Notes under the pieces: model-generated
The model's input: the letters and a program-made list of their open reading frames with translations, nothing else
What the model was told of the DNA's origin: nothing
Database searches by the model: none
Position numbers and translations under genes: made by a program
From: Octopus sinensis
Taxonomy: Eukaryota
DNA: 64,000 nucleotides
Assembly (NCBI RefSeq): GCF_006345805.1
Contig: NC_042997.1
Location: 142,538,001-142,602,000, forward strand
Direction: 5' to 3'
In this document: piece after piece, positions 1 to 64,000 of the stretch
Layout of the letters: each line of letters opens with the position of its first letter
How positions within the stretch are numbered: the stretch's first letter is position 1

Positions 1-118
1 ATTCTGTGCATTGAATACAAATACAGTAAAGTCTTATATGTAATATAATGAATTGAAAAATTTCAACTAATTGAGATTATCCATGCAATTAGTAAACAAA
101 AGCATCCTCTAAGAGTGC

Positions 119-300
119 TTAACCCTTTTGGTATTTAAACTGGCCATATCTGGTCAACATATTTTACCTGTTTTATGTACAAAAACTGCCAGATATGGCC
201 TCTCACACCTACCATACAATGTCATTCTAAAAATAAACAATCACATCATCAAAATCTTGAAGCTATGAAATAGTACTTGGTTGATTCTGAAAAGAATTCA
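119..300 (+). mobile_element. piggyBac-type MITE fragment (5' part)
   Basis: Starts TTAACCCTTTTGGTATTTAAACTGGCCATA, colinear with the fuller copy at 48011; right end not found. Confidence 0.5.
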
Positions 301-689
301 GTATAGAAGTGGATCTGGTCTTTAAAGCCAACTGGTAGTAATTAGAGATATTCCAGTCTTATTAAACTTCTTCAACAAAGCATATTGTACTCACTTAGCT
401 AGATTTAAGAGTGATTAATGTATCTATAGAAACAGAGAGAATATAGTGACCATATGAATGTCAGCAGTATGGATGAGAAGTGTTTAAAATCTAAAATCTA
501 ACAAACCAACTGAATGAAATATGCTTTACTGAAAAGGTTTAATAAGATTGGTACATGTCAATTGATTTAATCAACCTTTTTAAAGACCATACCTATTTTC
601 ATACCACATTTTTTTAATATTTGCCATAAATTATTGCTGTATTCAAGAAGACCAGCCCAACACATCAGAATTGACATCCTAAAACCAAG

Positions 690-945
690 GTGCCATGTAA
701 AAGCATTGGTGTGGGTGCTGGTGCCATGTAGAAGCACTAGGGCTGGTGCCACATGGAATGCACTGGTAATGGTGCTACATAACAAGCACCCGTTATTCTC
801 TATAAAATGGTTGGTGTTAGGAAGGGCATCCAGCTGTAGAAATCAAGCCAAAACAGAACCCGGTGTAACCCCTGGCCTTGCCAGCTCCTGTCAAGCCATT
901 CAACCCATACCAGCATGGAAAGCAGACATTAGATGATGATGGTGG
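690..945 (+). mobile_element. SINE family C (RTE-type tail), short-unit variant
   Basis: GGTGCCAYGTAAAAGCAC-type units, then GGTTGGTGTTAGGAAGGGCATCCAGCTGTAGAAA...CCAGCATGGAAAGCAGACATTAGATGATGATG tail shared by many copies. Confidence 0.85.
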
Positions 946-1961
946 TGGTGGTGGTGGTTGTTATTATTAATTTAATAGGTTTATATTCCTTGTTTGCTAA
1001 TTTAAGAATTCGAAGGGTTTTTGCCTACTTTTTGCATGGATACTCTCAGATAAGTAGAGCATTTCAACTTAATGTATTTACTTATATGAAACCTGGCTAT
1101 GATTTTCTATCTCAGCATAGCTTTATATTATAATTCATTGCTTTTGTTGTTTAACCCTAGGCCAGATTTGGTTGAGCAGACCTTGATCAAAGATATTCTG
1201 GCCATGACCACTTTATCCTTTTATTTCAGATATAGTACATTTTGGACTACTTTATTCAACCAATTGTTCTTTTTTCTAATATAATAAAGTATATGATTAG
1301 AGGTTTGGTTGCTTTTTCTAGCATGTTGAACAACCACAGAGAACCCCTACTTTATTTACTTGGTATCAGATCCTTATTAGTTTTCTTGCTTCATTTCTGT
1401 AACTTAATCTACATGATGTCATTTAGCTCCAAGTCACTCAGTCCTGATTGAACAAAACTATAATCAACACCATTCCTGCCATATACCAGGAACTACATTG
1501 TCCATTATGTCTTTTTAAAGAAGAGGAAAGAATCTTGGGAGTATAGCTGGTATTTGTAACAGCTCAAGCTATTTTTTTTAATTCGGAAGATGTCAAAGAC
1601 TTCCTGATATAAACTAATTACTATCACATCAATTATTTTGATTTCATTTCAGAACTTAAGTTTTTCTTTAAGTATTCTCTCATTCTCTCTGTTCACCTCT
1701 TTTTTCCATTATTTCCATTATTTTTAATTATTTCCATTAAAAGGATATATTAATGGCCATTATATACTACTAATTAGTTGTTGCAGGAACTTCTTGTGAC
1801 ATATGAAAATAGCAGTTTGATCGATAGATAAAGCAGTGCCTTTATGTGTCACGTCAAGTTGACATGATTTTCTGAACCTTTTCATTCCAATCTTTCTGTG
1901 TAAGATTTATAACCTTTCATCCATTGAAAAAGAAGTGTAATTGTCAATATACTAGAAGTTG

Positions 1962-2200
1962 GAGGTACATGGCCTATTGGTTAGAGTGTTGGACTCATGA
2001 TTATAAGAGTGTAGTTTTGGTTCCTGAACTGAGTGATATATTGTGTTCTTGTGCATTATACTTCCGTTCACATTGCTTCTTTCCACTAAACTGGAAAAAA
2101 TGATTAGTCCTACAATGGACTAGCATCCCATCCAGGGGAGATATATATATGCCATGGAAATTGGAAAACCAGTCTTATGAGTCTGTATGACTGAGGTAAG
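1962..2200 (+). mobile_element. tRNA-derived SINE family D, degenerate
   Basis: Head TGGCCTATTGGTTAGAGTGTTGGACTCATGAT, TTGTGTTCTTG central box and GGAAATTGGAAAACC..ATGAG tail as in other D copies. Confidence 0.7.
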
Positions 2201-2351
2201 ATATTTAGCCTTTATCCTAATTTCCTAAGGTGCTCCTCCCAGTTTTAAACACTGACTTATCGGGGGATAGGCTTTTATTTTTAAGCTAATAAAACTGTAT
2301 AACACAATTTTTGTCCTTGGGTAGCAACTATTATTTCCTATTTGCCTGCCC

Positions 2352-2712
2352 CTAGAAAGTATGAAAAATGGCTGATATTTCCTTCAAACTTTGCCTTTGT
2401 TACATTTATTTAAACCCCAAAGAATCCCTCTCAACATATGGCCATGATGCTTCCCCACTACTCCTGCTCATGATCAGAGATGCACATACTGTCAGCCACT
2501 AAGGGATATGCTCAAGTGGTTAAAGTCAAGCAAGTGATGAGTGAATCTGTGATATTGAGCAGAATATTTGTTATAATGATATTTCTGCTTCAGCAACTCA
2601 GCCCTGAATCTATCTGAAATGTAATGGAAAAAAGGTCAGTTTCAAAACATTGATGTCCAGGTCACAAAAGTAAAGTTTGAAGGGAATAGTAGCCATTTCC
2701 TTTGATTTCTAG
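2352..2712. mobile_element. Non-autonomous TIR element (MITE), 361 bp
   Basis: 49-bp imperfect terminal inverted repeats 2352-2400 and 2664-2712 (38/49 match), both ending in CTAG; no ORF. Confidence 0.7.
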
Positions 2713-2974
2713 ATGGAAACAAATAAGACATAACACTTACTGACTGAAGACAAAAAAATTTCGTTACCTAGTGGCTAAGGTGGTGCTCCAGCATGTGCAC
2801 AGTCAAATTACTGAAAGAAGTAAAAGAGTAAAAGACTAATCCCAAATCCCTCTGATTTGTCACAAACAAAGAGAAATGAGCTAGGAAGTGGAAAAGATAT
2901 TTAACCTTTTTGATATCAGCCCACCTAAGATTGCATCTAGTTCTATGATACAGAACTATTTTAAAGTATTTTTT

Positions 2975-3383
2975 TAAAAGTCTTTTGTTTGTTTCAGTCA
3001 TTGGACTGCAGCCATGCTAAGACATTGCCTTAAAGGATTTAGTCAAACAAATTGACCACAGTATTTTTTTTTTAAGTTTGGTATTCTTTCCATCAGTCTC
3101 TTTTGTCAAAGTGTCATGTGGATGTAAACAAAACAACACCGGTTGCCAAATGGTAGTTAGGGACAATCATCAAGACATAGACAGACGGACAGACAGGCAG
3201 ACACACACACACACATACATACAAAAGGGTCCCGCATAGTTTCCCCTCTACCATATCCACTCGTAAAGTATTGGTCAACCCAGGGCTACTGTAGAGGACA
3301 CTCGCTCAAGATGCTGCAGAGTAGGACTGAACTTAAAAGCATATGGTTGCAAGGCAAGCTTTTTAACCACACAGCCATGCTTG
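2975..3383 (-). mobile_element. tRNA-derived SINE family B
   Basis: Reverse complement gives GGCTGTGTGGTTAAAAAGCTTGCC head, internal CA/GT microsatellite and GACTGAAACAA tail. Confidence 0.85.
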
Positions 3384-4429
3384 TGAATGTATATTGCCTG
3401 TATGTTGTGTATGTATGTATGTTTGAAGGTTGAAAAGCAAAGTAGCCTTCAGAAGAATATGAACTCGCAATATAAGAGGTATTCTGCTAAGTACTGTGAG
3501 ACATTTTGCTTGGCACTCTATTGATTTTTGCCAATTCACAGCCTTAGGAGCGATGAAAAACAAAACAGAAAATTAATGTAAAATAAAACCAGGAAAAGAA
3601 AAAGAGAAGAAAAAGAAGTTAAGAATTAATGAAGATGTGAAATCTTTGCTATATTTATTAGCAGTATTATTGATTTAATGATGAGATATTGACCAAGACT
3701 ATGGAGAGTAGAAAGCTACTGCAAATAAAGAGTATTAGTGGGAGAACAGGAGAAGAAGCATTCAAATTAGATGTAGACATGGAAATAGAGAGGATGAGAG
3801 AAATAATGTGATCTTAGCAACTGAAAAACAAGAGGATTTGAAGATGTGTTATCAATGGTCAGTATGTGTACTGCAGGTTAACTAAAGAGGTACTTGGCAT
3901 TGTATTATTTTTTTTCCTGTATCTTTTAGCAGGGATAGAAGGCAGTACCCCTAATCCTTTATAGGGCCTCTAAGACTGGTGGCATAGGGGAATATGGAGA
4001 ACAGTATCCTTAAACACACACCTGTTTTGGTGCATGCCTGTATAACATTGCTGATTCAATGCTGACTTATTTGACATCAGATGTTTTAATGTTTCTCTTG
4101 TTCTTTCTTTCTCTCCCCCTCTCTCTCTCTCTCTCCCTTTTTCCATCTTCCTCACTCCTCTTTCCTCTCTCATTTCCCTCTCTCTGTTTATGTTTGAGCA
4201 TCTAGTTATGTTTGTATGTGTCTATAATGGTCTCTCTCTCTCCCCCTTTCTCTCTCACTATCTTTATCTGTATGTAAATATTTTTGTGTGTGAATGCATT
4301 TGCCTCCCATGCCAAAACATACTATCACCAAATAATCAGTATCCAAATTGCTGCATCCAATCATCTTATTCTATCCCTAAACGGGAGACTTGGCCAGAAT
4401 TCTTGCAACAGAGTGGACTCTGTTAAAGG

Positions 4430-4899
4430 CACCAATGATACCAAGTAGTGATGCTAAGCCAAGTGATGGATTAAGTCTATCAGCTAAGTATACCTTGGTG
4501 GGATTTAAACTCAGGATGTAAAGAGCCAAAACAAATACTGCTAGGCGTCTGGTTTGATATTCTTACTGTTCGAAATGAGGAAAAGCAAAGTTGAACTTGG
4601 TGGGATTTGAACTCAAAGTACAGAGATTGGAACAAATTCAGTACTCTAATAACTCATCCAATAAATGATATACTTAGAAAGAATCTTTTCTGCTCTAGGC
4701 ACAAGGCCCAAAATTTTGCAGAGGAGGGGCCTAGTCAATTAGATTGACCACAGTGCGCAACTAGTACTTAATTTATCAGCCCTGAAAGGATGAAACTCTA
4801 AGTCGACCTTGGTGGAATTTGAACTCAGAACATAAAGACAAATGAAATATCGCTAAGCATTTCTACTGGTGTGCTAACATTTCTGCCAGCTCACCGCCT
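4430..4899 (-). mobile_element. SINE family A: one near-full copy (4683-4899) plus two degenerate partial copies
   Basis: GGCGGTGAGCTGGCAGAAATGTTAGC head, GAGTTCAAATTCC B-box and GTCGACTT..TTTCATCCTTTC core on the - strand; GGATTTRAACTC recurs near 4500 and 4603. Confidence 0.85.
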
Positions 4900-4939
4900 T
4901 GAGATAATCAAAGAGATTGTACAACCAATTTTATATGTT

Positions 4940-5190
4940 TCTGTTATTTAGTCTTAGGTCAGGCTTGATTGGGTTTTTGCTGCCGCTGTTTAGTATCAGG
5001 TCAGCCTTGATCAAGCAGATCTATAATCAAAGATAATCCAGTTATGATCACCTGGTCTTTTTTTTTTTTTGTATTTTTTCAGGCAAAGGATATCTAGGTT
5101 ACATTATCCAATGCATCCTTTCTTTTATGAGATAGTATGATGTGTTTTGAGAGAATTGGGATATTATTTCTAGCAGAGCAAACAATTATA
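4940..5190 (+). repeat. Unclassified interspersed repeat (family E)
   Basis: AGGTCAGCCTTGATCAAGCAGATCTAT and ATTTCTAGCAG blocks recur near 1150-1240, 29700-29880, 53940-54230 and (reverse) 23770-23830, 57080-57180. Confidence 0.55.
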
Positions 5191-6537
5191 TAGAGTCTTT
5201 TACATTTGTTTGATTTTGCACCTAACTTTGTAGCACAAGTGGAGCTTTGTCAAATGAATGGCTGTATATTGCATTACATACTGCAAGCTATAGAGTTGAA
5301 CAATTGTTCACCTTGAAATAAATAGCAAGTAAAGTAAGATAAACACAAAGGGAAAAAAATAAAGCAGTGGAATGTCAGGAAGTTGATATGAGGATATAAC
5401 TACGAATGAATGGCAAAAATAAGAATGGGATACTGAAGGCAAAAGTTGCAATGTAGATTCTATAATGGGTATTGGAGAAGCAATGTTCCTTTCATATTCA
5501 CAATGCAAAGATAAAAGCTGTATGATACAGCTGAAAAAGAGCTGATAAAGTCTAAAATCAGTCAAGTAGTTATAAATCATTATAAACCACTAAATTGATA
5601 AGAAAAAGTCTGAAAACACAAAAATATAATGTATTTTTGAATGTAGATGTCAATGAGATTTCAGTTGAACTTGCTTTACTATTTCATAATTTTCGTCAAC
5701 TACAAAATCACAAACAGTAAGGAAACATTTCAAATATATGTATAATTTCCTGACATAATTTATTTCAGTTTACCTGTTTAGTCATTTGTATCACTAATTG
5801 AAGGTTAAATCTTGATGCAAATTTTTTTTCCCCCTTATTGTTTTAGCTTTGCCCCGTGTACAAAGTCACACCCCAGTTTTTTTTAGTTAAAATCAAGCAT
5901 AAAATAGGCGCAACTTTTGCAGGCAGTTTGTGAAGAACTATGTTTGTTAGTTACATGATTCCAAAGGACTAGTGATTGAGTCACTGCATTTCTGTTAACA
6001 AGAATAATATGGGAGTATTTGTATTTCGGGGCAAAGAACTGCAATCAAAGAGTACTGTTATTGTTTACTATTATTGTTTCTTTTTCTCTAATGTTTACAT
6101 CTATCACTGATATACATCAACAAAAGATATATGCAATGATATATTCATAGAAACTGATTAACACATACACATATGTGCACACACACACACACACTCCTAT
6201 ACGTAGATACAGGCATGGCTGTGTGGTTCAGAAGTTTGTTTCCCACCTGCATAGCACCTTGGGCAAGTGTCTTCTATAATAACCCCTGACTGACGAAAAC
6301 CTTGTGGTTGGACATAGTAGACAGAAACTGGAAGAAGCCTATCTTATATATGTATGTGTGTGTACTTGTTTCTCCTTGTCTCAACATTGTGTAATTGTTG
6401 CCAATATTCTACAAAAACATGTCTAGCCATAGAGAATTATTACCTTGCTTGTGAAAGCCAGCCCTTACATAAACCAAGTGGGAATATAGATAGCAACAAA
6501 GAATTGACAGAGGGAAGTTGTTGCATCTTGCATTTAC

Positions 6538-6945
6538 TCTTTTACTCTTTTATCTGTTTGTCATTTGACTGTGGCCATACTGGAGCACCGCCTTTAGTCA
6601 AGCAAATTGACCCCAGGACTTATTCTTTGTAAGCCTAGTACTTATTCTATCGGTCTCTAGTTACGCTAAGTTATGGCGACATAAACACACCAGCATCGGT
6701 TGTCAAGCGATGTTGGGGTGGACAAACACAGACACACAAGCATATGCACACACGTACATATACATATATATACATATATACGACGGGCTTCTTTCAGTTT
6801 CCATCTACCAAATCCACTCACAAGGCTTTGGTCAGCCCGAGGCTATAGTAGAGGACACTTGCCCAAGGTGCCACGCAGTGGAACTGAACCCAGAACCATG
6901 TAGTTGGTAAGCAAGCTACTTACCACACAGCCACTCCTACGCCTA
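6538..6945 (-). mobile_element. SINE family B, near full length
   Basis: Reverse complement begins AGGCGTAGGAGTGGCTGTGTGGTAAGTAGCTTGC with GGTTCTGGGTTCAGTTCC B-box region; colinear with 56045-56510. Confidence 0.92.
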
Positions 6946-8558
6946 TATATTTGTTAATATTTTCTTCAAATTTTCCTTTTGACTTCAAAAAGATCAGCTC
7001 CAGTGATGGTACATATAGTGACACCCATAGAGAAAGACTGGAGAAGACATGAATTCACAGGAATAGTTGGTCAAATCAAATCTGAGATAGTTAAACAAAA
7101 TGGATCAAATCTTAGGTAGTGTGTCCACTACCCTAGATCCAATCTGTGGTAGTGAAAAAAAAATGTACTAAGTGATAATAAGCTGTATGACAAATCCATC
7201 TAATTCATCCCGGGCAGTAAATCATGTTAAAATTATCATGGTATATCTGTTGTGATGAGTAATTCTTCTGTTACTTCTACTGCTGTATTAGATAGTTTTA
7301 ATATTCATAGCTGAGTCTCCTCTATTGTTCGGTTACTAGTGTGTTCAATAAATTGGTTTTAGGAAAACAGGATAGATATGCATCGTTATGATCTAAACAT
7401 TTGTTAAAGATTTTGTTTATATTTTCTGTCTTCTGCTATTTGCTTTTATCAGTCCCTTATTTAATTTATGCAATATTTCACTTTATTTATAGAATAATTT
7501 CTTTAGACATTCCTTTTGGAATTTCTTTCTATATCCCTTTTGGAATTTCTTTCTATATCCCTTTGCATTCATTCTTACATTCATGTCTAATAATATTTTT
7601 GAATAGACTCAATTTTTCTCCCCCCAAAAAAATAATAATAAATAAATAAAACACAGATGCACAATAAACTACATGCACACACATAGACACAACTGCATGT
7701 ACACACATACACACACACACGGATGGATAGAGGCACACACACACACACATGAACATACATACTTGCATGTATACTTGATTAAATGCTATAGTTAGCTGTA
7801 GTTAGAAGTTAGATAGATAGAATGGTGTATTGAAATTAACATGTTTTAATATACCATGTTCTTTATTCAAATTGGATCTCAATTCAAAAGAACCAAAATT
7901 CAATTATCTTACATTGAACTGTTCGGCCTTGTTAACCTTTTTCAGGTGAATGATATGTATTTGTTACAGTGATTAATTATATGAGTGCAATACCCTATCT
8001 AAATCCATTTTCTGAAAATTTTCCATTCGAGAATAGACTTCCAGTTAATCAAAATTTCATTATTGCATTAAAATTGCAAAATTTATTTATAGTTTTCAGC
8101 CATTTCTAACTTATTTGTCATCTAATAACAAATTTATGACATTCTAAAGAATAAAGTATTGTGGGAAAACATTACTTTATTGCAGGAAATGTATAATAAA
8201 AAGTTATGTCAGTGTTTTTCTACTGTGGATTGGTAGAATCATTACAGCATCAAACAAGTTCTGGTGTAAACTAAATTGGCTATACTCTGGTCCCCAATTT
8301 TAGTCCACATGTAGATTTTCCTTAGTCCTTTTCATAACCATTCCATCTGTGACAGCCTCTGGTTTTCATACAAAACCTACCATTTCAAGGCCTTCATATT
8401 CCACTTAAAATCTCCCATCATAGTTTTATGTAAGATTCATTATGCTATGTTCCATATTTCTACTTAATACCAAAGTGGTCATTTTACTAAATCCTTCCAA
8501 ATCTCTTTCGTTATTTTCAAGATTGGGCAGTGTATTTCATCAGAAAAACAATCACAAA

Positions 8559-8730
8559 TTAACCCTTTTAATACCAACCCACCCGTGGCCACCCTGGATC
8601 TGTCAAACAAATTTCCTGTTTTAAATTCATCTAAATTAAACTTATCAAAATTCCATGTTAATTTATGTTCTAAAATATCGTTTTTAAAATTAATTGAAAC
8701 AGAAGCAGTGTATTTCAACAGAAAAATAGA
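8559..8730 (+). mobile_element. TTAA-terminal (piggyBac-type) MITE fragment
   Basis: TTAACCCTTTTAATACCAACCC start; similar to the reverse complement of 22050-22237 and to the block at about 8400-8550. Confidence 0.45.
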
Positions 8731-9317
8731 AATGAAAGGATTAAACTAAGAGAGAAGCTTATGTTGTAACTATGTTGATAATTCCTTAGTATGTGTGTAT
8801 GAACATATCTAAATATTAAAGTCTATTAAATGACTCTAACAGCTATCTCACTTATAAGACAAAAATATTTGAACAGTAATTTTGTTCCTTTGAACAGAAA
8901 AGTTATTTTTACAAACCATTCTAGATTTCAAGAGAATTTGCTTCATTTTCATGTTGTCTAAGATTGTATGAGTTGAGTGGAAGAGCCTAGAGGAATTCTG
9001 ACACTGAAGCCACCAAATATGATTATCTTGGAGAGTAGAAAAGTATGATTGATGACCTCGCTAAAAGGAATAAAATGATCAAAAAGCTGGTTACTGTTTG
9101 TACTTTGACCCTTGTAGAAAATGCTGTACATCTTAACTAACTTAGAAAATTCATTCATTTAGCACTATGCTTATCCTTTGTTCTGTTTATGAAACAGACA
9201 TTATCCATTTGCTCTATGTTCTTCCAGTAATTAACTTTCTTAGCAGTGACTCTCTTACAAAATTCAGTATTTTTACAACTTACATTATTGCCAATTCTAT
9301 TTTATGTACAACTACAC

Positions 9318-9750
9318 AGGCACAGGCATGGCTGTGTAGTAAGGAGTTTGTTTCCCAACCACATGGTTTCAGGTTCAGTCCCACTGCATGGCACCTTGGG
9401 CAGGTGTTTGTTTTACTACAGCCCTGTGCCAATCAAAACCTTGTCAGCGGATTTGGCAGATGGAAATTAAAAGAAGACCATCATGTGTATATATTTATGT
9501 TTGACAGATCATCACATGATATATTTATGTTTGACAGAGCATCACATGATAGTTATAAACAAGTGTTATTGTTACACAAGCAGTGTCCTTTGTTTCCAAT
9601 CTTCCATGAACCATGTCTGACTATGGTGGAAATATTAACTTACATGGAAACAAGTGAGGATTAGCAACAGAAAGGGCATCTGGCTGTAGAAAATCCATTT
9701 CAACAAATTCCATTTGACCATGCAATCATGGAAAAGTGGTGATGATGATG
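9318..9750 (+). mobile_element. SINE family B head joined to an RTE-type tail
   Basis: GGCATGGCTGTGTAGTAAG head and B body, then AGAAAGGGCATCTGGCTGTAGAAAATC...CATGGAAAAGTGGTGATGATG tail; internal ~33-bp tandem duplication near 9497-9550. Confidence 0.8.
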
Positions 9751-10164
9751 ACGATGCACAATTTTTCTATTATTGTGGTACATTTGTTAATTTCTTGGCA
9801 GCCATGATTATCAAATTTTGTGCTCTGTAAGCATCACCAAATTCATAAGCCCTGATGATATTTCATCTATTCTCTGAAATAATGCCTGTAAGATAATTCT
9901 GAAATTTGAACCTGATAAAAAACATCAACTTGTATTTCTTTTTTTATAATTTGTATTTTATCAAGGTTTTGAATTAAGCTCTCTTCATTTTGATTTGATA
10001 TTTGAAATTTCCACAAAGATTCAAACTATTGTTTGTCTGTAGAAATATCAGTCAACTGATGTTATAATTTATTCAAAAGATGTCTGTGACATATTTTCAG
10101 AAGAACTTGTAAATTTATTTGAAAAGTCTATCGAAGTAGGATTGATAATGAACATAGGTGAAAA

Positions 10165-10495
10165 GATGGCTATATGGTTAAGAAGCTCACTTCCCAACCA
10201 CATGGTCTTGAGTTCAGTCCCACTGCATGGTACCTTAGGCAAGTGTATTTTAATATAGTTCTAGGCTGACCAGTGTCTTGTGAGTGAATTTGGTAGATGA
10301 AAACTGTATGTGGAGAAGCCTTTCATTATATCTACATATGTTTGTTCCCTCCCTACCATTGCTTGACAACTGCTTTTAGTTTCTCTATAACCCTATAACT
10401 TAGTGGTTTGGCATAAGAAACCGGTGGAAAAAAGTAACAGATTTCAAAATAAGTACTGGAGTCGATCTGTTCAACTAAAACTCTTCAAGAGTAGT
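10165..10495 (+). mobile_element. SINE family B, degenerate
   Basis: TGGCTATATGGTTAAGAAGC head, TGAGTTCAGTCCCACTGC, TTGACAACTG and AAGTACTGGAGTCGATC blocks. Confidence 0.8.
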
Positions 10496-10499
10496 AAGT

Positions 10500-11460
10500 T
10501 ACATCACTACCCCCATCACCCCATGCTCAAATAGGTACTCATTTTATTAACCCCAAAAGGATGAGAGGCACGGCAGAATTTGAACTCGGATTATAAAGCA
10601 GGAAGAAATGCCATGAAACATTTAGTCTTGTGTGCTAATGATTCTGCCAGCCTGCAACCTTAATAATAGTAATAGTAATAATAATGATGATGATGATGAT
10701 GCCGATGACGACGATTTCTAATATAGGACATAAAGCCAGAAATTTTGGGGAAGGGGATAATTTAATTTATCATCCCCAGTACTAGATTGGTAATTATATC
10801 ATTGACCTGAAAAGATGAAAGGCAAAGTCATCCCCAGTGAAATTGAACTCAGAATGTGAAGACAGATGAAATGCCACTAATGCTAACAATTCTACCAGTT
10901 TGCCACCTTAATCATCATCATCATCATTTGGTAATAATAATCCTTTCTACTATAAGCACAAAGCCTAACATTTTTGAGGAGTGGATAAGTCAATTACATC
11001 AACCCCAGTGCTTTAAAGGTAAAGTTGACCATGGCAGAATTTGAATGCAGAATGTGAAGAAGGACAAAATTCCATTAAGAATTTTGCTCAAGGTGCTAAC
11101 AATTCTGCCAGCTTGCCACCTTAAGAGCAGCAATTTTGGGAGAGGAGATGAGTTGATTACATCGACCCCAGTGTTCAACTGGTAAGTCTTTAATTGACCC
11201 TGGAAGGATGAAAGACAAAGTCAACCTTGGTGGACTTTGAACTGAGAATGCAAAGATTGAGAAAATACTGCTAAGCATTTTGCCCGGAGTGCTAATGATT
11301 CTGCCAACTTGCAAGAAGAAGAAGAATGATTATAATGGTTTCAAATTTTGGCACAAGGCCAACAATTTTGGGGAGGGGACAAGTCGATTACATTGACCCC
11401 AGTACTTGACTGGTACTTATTTTATCCACCCTGGGAGGATGAAAAGTAAAGTTGACCTTG
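10500..11460 (-). mobile_element. Five co-oriented SINE family A copies, head to tail
   Basis: Five occurrences of the AATTTGAACTC/GCTAATGATTCTGCCA block (about 10500, 10715, 10943, 11128, 11335), several separated by (TAA)n/(TGA)n/(GAA)n tails. Confidence 0.88.
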
Positions 11461-11465
11461 GCGGT

Positions 11466-11785
11466 GCTGGTGGCACGTAAAAGCACCATCCGAATGTGGT
11501 CGATGCCAGCCCCCCGCTCCGACTGGCTCCTGTGCCGGTGGCATGTAAATAGTACCATCCAAACGTGGCCAATGCCAGTTGCCACCTGACTGGCTCCTAT
11601 GCCAGTGGCATGTAGAAAGCACCCACTGCACTCTCAGAGTGGTTGGTGTTAGGAAGGGCATCCAGCTGTAGAAACATTGCCAGATCAGATTGGAGCCTAG
11701 TGCATCCTCCTGGCTTGCCAGTCTCCAGACTTACCATCCAACCCATTCCAGCATGGAAAACGGACGTTAAACAATGATCATGATG
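11466..11785 (+). mobile_element. SINE family C with two 67-68-bp internal units
   Basis: TGGCAYGTA unit heads at 11471, 11539, 11606, then the shared GGAAGGGCATCCAGCTGTAGAAAC...CATGGAAAACGGACGTTAAA tail. Confidence 0.9.
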
Positions 11786-13149
11786 AAGGTAAGCATTTTG
11801 TCTGGCATGCTAATGATTCTGCCAACTCACTGCCTCAAGAAGAAGAAAGAAAATGATAATATTTAGAACAATAATCAGTGGTGTCTACTTCTGCTAGAAT
11901 GATTGAATATTGGCAAGTTGATTATTTGGAAAGAAACATTGGCACAACAGACAGGTTTTAATTATCTACTTTATTGTCATCTTTTTCGTCTTGCCATTAA
12001 AATTACTAGCTATGGAAGCATGTTGACTTATGTATATAGAATAAGCATACTGTAGAACATTAATTCATTATTTCTTTGGTATCTGATATGAAACCAACTC
12101 GCAATACATTTACTATTCAAATATATGAACAGCTGAATATCACCTTCCATATTGCTTTTTTTTATGTTTTGTTTTGTTTTGTTGTTTCTTTAAGACATAA
12201 CAAGCTTTTACTGAAAAAAAGTTGATGTCAATATTTACATCTTTTTCCTTGCTGTCTATTCTCACTTCTTTCTTTTTAATAATTTTTAGTTGCATCACCT
12301 AAATGTTTTTCATTATAACACAATATTAGTTTTTTTTCTTTAACATTTATTTTTCAGTTTTTAATGTTTGTTGAAGCAGAAACCAAACTTATAACTATTA
12401 TTAAGTTAAATATTTGTTTCCATTTATTCACAGATACTCACCACTATTAGGTCGCTTTTTTTCTTTGTATTTTATTTATTTATTTTGTCTTTTCTTGTAA
12501 CTGTTTTTTCATGATTCCAAGAAGATAGTTATTTATCTTTCAAGTTAATGCATGTTGTGAAATTTTTCCCTTGTAGTATATAAATTAACCCTTGCTTACT
12601 CTTACTTCATTCCAAATTCGACTCGCCATATTTTTTTTTTTTTGCAGGATTTTCTCAGTTAATCTTTTTCCTTATTTTTTATATTTCCTCTGTACAACCA
12701 TTAAAACTTTAAAATCTAAATTTTTGTGACTTTTATGTTCATGTAAGCATTTTTATGTCACTATGTCTACCACCATTATCTTTTATGTTTGTAAATCCTT
12801 GTTGAGTTTATGTACCTTTCTTTATGCATGTTCTTGTGTTGCTATGTTAATTTATCATATTTTTTTTTCTTTATAAAAACCTGTTTGCATTATGCACATT
12901 CTTTATTTCATTGTCAAATTAACATCAAAACAAAAAAAGAAAAACTGTCTTCTCATGAATGCAATCTCTGAATGCTGATCAAAGTACAGCATTTATTAAA
13001 ATAGTCCAAACTCAGCTAAACAAATATTTAGTAGAAAATAAGAAGATATAACTTAAGAAGAAATGCAATCCTTATTAAAGCATCTCTTAAATTGTTTGCT
13101 TTCTACAATTATGTCAAACAAATAGAAAGCATCATCATAATTATTGTTT

Positions 13150-13592
13150 TGATGTTTACTTTTCTATGACTGCATAGGTCAGACAAAATTTGTTAAGGCA
13201 GATTTTCTGTAACTGGATGCTCTTCCTGTCTCCAACCCTCACCTTTACCAAGCAATCTATTTTTCACCAGTCTGGATGTATATTCATGGAAGATTGCATA
13301 CAAACAAGACTGCTTGTATGATAGTGATGTTTACATTTATAGTTATGTATCTATCTGTCTGTCTACTTTTTGTTTTGTAATTAGTTAACTAATTACATTT
13401 TGTTTTGTAATTAGTTAACTTTCAATCAGTAACAGGTTATCTGTCTGTCTGTCAACTCACACAACAGACTTCTTTTTCAGTTTCTGTATATCAGATTCAC
13501 TCACAAGGTTTTGATTTGTCCAAGACTGTAGTGAAAGATACTCATGGTACCATGCAGTGGAGCTGAATCAGAATCTACCACTCAGCCATGCC
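13150..13592 (-). mobile_element. SINE B head with RTE-type tail, interrupted by a 73-bp insert
   Basis: B head at about 13460-13592, tail at about 13150-13340; insert 13365-13437 lies in the central TCTG microsatellite. Confidence 0.7.
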
Positions 13593-13910
13593 TGAACATA
13601 TAAGACATATATGCTAGTATCAAACAGTGAGAATGAGTGCTCAGCACCACATTGGTGAATAAATATTCTTTATCTGTGGATTAACAACCAATGGTTTCAT
13701 ATGAACAACCACAATTGTTCAAGAAAACCAAATCGGAATGTTGGTACTCTTCTCCATTTGTTGATACAAACAGGAAAATAGAACTCAAAATATGAGTATG
13801 TATATTTTTAAACAGCAAAAATTACAGAGTGACTCAAGGGCTATGAGTTTTGAGCATTGATACTTTCAAACTTATAATATATATATATATATATAATATA
13901 TATATATATA

Positions 13911-14120
13911 AAGTTAATCCAAACACGAAAACACAAAGAGAAAACACAACAACGCGAGGACGTGGAACAATTATAGTGTTATTGGAGGCTCAGGAAAGGA
14001 AAGAAAGAAGGAGGATTAACGTTTCAAGCAGAGCTCTTCATCAGAAACATAGGAAAAGGAAAGATCCAAGGAAGGGAAGACGGAAGAAAAACAATTGCCA
14101 ACGATACACATGTGGTCACA
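13911..14120 (-). mobile_element. Penelope-like terminal-repeat or retrozyme-type remnant
   Basis: Pyrimidine-rich on the - strand, abuts (TA)n and contains a hammerhead core; class assignment is inference from the known HHR-Penelope association. Confidence 0.55.
14014..14050 (-). ncRNA. Minimal type I hammerhead ribozyme motif
   Basis: - strand AUGUUU-CUGAUGA-A-GAGC-UCU-GCUU-GAAA-C-GUU-AAUC: intact core, 4-bp stem II (one G:U), palindromic AACGUU in place of stem III, stem I 3 of 4 paired. Confidence 0.6.
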
Positions 14121-14404
14121 TATATGAACTATTTAGGTTGATATCAACTTTGAACGCTTAAAATTTCTCTTAAACTTCACATAATTTTCATATTTTGTGA
14201 GTGACGCTTTATATTTTCATCTTTATATTAGCATTGGGTGACAGGATTTGTAAACAAATGCATTTACTGTTTCATAAATTACAACACAATGATCTTAATT
14301 CCGGGTCTACTTTGCTAGACGAGTCTTACACAGTACATATGTTGTACTTCCACTTCATTTTAATCTACTGTTTTTATCTTAAAAATATTTTCCTTCCTCT
14401 ATAT

Positions 14405-14723
14405 CAAAGGTTCTCAAACTTTTTGGGCCACTGCCCCACTCATGGTCACACCCCTATTTTTATGCATAAATAAATATTTTATATTTTACTAATTTATATA
14501 TACTATGAATCATTTGATATTTAATATAATGTTATATAATTTGTATGCAATACGATAATAATATCATAATAAATTCATAGTGTCCCCCAATCCACTGTCT
14601 TCTTCCCAATGCCTCCTTTTTCTCTAATGCCCCCCACCACCTCTTTAGGCACCAGCGCCCACCTGGACTGTCTCAACACCCACGGGGGGGGGGGGGCAGT
14701 AGTGCCCACTTTGAGAACCTATG
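14405..14723. mobile_element. hAT (Charlie-type) MITE with perfect 8-bp TSD
   Basis: TIRs CAAAGGTTCTCAAA / TTTGAGAACCTATG; identical flanks CTCTATAT at 14397-14404 and 14724-14731. Confidence 0.92.
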
Positions 14724-14831
14724 CTCTATATCCTTACATTCATTGAAATTCCATCAAGAAGTGATGAGGCATATTTCTTCTTCTCTTCCTTCTTTCTTTG
14801 CTTTATTACCTTTTAATAAAAGTAGTATGTG

Positions 14832-15070
14832 AAGGCACAGGGCTTAGTGGTTTGTGTGTGCAACACACAATCACAAGATTGTGGTTTCAATTCCTGGACT
14901 GGGTGGTGCATTGTGTTCTCAAGAGAAAAAGCTTCATTTCATGTTGCTTCAGTCCACTCAGCTGTAAATGAGTAACACTGCAGTGGACTGACCTACCATT
15001 CAACAGGAGTGTTGTGATCTCAGTCACTATACCTCATGGAAACATTAAGAGTCCTTGAACTAGAGACACT
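14832..15070 (+). mobile_element. SINE family D
   Basis: GAAGGCACAGGGCTTAGTGGTT head, GGTTTCAATTCC B-box, TTGTGTTCTC..CTTCATTTCATGTTGCTTCAGTCCACTCAGCTGTAAATGAGT core. Confidence 0.8.
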
Positions 15071-15331
15071 TATGTCTCCAAGGGTTAATGATGATGATGA
15101 AGGTCTTGGAGGTCTTCTCTCCCTTCCACCAGTCTTGGAGAACCTTTACAGGGTCTCCAAGACTAGTGGAAGTAAAAAAAGTGGCTGCCTTCAAATCAAA
15201 GATCTAGCCTAAATGTTTGCAGCACAATAGAAAACTCAGCTAAAGGCACCCAGCATGCCTGATCATGGGGCAGGATTACATTAAATTATGGTTGGATATG
15301 AACTCAGAAACCAAAGCAGCAGTAGCAGTCT

Positions 15332-15390
<59 letters not shown>
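15332..15390. repeat. (TAG)n microsatellite
   Basis: Near-perfect triplet run; source of the poly-Val and poly-Ser ORFs. Confidence 0.98.
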
Positions 15391-15391
<1 letters not shown>

Positions 15392-16497
15392 CTGCTGTAA
15401 CAGCACTTCACTGCATCACCATTTGTTGGCAGTTCCCTATGACTCCTGGTGGATATTGCCTTTACACTACTCAGACAACAACTCTCCAACCAATGAGTCC
15501 ATTGGAGTAGTCATTGTTGGAGAGTATTTTGCAAGGTCAGAGTGCAAATCATATCTCAACCTCTTTTAGTTGCTTTTTACAACACACAGAGGAAGCATTG
15601 GGTCTATTCTTTGACATGTCAATTCTCACACAGCACAGAACACAAAAAAATCATAGAAAATTTTTCAAAGCCTGTGGTCCAACTTTCTTCGAAGCTATCA
15701 CTCTTGATGAGTCGTTTTTTCATCAATCCCTAAAAGCAAAGCTGACTGTAACACCCTATTGTTTTGTCTTAAATCCTTGTCATTATCACTCTTATTCATA
15801 AATCCATCAGTGTTCTCCCTGAATACAATATTTTTTCCTTGATATGAATTATGATTGTGTCTTAATGCTATTAAAGATGTGTAGGATATACAGAAAGGGA
15901 ATAAGTGTTTTAAGCTAGTGGAGGAAAAGAATAAATAACACAGCTTCCATTTTCTTTCTCTACAACTATGGGGGATTTTTTTACATCCTTTAAATCAGGG
16001 ACCCCCAACCACCAGGCTGTGGATCATTTGGTATCAGATCACACAAAAAGAATAAATTTTAAAATTTATTTCTATTTTGTTGGTTATTGTTGTCTGCAGA
16101 ATGTTTTTGTATTATGTTGTATAGTGAAACTGTATACTCCTCCCAGTAAAAAGTGGTAGTAGCCAACCATTATAAATACACCAGTAGCTGGTCGACACTA
16201 GAAGGTCGAGGAAGTAGAAGGTCAAGAGTACATGTAGACTGTGTTGATAGTCATGTCTGTGCTGATATAGTAATTATATTGTGATACTAAGTGGACATTA
16301 TAATGATCCAATCCTTTGAGGATAATAACATTCTACAACTGGGGGGTCGTACAGTGCCTGATAGAAACATCCTATCGATGACTTCATAATATAACAATAT
16401 CTGTCAGAGCAACAACTAACATCAAAAGACAAATACAACAGTGGCAAAAGACCGCTTTACAACACATTATATATCCATTATATATATATATATATAT

Positions 16498-16790
16498 AAA
16501 GGGAAAGTTTACGAAAATAAACAAAAGACGAAGGCAGGTGGAGTACAAACAAACAAATGTATTAGTATAGCACTCAGGAATAGAAAAAGTCTTTTACGTT
16601 TCGAGTCTACGCTCTTCTACAGAAAGATACACAGGAAAAAACAAAGAGAGAAAAAAAATGCATGTAGGAGCTAACTATCTATCATGGCATCCTGACTTCA
16701 GACAGTGGTCAGACGCGAGAGGGACAGTAGGGGAGATAACAGGGTCTAGTGACTTCCAATACGAAGGTGCCCCCAACACAAAGGTGCATA
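16498..16790 (-). mobile_element. Second Penelope-like or retrozyme-type remnant
   Basis: Same layout as 13911-14120 (next to (TA)n, pyrimidine-rich on -, hammerhead-like core) with different flanking sequence. Confidence 0.5.
16589..16628 (-). ncRNA. Variant hammerhead ribozyme motif (CUGUAGA core)
   Basis: - strand AUCUUU-CUGUAGA-A-GAG-CGUAGA-CUC-GAAA-C-GUA-AAAGAC: 5-bp stem I, 3-bp stem II, GUA triplet, U at core position 6. Confidence 0.5.
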
Positions 16791-18416
16791 TGTGTATAAG
16801 AGAGTATATATATGTGTGTATATATATATGTACTAAACATGTTAAATTCTATATTTTGTAGTTTATTGTGTTTTTTGTTATTTGTGTACTCTCCCCCAGT
16901 CCATGGACAAATTGTCGTGCATGAAACTGGTCCCTGGTACGAAAAAGGTTGGGATTGTTTTAAACACTATTATTTGTAAATGAAAATGCGTGCATGATAT
17001 TGATAGGGTAGTATTTGCTGACAAAGTTTTTTAAAAAAAAAATTCATAAAGTTCAACAAATTAGATGGTCGATACAAGAAAAATATCCTTTGAACAGGAT
17101 CAATCTTAATTATAAACTTTGGTTTATTTGAAGCACTCTCTCATTTTTATAATCCTTTACAAGAAATGCAAGCTAATATATATATTAAAATAAAAGCCAT
17201 GTTATTGATAATAGGCATGAAAGCTACATGTGGGTGAGATAAGGACTGTTTACTAGTTTTCTCATATCCATGGAGATACTTCAAGATAAGTGAGATATCA
17301 TATTAATCTATAGATCTCAAGTGTTTACTTTTCTTTCAACTTTCTTGTCTTGCATACACACACAGAACTGCATATGTGTGTATATTGAGAAATATATATA
17401 TATTGCCATAAGGCAAGTTAAGACAGCTCACTGCTAGGAAAATTTGAATAACTTCATACCTACACTACACTTTAATGTTGCTATGTAACATTCTAGAACA
17501 GTAATAGAAGAACCAGATCAAATAATTTCTCTTTTGTCACTTTCATGAACAGATTATGGATTTGCTAATTCAGAATTTGTGTTTTCTTTTTAGTTATTTA
17601 TTTTACTTGCAATTTTGTAGGTATATTATTAACCTTTGAAATGTTGATATCCTTTGTGAAAGCACTTGAAACCTCAACAGAAGTAAAATTTCTTTGATAC
17701 AAACAACAAATTAAAAGCTTAATATGTTCCTGAAATACACTTAACAGTTCCAGAACATGATGAAGCATTTTGTTTTGTAATTAGTTAACTTTCAGTCAGT
17801 AACAGGTTAAATCAAATACTATTTGTTTTTTAGTTTGGGGTTTTTTTTTTATTTATCTCTAGCTTGGAATTTACTAGCTAAAATTAGTTCAATCATCACC
17901 TTGGGTATAGTAGGTGGGAAGAGAGATGTATTTACAGTGGTGTTAGTCTGTGTATACAGGTGTGTTAGTGTATGTGTGACTCTGTAAGTGTTCGTGTGTC
18001 TATGTATGACGGTATGTGGGGGAGTATATGTATTAGTGCGTATTAGTGGTTTGTGTGTGTTGGTGTGTATATATGTATGAGAAGGGAGGAGTGGGGTGAG
18101 AGAGAATGCTGATGTATAAATTAGAAATTCCCACATAAATTAGGTGTTGGAAGAGCAACTTTATTTTTAAATTTTTTTCTTTTTTACATATATTTTTAAA
18201 ATGTCTCATTAGACCTAACTAGTAGTTATGTATACACTATCTAACTTAGTACTTCTTGTTTCATCTTTGCTACTTGAATACTTCTTTTTGTTTTGAACTA
18301 ATATAGGTTTTTTGATTCAGAGCTTAAACTTACAACATATGCAAAAAAAAAAAAAAGAAATTTCTTTGATTCTGTGAATTAAACATCTAAACAATATTTT
18401 TATTTTTAAAGAATAT

Positions 18417-18418
18417 CT

Positions 18419-18508
<90 letters not shown>

Positions 18509-18518
18509 CTCACTCTCT
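18417..18518. repeat. (CT)n microsatellite
   Basis: Long CT run with few interruptions. Confidence 0.98.
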
Positions 18519-18627
18519 CAAGAGACCTCTTCTCACCAAACTCTTAAACTTTACTGCATAATTATTGCCAAAGTAGACTCCCACGTCTAGTTACCTTCAA
18601 TTTTGTTTTTCACCTACATTATAATAG

Positions 18628-18900
18628 CTACAGTTAGCTGGATACTAGGCTCAAGATCATAATGACATTGGATTTGATTCCTGGACCAGATGGTTCAATG
18701 TACCCTTGGGAAAAGCACTTCATTTCACATTGTTCCAGTGTACTCAACTAAAATAGAGTACTAAGTGTTAGTGCAGCCTTTTCTTTCACCAGTTATCATA
18801 TCTTTGATGTTCTCCTAGGTCAATGAGTTGAGAAGGTGTTTACATCTGCTCATGATTACAGAGGCACCTAAAGCATTGGTACATAACTGCATGTCACGCC
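18628..18900 (+). mobile_element. SINE family D, degenerate
   Basis: GGATTTGATTCCTGG B-box region, AAAGCACTTCATTTCACATTGTTCCAGTGTACTCAACT core, tail similar to the 46198 copy. Confidence 0.65.
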
Positions 18901-19117
18901 AGTCTGTATATGACTGCTATGCATGCATGCTAAATGAATGCAAGATGAATGCCTCTTTCCAATATCAATTTTTCTAGCTTTCCTAGGAAAAAATAGAATC
19001 TGGTGAATTATCTCGCATTTGGTTATATGTAACAAATTTAAATCCATGATCCAATAGTAAATTTATTTTTATCCATTCAGCTATTTTGCCACTAAGCTTC
19101 TTTTTATCGTATGTATG

Positions 19118-19159
<42 letters not shown>

Positions 19160-19707
19160 ATTCGATGACTGCCATCCGTGCTAGTGGGGTGCAAAGAGCA
19201 TACAAGTGTGATCGTTGACAGACTGGCTAACCGGCTTCCGTGCCAGTGGCACATAAAAGGCACCATTCGAGTGTGATCATTACCAGCATCGCCTTACTGG
19301 CACTCGTGCCTGTGCTAGTAGGGTGCCAAGAGCACCATCCATGCATGATCGTTGCCAGATCAGCTAACTGGCTTCCGTGCCGGTGGCACGTAAAAGGCAC
19401 CATTCGAGCGTGATTGTTACCAGCGTCGCCTTACTGGCACCTGTGCCGGTGGCATGTGTGAAAAGATTCGAGCGAGGTCGTTGCCAGTACTGCCTGACTG
19501 GCCCCCATGCTGGTGGCATGTAAAAAGCACCCACTACACTCTTGGAGTGGTTGGCATTAGGAAGGACATCCAGCTGTAGAAACTCTGCCAGATTCAAGAT
19601 TGGAGCCTGGTGCAGCCATCTGGTTCGCCAGCCCTCAGTCAAAATCGTCCAATCCATGCTAGCATGGAAAGCGAACGTTAAACGATGTTGATGTTGATGA
19701 TGATGAT
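19160..19707 (+). mobile_element. SINE family C with about five internal units, inserted in (TA)n
   Basis: Tandem ~65-70-bp units 19175-19520 in A-B-A-B-C order, then the standard tail; (TA)n on both sides. Confidence 0.92.
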
Positions 19708-21166
19708 ATATATATATATATATATATATTTACTAAATCACGAAATAGTCAGTTCATAAGGAAATAAACCTTTAAGAAATCAAATTTACTTTTTTCAGTT
19801 TACTTTTACTGTAAACAAATACAACTGCTTTACCTACCGAGTTCTTTGGAGAAAGAATTGTAATTACCTTCCAGAGTTGTTATATCTGCTTTATACATCT
19901 CTACTTTAAGGAGGTTACTTCTTCAGCTACTTATGATTGACATGCTTTGCTGTATGGCTTGTAGGCGTGTTGTAGTTACCTGGCGATTATAAAACAAGGA
20001 ACTCCCACCTCCCTCCTCACCATTTCTCCGCCTTTTTTATGGTTTTTTTTTTTTCATTTTTCATTTTACTATCTTCTCAATACTAGTCAAAGGGCAAGCT
20101 TTAAAATCTTTTGTCTTATGCAATTAAATGGTGGGAGAAAGGAATGTTATCTACTATATATTTTTATTTTAGTTTTTACCTCATACATGCACACGGAAAA
20201 TAATCAGCATACTCTCACATATAAAGCAAAGGTTTCTATATGCTATATATATATATATATACAGTGTACATTTTATAATGTGTATTTATATATGAATATG
20301 GGCATGTTTACACTTATAATATAATGCCTGTCTAGAGGTGTGTGTAGAAGGTATGGGAATCCCCATACACTTATTACAATCCGCAATCTTTTCTTATTCA
20401 TATATATATACACATACAGTTATATTATTATTATTATTTAGACACTCCTCAAATGAAGTACTGATCAGGTTCTCTGTCTTTATTCAGTGATACAACTGGG
20501 TCTAAATACCTGAAGATATTTTTTAAAAAGTTGTTTCACCTTTTCAGTATGTGCCTTGGAGTTATTCGCAACGTAGTGTTTTCTTCTCAAGAAAAATTAC
20601 TTAACCAAGGGAAATAAATAAATATATATATATATACACACATATATATAAGTGAGGGAGAGAGAGAAAGAAAAAAATCTTGCAGGTTAGCTATATGTTA
20701 CAGTTTCTTATTTTGCTATCTCTTTTGCTGTGAATATTGTTGATTTACTCATATTGTCTTCTATGAAGAAATGTATGTGCAGTATCGACAGAATTTATTA
20801 TGAATATTTACTAACACTGCCCTCCTTCTGTACCATAACTTTTTCTTAGCACATTGTGCATTCCTAAATTATATATAATTTGAAGATAAACAAGTGTATA
20901 ATAATAATAATAATAATAATAATAAGTAGCATGACTTCATGACTGTATATTATCATTGTTTATTAGTTTGTAAAAGTTTTTATATGTTAATACCAAACAT
21001 TTTATATCTTACGCTACAAATATGTGTGTGTTTGTCTCTCTCTCTCTATCTCTTGCTCTCCCTGTCTCATTCCTTTCTCTCTCTCTCTCTCACTCTACCT
21101 GTGTGTTTATGTGTGTCTGTCTAACTGTTTGTATGTGTCTAAATTTCTCCATACTTTCATAAACAG

Positions 21167-21214
21167 AAGAATGCACAGTCTTCATATAAAAAGCATTGAC
21201 CCACCTACTCACAG
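21167..21214 (+). CDS. Candidate 48-nt symmetric exon (phase 2-2), RMHSLHIKSIDPPTH
   Basis: Acceptor tttctccatactttcataaacag, donor CAG|gtacca, one open frame; no homology recognised. Confidence 0.25.
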
Positions 21215-21677
21215 GTACCACATTAAAATTTTTTGCAGGTGTTTTAATATTTTTCCCAGTCTAACACTATATTATATATTGCCTGGTTCCACTTAGCTGT
21301 CAGATATAGGAATAAGATCATCTGGCAATGCCACCTGCAATCAAACTTCAAAGATTCGGAACTATCTTTTTGCTTTCAATAGAATAATTCATTAAAAGTA
21401 CAGCTTTCAGTATATGAAATGCATTTTTATAATGAAATAATGAACTCCTCCCACATCACTGTTCATTCACCTGTAATTAACAGCTATTTATCCCTGCCTT
21501 ACTCTGATGATAGCTTCAGATGATGTCAGAAGCTTAGTCTGCCCTTCCTTCCTTAAAACACTGTAATATTTAGTATATCATATTTAACACAAGATGTTAA
21601 TATGAGTTTATTTGGAAAGCTTTCTGTTCATCTTTGAAGCATTACACAATCATATAAACGATAAATATCACCCTTTT

Positions 21678-21972
21678 CAAGCCTAGCCAGGCTCATGGGC
21701 CCAGTTTCCCGGTTTCTCTGGTGTATGTGTTCCCCCCAGCTTGATGGGACGCCAGTTTATCGCAGCGTTACTCAAGAAACAGGAAGAGAGAGTGAGAGAA
21801 AGTTGCAGCGAAAGAGTACAACAGGGGTTACCACCACCCCTTGCCAGAGCTTTGTGGACCTTTTTAAGTGTTTTCACTCAATAAACACACACAACGCCTG
21901 GTCTGGGAATCAAAATCGCAATCCTCCGACCGCGAGTCCGCTGCGCTAACCACGAGGCCATTGCGCCTCTAC
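21678..21972 (-). mobile_element. SINE family D, CpG-rich (young-looking) copy
   Basis: - strand GTAGAGGCGCAATGGCCTCGTGGTTAGCGCAGCGGACTCGCGG tRNA-like head; GAAACCGGGAAACTGGGCCCATGAGCC tail. Confidence 0.88.
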
Positions 21973-22049
21973 TACACAATCATATACACTCCCTTAAACA
22001 CACACACACACACACACAAGCATACAAACACACACATATACACATGCTG

Positions 22050-22237
22050 TTAACACTTTTGTTGGAGCAAACTCTTTATTTCGGTTAATTTTGGAAATAA
22101 CGAAGAATTTAGTAAAATAACTTTGTTGTTTATTAAGTTGGTGTCTGGAACAGAAATTGGCATGAAATTTTCATGAAGGGTTTTAACTTGAAACAGGAAG
22201 TTCGCGTGAGAATCTAGGGTGGTCTCAAGTTGGTTAA
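22050..22237 (-). mobile_element. TTAA-flanked MITE related to the 8559 copy
   Basis: TTAA at both ends; internal similarity to 8400-8730; TIRs poorly matched. Confidence 0.45.
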
Positions 22238-22379
22238 AGACATACAAATGCAAGCATGCACACACACACACGCACACATGATGCATGCATGCATATGCAT
22301 ACAAACACATGCTACAAATGTACGTCCTTATGATCATAAGCATTTTAATATCCATTTCACTATACTCATATGGGTTGTT

Positions 22380-22560
22380 TGTGTTTGTAACCACTTCTTC
22401 CAATGTCTTTGACTGTATTTTCTGTATCAGAAGGATCTTCTACTCTCAATATGTATCAGTACCCGGTACTTTGGCTCAGCTTTCAGCTTTCTCAACCCAC
22501 TTGTACTTCATCTTGGATAGAAGTGTGAATGTCTGTATTCAACTCAATGCATTTCATATA
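22380..22560 (-). mobile_element. Possible decayed RTE LINE 3' fragment
   Basis: - strand reads ...QSKTLEEVV, resembling the RPRKTWDEVV C-terminal motif of RTE ORFs; heavily degenerate. Confidence 0.3.
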
Positions 22561-23135
22561 GCTGCTACAGAGGACTAAGCGTCACATACTTTCATTTTTA
22601 GGCAATGCTATTTGCAGTTGACAGGTATACTGTTAAGATATAGATTAATCTCAACTGCTTAGAAATAATTACCCTCTCAAATGCTAACCTCCACACACTT
22701 AGTTGAGAGCGTTTTTCCCCTTCTCTTGCTTTTCTTGTCTTGAAAGTTATGTGGCAACTCCACTAGTGTCAGTGACATGGAAAAAGTATCCAGTTCACAC
22801 TGTAAAGTGGTTGGCATTTGGCTGTAGAAACCATACCAAAGTTAATATGGTGCATGATGCATCTCTGTGACTCACCAGGTCTGGATCAAACTGTCCAACC
22901 CATGCCAGGAAACAGATGTTAACTGATGATGAATAGAATTCGTTTGGTCTTACTAAATAAGGCTTTTGGATTCGACCTTTGATTTTGTAAAGAAAACCCA
23001 TCACTGATACCAAATGAATCATTAGTTTTGAGTGTAATTACTCCCTTATCAGTTTTTCCATGGTTGACTCTGGTAACTCATTATATACTTAGCTACTACA
23101 ATATGTATCTATTTACCAGCAGAATGTGGTGTGTT

Positions 23136-23368
23136 AAGGCGGCGAGCTGGCAGAAACGTTAGCACGATGGGCGAAATACTTAACAGTATTTTGTCTGCCA
23201 CTACGTTCTGAGTTCAAATTCCACCAAGGTCGACTTTGCCTTTCATCCTTTCGGGGTCAATTAAATAAGTACCAGTTACGCACTGGGGTCGATATTATCA
23301 ACTTAATCCATTTGTTTATCCTTGTTTGTCACCTCTGTGTGTAGCCCCTTGTGGGCAGTATAGAAATA
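23136..23368 (+). mobile_element. SINE family A (alternative tail) with 13-bp TSD, inserted in the head of a family D copy
   Basis: AAGGCGGCGAGCTGGCAGAAACGTTAGC head; AGAATGTGGTGTG duplicated at 23121 and 23369; D-type body continues to about 23620. Confidence 0.92.
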
Positions 23369-24249
23369 AGAATGTGGTGTGTGGTTTAGTGGTGAGCTTG
23401 TTGAGTTCATGATTATAGGTGATTACGTTCAATTACAGATCTAGGTGATGTGTCTTTGTGCAAGGTGCTTCTCTTCTTGTTGCTCCAGACATCAGCTGAA
23501 AATGAGCTCCAGCTGACTTCTGGTGTAGCCCTCTTTTTCTCAAGCTGTCACATCCTCAGTGTTCCACTGGGTCATGGGTGAAAGGACTAAGTGTGTCTTT
23601 ATCTAATTGCGACTGCATAGGAACCTAAAACAATTAGTGAAAACATGGTACATACTACTAGGTCATACTTGCATGCCAGCTATGGTTTGATTTTGGTGGT
23701 TTAATATTAAACTACTGATGTAGAATCCTACATTTCATAAACACTTAAAATAGTTATGAACCAAGAAATACTTCACGTAGTCACTGAACCTGCTTGCAAT
23801 AACAGCCAGATCTACCACCCTTATTCAAATTCATGCTATTGGCCTATTTGAGTTATTCTCTTCAACTCATTACTTTTTAATTATGCAAATTATACTGATC
23901 AAAAATTACTTGAGTATACTTATATTAAGTTGATGAGGTTGAATATACTGAAACTTGTCCATAGTTGTCTCCCTTCCAAATGAACATGTAAATTAATTTT
24001 GAGAGATTAATTCTTAGCTTCTTGAAATTATCTTCCCTTTACTTTGAGACCTACTAACAATTGCTGCAAGGTTTTTGTTATTTTTTTTTTCTCCAAGAAA
24101 TAAATACTATTCAAGTTTTTGCATACTGCATTCAGTGTATCATACTTTAAATTCATCATTCTCATCATCATAATTTCAATGTCCTCTTTGCCATGTTTGC
24201 ATGAAACCAATGAAATTCATTGAGGTAAATTTTCTATGACTAAATGTCA

Positions 24250-24598
24250 TTCCTGTTGTCAACCCATACCTATTTCCAAGCAAGATAGTATTTCCCCAAG
24301 TCCTTCAAACACGGACAGCATAATGGCTGGGCATGTGTCCATGGAAGATTGCAAATGAATGACACAGCTTGTATAACAGTGATATTTGTTTACAATTAGC
24401 ACACAAAAGGAAGTGCTCACACACATATATATAGATAGACAATGGGCTTCTTTCAGTTTCTATCTACCGTATATACTCACAACACTTTGCATGGCCTAGA
24501 GTTATAGTACAAGTTACTCACTGAAGATGCCATGCAGTGGCACTGAATCCAAAACCACATGGTTCCAAGGCAAAATTTTAAACTTCTCAGCCATGCTT
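24250..24598 (-). mobile_element. SINE B head with RTE-type tail
   Basis: Colinear with the reverse complement of 9318-9750 and 38015-38420. Confidence 0.7.
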
Positions 24599-25233
24599 TT
24601 GTCTTGCCATATCCATTTCATTGACCCATTTGAGTTACTCTCCTTAGTTCATTTTACTTTCTTTTTTAAGTTACATTGATGTTTTTTTTTTTTAATTTAA
24701 GTCAATAAAAATTTAAAATACACCAAAATAGAAAACAGACAGAAGCAAGTTTTTGGTACATATAGTGTTAACTTTATTGATTTTAAGATTAAGATATTGA
24801 TAGTTTAAGCAGCAATAAATTATAAAGTGCTGCCATATTGGTGAAGACCATTCTGTGTGTGTGCGTGTGTGTCTGTGTGTGTGATTTATTTATATTTTTC
24901 ATGTTGTTTTCTGCTATTTGTCAATAAAAGATTAAATTGATGGCTCTTCTTACTTTCAATTTTTAGATAATTTTTACTAAATTTCTTGAAATTTTATTGA
25001 ACATTATTTTGGTGTAAATCTGACTGGAGGGGGTTTTTATTTACTTATTTATTTATTTATCTATTTATTTATGCTCAAATGATTGCATGTTTTGCTGTTA
25101 TTGATTATATTTCACAGTTATTAACTGAATTGCATTGCACAATACTAGAATGATGTTGTGGCAAACATCTAGTCAGCTCTCTAGCTCAGTAAATACATGT
25201 AGTCAAAATTAGATCGTGTATATGATATTGAAT

Positions 25234-25750
25234 GAAGGCACGTGGCCTAGTGGTTAGGCTGTTGCACTCATGATTATTAGATCATGGGTTCAATTCCCAG
25301 ATCAGGTGGCATGTTGTACTCTTGAGCAAAACACTTCATTTCACTTTGCCCCAGTCCCCTTTCGATCAGTGGGGTATGTTTCCTGCTCACCTAGACCGCA
25401 GGGTGGCATCATTCGGTGGCTAAAATGATGCAAAGTACAATGTCACCAGTGATGTATAACAACATCTGATAGTGTGATCGGTCACGTGATTACGTGATAT
25501 AATATTGAAGACGCATGGTGTAGTGGTCAGGGTATTGCACTCGCAATTACAAAATTGTGGTTTCAATTCCTGAACCAAGCAGTGTGATCTGTTGGTGAGT
25601 AAAATGCTTCATTTCACATTGCTCCAGTCTCTTCAGCTGTGAGTAACGCTGTCATGGACTGGTGTCCCATTCAGTGGGAATGTTGTGATCTTGGTCCCTT
25701 ATGCACCATGGAAACTGAGTAACTGATGCTATGAGTCCCAAGGCTCATGG
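25234..25750 (+). mobile_element. Two adjacent SINE family D copies with different tails
   Basis: Heads GAAGGCACGTGGCCTAGTGG (25234) and GAAGACGCATGGTGTAGTGG (25507); first ends in GTCACGTGATTACGTGAT, second in GGAAACTGAG..ATGAGTCCC. Confidence 0.85.
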
Positions 25751-26279
25751 CAGTAATGTCTAGGTGTTGTTGATATATTATTGACTACAAGTGACTTTTA
25801 CAACAATGAGAGCCCCTACCACTACTGCTGCAAGTATCCCCATTTCTAAAGGAAGTAGGTGAGAATTCTTGGTTGAAAGCTGATGGATTTAAATTCTCAT
25901 TATTGGAATAGAATATGGAAGATAGTTTTGTCACACGTCTTGCATCTCATTGCTGTGTAATCTTGAATTCTGTCTCACTATGTGGCACCTTATGCAAATT
26001 TCCATTGCCACCGAGGGGAATGGCTAGATGGAAATTGTATGGAAACCCATCATCCATAATTACATACATGTGTGTGTGTGTGTATTCGCAAGTGCATGCA
26101 TATGCGTGTCTGTATGGATATTTGCATTCCACTTTTTTGTGTGAAAGCTTTGAACAAAAGAAGGATTTTATGTTATGTTGATATTCCCTATCAACAAATT
26201 ATTCTGTTGCTCTGAACTTTTGGCAAATGGAATAAAAAGAAAATCCCATACTTATAACTGTCACTCCATCAGTCACAAT

Positions 26280-26565
26280 GACAAGTTTTCCTGTTGATCC
26301 AGTCAATGGAGCAGTCTGCTCATGAAATGAACATGCTAGTAGCTGTGCACTCCACAGATATATGTACCCTTAACGTAGTTCTCAGAGAGATGTTGTATGA
26401 AACAGAATTTGACAAGGCTGGATTTTTGAATTACAGATACACCTCCTTTTTGGCAGCTGAGTGGATTGGAGCAACATAAAATAAAGCATCTTGTTCAAAG
26501 TAATTGAACTCACAACCTTACAATCATGAGCTGAGTACCCCTTAACCACTAAGCCCACATGCTTC
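26280..26565 (-). mobile_element. SINE family D
   Basis: Colinear with 46198-46522 (TGTACCCTTAACGTAGTTCTC, GCAGCTGAGTGGATTGGAGCAAC, CCCTTAACCACTAAGCC). Confidence 0.85.
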
Positions 26566-27206
26566 ATCCCATTCTTATAAAACCGGTCAAGGCTAGCAAC
26601 AAGGACATCTCAGTGTAAAACAGTACTTCAGTTATAAGTACTTGTTCAATAAGCACAGAAAAATGCATGTAAAATGAACAAACAGAACAAATACATAAAC
26701 AAAACTTTTTACAGATGATGTATCTTGAATGTGAATCCAGCTGTGAATAGCTAGCTTGTTATAATATAGGGTTGAAGATCCCTTGTATAGAAAAAAAAAT
26801 GTGAAAAACCACCTGTGGGTCTCAAAGACATATCTGTAATCCAGACATTCATGATACTATTACACTAAACTGACTCATTAACTGTCAGTTGTTCACATTA
26901 AGTGTTTTATTCTAAAATGGATGGTTGAGAGTCAGTGAGTCACTTTTAATGATATTATGAGTATCTGGGTTACTATAGGCATGTGATTCTGGTCCCATGG
27001 GTTTCCCCTAGATTTTTCATTCAAAGAGTTTTTAGCTATGTATTATGAGATTTTGTGTTATGAGCTTTTATTTATAGCTGAATTTGCATTCAAAATACAT
27101 CATTTAAAGAAGACTTATTTACATATTTCTTAATACTATTATTTTCCCATTCTAATTATAAACATTCTAAATATAAACTTTCTAAACATAAACATACACA
27201 ATATAG

Positions 27207-27590
27207 TCACAGGAGTAGCTGTGTGGTAACAAACTTGCTTACCAACCACATGGTTCCAGGTTCAGTCCCACGGCATAGCACCTCAGGCAAGTGTCTTCTA
27301 CTATAACTTCAGGCCGACAAAAACCTTGTATGTGGATTTGCTAGACAGAAACTGAAAGAAGCCCATCGTTTGTGTGTTTGTATAATTGTATCTGTTTTTG
27401 TCCACCCATCATCGCTTGACAACCAATGTTGGTGTATTTATGTCCCCATAACTTAGCAGTGTGGCAAAAGAGACCGATAGAATAAATACTAGGCTTACAA
27501 AGAATATGTCCCGGGGTCAATTTGCTCAACTAAAAAGGTGGTGCTCAAGCATGGCCATAGTCAAATGACTGAAACAAGTAAAAGAAAAGA
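27207..27590 (+). mobile_element. SINE family B, near full length
   Basis: CAGGAGTAGCTGTGTGGTAA head through GTCAAATGACTGAAACAAGTAAAAG tail. Confidence 0.9.
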
Positions 27591-28078
27591 ATAAAATATA
27601 TACATTGAATTTTATAGTGTTGTAATCTAAGTGAAAGGGGACTGAGCTTGTATTTAATATGAACCTATGAAGAAAGAACTATTTCAGGAATATGAAAAGT
27701 TGTGCTCATGTAGTTTCTTTGAGTTAATGCAAAATGAAGCCGGCAAATTTGGATGACTTTTTGAAACTTCAAAAATGAGTACACAAATTAATATTTGAAT
27801 TAAGCACCAAAGCTGTTTTTCATAATATGTAGAGATGGTCAACAAATATTCTGCATTAAATTCATATTTTTGTTGAAAACGTGATTTCATGGAAAGTTCA
27901 CTGGAAACAGTAAAGTTGTATCCTATAGCCAAGGAAATTTACATGGAAGAAAATTACTTCTTATAAATGATTGCTGCATGGAAGTGTGTTTTGTTTTTAT
28001 ATTTGGTTTGCAATATTCTTGAGATGAACTTGTTTGTTGAAACAGATTTGATTGCATCATGGGAGGGTCATTATGCCA

Positions 28079-28396
28079 ATAATAAACACATGCACTGGCA
28101 CATTTTCACTTCTTTATTATTAGTCTTGGTTAATCTATTTAACCAATTAACTAGTTAATTGTTTGATGAATTATTTGGTTAATCAATTAGTTGGTTGTGT
28201 TTGGCGATGTCCTTCCTTCACCATTTGCAACCACTTTAATGACATGCCTTCCAGTGAGAGCTTCATGTCTTTGGCAAACATATCTGACTGCTTGATTAAC
28301 TTAATGATTAATCAAATAATCTGTTAGTTGGTTAAAAAGCTAACAAATCTATGAATAATAAAGAAGTGAAATTGAATCAGTGCATGTGTTTATTAT
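28079..28396 (+). ncRNA. Long hairpin (fold-back) element, ~125-nt arms and 67-nt loop
   Basis: Perfect 19-bp (28079-28097/28378-28396) and 18-bp (28104-28121/28354-28371) helices plus a gapless 47-bp inner stem (28159-28205/28273-28319) with 35 Watson-Crick, 7 G:U and 5 mismatched pairs. The inverted repeat is certain; RNA function is inferred. Confidence 0.6.
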
Positions 28397-28976
28397 AAGT
28401 CTTTTGTAAATAACATTTAGTTAGTATAATTTGTCTTTGGAATAGTACAGATGATTCTGTTTTATGAAGATTGTGTAAGCTAAAGCAATTATTTTCAAGA
28501 ATGAAAAGTTAATGACATTCATAATCACTAATTCTTGATGTTCTATCAATTTTTAATTTTGGAGATTACAACAACTCTCCAATTGAGAATTATAAGCTTT
28601 CACATCTGGTATTCATGATAGAGGTGCCATCTTACTTTTTATTTATGTTTATATTTAATATTTTAGTCTTAGGATCTTTTGGCACTTTTGTATATAAATT
28701 CCATTCTAATATTAACTGATTCTTCGTATTTTCTGTAAAATAATTTATTGTTGTAAATATGGCCATGCGATTGCTGAATTGTTTAACTTATGGTTCATAC
28801 ATCAGACGTTCAGCTTTCAGCTGTAGAAACCATACCAAAACAGACACTAGAGCATGATCCAATTAAACTATTCCACCCATGCCAGCATGGAGCATGGATG
28901 TTAAATGATGATGATTTCAAACAATTTGCCAGATATTAACTGATGATGTGAGTTAAGTAATTATCTGTCAGCTACC

Positions 28977-28979
<3 letters not shown>

Positions 28980-29040
<61 letters not shown>

Positions 29041-29044
29041 TTCC

Positions 29045-29089
<45 letters not shown>

Positions 29090-29090
29090 A
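28980..29090. repeat. (CT)n-(TA)n compound microsatellite
   Basis: Direct reading. Confidence 0.98.
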
Positions 29091-29094
29091 TATC

Positions 29095-29580
29095 ATTGCT
29101 GTGGGCAGTGCCACCTGACTGACTTCTATACCGGTGGCACATAAAATGCACCATCTGAATGTGGTCAATTCCAGTGCCTGCGGACTAGCTCCCATGCCAG
29201 TGGCATGTAAAAATCACAATCCAAACAAGGTCGATGCCAGGTCCACCTGACTGACTCCTGTACTGGTGGCATGTTAAAAAGCACCATCCAAACGTGGTTG
29301 ATACCAGTGCCTCCCAACTGGCTCCCATGCTGGTGGCACATAAAAAGCACTATATGAACATGATTGATGTCAGGGCCACCTGACTGGCTTCCATACCGGT
29401 GGCATATAAAAAGCGCCCACTACACTCTTGGAGTGGTTGGTGTTAGGAAGGGCATCCAGCTATAGAAAAATTGCCAGATCAGATTGGAGCCTGGTGCAGC
29501 CACTAGCTTTCCAGACCTCAGTCAAACTGTCCAACCCATGCCAGTATGGAAAACAGACGTTAAACAGTGATGATGATGAT
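29095..29580 (+). mobile_element. SINE family C with four full 66-67-bp units
   Basis: Unit heads at 29135, 29201, 29267, 29334, 29400; standard tail; TA repeats on both sides. Confidence 0.92.
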
Positions 29581-30249
29581 ATATATATATATATCCATAT
29601 CCATATCCATATAATGTCCATTCTGGGTGTCTCTATTTACCAAGAGTCAAATTCACTTCTGCTGCATCATTCCATTTAAATTTTGATCCATTTGAAATTC
29701 AGAGTTGTCTGCTTCACCTTTCTCAACAGTTGTAGTTTGGCCTGAGTTATCATCCCAAGTGACTCTAACCCTCCTGTCTTTTTACAAAGTGTGCCTAGGG
29801 CAGCACTGTCACATGTGACCTTTCTATTTTTAAGGATAGTGAGTGTACTTTTGGGGAGATGTAGCTACAGTTTCTAATGGGCCTACCTCACCACTTTGTG
29901 TAACTTTTCTTTCCATTGTAACTTCAAGTTTAAGCCCTTACAACCAGTAAAGGGATTGGCTCCATTTGTTGGTTATGTGCTTTTGACATTGTTGATGCAT
30001 TGTTGCTTATCCCTGGATCATATGCCTTGTGTTATATTGTCTGATGTAGTTCTTGAGAAGTAGTTACTCTGTTGCAAACATTCAAACCAGCATCCTTGTA
30101 GTGATTTATCATCACCATGGTTTCACAGTACATTGATGCCGCTTATACTTCTCCAAGATTCTAAACATTAACCTTCTCTTTTCAAATCTATAGATCACCT
30201 CGTCTTCTCATTTTTGTAGACCACCCACTTCATATTAACATGCAAAGCA

Positions 30250-31300
30250 CACTTCATATTCCTTTCTGGGACACAAATCTTTCAACTCTTATATGTTTGA
30301 AAAAAATGTAGATTCCAATCTCCTTGCCAGTCACCTGTCTCATCTGGATATCACCAACACAGACTTCTAGTCACTCTGGCTCAAAGCCTTCCTCATCCCC
30401 TCCTTTAGATGTATCTGCTTCTTCTAGCATTCTCCCAATTCCACATCACCACTACCATCAATAATTCTCAAATCATATCTTTTCCTGCATTATGGCATAT
30501 ATGTCAACTAACTCTAATGTTATCAACCTCAGTAACTTCGATGCTCCACAGCATTTTGGTTTTTGCATTCATTCCAAACTGATGTTACCAGTGCAGAAAC
30601 TGAATATTTTGAAATCCTCAGTGTTTTATATCAAATATTATCATCCTCTGTATGAATCTCTGATACACAAACTCTCCAAACAACCTTGATCTCTTTCTCA
30701 ACTCCAAACCCAGCGTATACTAAACCATTACTATCTATGCACCTCTTGGATCATCCAACCACTGCCTTATTGCAACAACTCTATACATATCCTCATATAA
30801 TGTGGCCCCTGTGACACTTCAAGGTAGCTGATTGGTTGGAGCTTTATTAGATCTATGCTAACTATCCCAAACAGCACATATGCTTCATTATATTAGGCAT
30901 GTTACACTTCATTTCACGAGCAATCAAAATTAATTGCTCCAAATACCCACAAAGGCTTCAAGCATAGCAGCATTGTAGCAAATTGGGCACAGAAAACTGT
31001 CTACAATACTTGAAGACAATCACCCATCCCTATAAACTTGATAGCTTTTGTTAGCAGTACAACTTCAGATGATAACCACTGAAAACTTGAAGGAGATCTC
31101 CATGTATCACACAGCTCACAAACTCTCCTACTTTCTAAGCTGTAACCAATCCTTTTTGGTCCACTGCCAAAAGAATTTTTACCAGCTTTGTGGATTCCTC
31201 CATTACTACTCAACCATGATAGTTCTACCAGTAGTACTTCTGTAGAGTACTTTGCACTTTCCAACACCAAGGAACTTATCAGACCATTGACAGCCACTGT
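30250..31300 (+). mobile_element. Decayed CR1/Jockey-group LINE (AP endonuclease and linker)
   Basis: Degenerate motifs in the expected order: FRCICFF*HSPNS, VINLSNFDAP (GDFNA-like), NLDLFLNSKPSVY*TITIYAPLGSSNHCLI (30682-30771; LDLF..PLGSSDH-like), FWSTAKRIF, VEYFALSNT. Confidence 0.7.
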
Positions 31301-31318
31301 GCAATATTCATACTTTCC

Positions 31319-31468
31319 ATTGCAGGCAAGATTTTGGCCAGAATCCTGCTTAATCTGCTCATTGCTTACCTTGAGCTGTGTTTCCTACCAGAGAGTCAAG
31401 AGTTGCTTCTGGAAAGAACATAGACAAATAACATGATGTTTGCTGCTAGACAGCTTCACGAGAAGTGC
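31319..31468 (+). mobile_element. RTE (BovB-like) LINE reverse-transcriptase fragment, frameshifted
   Basis: IAGKILARILLNLLIAYLELCFLPESQ / CFWKE / MMFAARQLHEKC matches the RTE RT N-terminal pattern GKILARILLNRL..LPESQCGFR..DMVFAARQLQEKC. Confidence 0.88.
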
Positions 31469-32130
31469 ATCATGCAATCTATCCATCACTCAGAGAGAGA
31501 ATCTCTTTTGTTACCAGCAGGGCTAATAGCTCCCCTCTTCTAATTCTGGTCACTATGCTTTCAGTACACCCTCGCACACTGCAAATTAGATAACATAAGC
31601 AATGTATGCTATGAACTACTTCTGTGAAGCTCACAGATCATTGAAAGGAATTTACCTTACTGGTACTCAGAAAGTTTGTGTGTACGTGGGTGTGCGTGTG
31701 TGTGTACATGTGCGTCTGTGTGTGTGTGTGTGTGTAAATATCTGTATTAAAGATAGATGTGTATGCACTCTCAAGTCACTACTGAAAAAATATATATATA
31801 TATATATATAAGTTTGTGAATGTAACATGTTTAATCTTTTAGTGTCAGCTTAAATATCTATTACTTCAATTGATTGGTTGAGTGTATATATTCAATTTTC
31901 ATGTTAAACAGTTATGTTTTTCTAACCATGATTTATTTTGTAAGTAAAAATATGAAGTGCCTCTTAGACTAATCTTTTGCTTTTTGTTTCAAATTTTTTT
32001 ACCTTTTCATAGTGGGGGTGGTTATGTGGTACCATGTATCACAGGAATATGAAATCAAAATACTTGAAAAAAGAAATGTAAAAATGTTCACCATTAAAAG
32101 AGCAACTGAAAAATAAGAAGTAAAAATTAC

Positions 32131-32226
32131 TTAACAAATGTACATGTTGTATGGTTCATAATGACTTGTGAATTGCTGGTCGCTGATAACTTGAGCAGAG
32201 GAGAGAGACGCAACAACAACCTTCCG
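32131..32226 (-). CDS. Candidate 96-nt exon on the - strand
   Basis: Acceptor ttttatgctttatttcttctaag, donor TAA|gtaatt, phase 2-2 frame open (GRLLLRLSPLLKLSATSNSQVIMNHTTCTFV), four CpGs; no homology recognised. Confidence 0.2.
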   Translation of the reverse strand, partial: RKVVVASLSSAQVISDQQFTSHYEPYNMYIC

Positions 32227-32540
32227 CTTAGAAGAAATAAAGCATAAAATAAATTGTGAAATGATTGCTGAAAATATGTTGATGGTGACAATGAAAAGAT
32301 TGGATAGGTATGAGTTTGGGAGAAAGAGTGACATTAGCTGTGTGTACAGTTGGTGTGGGGTGAGGTGGGTTGGGGGTGGGTCAGATGTGTTTGCATGTGT
32401 AGTAAGCGGAGTGATTTATGATGTGAGTGTGTTAGAAAAATTCCAGCTGTATGTGAACCAATGGCAACATACTCTTGCTCTGTGTGTGTATGTGTGTGTG
32501 TGTGTGTATGAGTGTGTGTGTGAGAGAGAGAGAGAGAGAA

Positions 32541-32571
<31 letters not shown>

Positions 32572-33791
32572 GTGCAGTCATAAAATTGCTTTAACTGAAA
32601 GGTTTGCACAGGAGTAAATGTTGTTTTACCTGTTTGATGTGTGTGTGTGTGAGTATATATATATATATTTGTGTATAAATATACTTACATACACACACAC
32701 ACACACACACACACATAGTTTTAGAGAGCTGGGGTCAGAGTGTTGGGAAAATCTCTCATAAATCACGTATGTTCCTATGGCTAAGAGGTTTTAAAATAGT
32801 ATACAATCATTATTTAACAAATTACAGATAAACTTTCACATACTAATATTGGGTCAAGACCACTATTTTGTTTAAGAAGATGAATTTTTTGATTCATAGA
32901 TAATTTAAGGCTAACTAAGGTAAGAAATGTTTTGAAGGCACTTCTAACAATTACACCAGTACAATTATTTTGTACTTTTACAATAATTCTATAACTTTTA
33001 AGGAGTATTTCTAAGTGAAAACAATTTCAATTATCAGATTTTACGATAAAGTTGCCAAAAGGAAATATGTAAAGGAAGAAAGCAGAGGTACTTTTTTATT
33101 TAACCACTTATATTGTGAGTTTTTTTTATTTTATTATTTATTCATATTATGTTTTTAGCTCTTGCAAAAGATTAGTATATCTTATTCATCATAATGGGGG
33201 ATTTTTTGACACATTTACCACTAAAATGATTGATAAGCTATCCATTTATTAGTGTTGATAATGACTAGCAGTTACTTTTAAAGATATGAGAGCAGATATA
33301 TGAAATATTTTGAAGATATTTTTCTTTATACAGATTTCTCTTGTATGGAACACAGACGTTAAATGATGATGATGATGATGATGATGATGTATTTAATTTA
33401 TGTAATACCTGTGCCAGAGCAAATTCATCTAGTTCTATTAACAGAGAAAAATTTTATATTAAACTCAGTACACACAAGCAAAACAGCATTAATAAAACTA
33501 CCCTCTATTTATCATTCTAAACGTGTATACACCATTAGAAGACATGAAGCTGTGAAATTGTCTGAGATAAATTCATGTTAAATACACAATATACATTGGA
33601 GTAAAACAAATGGTGTCACTGCAATTGATTCACAAGATTGATGGGTTTATGTTTGCCTTTCTTGAGGCATGTCAATGCTTTGCACTCCATTGTTACCTAC
33701 TTAAATTAATTAAATTTGTGCTTCAATATATGAAATGCATCTGCCATTGGAACATATGTGATTTATGAGGGATTTTCCCAACACTCTATAG

Positions 33792-33820
33792 GTTTACCTC
33801 TGTGAATAATGCATTCACTG
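33792..33820 (+). CDS. Candidate 29-nt exon (phase 2 to 1), FTSVNNAFT
   Basis: Acceptor ttttcccaacactctatag, donor CTG|gtacgt, only one frame open, TGCATG about 105 nt downstream. Confidence 0.35.
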
Positions 33821-34160
33821 GTACGTGTGGAAGCTTGCTGGACAGGGGAAAAACTTGGTATACACAATTGAAACAGCATCAAATTGAAATCGTGATCTAT
33901 ATATCATACTAAACATATCCACATTGCATGAATCTGTGGAATTGTCTGATGTAAAATCTTTTCATAGACTTGTATTAAGACAGTGAATGTGCTGCAGTTT
34001 CCTTTATATGTGAATGTGAACACAGTTTCCTATATAATACTGAGGCACAAATTTCATTTAAGCAAAGTGACAGTCAGGTGTACAACATTGATAAGCCTCA
34101 AAAAAGGTGAAATGCATCTGTCATTCTCAAGAGTTACTATAGCAATAATGTTCATCTCAC

Positions 34161-34196
<36 letters not shown>

Positions 34197-34339
34197 TTTT
34201 TAATACAACAAATCAATGGAGAGATTTTATCTCATACAGTTCCACAGCTTCATTGTCTTCTGACAGTGTGTGTACTTTTAGTATGATATTCAGATGGTGA
34301 CACATTAAATTGATTATAATAGTGGTGGCCTCCTTTTGT

Positions 34340-34480
34340 CTTTTAGCTCTTCAGTTACTAACCACAGACCTTGAGACAGGTTTACTTTCTCTTTGCCTCT
34401 CTACCATTATTACAGAAACATCACTTCTGCACTAGCTAGCTGTATACCTTCCTCTTCCCAAGACTTCTCAGCATACCATC
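34340..34480 (+). mobile_element. CR1/Jockey-group LINE RT C-terminal fragment
   Basis: Reads LYHYYRNITSALASCIP, resembling LFYRYY..CSSELASCIP. Confidence 0.45.
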
Positions 34481-35924
34481 TTTCCTCCTTTTTATTCCTA
34501 TTATTTGGTTTCATCTCTCAGAACATATACTAAACACTTCACCTCTCACTCCAACTTCAAACTGCAAGGATCAAATTATAGATATTCAAACTAGACATCA
34601 ACTACAACAATATTACTTAACTGGAATAGTCTGCAATAACCATAATGTGTGATTAGCCTATAAAAAAAAAGTGTTTTCATAGAGGTGCCTCTTGAATATT
34701 TCAGCCCATCATCTTCATTTAATATCCACTTTTCCATGCCAGCATGGGCCAGACAGAATTTATTGTAGCAGATTTTCTATGGCTGGATGCCCTTCTTGTC
34801 ACCTCCCTCGTATGATTCCAAGCACGGTAATATTTCTCCACAACCAGACTTGTTTTCACGAAAGATTAGAAATTACTCCACTTGTATGACAGTAACACTC
34901 ATTTGCAACTGTCACATGATGTCAAGATGAGCCCATGCAGGCACGCACACACACACACACACATGTATGTATATGATGAATGACAATAATTTGGCACTTT
35001 ATAGTATACATGTGTATTACATGGCTGGTAGGACTTTACTCCGATGTAACTCATCCTTATCATTTTACATTCATTTTTACATGTCTTACATGCTCTCATG
35101 AGCTGAATGGGTTGTCATGGTTTGCATTATCTTGCACATATAGTAACAGAAAAGCTGACTAACTCTGGCCAACTCTGAGCATCTACTTGGTTCATTTCAT
35201 TTTGTCACACTGGCACTAGAGAGGTTATTCCATTCAGCGATGCACTCCTCTCCTTCTAAAAAAATGTCATTGTATTTATTTCATCCAAATTCCACAGACA
35301 TTCCTTTGTCATTCTTGTCATCAGAAATGAAGCAAACTTGTGAGTGGCTCATTGGAAACCTATAACCAAGGATATAAAGTATCCATGTGAGTGTTTGTGT
35401 GTGATTGTAGCATCATATATGTATGTATACATATATTTTTTGCTTTGTATGTTATATCTATGTTATATATACATTTGTGTGTGTAGTTTGACTTTTTTTT
35501 TTTTTGAGAACTATTTGGCCAGGAGCCATAATATGCAATTGTATATTTCTGAATATTTCTGAAAGTTGTTTTGTAAAAAGGGGTTTTTTTTCTCTTTTTT
35601 TATCTTTATCTTTCTAAAAAAAATGGCTTTCTGCATGACACAACTTTTCTTCAGGAAGCTACAGTTTTGTATGAATTCCTGCTGGTTAGTGTAAATGTGA
35701 TAGTTTGTTTAAATATAGTTGGATCTTCCTCGCTTTGTGTTTCTATGTAGATTAAAGTGGTCACTTTCTATGTATTGATGTTATACTGTTTGCGGAAGTT
35801 GGACATAAAATGAAAATTTCAGCTTTATTTAACTGTTTCAAGTAGAGCAACTGTGGAAGATATTTCACAACTTGTTTATTTGATAATTTGTGGAGATGCT
35901 ACCAATTTCTTAAACATTTTTGTC

Positions 35925-36240
35925 AGGCTGTGTGATTAGGAAACTCGCTTTGCAACCACACGATTTGGGTTCAATCCCAAAGCACAGCATCTTAAGCAAG
36001 TGTCTTCTGTTATAGACTTGACCCAACCAACACCTTATGAGTGAAATTGGTTAACAGAAACTGTGAGGAAGCCCATAGGTGTGTCTGTGTTTATCCTCCC
36101 CTACTACCTAACCGGTGTTTCTTTGTTTATGTCCTCTAACTTGGCTGTTTGGTAAAAGAGACCAATAGAATGAGTACCAGACGTTTTAAAAGGCATAAGT
36201 GCTGTGGTCAGTTTAAATTCTTCAAGGTGGTACCCCAGCA
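35925..36240 (+). mobile_element. SINE family B
   Basis: GGCTGTGTGATTAGG head, AAGCAAGTGTCTTCTG, GAGACCAATAGAATGAGTACC tail. Confidence 0.8.
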
Positions 36241-36912
36241 ATTTTTGTAAATTTTTTTTTTATGGCTAATAACTAAGACAAGTACAAAAAGGTAAAAGAT
36301 ATCTTTTCAAATGTTAGACTTATACTGGTATTTTTACTTGAGTTTTTTAATACTTTATCCAGTGGCAGTATGCATATGCACACACAGACCATATAAAGGA
36401 GAAATAAAACTTGAGATACTTCCACATATCTTAATTTCTTTTTCTCTTCTCTTGTAGTATTTAAAAATTTTTTTTTTTTTTGCAATTATTTGGGATAAAG
36501 AAAAAGAAATTAATTACTACATGAATTAATTGATAATATTTTTGGAATTTCTGCCCAAAGATATGAAAAATTTGATTATGGAGTTTTGTGTCTTAGATGA
36601 AAATTAGGATATTAATTTGTATCTGATTGCTTTCAATATGGCACTTTCTCTATTGCTAGCCTTCTGAAAGCAAAATGTGTAATGTCAAGTGAACACTGCA
36701 TCTGTTAGTGTGTGTGCAAATACACACACATGCACACAATTACATGATGTTTACTGCAAACATTTGCGTTTGTAGTGAGTTCAAGAGTGTGTATATCTCT
36801 AGCTGCATGTGCAATATTTATTTTTAGCTTTTAAAAATTATGTCAAGTTTGTATTTAAGGGAATTTATTTGTACTTTTTACGAATTTTAATATTGCAATT
36901 CATTCTTTTTAG

Positions 36913-36960
36913 GACAGGTTTCCAAACAGATTTGACGAAAACAAATTGTTTGGCTACTAA
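36913..36960 (+). CDS. Candidate terminal exon, DRFPNRFDENKLFGY* in phase 0
   Basis: Acceptor caattcattctttttag; AATAAA near 36977 and 37043; frame ambiguous. Confidence 0.15.
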   Translation, partial: DRFPNRFDENKLFGY

Positions 36961-38014
36961 GCAATATAGAAGTTTGTAATAAAAGTACCTAAGAAAAGGA
37001 GATAACATAAAATCTTTAGTAGTTTCATTCATAGCCAGTCCTAATAAATAAATAAATATGTATATGTGTGTGTATTTGTGTGTATATGTGTATGTGTTTG
37101 TGTGTGTGTTTGTGTATGTGTTTGTGTGTATGCACATACATATATTTTTATCCTTTTAGTTTTTAGTAAATATTTTACTTTGAGACTACTGCCTTTATTG
37201 CATTAGTACCACTTTTAATTACAAGTTTATTATTAAAAATCTTTATATGGTTTGAAAGAAATATAGCTTGTAAGTATATAGTAATATATTCAGAATGTAA
37301 AAAACATTCTAAATTAGAAATTCATTGGGTTTGAAGTTGGAGTCATTACTGGAAGTTTAGCCTTGACTGTCTTGGAGAGTTGAATAGGATGTCACTATAA
37401 AGGTTACATGAGATTAAATTTCAGTTCAATAAAGAATGTAAGAATTTGAAAGATAAATGTTTATAAGGTTTAGAAGAAGAAAGTTTATTGAACCAAGATT
37501 CCTTTTCAGTGATCATTTAGAAAATCGGTATTAGTATACAACTGTTAGTTGAGGCATAAGAAAAATTGAAATTGAAGCAATAAAAGCAAAAGACTAGAGC
37601 AAAATTTTAATTTATCCTTTGAAATTTGTCTTGTTTGATCTTATATTGAACTGAGTTATGGCTTAAACTGGAATCGGCATGAAAGAAAAAAGTGTGTGAT
37701 ATAAATTGATTAGCAATATAAAAAAAAAAAGCAACACATAATAAAAGATGGTAACCAAAGTAGAAGCAAGCATAGATTAAGATTAAGGGTGTTTGGATGG
37801 ATTTAACATGTTTTTTTTATTAGAAATGATTTTGTATGATTAAATTGATCTATTATTTGAAAATACTAAGCAGAGATCTGTAACCAGAAGTAAGAGGCTA
37901 ACTTGATTTGTTCATTGTTAAAGGAGATTCAAATAGAAGAGCTTACTAATTTGTGTGTGTGTGTGTATGTGTGTGTGTGCATGCGTGTATGTGTGTCTGT
38001 GTCTGTGTGTATAC

Positions 38015-38420
38015 AAGGCCCAGGCATAGTTGTGTTGTTGAGAAGTTTGCTTTCCAACTATGTGGTTTTGGCTTCACTCCCACTGCATACCACCTTAGAT
38101 AAGTGCCTTCTGCTGGAGCCCTGGGTTGACCAAATCCTTGTGAGTGGATTTGGCAGGCAAACACTGAAAGAAGCCCATCATGTGTGTGTGTGTGTGTGTG
38201 TGTGTTATCTTCCCTGGTCTTAACATCATGTGATGGTTGTAAGTGGGCATCATGTCAATTGTCTCGAATTTTCACTGGAAAACATATATGGCCATGGCAA
38301 ATTATTACTTTGTATGGAAACAGGTGTGTGTTGGCAGCAGGAAAGGCATGCAATCATAGAAAATCTGCATCAACAAATTCTGTCTGACCCAAGCAAACAT
38401 GGAAACATGTTAAAGTGATG
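38015..38420 (+). mobile_element. SINE B head with RTE-type tail
   Basis: GGCCCAGGCATAGTTGTGTTG head, B body, (TG)n, then GGAAACAGGTGTGTGTTGGCAGCAGGAAAGGC...CATGGAAACATGTTAAAGTGATG tail. Confidence 0.85.
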
Positions 38421-38505
38421 GTGAGAATATATATTCTGATCCAATATGTACAGAAAATATATAGACACACACACATGTGCACTCATGCCTGTGCATGTAT
38501 TTCAG

Positions 38506-38696
38506 GCATATGCACTCAAGAATACTCTCGTATTGACGTTGATATTACCTTTTATAACGGAGGAACATATACTCAAAATATGACAAGTTTTTTTGTTTTC
38601 TTCTGTGATTTTATATGTCAAGCATTGTATATGTATGTAAGTTTGACAAGTTCAAAAGTTGAAAATGATGAAATTTCAGAGAAGGAATTTTATTGA
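38506..38696 (+). CDS. Candidate exon (phase 1), ICTQEYSRIDVDITFYNGGTYTQNMT...EKEFY*
   Basis: Acceptor gcatgtatttcag, 62 open codons, three CpGs in the first 80 nt; internal TAT|gtaagt donor at 38637 is an alternative end; no homology recognised. Confidence 0.2.
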
Positions 38697-39067
38697 GCTA
38701 TCACCTTTCCTCTGAGTGATCTCAAGAATATGTGATGGTTGGTAAAAAGTTAAGTCGTCATCATCATCAACATATTCCAACTACTAGGTTGCATGTGTAG
38801 CATTTCCTCCCCTCATCTCTCTTTCTCTTCCTCTCTCTCTCTCTTTCCCTCTCACTTTGGTATCATGTAATTACAACTATTTCTCCACTTCTAAACAGGT
38901 CCAAACTGGTCCACTTTTTTCTCCCTTTCTATTGCAAAATATTAATCTTTGCATGTGACTCCTCTAATCTATACTAACTAAAGTAGAGCCCACATCCCAG
39001 CACTTTGTCTGGTGACAGCTATGAAGATAATCTATCTATCTATCTACATAAATATATATACATGTAT

Positions 39068-39420
39068 TCAAGCATGGCCAATGCCAGTGCCACCTGACTG
39101 ACTCCCGTGCTGGTGACACGTAAAAAGCACCATTTGAGCATGGTCGATGCCAGTGCTGCCTAACTGGCTCTTGTGCCAGTGGCATGTAAAAATTATCATT
39201 TGAGCATGGCCAATACCAGTGCCGCCTTACTGGCCCCCATGCTAGTGGCAAGTAAAAGGCACCCACTGCACTTTCGGAGCAGTTGGTATTAGGAAGGGCA
39301 TCCAGCTGTAGAAACCGTACCAGATCAGATTGGAGCCTGGGGCAGCCTCCTGGTTTGCCAGTCCTCAGTCAAACTGTCCAGCTCATGCCAGCATAGAAAG
39401 TAGACATTAAACAATAGTGA
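39068..39420 (+). mobile_element. SINE family C with two full units
   Basis: Same unit and tail as 11466 and 29095. Confidence 0.9.
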
Positions 39421-39508
39421 TGTATGTATATATAATTTTATTGAATCTGAAAAACTTTACTATAAGTTTCACTTATGCCATCTTCTTTGCACATACATAT
39501 GTATATAA

Positions 39509-39541
<33 letters not shown>

Positions 39542-39849
39542 CATACAATATGTATGTACATACAATTTCTACCAAACAACTTCCACTCACAAGGAATTGT
39601 GGTTCAGATGAAGCCTGAAACCAAGTAGTTTCAAAGCAAACATCTGAACCATGCTACCATCCTTGCACCCTTGTTACTCATAACTGCAAATGTCTCCTCT
39701 CTCTCTACGAATGTTAGTCTATGTGCTCATGTAAAAAATAATAATTAATGGAAATTATCATTATTATTAAATTATTATTAAACTATGATATTAATTCAAA
39801 GTAATCCATCCATCAATTTTTTTCTGCTCACTATTCTTGGGAGAATCGT

Positions 39850-40130
39850 CAGGGTTGAGTCTTCAAGCCCCTCCTCAACAGGGTCCTATTTGAAGCAACC
39901 ATCATTACACTTTCCAGCTCAGTTCTCAAGCATGACCAACTATGGTTAAGGATATTATCCAACCACCTTGTCATTGGGCAACCCTTTCGTCTCCTGCCAA
40001 TTGGCTCAACTTGAAGAATCTATTTAGTGATAGTTCCCTACAGCATTCTAATCCCTTATAAAATTACTCATAATATCTTTGCCAAGTATTTGCGTGCAAA
40101 TTATTGAGTTCTTTTTCCTTAACATATTCT
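39850..40130 (-). mobile_element. RTE LINE 3' ORF fragment
   Basis: - strand 39998-39951 reads GRRRKGCPMTRWLDNI, matching the RTE C-terminal G.RRRGRP..RWLD.I motif. Confidence 0.7.
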
Positions 40131-41276
40131 TTTATATTCTTACCTGTATCTATAGTGATGTGGTGATGCTCATCAATCTTCCAATCAAACCAAGTAAATT
40201 ACACTTAGTTGGTTTTTCCAAATTACTGATTTTATCTGTTGATCACAACTCCTGACAGAAGTGTCACTGATTACCGGTGACAGTATGGGATTTGAACTCA
40301 AAATTCGCAAAGCTGGATGGATCAGAGGCCAGAAGTCACTCTTTGTGGTACTCTAACAGTTCTGTTCTGCCAATCCACTATCCTGGATTGGTAATTTGTT
40401 TATTGACTCCCAAAAGTATGAAATGCAAAGTTAACCTGAGGATTTGATCTCAGAACACAGAAATTCAGAATAAATACCTCAGTCTAACAACTCTGCCTAT
40501 TTGCCATCTGTTCATCCAATAATCAGCAAATCTTGGTGGGGTTTTTTTCTTTACAGCCATGAGGTTATAATTCCTCACGATTATGGTCAGTTTGGATTCC
40601 TGGCATAACCTGAGCTCTTTTCCATTGCAGTTTACTGTTGTGTTCTGTTTTGTGCTTTCTCTTTCTTTTGCTTCCATGTCATCCGTATCATCTTCAATTT
40701 CTTTTCTTCTGCTTCTATTTCCCCTACTCTCTGCATTCCAATCCAATCAATGCCATGGGTTGGCAACAGCAAGGACATCCAGCTGTAGAAAATCCACCTC
40801 AACAAATCACATGTGAGCATGATAAATTGGACGTTAAAATGATAAAACGATAATGATGATTTTTACTAATTTTCGCATGTTTATCATGAAAAATCTTTAT
40901 GTACATCATATCTGCAAGATGGCATAACTAGAACTACTCGTCTTGTTTAGCAGATATGTGTATGAATATTGTTCTATTTTAGCATATCAGAGTAGAAGTT
41001 TGTATATCACATATTCTAACATATCAACTAAATTTAATTATTTAAACTAATATAGGGTTGAACTGGTTTCCTCAGTTGTTCAGATTCAAAGTCTAATTTA
41101 ATAAACTCTATTAACTATTTTGAGGGACATAATTGAAAATAATTTGAATTCTTTTTTTTTAATCCTCATTAATTTTCATTATTTTTCTTTTCCTTTTAAT
41201 TTTTTTCAATCTTATATAGTTTAGAGATGTAAAATTCATACTTCAATAGTTTTAAATTACATTGAAATCCCATCAG

Positions 41277-41347
41277 ATTATAATGGAACTGCAGATAACA
41301 AAAACCATTCTGAATGCCCCGTCGCAACTGTACATCCATCTACCTGA
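41277..41347 (+). CDS. Candidate terminal exon (phase 1), (D)YNGTADNKNHSECPVATVHPST*
   Basis: Acceptor aaatcccatcag (weak), locally GC/CpG-enriched, ATTAAA at 41501; phase 0 is also open for 49 codons. Confidence 0.2.
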
Positions 41348-41545
41348 TGCTAGAACAGCCAGGAATCAAATATGGCATTGGCTTAATTGCTTTTGCTTCC
41401 TAACACTGTCAGCAACACTGGGATGAAACAGTCCATGTGATTATTTCTGAAGGTGTAAAAATGTCAAATCTCATAGCCAAGAGACTTCTGTAAAACTGCA
41501 ATTAAATAGTGATATTTATATTACTTTCTCTTGTTCCATTTTTTA

Positions 41546-41548
<3 letters not shown>

Positions 41549-41633
<85 letters not shown>

Positions 41634-41660
41634 TATATATATATATATATGTATATATGT
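41549..41660. repeat. (TA)n microsatellite
   Basis: Direct reading. Confidence 0.98.
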
Positions 41661-42334
41661 TATATATGATATATATGTATATGGATATTTGTTTTATTCT
41701 CTCTTTCAAAAGAAACAGATTTCTTCAGAATATCCAAGTTTCCCTCTTTTTTTTTCCTGATATTTTTTTTTATTTCTTTGTTTAGATTAGATGATAAGAT
41801 ATCGTATCATTATTGGCTATATCACTCATGTTAAAAATACAAAAATAAATAGAAAGTGCTGATGTCTTTCGTTTCTTAAATTAGATATCACAGTATTTCA
41901 TTAAAGAGGATTTCTAGTTAAATGTTTGTAGTTGTTATTGATTTTGGCTAACATTCCTGATAGATACAATACATGCTTGCCAAAACTTAGCATCTAGATT
42001 AGCATAATAAAAAAATATCTTTTTTTTTTTCAATAGATGCTAATTATTGAGTTTTATATCAGTGAAGTATGTTTAATATCCTATGTATTTGAGTTAATTG
42101 CCACTTCTGTTGATCAAATAAAAAAAAATCCCTCTCTTCCTCTTTTATTCTTTTACTGGTATCAGTCATTGTACTGAACTCATGCTGGGCCAACACCTTC
42201 AAAGGTTCGGTTGATCTTATCAAATCCAGCATTTATTCCAATGTAATGGTTATTTTATCAATCTTTGTGTGTTGAGCCACTGAGTGACAAATCGTAAAAG
42301 GATACAACTTAAGCATTACACTGGTTTTTAGACC

Positions 42335-42495
42335 TATCATCATTATCATCATCATCGTTTAGCGTCCACTTTCCATGCTGGCATGGGTTGGACGGTGCAA
42401 CTGGGGGTCTGGGAAGCCAGAAGGCTGCACCAGGCCCAGTCTGATCTGGCAATGTTTCTACAGCTGGATGCCCTTCCTAATGCCAACCACTCCAT
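42335..42495 (-). mobile_element. SINE family C tail
   Basis: CATCATCGTTTAGCGTCCACTTTCCATGCTGGCATGG...TTCTACAGCTGGATGCCCTTCCTAATGCC. Confidence 0.9.
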
Positions 42496-42699
42496 GAGAT
42501 AAAATATACAGATACACACACAACAGGCTTCTGCAAATTTTACTAAATTCCACTTATAAAATATTGGTCGATCTGAGGTTATAGTAGATGATATTTTACT
42601 AAATGTATCACACAGTCGGATCAAATCCAAAGCCACATAATTACTTAGAAATTTTCTTAAATACATGGCCATTGCTGAATTTTTCATTATCATCATATC

Positions 42700-43295
42700 T
42701 TTTATGTTTTACTTGTTTCAGTCATTGGACTGCAGCCATGCTGGGGCATCACTGTGAAGGGTTTTGTTGAGCAAATCAACTCCATTACCTTTTTTTTTTC
42801 AAAGTTTGGCACTTATTTTATTGATTTGTTATGCTAAACCCCTGTGTTATAGATATGTAAACAAACCAACACTGGTTTTCAAGTAGTGAGAGGAAACACA
42901 AAGTCATGCATGCACACACACAGTTGGCTTCCAGTTTCTACCTGCCAAATTCACTTACAAGGTATTGGTCAGCCCAGAGCTATAGTGGAAGACACAAGGC
43001 AGCGAGCTGACAGAAATGTTAGCATGCCAGGCAAAATGCTTAGTGGTATTTCGTCTGTCTTTACGTTCTGAGTTCAAATTCCACCAAGGTCGACTTTGCC
43101 GTTCATCCTTTCGGAGTCAATAAATTAAGTACTAGTTACGTAGTGGGGTCGATCTAATTGACTGGCTCCCTCCCCTAAAATTTGAGTAAAAAAGAATATA
43201 GTAGAAGACATTTGTCCAAGATTCCATGCAGTGGAACTGAACCATGAAAGCATAGTTGCAAAGTGAGGTTCTTAACCACATAGCCTTACCTGCCC
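42700..43295 (-). mobile_element. SINE family B interrupted by a family A insertion
   Basis: B blocks on both sides of 42996-43196. Confidence 0.8.
42996..43196 (+). mobile_element. SINE family A with 15-bp TSD
   Basis: TATAGTGGAAGACAC (42981-42995) and TATAGTAGAAGACAT (43197-43211), 13/15 match. Confidence 0.92.
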
Positions 43296-43539
43296 ATTTT
43301 TTTTTGTTTGTTTTGATGAGCTGTGTTCTCCATTTGTTGATAAGTTTCAGCCTTTAAGAGCAACATTCATCACTTCTTCCCATGTGCATCACACATCCAT
43401 ACTACCTTAGTCTTTTATCTTGCACATTGTATCTCATTCCTCTTATTTTCAGATTTGACATGCATGCACACTAACATTGCCCATCAAGAGAAGTATGCTT
43501 GTCTGTTTTCTTTTTAACCTTTACCAACCCTCCATTTGC

Positions 43540-44048
43540 ATGGTGCCACATCCTGCTGGTGCTCCATTAAAAATATTTGTGCTGGTGCCACATAAAAGGC
43601 ACCCGGTATACTCTGTGGAGTGGTTGGTGTTAGAAAGGGCATCCTGCTATAGAAACCATGCTAGAACAGACAATGGAGCCTAGTGCAGCCCTTGGCCTTA
43701 CCAGCTCATATCAAACCATTCAACCAGTATGGAAAACAGATGTTAAATGATGATGAAGAGGATGATATATATGTATATATATGACTGCTTATATACATTT
43801 GTAGATTTTGAAATTAATAAATAACACTTAGAGCTGGAATCATCAACATTCAAATATATATATATATGCATAATAAATATACATATACAAGTGGTTGGCG
43901 TTAGGAAGGGCATCCAGCCGTAGAAACACTGCCAGATCTGACTGGGCCTGATGAAGCCTTCCAGCATCACAGACCCCAGTTGAACCGTCCAACCCATGCT
44001 AGCATGGAGAACGGACGCTAAATGATGATGATGATGATGATGATGATG
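43540..44048 (+). mobile_element. Two SINE family C copies (43540-43760, 43890-44048)
   Basis: Two tails ending in (ATG)n. Confidence 0.85.
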
Positions 44049-44204
44049 AAGTCAGAGCATTACTTCACATTATAGGTGATGTGACTTTATTGCCTACACT
44101 TTTCAAGCACAGAACAGTATTATTAAATCTTCTTTATTTACTTACTCAAGTATCAGAATTTAGTATTATTCTTGGTGTTGTCATTGTGACTGTGGCTAAC
44201 AGCT

Positions 44205-44830
44205 AAATTTTGGGAGAGGGCGCCAGTCAATTAGATCGACCCCAATACGTAACTGGTACTTAATTTAGTGACTCCGAAAGGATGAAAAGCAAAGTCAACC
44301 TCAGCGGAATTTGAACTCAGAACATAAAGACAGACAAAATACCACTAAGCATTTTGCCTGGTATGCTAACAATATCATAGGCAAGGCATGGCTGTGTGAT
44401 TAAGAAGCTTGTTTCTCCAACACATGGTTCACAACTCAGTCCCACTGTGTCACACCTTGGGTAATATTTTCTACTATAGCCCCAGGTCAGCCAAAGCCTA
44501 GTGAGTAGCTTTACTAGACAGAAACTCAATGAAGCCCATTGTGTACACATATCTCTGTATCAACCAGACTATTGGATGTTGTTATACAACACTAGTTACA
44601 ATGCCCTTCCTTGCACTGTTGTAGCTTTTGAATGATGAAAGCTGAGCAGGCCAACATTCCTCCCAAATGAAGCACCAGTCCATCACATGTTTACCCGTAT
44701 ACATTTGAGTGGATTGAAGCAACCTGAAATGAAGTGTTTTGCTCATGGACACAATGCACTGCTTGTCTGGAAATCAAATCTACATTTTTGTGGTCATTAG
44801 TGCAACACCCTATCCACTACACTGCATCTT
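44205..44830. mobile_element. SINE cluster: A (-, 44205-44372), B head (+, 44378-44540), D (-, 44545-44830)
   Basis: Diagnostic blocks of each family. Confidence 0.78.
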
Positions 44831-45633
44831 CATGCATATCGTATGTGTGTGTGTTTTTGTCTTGCCTTTGCGTAATAGTTGTAAATGAGTGTCGCTCACT
44901 GTCATGCAGCAGTGTCCTTAAGTTATTATTTAAATAAAAGACAAAGAGTAAGACAATTTATACATACATCTGTTATACCCCACCTGTTTGTCTTAAGTAT
45001 CCATATAGAATTTTTCAGTCATCCCCTAGTGTAAGGTACAGCCCATGTTGAGAAACACTACTTTAAACTGTAAATTTTTTCATTAACATATTACTAATCA
45101 ATTACACAACTTATATATTTCATTTACCTTTGAAAATTTTAAGAATTTGGGGGATTCAATAAAATACCTAATTTTGTTTCAATATTAAACTGCTATTTTA
45201 AGTAAAAAAGAAAAAAAACTAACGAAACCTTCTTGCATAAAATTATGAAGAAAGATTTTAATTTTGAATATGAGCATTTTGTAACAACAGAACCATAAAT
45301 ATTGTATATTTTCGAACTCTGCATTTAAATATTGAGAAAATTTGAAAATTTGAAAATTTGAAAAATAACTTTTACAGAAATTATGTAAATTAGTACAGTA
45401 TTTTACAAAAATTAAAACATACATTTTCCAAGAAAGTACACCAAAAAGTGTAAGAGAAGAATTATATTTTAGGTATTGTACTTTTATGATGCTCCACTTT
45501 ACCATCTTCTGGATGGCACAGATCCAACAATTCTGAATGAATCAGCATTCTTGCATGAACTGAAGATTGTCTGCATCTTTTTTAGAGCAATTTATCCAAA
45601 AATATTGCAAATTCATATAATTACCTGTATTTT

Positions 45634-45820
45634 AAAGGCAGCGAGCTTGTAGAATTATTAATGAGTTGGGCAAAATGTTTAGCAGCATTTCTTCTGATTC
45701 TTTATGTTCTGGGTTCAAATAGCACTGAGGTTGACCTTGCCTTTCATCCTTTTGGGGTCGACTTAATCGACTTACACTGTCCCTTAAAATTGCTAGCCTT
45801 GTGCCAAAATTTGAAACCAT
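45634..45820 (+). mobile_element. SINE family A
   Basis: AAGGCAGCGAGCTTGTAGAA head, GGGTTCAAAT, GCCTTTCATCCTTTTGGGGTCGAC core. Confidence 0.85.
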
Positions 45821-46138
45821 TATATATATTCCAGGTGTTAATAAATCTAGACAAGAATTTGTGTGCGTGTGTGTGTGTTTGTACATGCTTACACATTGTT
45901 ATTGCTATTGTTATGATTATGCATAGCAAACGTTTCAATGTTCTTTTAAGTTATATTTTTAAATAGGGGACAAAGACTGGAAAAAAACATGTACAGAGGT
46001 TTCTATTTCCCTCTTCTACAAGGCACAGTTAAAGAGGACAAAGGTCAAGTGTACTGGAATAATTGGGCTATGGTTGCTTTGATTTTCCATATACATGTGT
46101 TAATACATATACATAACCCATTGTTTACACATACATAC

Positions 46139-46172
<34 letters not shown>

Positions 46173-46197
46173 ATGGATATATATATATATATATTCT

Positions 46198-46522
46198 TAA
46201 AGACTCCGCCGGTTACGACGACGAGGGTCCCAGCTGATACGATCAACGGAACAGCTTGCTCGTGAAATTAACGTGCAAATGGCTGAGCATTCCACAGACA
46301 CGTGTACCCTTAACGTAGTTCTCGGGGATAATCAGCGTGACACAGAGAGTGACAAGGCTGACCCTTTGAAATACAAGTACAACTCATTTTTGCCAGCTGA
46401 GTGGACTGGAGCAACGTGAAATAAAGTGTCTTGCTCAAGGACACAACGCGTCGCCGGGAATCGAACTCACAACCTTACGATCATGAGCCGAATGCCCTAA
46501 CCACTAAGCCACGCGCCCTCAC
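46198..46522 (-). mobile_element. SINE family D, young full-length copy in (TA)n
   Basis: - strand GTGAGGGCGCGTGGCTTAGTGG (A-box), GAGTTCGATTCC (B-box), TTGTGTCCTTGAGCAAGACACTT central box; CpGs intact. Confidence 0.95.
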
Positions 46523-47193
46523 TATATATATATATATTATATATATACACATACATATACTGTTGTGTCTGGGGAGAGTCATTTTCTTTTTGTGCCTTAT
46601 AATGTGACACACTCACCAGTAAAATTTCCACTTATTTCTTATTTTTATTTTCCTAAAAAAATTTTTTCGTTGCGTCTTGCAACCTTTTCAATAGTCTTGA
46701 CTCATAAAGAATCTTGTAAAACCAAATCCAAAAACGAAATATATACATATATGCATGTATATACACACACACACACACACACATATATACATACATACAT
46801 GTATATATACATACACACACATATTTACACACACACATACATAAATACATGCATACACGTGCACACACACACACACATATATACATACTATAGCCTGATG
46901 CCCTTCCTAACGCCAACAATTCCAATAGTGTAATGGCTGTTTTTTATGTGCCATTTACATGACTCTGGCAGTGGTCATGACTACAAGTTACATGGCACTC
47001 ATGAAATCATAGTTATGGCCATAAAAACACTCATTACACTCTCAGTGGGATTGGCATTAAGAAGGGCATCCAGCCATAGAAACCATGCCAAATCAGACTG
47101 GAACCTGGTGCAGCTCTCCATTTTACCAGTTCCAGACAAACTATTTAACCCATGCTAACATGGAAAGCGGATGATGATGCATGCGCATGCACG

Positions 47194-47227
<34 letters not shown>

Positions 47228-47705
47228 CATACACATATATGTATATGTTTGTGTGTATGGATATTTATTTGTGCAGCTGAAGATGGCACTGCATTTAAAT
47301 TGATGTAATGATTGCATTGTTCAATTAAATGGAGCTGCTTGAAACGGCCGTACTGCATCACTATTGATATCCTGTTGCTTATTTTGATTATATATATATA
47401 AATTTTTGAATAGTTTCAGTCATTGGACTATGATCATGCTGAAGCACTACTTATAAGAATTTAATCGACTGTATCAATCTTAGTACTTATTTTATCAATA
47501 TCTGTCTAATTGCTAAGTTACAAAATATAAACAAACATAAACACACATGCATATACACACTGGACTTTTATGCACTTTCTCCACTGCCAACTTCCACTCC
47601 CAACATATTTGTTGGACCCAAACTATGACAGAAGATACTTTCCTGCTGAGGAGTCATCATACAGTGGAACTACATGGTTGTGAAACAAGACAAACACTTT
47701 AACCA

Positions 47706-47885
47706 AAGGTGGCGAGCTGGCAGAAACGTTAGCACGCTGGGCGAAATGCTTAGTGCCACTACATTCTGAGTTCAAATCCCACCGAGGGCGACTTTGCCTT
47801 TCATCCTTTCAGGGTCGATAAATTAAATACCAATTGCGTACTAGGGTCGATCTAATTGACTGCCCACCTCCCCAAAAATTTTCAA
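47706..47885 (+). mobile_element. SINE family A
   Basis: AGGTGGCGAGCTGGCAGAAACGTTAGCACGCTGGGCGAAATGC head. Confidence 0.9.
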
Positions 47886-48010
47886 CTAGAGAGAAAAAAA
47901 AAACAACTAAACTCCACCTAATCTGCTATTACCTAAAATTCCTTCTTCTCCTAGGTATTTTCTCTACAGGTATCAACTTGCAGATGATTTAAAATTAACA
48001 TAAACTACTT

Positions 48011-48224
48011 TTACCCTTTGGCATTCAAACTGGCCATTTTCAGCCTAAATATTCTACATGTTTTATATTCAAACCAGCCAGATCTAGAATTTCACACTTA
48101 CTCTACAATGTCAATCACATCATGAAAATCTCAAAAGCTTAAAGATAATACATGATTAATTCAAAATAATGTGAATAAATAAGCATTAATATTTGACAGA
48201 ATAATCTAAATGCTAAAGGCTTAA
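48011..48224. mobile_element. piggyBac-type MITE, ~214 bp
   Basis: Ends TTACCCTTTGGCATT / AATGCTAAAGGCTTAA are imperfect inverted repeats with a TTAA terminus; related to 119-300. Confidence 0.7.
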
Positions 48225-48774
48225 GGCTTAGAGATCATGTAAGTTTGATGGACAATGTCTTGTTTTTCTTTGTTTTTTTTTTCTTTTTGTACTTATAAAA
48301 TTCAAAAAAATATTGGTATTGGCTCTAATACTAACTCTTGGTAATTATTGATTTCTACCATATCTTCAAGGCTTCTTTTGCTTTATACAACTGAACAAAA
48401 CTTGAGGAAGACAAATATACTTTTAACTTAGTGATTATTGTCTTATCTTTTATGTTTGGTATACTTTTTTTGTTGATTGATTACTTGTCAATCATTGATT
48501 TTTATTAATTTTTTTTTTTTTTTGGTATTTTCTTTTCATTCATAAACATCAACTACATGGCTTCAAAATAAAAAAAAAAACAAAAAAAATTAAGTAAATC
48601 AGCATAAAGCAACTGACAAAACTGTCTGTTCTAAATGTCCCTCCTTTTATCTCTCCCACCCTTCTGTCCTTGTAGCATATTTATAAATGTCTATATTCTG
48701 GACAGTATTATGTATCCTTCTATATGCATAAATATTATTTACATTTCCGTATTTTATATATATATTTTTTCTTT

Positions 48775-48983
48775 TATTCTTTTACTTGTTTCAGTCATTT
48801 TTGACTGTGGCCATGCAGGAGCACTGCCTTTTAGTCAAAGAAATCGCGCCCTGAACTTATTCTTTGTAAGCCTGGTACTTATTTGATCAGTCTCTTTTGC
48901 TAAACCACTAAGTTATGGGGATGTAAACACACCGCCAATATCAATTGTCAAGCAATGATGGAGGGACAAACACAGACACAAAC

Positions 48984-49020
<37 letters not shown>

Positions 49021-49227
49021 ACAGGCTTCTTTCAGTTTTGGTCTACCAAATCAACTCATGTATATCATATATATGTATGTGGTGAAGCAATTTTGCTAAA
49101 CCCTAATTGTAATTATGTTTATAATTATAATAATTTTTGTATAAATTTACTGATTATGGTTCTTTTAACATACCGGACTACTTGGTAAGATTATTAATTA
49201 TAAATTGATTAATTAATTTTACCCTTT

Positions 49228-49307
<80 letters not shown>

Positions 49308-49545
49308 GTAAAAAACGGTAAGATAACAAAAGAAAGAAAGAGACCTCAATATTATGTAAATAGAGGAAATATACATATACACTCATGCACACACACATGC
49401 ATACAAGTTTTTTTCAGTTTCAATTAAGCACATCCACTCCTGCAACTTTAGTAGAAGGTTCTTATCCCATGTGTTGCATGGTAAGACAGAATTCTAAACT
49501 ACAGGTTGCAAAATAAACATCTTAACCACACAGCTATCCCTGCAC
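48775..49545 (-). mobile_element. SINE family B segments separated by unclassified sequence and (TA)n
   Basis: 3' part 48775-49045, 5' part 49400-49545; (TA)n at about 49231-49302. Confidence 0.7.
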
Positions 49546-50770
49546 CTATCATCATCATTATGATTTTCATTGTTGTTTTAACATCTATTACTCTATGCTT
49601 GCAGGGATCAGACAAAATTATACTCAGACACACGCACACACACACTCATGACCATACAAGAGGGTGCTGAAAAGCCAGGAACTTTTCAGCACACCATCAT
49701 ATATACACAGAAAAGTTTTGACCATAATAAACCATACTGTAAGAAGGTATTAGATATGGAAGTATTTTGTATGAGTTTCCTTTTTCCCTAATCCAGTCTA
49801 ACTACTATTGATACTACCACATAATAGTCCATTACAAGCTCAGGGTACCATTTTTGTCTTTAATTTTTTCCCATTATATCTGTACTTTTTCTTGCTTACA
49901 TCAGTCAGTGCCCTTCACTTTCACAATCCATTTGTACTACTCAGCCTTTCTAAGAAGCTATTATTACACATTTAAAAGACCATATTTAACTCATTCTTCA
50001 ATCTTAAGTAATTCTCTTTAATTATTTCTCTGAAATTCACTACCATATTTTGTTTTTCTTATTTTATGCATACACATACATCATACAGTGTCTTGTATAT
50101 TCAGAAAGGGAGATAGGGACAGAAAGAAAGAAAATCACTTTGTAGGAAACAGGGTTATCATTTCTCAAAATTTCTTCCATTTCCCTCAAAGCCAATTCCA
50201 TCTTCAGTTCTGTCCACTTTAATTCAATTTATTACTATTCTATGAATTGAATTATATCACTTAGGAGCAAAACTTATCTTCTATTTCCAATAATTTGTCT
50301 TCAATGCATGATTACTCAAGCTGTTTGCTACTCTTCTTCTCCTAGTGCTACCACAATTTTGGCAAACTATCAATCTGCCATGCATGACCCATGAACCATG
50401 CATGTGTGTATACTTTGAATAATATTGTTTATACAGTATAAGATCACTTTAAGGTAACTAGATTTATGTGACCTCTTCTCCTGAATAATCAGCTTCTGAT
50501 ATAAAGCACATGGCCTAGTGTTTAGGATTTGGGGTTCATGATCATGAAGTAGTGGGTTCAATCCTTGGACTAGTTGGTACATTGTGTTATTTCATATAGT
50601 TGAGACCAAAGGTTTGAAACATATATCTGAAAATTAGAATTATATTAAATGCCCAAATATATATGTTGCATGTATTTGAATCAAATTGGGCATAACAATT
50701 TTGATATTTTTTTTAAATGTTCTAAACTTTTGGCCACAACTGCATATGTGTAAGTATTCACATATGCATG

Positions 50771-51025
50771 TTAATTAGAGAAATTAAATATCCTTATTTC
50801 TACCAGAGTAATTCTCTAGACAGAAAAGAAATGTAAAGCTGTACAGAGTTATATACAAAGCATCAATATTACACATGCATTCAGTTAGGTTTCAGTAGTT
50901 GAGATGTCATGTTCAATATCAGTTAGCAGCTTTTGCTAAGAAGCAAAATGCAATCAAGTGAATAGCAGACCATCATTGATCTATATTTACAGTACACTAT
51001 GAAGCTTGTAACACATGTTTCAGTC
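50771..51025 (+). repeat. Inverted duplication, arm 1 (255 bp)
   Basis: 249/255 identical, no gaps, to the reverse complement of 55053-55307; not one of the SINE families. Confidence 0.98.
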
Positions 51026-51091
51026 GATGAATTTTTGAATTTCCAATCAGCGCTTTCACCCATTAACCCAAATAGAACATCATGGGTGTGA
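51024..51091 (+). CDS. Candidate terminal exon (phase 1), xDEFLNFQSALSPINPNRTSWV*
   Basis: Acceptor acacatgtttcag (weak tract), two CpGs, C-terminus fits the class I PDZ-binding S/T-X-V motif, U-rich downstream region with AATAAA at 51460-51465; protein not recognised. Confidence 0.4.
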
Positions 51092-51459
51092 CAACTGGAA
51101 GGAGAGAGAACATATATTTTAAATGATTGAAAAGTAGTAAGCTTTAATATATAATTCAGTAATAAGGAAGATAAATTCATGCTTATCCACACTTTCCTAA
51201 CTTATTTTATTTTGAGGGAGGTTTAAAATATTCACAGGAAATTGTAGTTATTCCAGTCTTTGGGAATAATAGGAGGAAGAGATGTTCACCTTGTTGGATT
51301 TTTGAATTTCTGAATTTTCTTTGCTTTTTCTTTTAGAATTTTCTTTTTTTTTTTTTAAAGTTTTGCTGTGGTTTACAGTTTTTGTAGTTGTGAATTATGT
51401 ATATATTGGCAGGTGCTAACTTCCTAAATTTTTTGTCATGCATTTAATTGTGTTGTTAC

Positions 51460-51465
51460 AATAAA
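51460..51465 (+). terminator. Candidate polyadenylation signal AATAAA
   Basis: About 370 nt after the candidate stop, preceded by U-rich and TGTA elements. Confidence 0.3.
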
Positions 51466-52429
51466 AGGCATTATTATTATTATTATTATTCGCCTTTCAC
51501 CACTTCAGAGTCGGTAAAGTAAAATACCAGTCAAGTACTGTATGTGATGGTATCAACTAACCCTCTTCCCTCAGAAATTACTGATATTGTGCCTAAATCA
51601 GAAACAATCATTTTTATTACTGAGTGAGATGCTATTTTTGCCTCCCATTTAATATTTTCACTAACTGTGGTTAAAAAAAAAAAAAAAGAGCTACCTCAAC
51701 CAGTCAGTTCACATGAATGAAATTTTTGGAAACATGGTCCTATTAGCCATCAATGGGGCTTTGTAAAGGTGTCCTGTTAAGAATCAAGGCTAATTTTGGA
51801 ATTGAGTTTTGATTTTGCTGCTGATAAATTTCCTTATTTTACATTTATTTATCCATGAAAAATGTATTTTGAGTTTCTAAAAAAGAAAAATATGTTATCA
51901 CAAAAGAAAATCAAATTATATTTTCTTTATTTAACGAATATGGACAATTCTGAAAATTGCATTTATGGAATGTAATTTTTTTTTCAGTTGAGGGAATTCT
52001 GATTGGGAATAATGAAAATTTTAAAAAATAATAATAAATGATTGAATGAAAATAAAAATTTAAAGTAAATATCAATAATATTGAAGTAAAGTTTGGTGGA
52101 AACACAACTCATTCATTATGACAGAATAAAAATAATGTAATTGATTTTATAAAACCTCTTAAACCATAAAAATCCAAAATATATTATTCTTGAATATTTA
52201 AAAAATATTTTAATAGGTTTCCAGGACTACAATATTTTAATGTGTCCTTCCTTTTTTATACCTTTTCAAAACTGTAATTTAAGAGAAATTTGGCTGGTAT
52301 TTCTACCAGGTTGAGTGACAAAGCATAGGCTATCCCATTGGCTCATCACACTTTTTATAGTCCTATTGGAATGCGAGTTATACAACCACGCTGGCAACCT
52401 GATATGTAATATTTATTCATTCTTTTTTT

Positions 52430-53075
52430 TTTCTTTTTATTCTTTTACTTGTTTCAATCATTTGACTGCGGCCATGCTGGAGCACTGCCTTGAAGGATTT
52501 TAGTTGAACAACGTGACCTCAGCGCTTATCTTTTAAGCCTAGTACTTATTCTGTTGGTCTCTTTTGCTAAACTGCTAAGTTATGGATGTAAACACACCAA
52601 CACCAGTTGTTAAGTGGTGATGGAGGGACAAACACAAACCCCCAAGACACACACACGTGTGTATGTGTGTGTTTGTATATGATGGGTTCCTTTCAATTTC
52701 TTATTTCTTTATTGCCCACAAGGGGCTAAACATAGAAGGGACAAACAAGGACAGACAAAGAGATTAAGTCGATTACATCGACCCCAGTGCGTAACAAGTA
52801 CTTAATTTATCAACCCCAAAAGGATGAAAGGCAAAGTCGACCTCGGCGGAATTTGAACTCAGAACGTAAAAACAGACGAAATACTGCTAAGCATTTCTCC
52901 CAGCATGCTAACGATTCTGCCAGCTCGCCACCTTTCAGTTTTTGTCTACCAAATCCACTCACAAAGCTTTGGTTGGCCCAAGGCTATAATAGAAGACACT
53001 TGCCCAAGGTGCCCTGCAGTAGGACTGAACATGGAACCATGTGGTGAGGAAGCAAGCTTATTACCACAAAGCTAT
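52430..53075 (-). mobile_element. SINE family B interrupted by a family A insertion (52700-52930)
   Basis: TSD CCTTTCAATTT (52689-52699) / CCTTTCAGTTT (52931-52941), 10/11 match. Confidence 0.9.
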
Positions 53076-55052
53076 GTATTTTAATAAGTTTCAATATTTG
53101 TGTAAGTTCATTGTTAAACTGTTTTGTTGTATTTATCTATATTATATAAGATAGTATTAGCTTGACTGGTTTGTCTTGTTAATTGTCCATTTTACCATGC
53201 TGGCATCACTTGGACAGGAATTCATTTTGTAGCGGGATTTCTCAACCAGATGTTATTTTTTTGTTGCCAACCCTCCCCTGTTTTTCTGATAAGGGATTTT
53301 ACATTCCACAGCTCATTGAAAGCACAGAACAGCTGGTTGTAATGTCAATACAGAATGTAAATATCTGCACTGTTTTACTCAATTGATTTTATTCAATTGA
53401 TCACAAGGGAAATATCAGCATCCATGCGCATATATTCAAACTTATGCACATACATATATGTTCCTATGTGTATACTTACATATATATACACACATACATG
53501 TGTACATGCTTACACATAAACATACAGACATTTATGCAAATGTATGTGTGTATATTTACACACACTTATACACACCATGATGGACTTACTACAGTTTCCA
53601 TCTGCTAAATTTATTCACAAGGCATTTGTTTGCTCAGTCTCTTGTAGAAGACACTTGCCCAAGGTGCTGCACACAGAACTGAACCTGAAACCACCAAGTT
53701 GCAAAATAAATTTCTTAACCACATAGCTATGTCTGCACCTATATACACTGAGCTGTATTTGGGGACAGAACACATAAAAATTGAAATAATTTCACTAAAA
53801 TGTTATCATTTAATATAGATATTTATTTATCAAACTATTCATTGATTTCCCTAACTATAAAGAAGTTGGTTCAGAAGGATCATAATACATACATCTGAAT
53901 TATGTCACTTGCAATTATTATTGCAGTCCTTCCTATTTTACTGATATAGGGTGTGATTTGAGGAAGATTCGGTTGCTATTTCTAGCAGGAAGTCAACCAT
54001 GTAGTGGCTCCCTTATTGGCTTGATGAATTTGTAGATCTGTTGTTGTTTGACTTCATTTTAGATCTGACCTAAAACACAATGACCAAAGACACTCCATCT
54101 ACAATTACCCTCTCTCTTAGTGTCAAGTGTATTCTTCCATGATTAAAATGGTAAGGTGTTATTTGAAGTTGATTTGGCTGCTATTTATAGTAGGTCAAAC
54201 TGCCATGTAGTGGTCCCTTTATTGGCTTGCATATTCTTTAATAATCATTGATAAGGATCAGTTATACCTCTCAAAATTTGATGTTTTGTATCTCTCTTAG
54301 GAATCAACTGTAGTTCAATATTGTGAATAATAATTGCTACAAGAGGTCTAATCATAGAACATGAGAGTAGAACTGGAGAAAAGGCTGTAGTTTCTCCAGG
54401 TCATCCACACAACTTTGAAATTTGATGTAGTTCTATGGTCTAAAAAGGCAAAGCTGATTATCTTGATCACAGTCCCATAGGAAGGAGAGTATCTTTGAAT
54501 AGAATCTTACCAAATACCGGAACCAATTACAGGATTGCAGGGAGATAGGGATGCTATTTTCAGAATGGAGAATATATATAGAATACTTACAGCCAATGGA
54601 AAAATAAGTAAAGAAAGTAAGGTAGCTCTTTAAAGAAGGTGGAGAGGCAAAAGAAAGAGCCTCTTGATTATTATGGAACAAGTTATGGAACTGAGAGTCA
54701 GGAGGAGAAATGAGTAGTTATTTGACCACCATTACCAACCCACCAATGAGTGGGTGTTACAGATCAGGGTTGTAACACCTTTTGGTCATTGGATACTGTC
54801 TGATAATATCAATTCCTTCTGATCAGATCTTCATTCATCACAGGGGGAATGAAGGAGAAGCATCTTCTTTTAGATTTAATCAATATCATATTGCTAAATC
54901 TTTGCCATATTTAGCATCATGGCGGCTATTTCTGAGATTCACTTACCTGCAATTATTCTGTATCTTTAATCTTTGTAAGGAGAAAATAATATCATATTCT
55001 TGCACAATTTAGTATATATGCCAAAGCATTTGTTAATCTGTGATATTTCAGA

Positions 55053-55307
55053 GACTGAAACATGTGTTACAAGCTTCATAGTGTACTGTAAATATAGATT
55101 AATGATGGTCTGCTATTCACTTGATTGCATTTTGCTTCTTAGCAAAAGCTGCTAACTGATATTGAACATGACATCTCAACTACTGAAACCTAACTGAATA
55201 CACGTGTAATACTGATGCTTTGTATATAACTCTGTACAGCTTTACATTTCTTTTCTGTCTAGAGAATTACTCTGGTAGAAATAAAGATATTTAATTTCTC
55301 TATTTAA
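55053..55307 (-). repeat. Inverted duplication, arm 2 (255 bp)
   Basis: Reverse complement of 50771-51025 with 6 substitutions. Confidence 0.98.
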
Positions 55308-55625
55308 TGTGTTAAATATATCAATTGACAGCTAGGGCAAGAAATTGGTGTTCCATGAAAGCGGAAGTTAAATAAAAAATAAATAAATTGCTTACTGGCC
55401 AGCAAAAATAAAACATCTAGTTGTTGAAAGAAATTGATATTTAGCTGACTAATTTATATTTTTATCACTAAATTGAAACCAGGATAATCTTGCTAATCCA
55501 TATTAAATGCATTGATAGGTGATTGGCAATGATCTGTGAACCAAGTATTATATCATGAATTGTCATTTATATTTATATTTACAGATAAAGCAATGTACTG
55601 ATTTTATTTTATATTATATTACTAT

Positions 55626-55830
55626 ATCTGGCAGAATTGTCAGAATGCTGGGCGAAATGCTTAGTGGTATTTAGTCTGTTGCTACGTTCTGAGTTCAAAT
55701 TCCACCAAGGTCAGCTTTGCCTTTCATCCTTTTGAGATTGATAAATCAAGTACCAGTTGAGTACTGGGGTTGATGTAATCGACTATCCCCCTTCCCTAAA
55801 TTTCAGGCCTTGTGCCTATAGTAGAAAGAA
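55626..55830 (+). mobile_element. SINE family A
   Basis: CTGGCAGAATTGTCAG head, GAGTTCAAATTCC, GCCTTTCATCCTTT core, GGCCTTGTGCCTATAGTAGAAAGAA tail. Confidence 0.9.
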
Positions 55831-56044
55831 TTATATTGCTATTTCTTTGTTGTTAGCATTGTTGACTTCAGGTTTCCAATGGGCCAGTTATTGGTTCACT
55901 GCATTTCCAATAATGAGAGTGACAAGGAAGTGTCTAACTCAATGCAGAACAAATACCTTAAAGAACTTCATTAATAAAACACCAGTTTCTCACTGATGTT
56001 TATATCTCACCATTATACACCAGTAAATGAGAAAAGTACATTTT

Positions 56045-56251
56045 CTCTCTTTTACTTGTTTCAGTCATTTGACTGTGGCCATGCTGGAGCACCACCTTTA
56101 GTCAAGCAAATTGACTCCAGGACTTATTCTTTGTAAGCCTAGTACTTATTCTATCCGTCTCTTTTGCCGAACCGCTAAATTACGGGGACATAAACACACC
56201 AGCATCGGTTGTCAAGTGATGTTAAGGGGACAAACACAGACACACAAACAT

Positions 56252-56331
<80 letters not shown>

Positions 56332-56510
56332 TACACGTATATACGACGGGCTTCTTTCAGTTTCCGTCGACCAAATCCACTCACAAGGCTTTGGTCAATC
56401 TGAGGCTATAGTAGAAGACACTTGCCCAAGGTGCCACGCAGTGGGACTGAACCCAGAACCATATGGTTTGTAAGCAAGCTACTTAACACACAGCCACTTC
56501 TATGCCTATA
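56045..56510 (-). mobile_element. SINE family B, well-conserved full-length copy with expanded internal (TA)n
   Basis: All B blocks present, CpGs retained. Confidence 0.95.
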
Positions 56511-58099
56511 CATGTGTGAGCACACATGCTCACACACACACACACACTATTATGCAGTTTCCACCTAGCACTCACAAAGTATTGGTTGATGTAAGGTTAT
56601 GGTAGACGGTACCTCACAGTGAGATCAAACACAAAACCATGTGGCTGCAAAACAAATCTCTTAACCACATAATTCCTATCCATAGATAACTGAAACATCC
56701 TCATTTAATGTCCACTCGCTATGCTGGCATGGGTTAGATGGTTTGACTGGAACTGATGAGCCAGAGAGCTGCACTAGCTTCCAGTGTGATTTGGCTAGAT
56801 TTCTACGGCTGGATGCCCTTCTTTATGCCAACCACTCCAGGAATGTAATGGGGGCTTTCATGTACCATTTACATGACACTGACAACAACCATGACTACAA
56901 TTCACAGTTGCCATTTACATTGCGCTGGCAACAAATAAAGAAAACCAAAGATAATAATTATAATGTATCGGATTGAGAGACAAATACCACTGGAAGATTA
57001 TCTCCATCATTTGTTTAGTAGTCGTGGGTAGATTGAGTGCAAAACACATTCTCTGGTTTGGTTGAATAGCATGAAATTGGTTTACATCTTGTTCAACCTA
57101 CTAATAGCCAAATCTCCCTCAACTCTCTCATTTGTCTGGAATAAAATATGTGCTGGATACAGCTGAAATACTTTGATCTAAGGCTAAAAAATGAGAACAA
57201 CTATCACGTTGTTTAGGAGGTGTTACTATTATCAGATACATAACTGTAAGATAACCTCTCATAAAGAATTCAGTAGGTACTGATCACATAACATCTAATT
57301 TAATTTGTGGAATATGAAAGTAACCCAAAAGCTGTGTGTGTGTGAAGGACATAAGTAAAATAAAGAATTATGTTTCTGGTATTCTTGAAAACTGTCACCT
57401 TGTTCAGAATATCAGCTGTTTCAGCTTCTGTGCTTTGGGACATAGTAATTTTGGTATCATTTCGGACATTTATTCAAGAGAGAGAAAAAATAGGTTTCTA
57501 GGTGATAAAGTAAGGTTTCTAGATAGAGCAGCTAAAGAATATCTTCTGTTAAATATGACATTATTATAATTTACTGTAAATGACTTTTGTTTCAAATTTT
57601 TTTCTAATGTTCTAATCAGTGGTTATCAAATGAACTTACCAATTATTCAGCCAACAATGTTTATGTCCACACTTATTATGACTGGATAAGTGAGAATAGA
57701 TAGAACTGAAAAAAAATGGTTTTAATTCAATAAAAATAATTGTCAGGCACAAGTATAACTGTAAGGAGGAATTCCAACCATGTTTCGTGGCTCACTACCT
57801 AAAACAGCTCCTTTATAGGGTCCAGTGGCTAAAGATATCATCAGGAGGTACCACGTCTAGTTTCAGCCCCTACTCCTCTGCCATTTTCAACATGCCCCCC
57901 ACACACACACACACACACCTATCGGAGGTGTCTTCAGCTCTGGTGTTGAGTGCATTTTGTTTTTCTCCTTTTTCTTTTGTTCTTTGGTTTCTTTGATACA
58001 GTGTCAATGAATGTCAGCAGGTGAATGACCATCCTACCAAATTTCCCTTTCAATACTTGCTGGTAGGCTCCAGCAGCCTGCACCAGCTAACTGTCACAT

Positions 58100-58632
58100 G
58101 ACATAGTCTAAGCTTCAACTGAAGCATGCTTTGCAATGATGTGGCTTCAGGTTCATTCCCACTGCATAGCATCTTAGGCAAGTGTCTTCTACTGTAGTCC
58201 AAGACCAACTAATGTCCTGCGAATGAATTTGGTAGATGGAAACTGTGTGGAAGCCCATCACACATGTGTGTATCTGTCTGTGTTTGTTCTCTCCCCTTCC
58301 CCCACCACTTGGCAACTGGTGTTGATCTGTTTATATCCCTATAACTTTGCAGTTCAGCAATAGCATAAGTCACATGATCATGTGATCACGTGACCAACTA
58401 GACTATCAGATGCTGTTACACATTGCTGGTCACAATGCACTTTTGCATTGTTTTAGCCTTCGAATGATGCCACCTTGCTGGCTAGGCAAGCAGGTCAACA
58501 CTCTCCCTTGATTGAAAAGAGGACTGGAGTAACATATAATGAAGTGTTTTGCTCTAGAGCGCAACACACTGCCTGGTCTGGGAATCAAACCCATGATCGA
58601 ACAATTGTGAGTCCAACAGCCCAACCACTAGG
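58100..58632. mobile_element. SINE B (+, 58100-58365) abutting SINE D (-, 58370-58632)
   Basis: Diagnostic blocks; the D copy matches the 25234 subfamily including the CACGTG tail. Confidence 0.8.
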
Positions 58633-59262
58633 CCATGCGCCTAGAATAAGTACCGGACATAAAGAACAAAATAAATACTGGGGTGGATTTGTTCAACTAA
58701 AACTGTTCAAGGCAGTGCCTTGGCATGGCTGCAATCCAATGAGTGAAACAGGCGAAAGATAAAAGATACACAGATACACTTCAGTTTGAATAATTATCTT
58801 ATTTGCAGCATAAATTCTATAAGAAAATGGAGTGTTGATATTTAAGGTGACCTAGAACTCAACAACTGCCAGGATAGGCTGAATATGAGTAGAGAAAAAT
58901 AACCAGGAATGCATGCAACATAGATTATATGGCTTCTATTTAAGGCAGGAGGAAATGTTTGTCCATCAATCCTGTGCGCCTCATTGATTTGAAATTTATA
59001 CTGTATGGGACCACTTGATATTTGATTTATAGAGAACAATAGATGAGCTATTTAAAGCTGCATAAGTAGTTAGGAAGTACAAAGGAGTTAGTAATAGAGC
59101 ATCTGACAAACATTATGAACTGCAGAGTTTTAGCATTTGATCAATCTATAAATATAACGTTGATTTTCTTATGCCTTTTTCTCTTATCCTCTCTCTTTTA
59201 TTATATTGTCATTGTTATTATTGCATATTTATCTGCTATCTGTGTGTGTGTATTTATAATAC

Positions 59263-59265
<3 letters not shown>

Positions 59266-59343
<78 letters not shown>

Positions 59344-59610
59344 ATCTATCTGTCATATTTCCAATGTTCTTAGAAATGAGTTCATTGACCATAAAGAAAT
59401 TAGCTTTTGAATATCAGGGTTCAATGTCCAGCAAAAGTTTTATTTTTTAATACCAGAGGCCTTTTACACTTAAGTAATAATAAAATAATAATACTAAAAT
59501 TACTACTAATAATAATATTCATGATGATGAAGATAGTGGTGAATGTGGTGGTGGCTGTTTAGTCCCAGCCCTGCCCCTATTGGGTGTTCTAGCCCTTTCC
59601 ATCACATCTT

Positions 59611-59674
<64 letters not shown>

Positions 59675-59896
59675 TGAAGTGTATAGTATTATGTAATCAT
59701 TATGGTTAAGGCCAATCTCTCCAATCGGTTTTGAATTAGGGATTCAACAGGATGCTAGATAACCCTAAGTGTGAAATACATTGGTGAGAGTGACCATAAT
59801 AGATATATAATACACTGTACACTTCGATTAATTTTCCCACTCTTTTAACAAATATAAGAGTGCATATTTTTTCTGACTTATGGATTCTCAGATGAA

Positions 59897-59931
<35 letters not shown>

Positions 59932-59941
59932 ACACACCACA

Positions 59942-60020
<79 letters not shown>
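59266..60020. repeat. Microsatellite cluster: (CT)n about 59266-59327, (TA)n about 59611-59670, (CA)n about 59898-60005
   Basis: Direct reading. Confidence 0.97.
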
Positions 60021-60023
<3 letters not shown>

Positions 60024-60459
60024 GGGAACTATATTATTCAAGCTGTCCTTCCTTTTATTTTTAAGATGATAACATTTGATTTGAGGGAATTTGGTTGCTA
60101 CATAGAAGTTCCTTTGATAACTCATTGACCAGGAGTAAAATCCCTTACCACATGGCATAATGCATACATCTGATTGCAAATGCATCAGATGCAGAACAAG
60201 TCATATCAAGTATGTCCTTGTTTGTTTAGACAGAAAAGAAAGAAGCCATGGTAGACTTATATATGTCTGCAAACTGTTTCTAAAGAGATGATAGCTGTTG
60301 ATGCACCCACACTTCATACATGACACAATAATAGCACATATAAATAAAGTGCACATAGTTATATGTACTAGATGCTTCAAATCTTGGTACAAAATTTGAT
60401 CCCAGCCTCAGTAAAATATAATACAGACAAATTTGAATACCAACTGTAGCCACCACAAT

Positions 60460-60640
60460 ATCCAATCCTTGTTATAGTGCAATGGCTTGTGTGCATCAAT
60501 GACCCCGAATGCTATGTCAGTGGGAGTGCATGCTCCTGATAGGTCCTACCATGTTGGACAGGTCAAAGAATAGAGGCCAGAATATTATGGACTACCTCTT
60601 CCTAAAGGTAAAAATAGGTTTGCATTGAGCCAACACCTCT
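60460..60640 (+). mobile_element. RTE-type LINE 5' leader remnant
   Basis: CCTTGTTATAGTGCAATGGCTTGTGTGCATCAATGACCCCGAATGCTATG..GCTCCTGATAGG..GGACAGGTCAAAG resembles RTE/BovB 5' regions as I recall them (unverified). Confidence 0.5.
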
Positions 60641-60739
60641 ACCTTGAAAAAAAGCAAAGTTTACAGAAGCATCAGTGACAATTCAAAACCAACAAGACCT
60701 GGGAGAGAAAGGCCTTTCCTCAGGGAAACATATGATATC

Positions 60740-60960
60740 ATCATCATCATCATCATTTAACATCAGTTTTCCATGCTAGCATGGGTTGGACGGTTCGACC
60801 GGGGATCTGGGAAGCCAGAAGGCTGCACCAGCTCCAGTCTGATCTGGCAGTGCTTCTACAGATGCCCTTCCTAACGCCAACCAGTCCGTGAGTGTAGTGG
60901 GTGCTTTTTACGTGCCACTGGCACGGAAGCCAGTCTAGGTGGCGCTGGCATCGGTCCCAT
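60740..60960 (-). mobile_element. SINE family C
   Basis: Reverse-complement tail and one partial unit. Confidence 0.88.
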
Positions 60961-61304
60961 GATGCAGCAAAATCTGAAAAGACATCCTAAAAATAGCTGG
61001 GTGTGAGATACTGAAGTATAGCTGGATAACCAGGGAAGCAGCTGAAGAAAAGAAGAAAAGACAATTCCAGATTTGAGAATAATGAAATGAAATGAAATGA
61101 ATATATTATTGAAGCATTGTTTTACAGACACATGTACTTTCTTGTTCTGAAGTAAAGAATCTTTTGTTTCATATGTTTTTGAAGGTACAAAACCAGTGGA
61201 AAATACATTGACAGAATATGACAAGAATGTCGCTACTTTCATTGGAAAAGCACAGATGTAAACATACACCCATGTGCACATTCACTCACTCACAAAATAT
61301 TGAT

Positions 61305-61465
61305 GGATTTCTATTAGTTCCTGTCTACCAAATCACTTACAAAGCTTTTGTCAGACTTGGGGTGTAGTAGAAGGCACTTGCCCAAGGTACCACATAGAGA
61401 GATTGAACTCAAAACCATGTGGTTGCAAAGTGAACTTCTCACCCAGACGGCTATGCCTGTTCCTA
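61305..61465 (-). mobile_element. SINE family B 5' part
   Basis: CTACCAAATCACTTACAAAGC..CACTTGCCCAAGGTACCAC..GAACTCAAAACCATGTGG. Confidence 0.8.
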
Positions 61466-61987
61466 TCATAACACACACACACACACACGCACAAATACAC
61501 ACGTGTGTTTGTGTAGATATCATCATTGTAAGAGACATACTCACACATACATGCTCTTACAAAGTAACACAAATAATATACTCAGTTAAGCTTAGTAATT
61601 TACAGTAAGTCTTAGTGAATAAGCCTCTGTAGTTAGGTGTGCAAATGTATGTTGACATTTGTGCTAAACACACATACATACATAGGTGTTTGCATGCATA
61701 CATTTGTACACACATGCATTAATGCATCTATACATGAATGTATACTTACATACATAAATAGATGCATGCATGTTCATACTACTATTAACCTGTGGTAATA
61801 AGAAAATTATCTAAATTCTGATTATAGTTGGAATCTCTTTCTCTTAGATGATTATATAGATTTCTGTTAAACTATTAAAGGGGTGAAATTGCCATTAAAA
61901 ATCAAAATCTTCATTTCTTATCAGCAGGAAACCACTTTTGTTGCATGTAAAGCTTGCTGCTTGTTTGTTACCTCCTTCAGTTTTTAG

Positions 61988-62015
61988 TCGCATCTACCTG
62001 TACATACAACTACAG
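61988..62015 (+). CDS. Candidate 28-nt exon
   Basis: Strong acceptor ttgtttgttacctccttcagtttttag and donor CAG|gtatat; all three frames open. Confidence 0.4.
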
Positions 62016-62290
62016 GTATATGTTGTGACATTGATTCTCTACTACATTCACTAACACAGCTGCTGCTTTTATCATTATCTAATTGTGTTGTTGTTGTTGT
62101 CGTACAAATGATTCATTAATTTCTACCGCTAGCAACGCAGGCTATCATTATATTGCCATCATTGTCCACATATTCATCTATCATTTGTGTTCAACTATAC
62201 TTATCCTTCAAGAATCTGTGTATTCGTGAGTGTGTGTGTGTGTGTGCATGCATGCATGTGTTTCTGTGTGACTTCTTTTGACAATTGCAG

Positions 62291-62505
62291 ACTGGTGCTT
62301 ACATAGAAGCCATATCACTCATTATGGAGATAAATCACTATCTGCTGTTATGAATTCTAAAATGTGTGAAAAAATCATCATTTGCAGATGTGACTCAGAC
62401 TCACTACCTTGCTCTAGCAACTTGCACAGCTCTGCTTCTAACCTATTTTTCCTGTCTTCAATACAACTCTGCTGTTTTATTACCAATGTGATTCCACTAT
62501 TATAA
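62291..62505 (+). CDS. Candidate terminal exon with hydrophobic C-terminus (acceptor before 62291 or 62388)
   Basis: ORF ends SSNLHSSASNLFFLSSIQLCCFITNVIPLL*; either acceptor can join the 61988 exon in this frame depending on entry phase. Confidence 0.3.
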
Positions 62506-62644
62506 TTACTATTGACCCTTTAGTTAACGGATATTACTTTGTCTAGTTTTGCTTCCTTCCATGTTATAACTCACATAATTTTTTTTTTTGTCTTATCACA
62601 AGAAACACATTTATTTATTGATGTATATGTAAACTCGAGCCTCT

Positions 62645-63012
62645 CCTATGGCTGTGTGGTTAAGAAGTTTTCTTTACAACCATGTAGTTTCAGGTTTAAT
62701 CCCATTGCACAGCACAGTGGGCAAGTGTCTTCAAATATAATCCCAAATCAACTAATGTCTTATGAATAAATTTTAGTTGATAGAAACTGTGCAGAAGCCT
62801 ATATATAGATATCATCATCATTGTTTAATGTCTGATTTTCACGCTGGCATGGGTTGGACAGTTTGACTGAGGTCTGGGAAAGCCAATGGCTGCACCAGGC
62901 TCCAATCTGATCTGGCAATATTTCTACAACTGGATGCCCTTCCTAATGCCAACCACTCCAAGAGTGTAGTGGGTGCTTTTTACATGCCACTGGCACCGAA
63001 GCGAGTCAGGTG
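62645..63012. mobile_element. SINE B head (+, 62645-62800) and SINE C (-, 62812-63012)
   Basis: Diagnostic blocks. Confidence 0.85.
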
Positions 63013-63496
63013 GCCCTGGTTTTTATGTGTGTAAGTTGTCTCAGAATCAATAAGTCAGGAAAAAATGCACTTGTATATCTGCCAATAGAGTGGATATATT
63101 ATTATATTATCCAAAGTGTCAGTATCATATATATATATATATCCATTATGGCCAATCTTACCAATCAGTTTCACACTAGAGATTCAACAGAATGTTAGAT
63201 AACAATCCGATTATGTAACCCTATGCTCATCAGAGGTAGCCAATATGGAATAAAATAAGGCGACATATGTGTGTATGTATGTATGTATGTATGTATGTAT
63301 GTTTGTTTGTCCCCACCAGGCTTAAAAGTAAGTATTGTGATCAATTTGTTTGACTGAGCCCTTCAAAGCAGTACCCCAGCATGGTCACAGTCCAATAACT
63401 GAAACAAGTAAAAAAAACAAAAGCTATAACAATGATAGATGTAAATAGATTTAATGAGAAGTCATTGATCTCAAAAGGCATTGTATAACATGTTCT

Positions 63497-63497
63497 C

Positions 63498-63548
<51 letters not shown>

Positions 63549-63556
63549 TGTGTGTG
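63497..63556. repeat. (TG)n microsatellite
   Basis: Direct reading. Confidence 0.98.
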
Positions 63557-64000
63557 TTTTGCTGTTGTTTGAAATGATATACTTTAATTCTACTATGATT
63601 CACTGACGAGGATACTGGCTCAACCAATATTATAATATTATTGCTAACCCAAATTTCATCATTGGTTTTAATCATTTCACTTCACTTTTATTGCTAATTC
63701 CGCCAGGAAAATATAGTTGCTAAACTCCCACCACATAGAAACGATCTGAGAAAGTGATAGGAAATTTTCCTCTTGTACACATCCAAGAAAATACTATGAC
63801 ATCATTGGAACATGTGGCTGTAAATAAATATGCTAATGAGAGGGAGGGAGGGGAGAGAGAGAGAGAGTAAGTGTATGGACATGAATCTCTATTTATAATC
63901 AGCATTGGCTTTGTTATTTTGTCTCTATTGTTATTCATCTTAGCAAGCAATTGTTCATATAGTAAAGGTAATGTTATTTTTTGTTGTTGTTTTTTTCTCT

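What the first reader, a model, noticed from the sequence alone, without database searches (positions are those of the whole stretch)
28079..28396. 318-nt hairpin with one-sided G:U bias: candidate structured RNA
Seen: two perfect outer helices (19 and 18 bp) and a gapless 47-bp inner stem with 35 Watson-Crick pairs, 7 G:U and 5 mismatches. All 7 transition-type differences in the inner stem are G:U on the + strand and none is A-C (1 in 128 for this direction if unbiased), and the G lies on either arm (4 left, 3 right). The 67-nt loop is larger than in a typical pre-miRNA. No TSD or second copy was seen in the window. A TGCATG (Rbfox motif) lies in the outer stem. Inference: a hairpin RNA for endo-siRNAs, an ADAR substrate or a splicing-regulatory stem. 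Transcription-associated A>G and C>T asymmetry in an old fold-back element could give the same bias; either reading points to + strand transcription.
Basis: partly seen in the sequence, partly recalled or inferred. Interest (0 to 1): 0.78.

Follow-up and report, generated by a model that had tools for sequence, protein, structure and literature searches.

The report
Decayed fold-back transposon copy, not RNA gene
The 318-nt hairpin is real, but it is the self-complementary core of one old, partly truncated copy of a short fold-back transposon present in roughly a thousand or more copies in this 2.7-Gb genome, and neither its pairing nor its G:U excess goes beyond what neutral decay of such a copy gives.

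Summary
The RNA fold is -117 kcal/mol (z = -12.5).

The hairpin is one member of a dispersed repeat.
- An 18-mer from its stem occurs 857 times in the genome (control 2).
- A 35-mer from the family terminus occurs 550 times (control 0).
- Complete copies carry roughly 200-nt inverted arms and flanking target-site duplications of about 6-12 bp.
The right arm is cut off at 28396.

There is no sign that pairing is maintained. The window copy's arms match each other at 0.82. They match the opposite arms of unrelated copies at 0.78 on average, up to 0.84.

The 7:0 G:U bias depends on where the stem is cut. The next pair outward is A·C. Wider counts give 10:2 and 14:5. Other copies are more skewed, in both directions. 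Against the family consensus, the whole copy has 12:10 (or 8:8) G:U-making versus A·C-making transitions. Several G:U pairs sit at decayed CpG sites.

Verdict: an ordinary, neutrally decaying MITE-like element. + strand transcription is not supported. Low interest.

The parts
27989..28396 (.). Whole repeat copy: a 408-bp fold-back (MITE-like) element, about 90% identical to the family majority consensus, with its right end truncated.
   Evidence: Extended copies from other loci match window 27984-28399. Identity to consensus is 89.5% or 91.2%.
27989..28006 (+). Outer ('t16') family terminus. It reads TTTTGTTTTTATATTTGG here; the family form is TTTCGTTTTTGTATTTGG.
   Evidence: The adjoining 35-mer occurs 550 times in the genome at up to 2 mismatches, control 0.
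27989..28078 (+). Outer part of the left arm.
   Evidence: reference positions q6-428 match this copy. In other copies the right arm continues outward past the equivalent of 28396.
28079..28205 (+). Paired part of the left arm. It includes the 19-bp and 18-bp perfect helices and the left side of the 47-bp stem (28158-28204).
28206..28272 (+). Loop, which is the family's internal unique segment and is conserved among copies.
   Evidence: Alignments.
28273..28396 (+). Right arm, truncated at its outer end. It includes 28274-28320, 28354-28371 and 28378-28396.
28381..28386 (+). TGCATG hexamer. It is part of the family consensus (…CCAGTGCATGTGTTTATTAT), so it is inherited with the repeat.
   Evidence: and the consensus.

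Best explanation
Window 27989-28396 is one old copy of a non-autonomous fold-back transposable element of the MITE kind. The family has roughly 200-nt inverted arms around a loop of about 60 nt.

Inferred mechanism: the element was inserted by a transposase supplied in trans, which duplicated a short stretch of target DNA, about 8 bp. Since insertion it has decayed neutrally to about 10% divergence from the family consensus. It has also lost the outer 30-85 nt of its right arm.

The hairpin is simply the two arms that remain. The G:U pairs are mostly C>T changes, several of them at decayed CpG sites. Their one-sidedness is sampling noise plus the choice of stem boundary.

Shown: repeat membership, copy number, termini, family TSDs, the lack of extra pairing and the lack of strand asymmetry. 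Inferred: cut-and-paste DNA transposition and the superfamily. No transposase partner was found.
For: Copy number.
- The 318-nt query gave 93 matches over the 40 scored places, out of 1409 first-look candidates. Full-length copies are 69-73% identical.
- The stem 18-mer at up to 1 mismatch has 857 genome hits against 2 for the control.
- The terminal 35-mer at up to 2 mismatches has 550 hits against 0.
- With about 10% per-site decay, my arithmetic puts this at about 2000 arms.

Architecture.
- 19 of 25 complete elements carry one 't16' and one 't70' terminus.

Target-site duplications.
- Flanking direct repeats score a mean of 3.24 against 0.69 for permuted partners; no permutation out of 5000 reached the observed mean.
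- Examples: TTCATTTA on both sides; ACTCTGGGCA/ACTCTAGGCA; TATTTTACTAAA on both sides; TTTTAAG on both sides.

Neutral decay.
- Identity to consensus is 89.5-91.2%, typical of the family range of 87-95%.
- Transitions to transversions are about 1:1 (22:21).
- Arm-to-arm identity within the window copy is 0.817. The mean between copies is 0.776 (sd 0.042). The window arms against other copies' opposite arms average 0.784, with a maximum of 0.839.

G:U excess.
- Family pileups show C/T and G/A near 50:50 at adjacent positions under several G:U pairs: 28176-77/28301-02, 28160-61/28317-18 and 28196-97/28281-82. This is the CpG-decay signature.
- G:U to A·C over 38 fold-back copies is 387:411. Single copies range from 7:30 to 17:6.

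Other searches.
- Rfam finds nothing at E up to 1 in 27000-29500.
- No stop-to-stop ORF of 110 aa or more overlaps the element.
Against: - No autonomous partner with a transposase was found.
- Recovered TSD lengths vary from 6 to about 14 bp. This is looser than expected for a single cut-and-paste superfamily.
- This copy itself has no significant TSD: AAGTGTG against AAGTCTT, 5 of 7.
- Within the inner left arm (28154-28206) the polarised transitions are 8 A>G or C>T against 0 of the opposite kind. In the rest of the copy they are 0:7, with one more opposite-kind change (28288 T>C) on the inner right arm. This is a post-hoc cluster that I cannot fully explain. Part of it is mis-polarisation at polymorphic or CpG sites and alignment slippage in the AATC-rich arm.
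- Raw G:U to A·C counts across copies are overdispersed (chi2 78 on 38 df), although the consensus-polarised counts are not.
Confidence: 0.86

Rival explanations
1. The copy has been exapted as a structured RNA. Transcribed from the + strand, it would form a long duplex of about 125 bp that serves as an ADAR substrate, an hpRNA or a splicing-regulatory stem. Selection would tolerate G:U but purge A·C.
For: - The duplex is long and stable (-117 kcal/mol), with 19-bp and 18-bp perfect runs.
- There is a local excess of G:U-making transitions in the inner stem.
- Octopus shows exceptionally strong hyper-editing and a high fraction of loci able to form long dsRNA. Palindromic repeats can self-fold and be edited (PMC5625713).
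Against: - The arms pair no better within the copy than between unrelated copies.
- The paralogue alignment gives a positive (penalty) covariation term, +1.44.
- A·C pairs lie directly outside the chosen stem.
- Whole-copy transitions are balanced, 12:10 or 8:8.
- The - strand folds almost as well (-108.4).
- A survey of molluscs that included O. bimaculoides found no dedicated endo-siRNA pathway (PMC12479628).
- Any duplex-forming ability is shared by all family members, so it is not a property of this locus.
Confidence: 0.04
2. The family spreads through RNA, as a SINE-like retroposon copied by a LINE enzyme, not by cut-and-paste DNA transposition. The hairpin would then be part of the retroposed unit.
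For: - Recovered TSDs vary in length: 6, 7, 8, 9, 10 and 12-14 bp.
- Element ends are T-rich at the 5' side and A-rich at the 3' side (…CAACAAAAT, …AAACGAAA).
- Many copies lack part of one arm.
Against: - Both termini are discrete and fall into two fixed types, t16 and t70, with no variable-length A tail.
- The termini form an inverted repeat with arms of about 200 nt, which is the hallmark of DNA elements.
- Rfam, which includes tRNA, 5S and 7SL models, finds no such head in the copy at E up to 1.
- Both loop orientations relative to the t16 end occur (L003 against L006).
Confidence: 0.08
3. The hairpin is a local, single-copy inverted duplication, not part of any repeat family.
For: Only one copy lies in the 64-kb window.
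Against: Hundreds of dispersed matches occur on all large scaffolds, with shared termini and TSDs.
Confidence: 0.01

Closest known systems
MITEs with long terminal inverted repeats, also called fold-back-type non-autonomous DNA transposons. Examples from my own knowledge: Drosophila Foldback and Galileo-like elements, and long-TIR MITEs derived from hAT, Mutator or P elements.
   Same: Short (about 400-500 bp) and non-coding. High copy number. The arms make up most of the element and fold into one long hairpin. Short direct target duplications flank complete copies. There are many truncated or solo-arm remnants.
   Different: The superfamily is unresolved. No transposase partner was found. The termini (TTTCGTTTTTGTAT… and ATTTTGTTGTATC…) do not match any terminal motif I can recall. 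Most complete copies are asymmetric, with one outer and one inner terminus. Recovered TSD lengths scatter around 8 bp and are not fixed.
Palindromic Harbinger repeat of Xenopus tropicalis, and inverted Alu pairs in human, as ADAR hyper-editing substrates (PMC5625713).
   Same: A repeat that can form long, nearly perfect intramolecular dsRNA whenever it lies inside a transcript.
   Different: Neither transcription nor editing of this family or this copy was tested here. This is a resemblance in potential only.
hpRNA / endo-siRNA hairpin loci of Drosophila (from my own knowledge).
   Same: A long inverted repeat with a loop of tens of nucleotides.
   Different: Those loci are single or low copy and show conserved pairing and phased 21-nt products. 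This is one of roughly a thousand or more decaying repeat copies. A mollusc survey found no dedicated endo-siRNA pathway (PMC12479628).

Membership tests
MITE / fold-back non-autonomous DNA transposon | Many dispersed copies in the genome | tested here: met
   93 matches over the 40 scored places, out of 1409 first-look candidates. The 18-mer has 857 hits against 2 for the control. The 35-mer has 550 hits against 0.
MITE / fold-back non-autonomous DNA transposon | Terminal inverted repeats shared by copies | tested here: met
   Arms of about 200 nt are aligned across copies, with discrete t16 and t70 termini.
MITE / fold-back non-autonomous DNA transposon | Target-site duplication flanking complete copies | tested here: met
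   In 25 complete elements the flank-repeat score averages 3.24 against a null of 0.69; no permutation out of 5000 reached the observed mean. Clear cases are 7-12 bp.
MITE / fold-back non-autonomous DNA transposon | Target-site duplication at the window copy itself | tested here: not met
   The right arm is truncated at 28396. The flanks AAGTGTG and AAGTCTT match at 5 of 7, which is not significant (sequence).
MITE / fold-back non-autonomous DNA transposon | Small size and no coding capacity | tested here: met
   The copy is 408 bp. Complete copies are about 260-730 bp. No ORF of 110 aa or more overlaps it.
MITE / fold-back non-autonomous DNA transposon | Autonomous relative with the same termini that encodes a transposase | tested here: inconclusive
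   No longer shared internal sequence was found among 141 fetched loci. The genome was not searched exhaustively.
Specific DNA-transposon superfamily (hAT 8 bp, P 7-8 bp, Mutator/Foldback 9-11 bp, Tc1/mariner TA) | Fixed TSD length or sequence and characteristic terminal bases | tested here: inconclusive
   Recovered TSDs are 6-14 bp with a mode near 8. TA is enriched just outside the termini (39 of 147). No consistent 2-3 bp TSD emerged.
SINE / LINE-mobilised retroposon | Pol III-type head (tRNA, 5S or 7SL) and a variable A-rich or simple-repeat tail | tested here: not met
   Rfam has no match at E up to 1 over 27000-29500. The termini are discrete, with no variable tail.
Curated structured RNA family (Rfam), including pre-miRNA | Match to a covariance model, or a hairpin of about 60-70 nt for pre-miRNA | tested here: not met
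   0 Rfam matches. The hairpin is 318 nt with a 67-nt loop.
Functional structured RNA in general | Pairing maintained beyond neutral expectation (compensatory change) | tested here: not met
   Arm identity is 0.817 within the copy and 0.776 ± 0.042 between copies. The RNAalifold covariation term is +1.44, and only the outer helices are recovered. Orthologues were not available.
ADAR substrate / hpRNA locus | Transcription of the hairpin, plus A-to-I editing or Dicer products | not testable with these tools
   No RNA-seq or small-RNA data are at hand. Literature only: PMC5625713 and PMC12479628.

The most novel reading that the evidence does not exclude
This particular copy, or a subset of the family lying inside + strand transcripts, has been co-opted as an intramolecular dsRNA element. 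It might act as an ADAR-recruiting or editing-sponge stem. Selection would tolerate G:U and remove A·C in the inner stem, which would explain the local 8:0 cluster of A>G and C>T changes at 28154-28206.
Probability: 0.04. Interest if true: 0.5.

Novelty: new member of a known kind. Interest (0 to 1): 0.1.

Why it matters
For the scan, this is a negative result. A striking hairpin with an apparent RNA-like G:U signature turns out to be an ordinary decayed transposon copy. The G:U 'signature' comes from boundary choice, small numbers and CpG decay.

The family itself is of modest interest. It comprises roughly a thousand or more self-complementary repeats of 300-500 bp in a cephalopod genome, and each can form more than 100 bp of dsRNA when transcribed. 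That is the kind of substrate proposed to underlie the very high hyper-editing signal reported for octopus (PMC5625713). This is a property of the family, it was not tested here, and it does not make this locus special.

Tried and rejected
1. Rfam at E up to 1 over 27000-29500 found nothing.
2. Pfam on the ten longest window ORFs, to find a host gene or a transposase, found nothing. Gene context and transcription strand stay unknown.
3. A repeat of about 385 bp lies next to several short arms. I suspected it was the internal part of a parent element. It is an unrelated and far more abundant repeat, 88-92% identical, with more than 5449 candidate places. I dropped it.
4. I fetched the 18 copies with a perfect 35-nt terminus, plus two with one mismatch, hoping for young or autonomous copies. 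They are as diverged and as heterogeneous as the rest.
5. A fixed-offset scan for 2-10 bp TSDs found no single consistent setting. A TA TSD, suggested by flank composition, was not confirmed. Flexible scoring against permuted partners did show TSDs.
6. I suspected a recurrent third terminus at the window's right end. It was not real: BLAST had broken the alignments early, and the arms continue in those copies.
7. A fuzzy-regex motif scan timed out. Two stringent terminus scans found only one complete copy.
8. RNAalifold on the MAFFT alignment of 14 paralogues recovers only the outer helices, because the inner arms are not aligned in register. It is a weak test.
9. A literature check of the assembly's identity found nothing. 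My recollection that the size, 2.72 Gb in 13,516 scaffolds, fits a published Octopus sinensis assembly is unverified.

Full report
**1. The observation**

- A gapless comparison from the two ends gives 19 perfect pairs (28079-28097 with 28378-28396).
- A small internal loop follows. It contains one G:U, one A·C and one other mismatch.
- Two further pairs and one mismatch come next, then 18 perfect pairs (28104-28121 with 28354-28371).
- The inner gapless stem 28158-28204/28274-28320 has 35 Watson-Crick pairs, 7 G:U, 5 other mismatches and no A·C.
- The repeat finder reports the same two arm pairs.
- As RNA the + strand folds at -117 kcal/mol. Shuffles average -58.8 ± 4.7, so z = -12.5. The - strand folds at -108.4, z = -11.4.
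- TGCATG is at 28381-28386.

The object is real and far from random sequence.

**2. It is one copy of a dispersed repeat**

A search of the window's own 2.72-Gb assembly with the 318 nt returned 93 matches. They fall over the 40 places that were scored, out of 1409 first-look candidates. Fourteen are full-length copies at 69-73% identity. Many more are single-arm matches at 75-83%.

An 18-mer from the outer stem (AATAAACACATGCACTGG), allowing one mismatch, occurs 857 times against 2 for the reversed control. A 35-mer from the family terminus, allowing two mismatches, occurs 550 times against 0. With about 10% per-site decay, both counts correspond to roughly 2000 arms. That figure is my arithmetic from those two counts. 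The copies lie on all large scaffolds.

Only one copy is in the window.

**3. The element is larger than the finding**

I aligned the full-length copies with their flanks.

In the window the left arm is complete. It starts at 27989 with the family terminus, read here as TTTTGTTTTTATATTTGG. The right arm stops at 28396, where other copies continue with …TGGCATAATGACCC….

The family has two discrete terminus types:
- an outer one, 't16' (TTTCGTTTTTGTATTTGG…);
- an inner one, 't70' (ATTTTGTTGTATCTTGGGAGGG…).

Their first dozen bases are alike. Of 25 complete elements, 19 carry one terminus of each type. Solo arms, variable loops and internal deletions are common.

**4. Target-site duplications exist in the family**

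For the 25 complete elements I scored direct repeats between the last 20 nt of the left flank and the first 20 nt of the right flank. I compared the scores with those of permuted partners. The observed mean is 3.24 against 0.69, and none of 5000 permutations reached it. An earlier set of 15 elements gave the same answer.

Clear cases:
- TTCATTTA on both sides (8 bp);
- ACTCTGGGCA/ACTCTAGGCA (10 bp);
- TATTTTACTAAA on both sides (12 bp, extendable to about 14);
- TTTTAAG on both sides (7 bp);
- ATTAAAATT/ATGAAAATT (9 bp).

A fixed 2-3 bp TSD was not supported. The window copy has no significant TSD, as expected if its right end was lost after insertion.

**5. No evidence that pairing is maintained**

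In the 14 full-length copies I compared 125-nt left arms with the reverse complement of the right arms.
- Within copies the mean identity is 0.789. For the window copy it is 0.817.
- Between different copies the mean is 0.776 (sd 0.042).
- The window's arms against other copies' opposite arms average 0.784, with a maximum of 0.839.

The two arms at this locus are therefore no more complementary than two arms drawn from unrelated insertions. That is what independent neutral decay from a near-palindromic master predicts. At 0.9 identity to consensus per arm, the expected arm-to-arm identity is 0.9 × 0.9 ≈ 0.81.

RNAalifold on the paralogue alignment recovers only the outer helices. Its covariation term is +1.44, a penalty. 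The few both-sides changes, such as A:U to U:A at alignment columns 25/356, are shared by several copies. They look like subfamily variants of the master and not like repairs specific to this locus.

The perfect 19-bp and 18-bp helices coincide with the best-conserved blocks of the family (invariant columns).

**6. The G:U bias**

(a) The 7:0 count depends on where the stem is cut. The next pair outward, 28157/28321, is A·C, and the outer internal loop has another. The 55-bp repeat has 9:1. Adding the outer stem gives 10:2 (my two-sided binomial p = 0.039). A full self-alignment gives 14:5 (p = 0.064).

(b) Other fold-back copies are more skewed, in both directions: 7:30, 5:17, 2:12, 4:16, 17:6 and 13:4. 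The pooled count over 38 copies is 387:411.

(c) I polarised the window copy against a pileup of about 100 homologous arms. This gave 12 A>G or C>T changes against 10 T>C or G>A, with 22 transitions and 21 transversions. At positions with at least 60% consensus the split is 8:8. Across 37 copies this ratio shows no overdispersion (chi2 30.9, 37 df, p 0.75). A transcription-linked asymmetry on the + strand is therefore not supported.

(d) The pileups show that several G:U pairs sit where the family is split about 50:50 between C and T at one position, and between G and A at the next. The sites are 28176-77 with 28301-02, 28160-61 with 28317-18, and 28196-97 with 28281-82. This is the footprint of ancestral CpG sites that have decayed. 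In a palindrome, a + strand C>T at such a site yields exactly a G:U pair.

(e) A residue remains. In the inner left arm, 28154-28206, the well-polarised transitions are 8 of the G:U-making kind and none of the other. Outside the inner stem they are 0:7, and the inner right arm holds one further change of the opposite kind, 28288 T>C. This is a post-hoc cluster. It is partly an artefact of majority-rule polarisation at polymorphic sites and of slippage in the AATC-rich arm. I record it as unexplained but weak.

**7. What kind of element**

The following point to a non-autonomous fold-back DNA transposon of the MITE kind: small size, no ORF, long inverted arms, discrete termini, TSDs, thousands of arms, and many decayed fragments.

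The TSD range, with a mode near 8 bp, is that of hAT, P or Mutator/Foldback-type elements and not of TA or TTAA families. The lengths scatter, and I found no transposase-bearing relative, so the superfamily is open.

A retroposon origin is a minor rival. In its favour are the variable TSD lengths and the A-rich 3' ends. Against it are the fixed inverted termini, the absence of a variable tail and the absence of a Pol III-type head.

**8. Function**

Nothing singles out this copy. If it lies in a transcript it would form a long imperfect duplex, like every other member.

Published work reports very strong hyper-editing in octopus, an unusually high fraction of loci able to form long dsRNA, and editing of self-folding palindromic repeats in frog (PMC5625713). 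That makes the family a plausible generic ADAR substrate, but this was not tested here.

The endo-siRNA reading is weakened by a survey that found no dedicated endo-siRNA pathway in molluscs, including O. bimaculoides (PMC12479628).

Gene context could not be established. Ten long ORFs in the window have no Pfam match, and no annotation or cephalopod relatives are available in these tools.

**9. Verdict**

The interpretation as a dedicated structured RNA is not supported. The fallback, an old fold-back element, is right, but without the inferred + strand transcription. This is an ordinary decayed repeat copy of low interest.

Noticed in passing
L101:120-502 (G000:C6:18655408-18655790) and L111-L121: An unrelated repeat of about 385 bp. 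Its copies are 88-92% identical, there are more than 5449 first-look candidate places, and several copies can lie within 3 kb. It is much younger and more abundant than the fold-back family, and probably the genome's dominant SINE-like repeat.
   Followed up: partly
L003:1463-1920 versus L006:1468-1942: The loop segment occurs in both orientations relative to the outer ('t16') terminus. This suggests flip/flop isomers produced by recombination between the long arms.
   Followed up: no
window 28154-28206: Eight consensus-polarised transitions in 53 nt are all A>G or C>T on the + strand. The seven transitions outside the inner stem are all T>C or G>A, as is the one on the inner right arm (28288). 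The cluster was found post hoc and is partly explained by CpG or polymorphic sites and by alignment slippage.
   Followed up: partly
window 28981-29071; also 18418-18510, 32541-32574, 59258-59335: CT/GA dinucleotide microsatellites. The nearest lies about 600 bp downstream of the hairpin. One family copy (L006) carries a (CT)n tract inside its loop.
   Followed up: no
window 41549-41689, 49227-49305, 56230-56343, 59611-59675, 59899-60006, 63498-63570: Several TA and GT microsatellite tracts. They produced most of the spurious BLAST hits when family copies were compared with the window together with their flanks.
   Followed up: no
window 46703-46746: A 40-45-nt match at 82-88% identity to the outer right-hand part or flank of the extended copies L003 and L008. 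It may be a small fragment of the same or a related repeat, or it may be chance.
   Followed up: no
window 1-64000: AT skew is negative (T over A on the + strand) in most 2-kb bins, while GC skew is slightly negative overall. This mixed signal does not indicate a transcription strand.
   Followed up: no
L013 and L014 (G000:C4:96578197 and 96544227): Two identical arm-plus-flank matches lie 34 kb apart on the same scaffold. This indicates a recent segmental duplication that contains a family copy.
   Followed up: no
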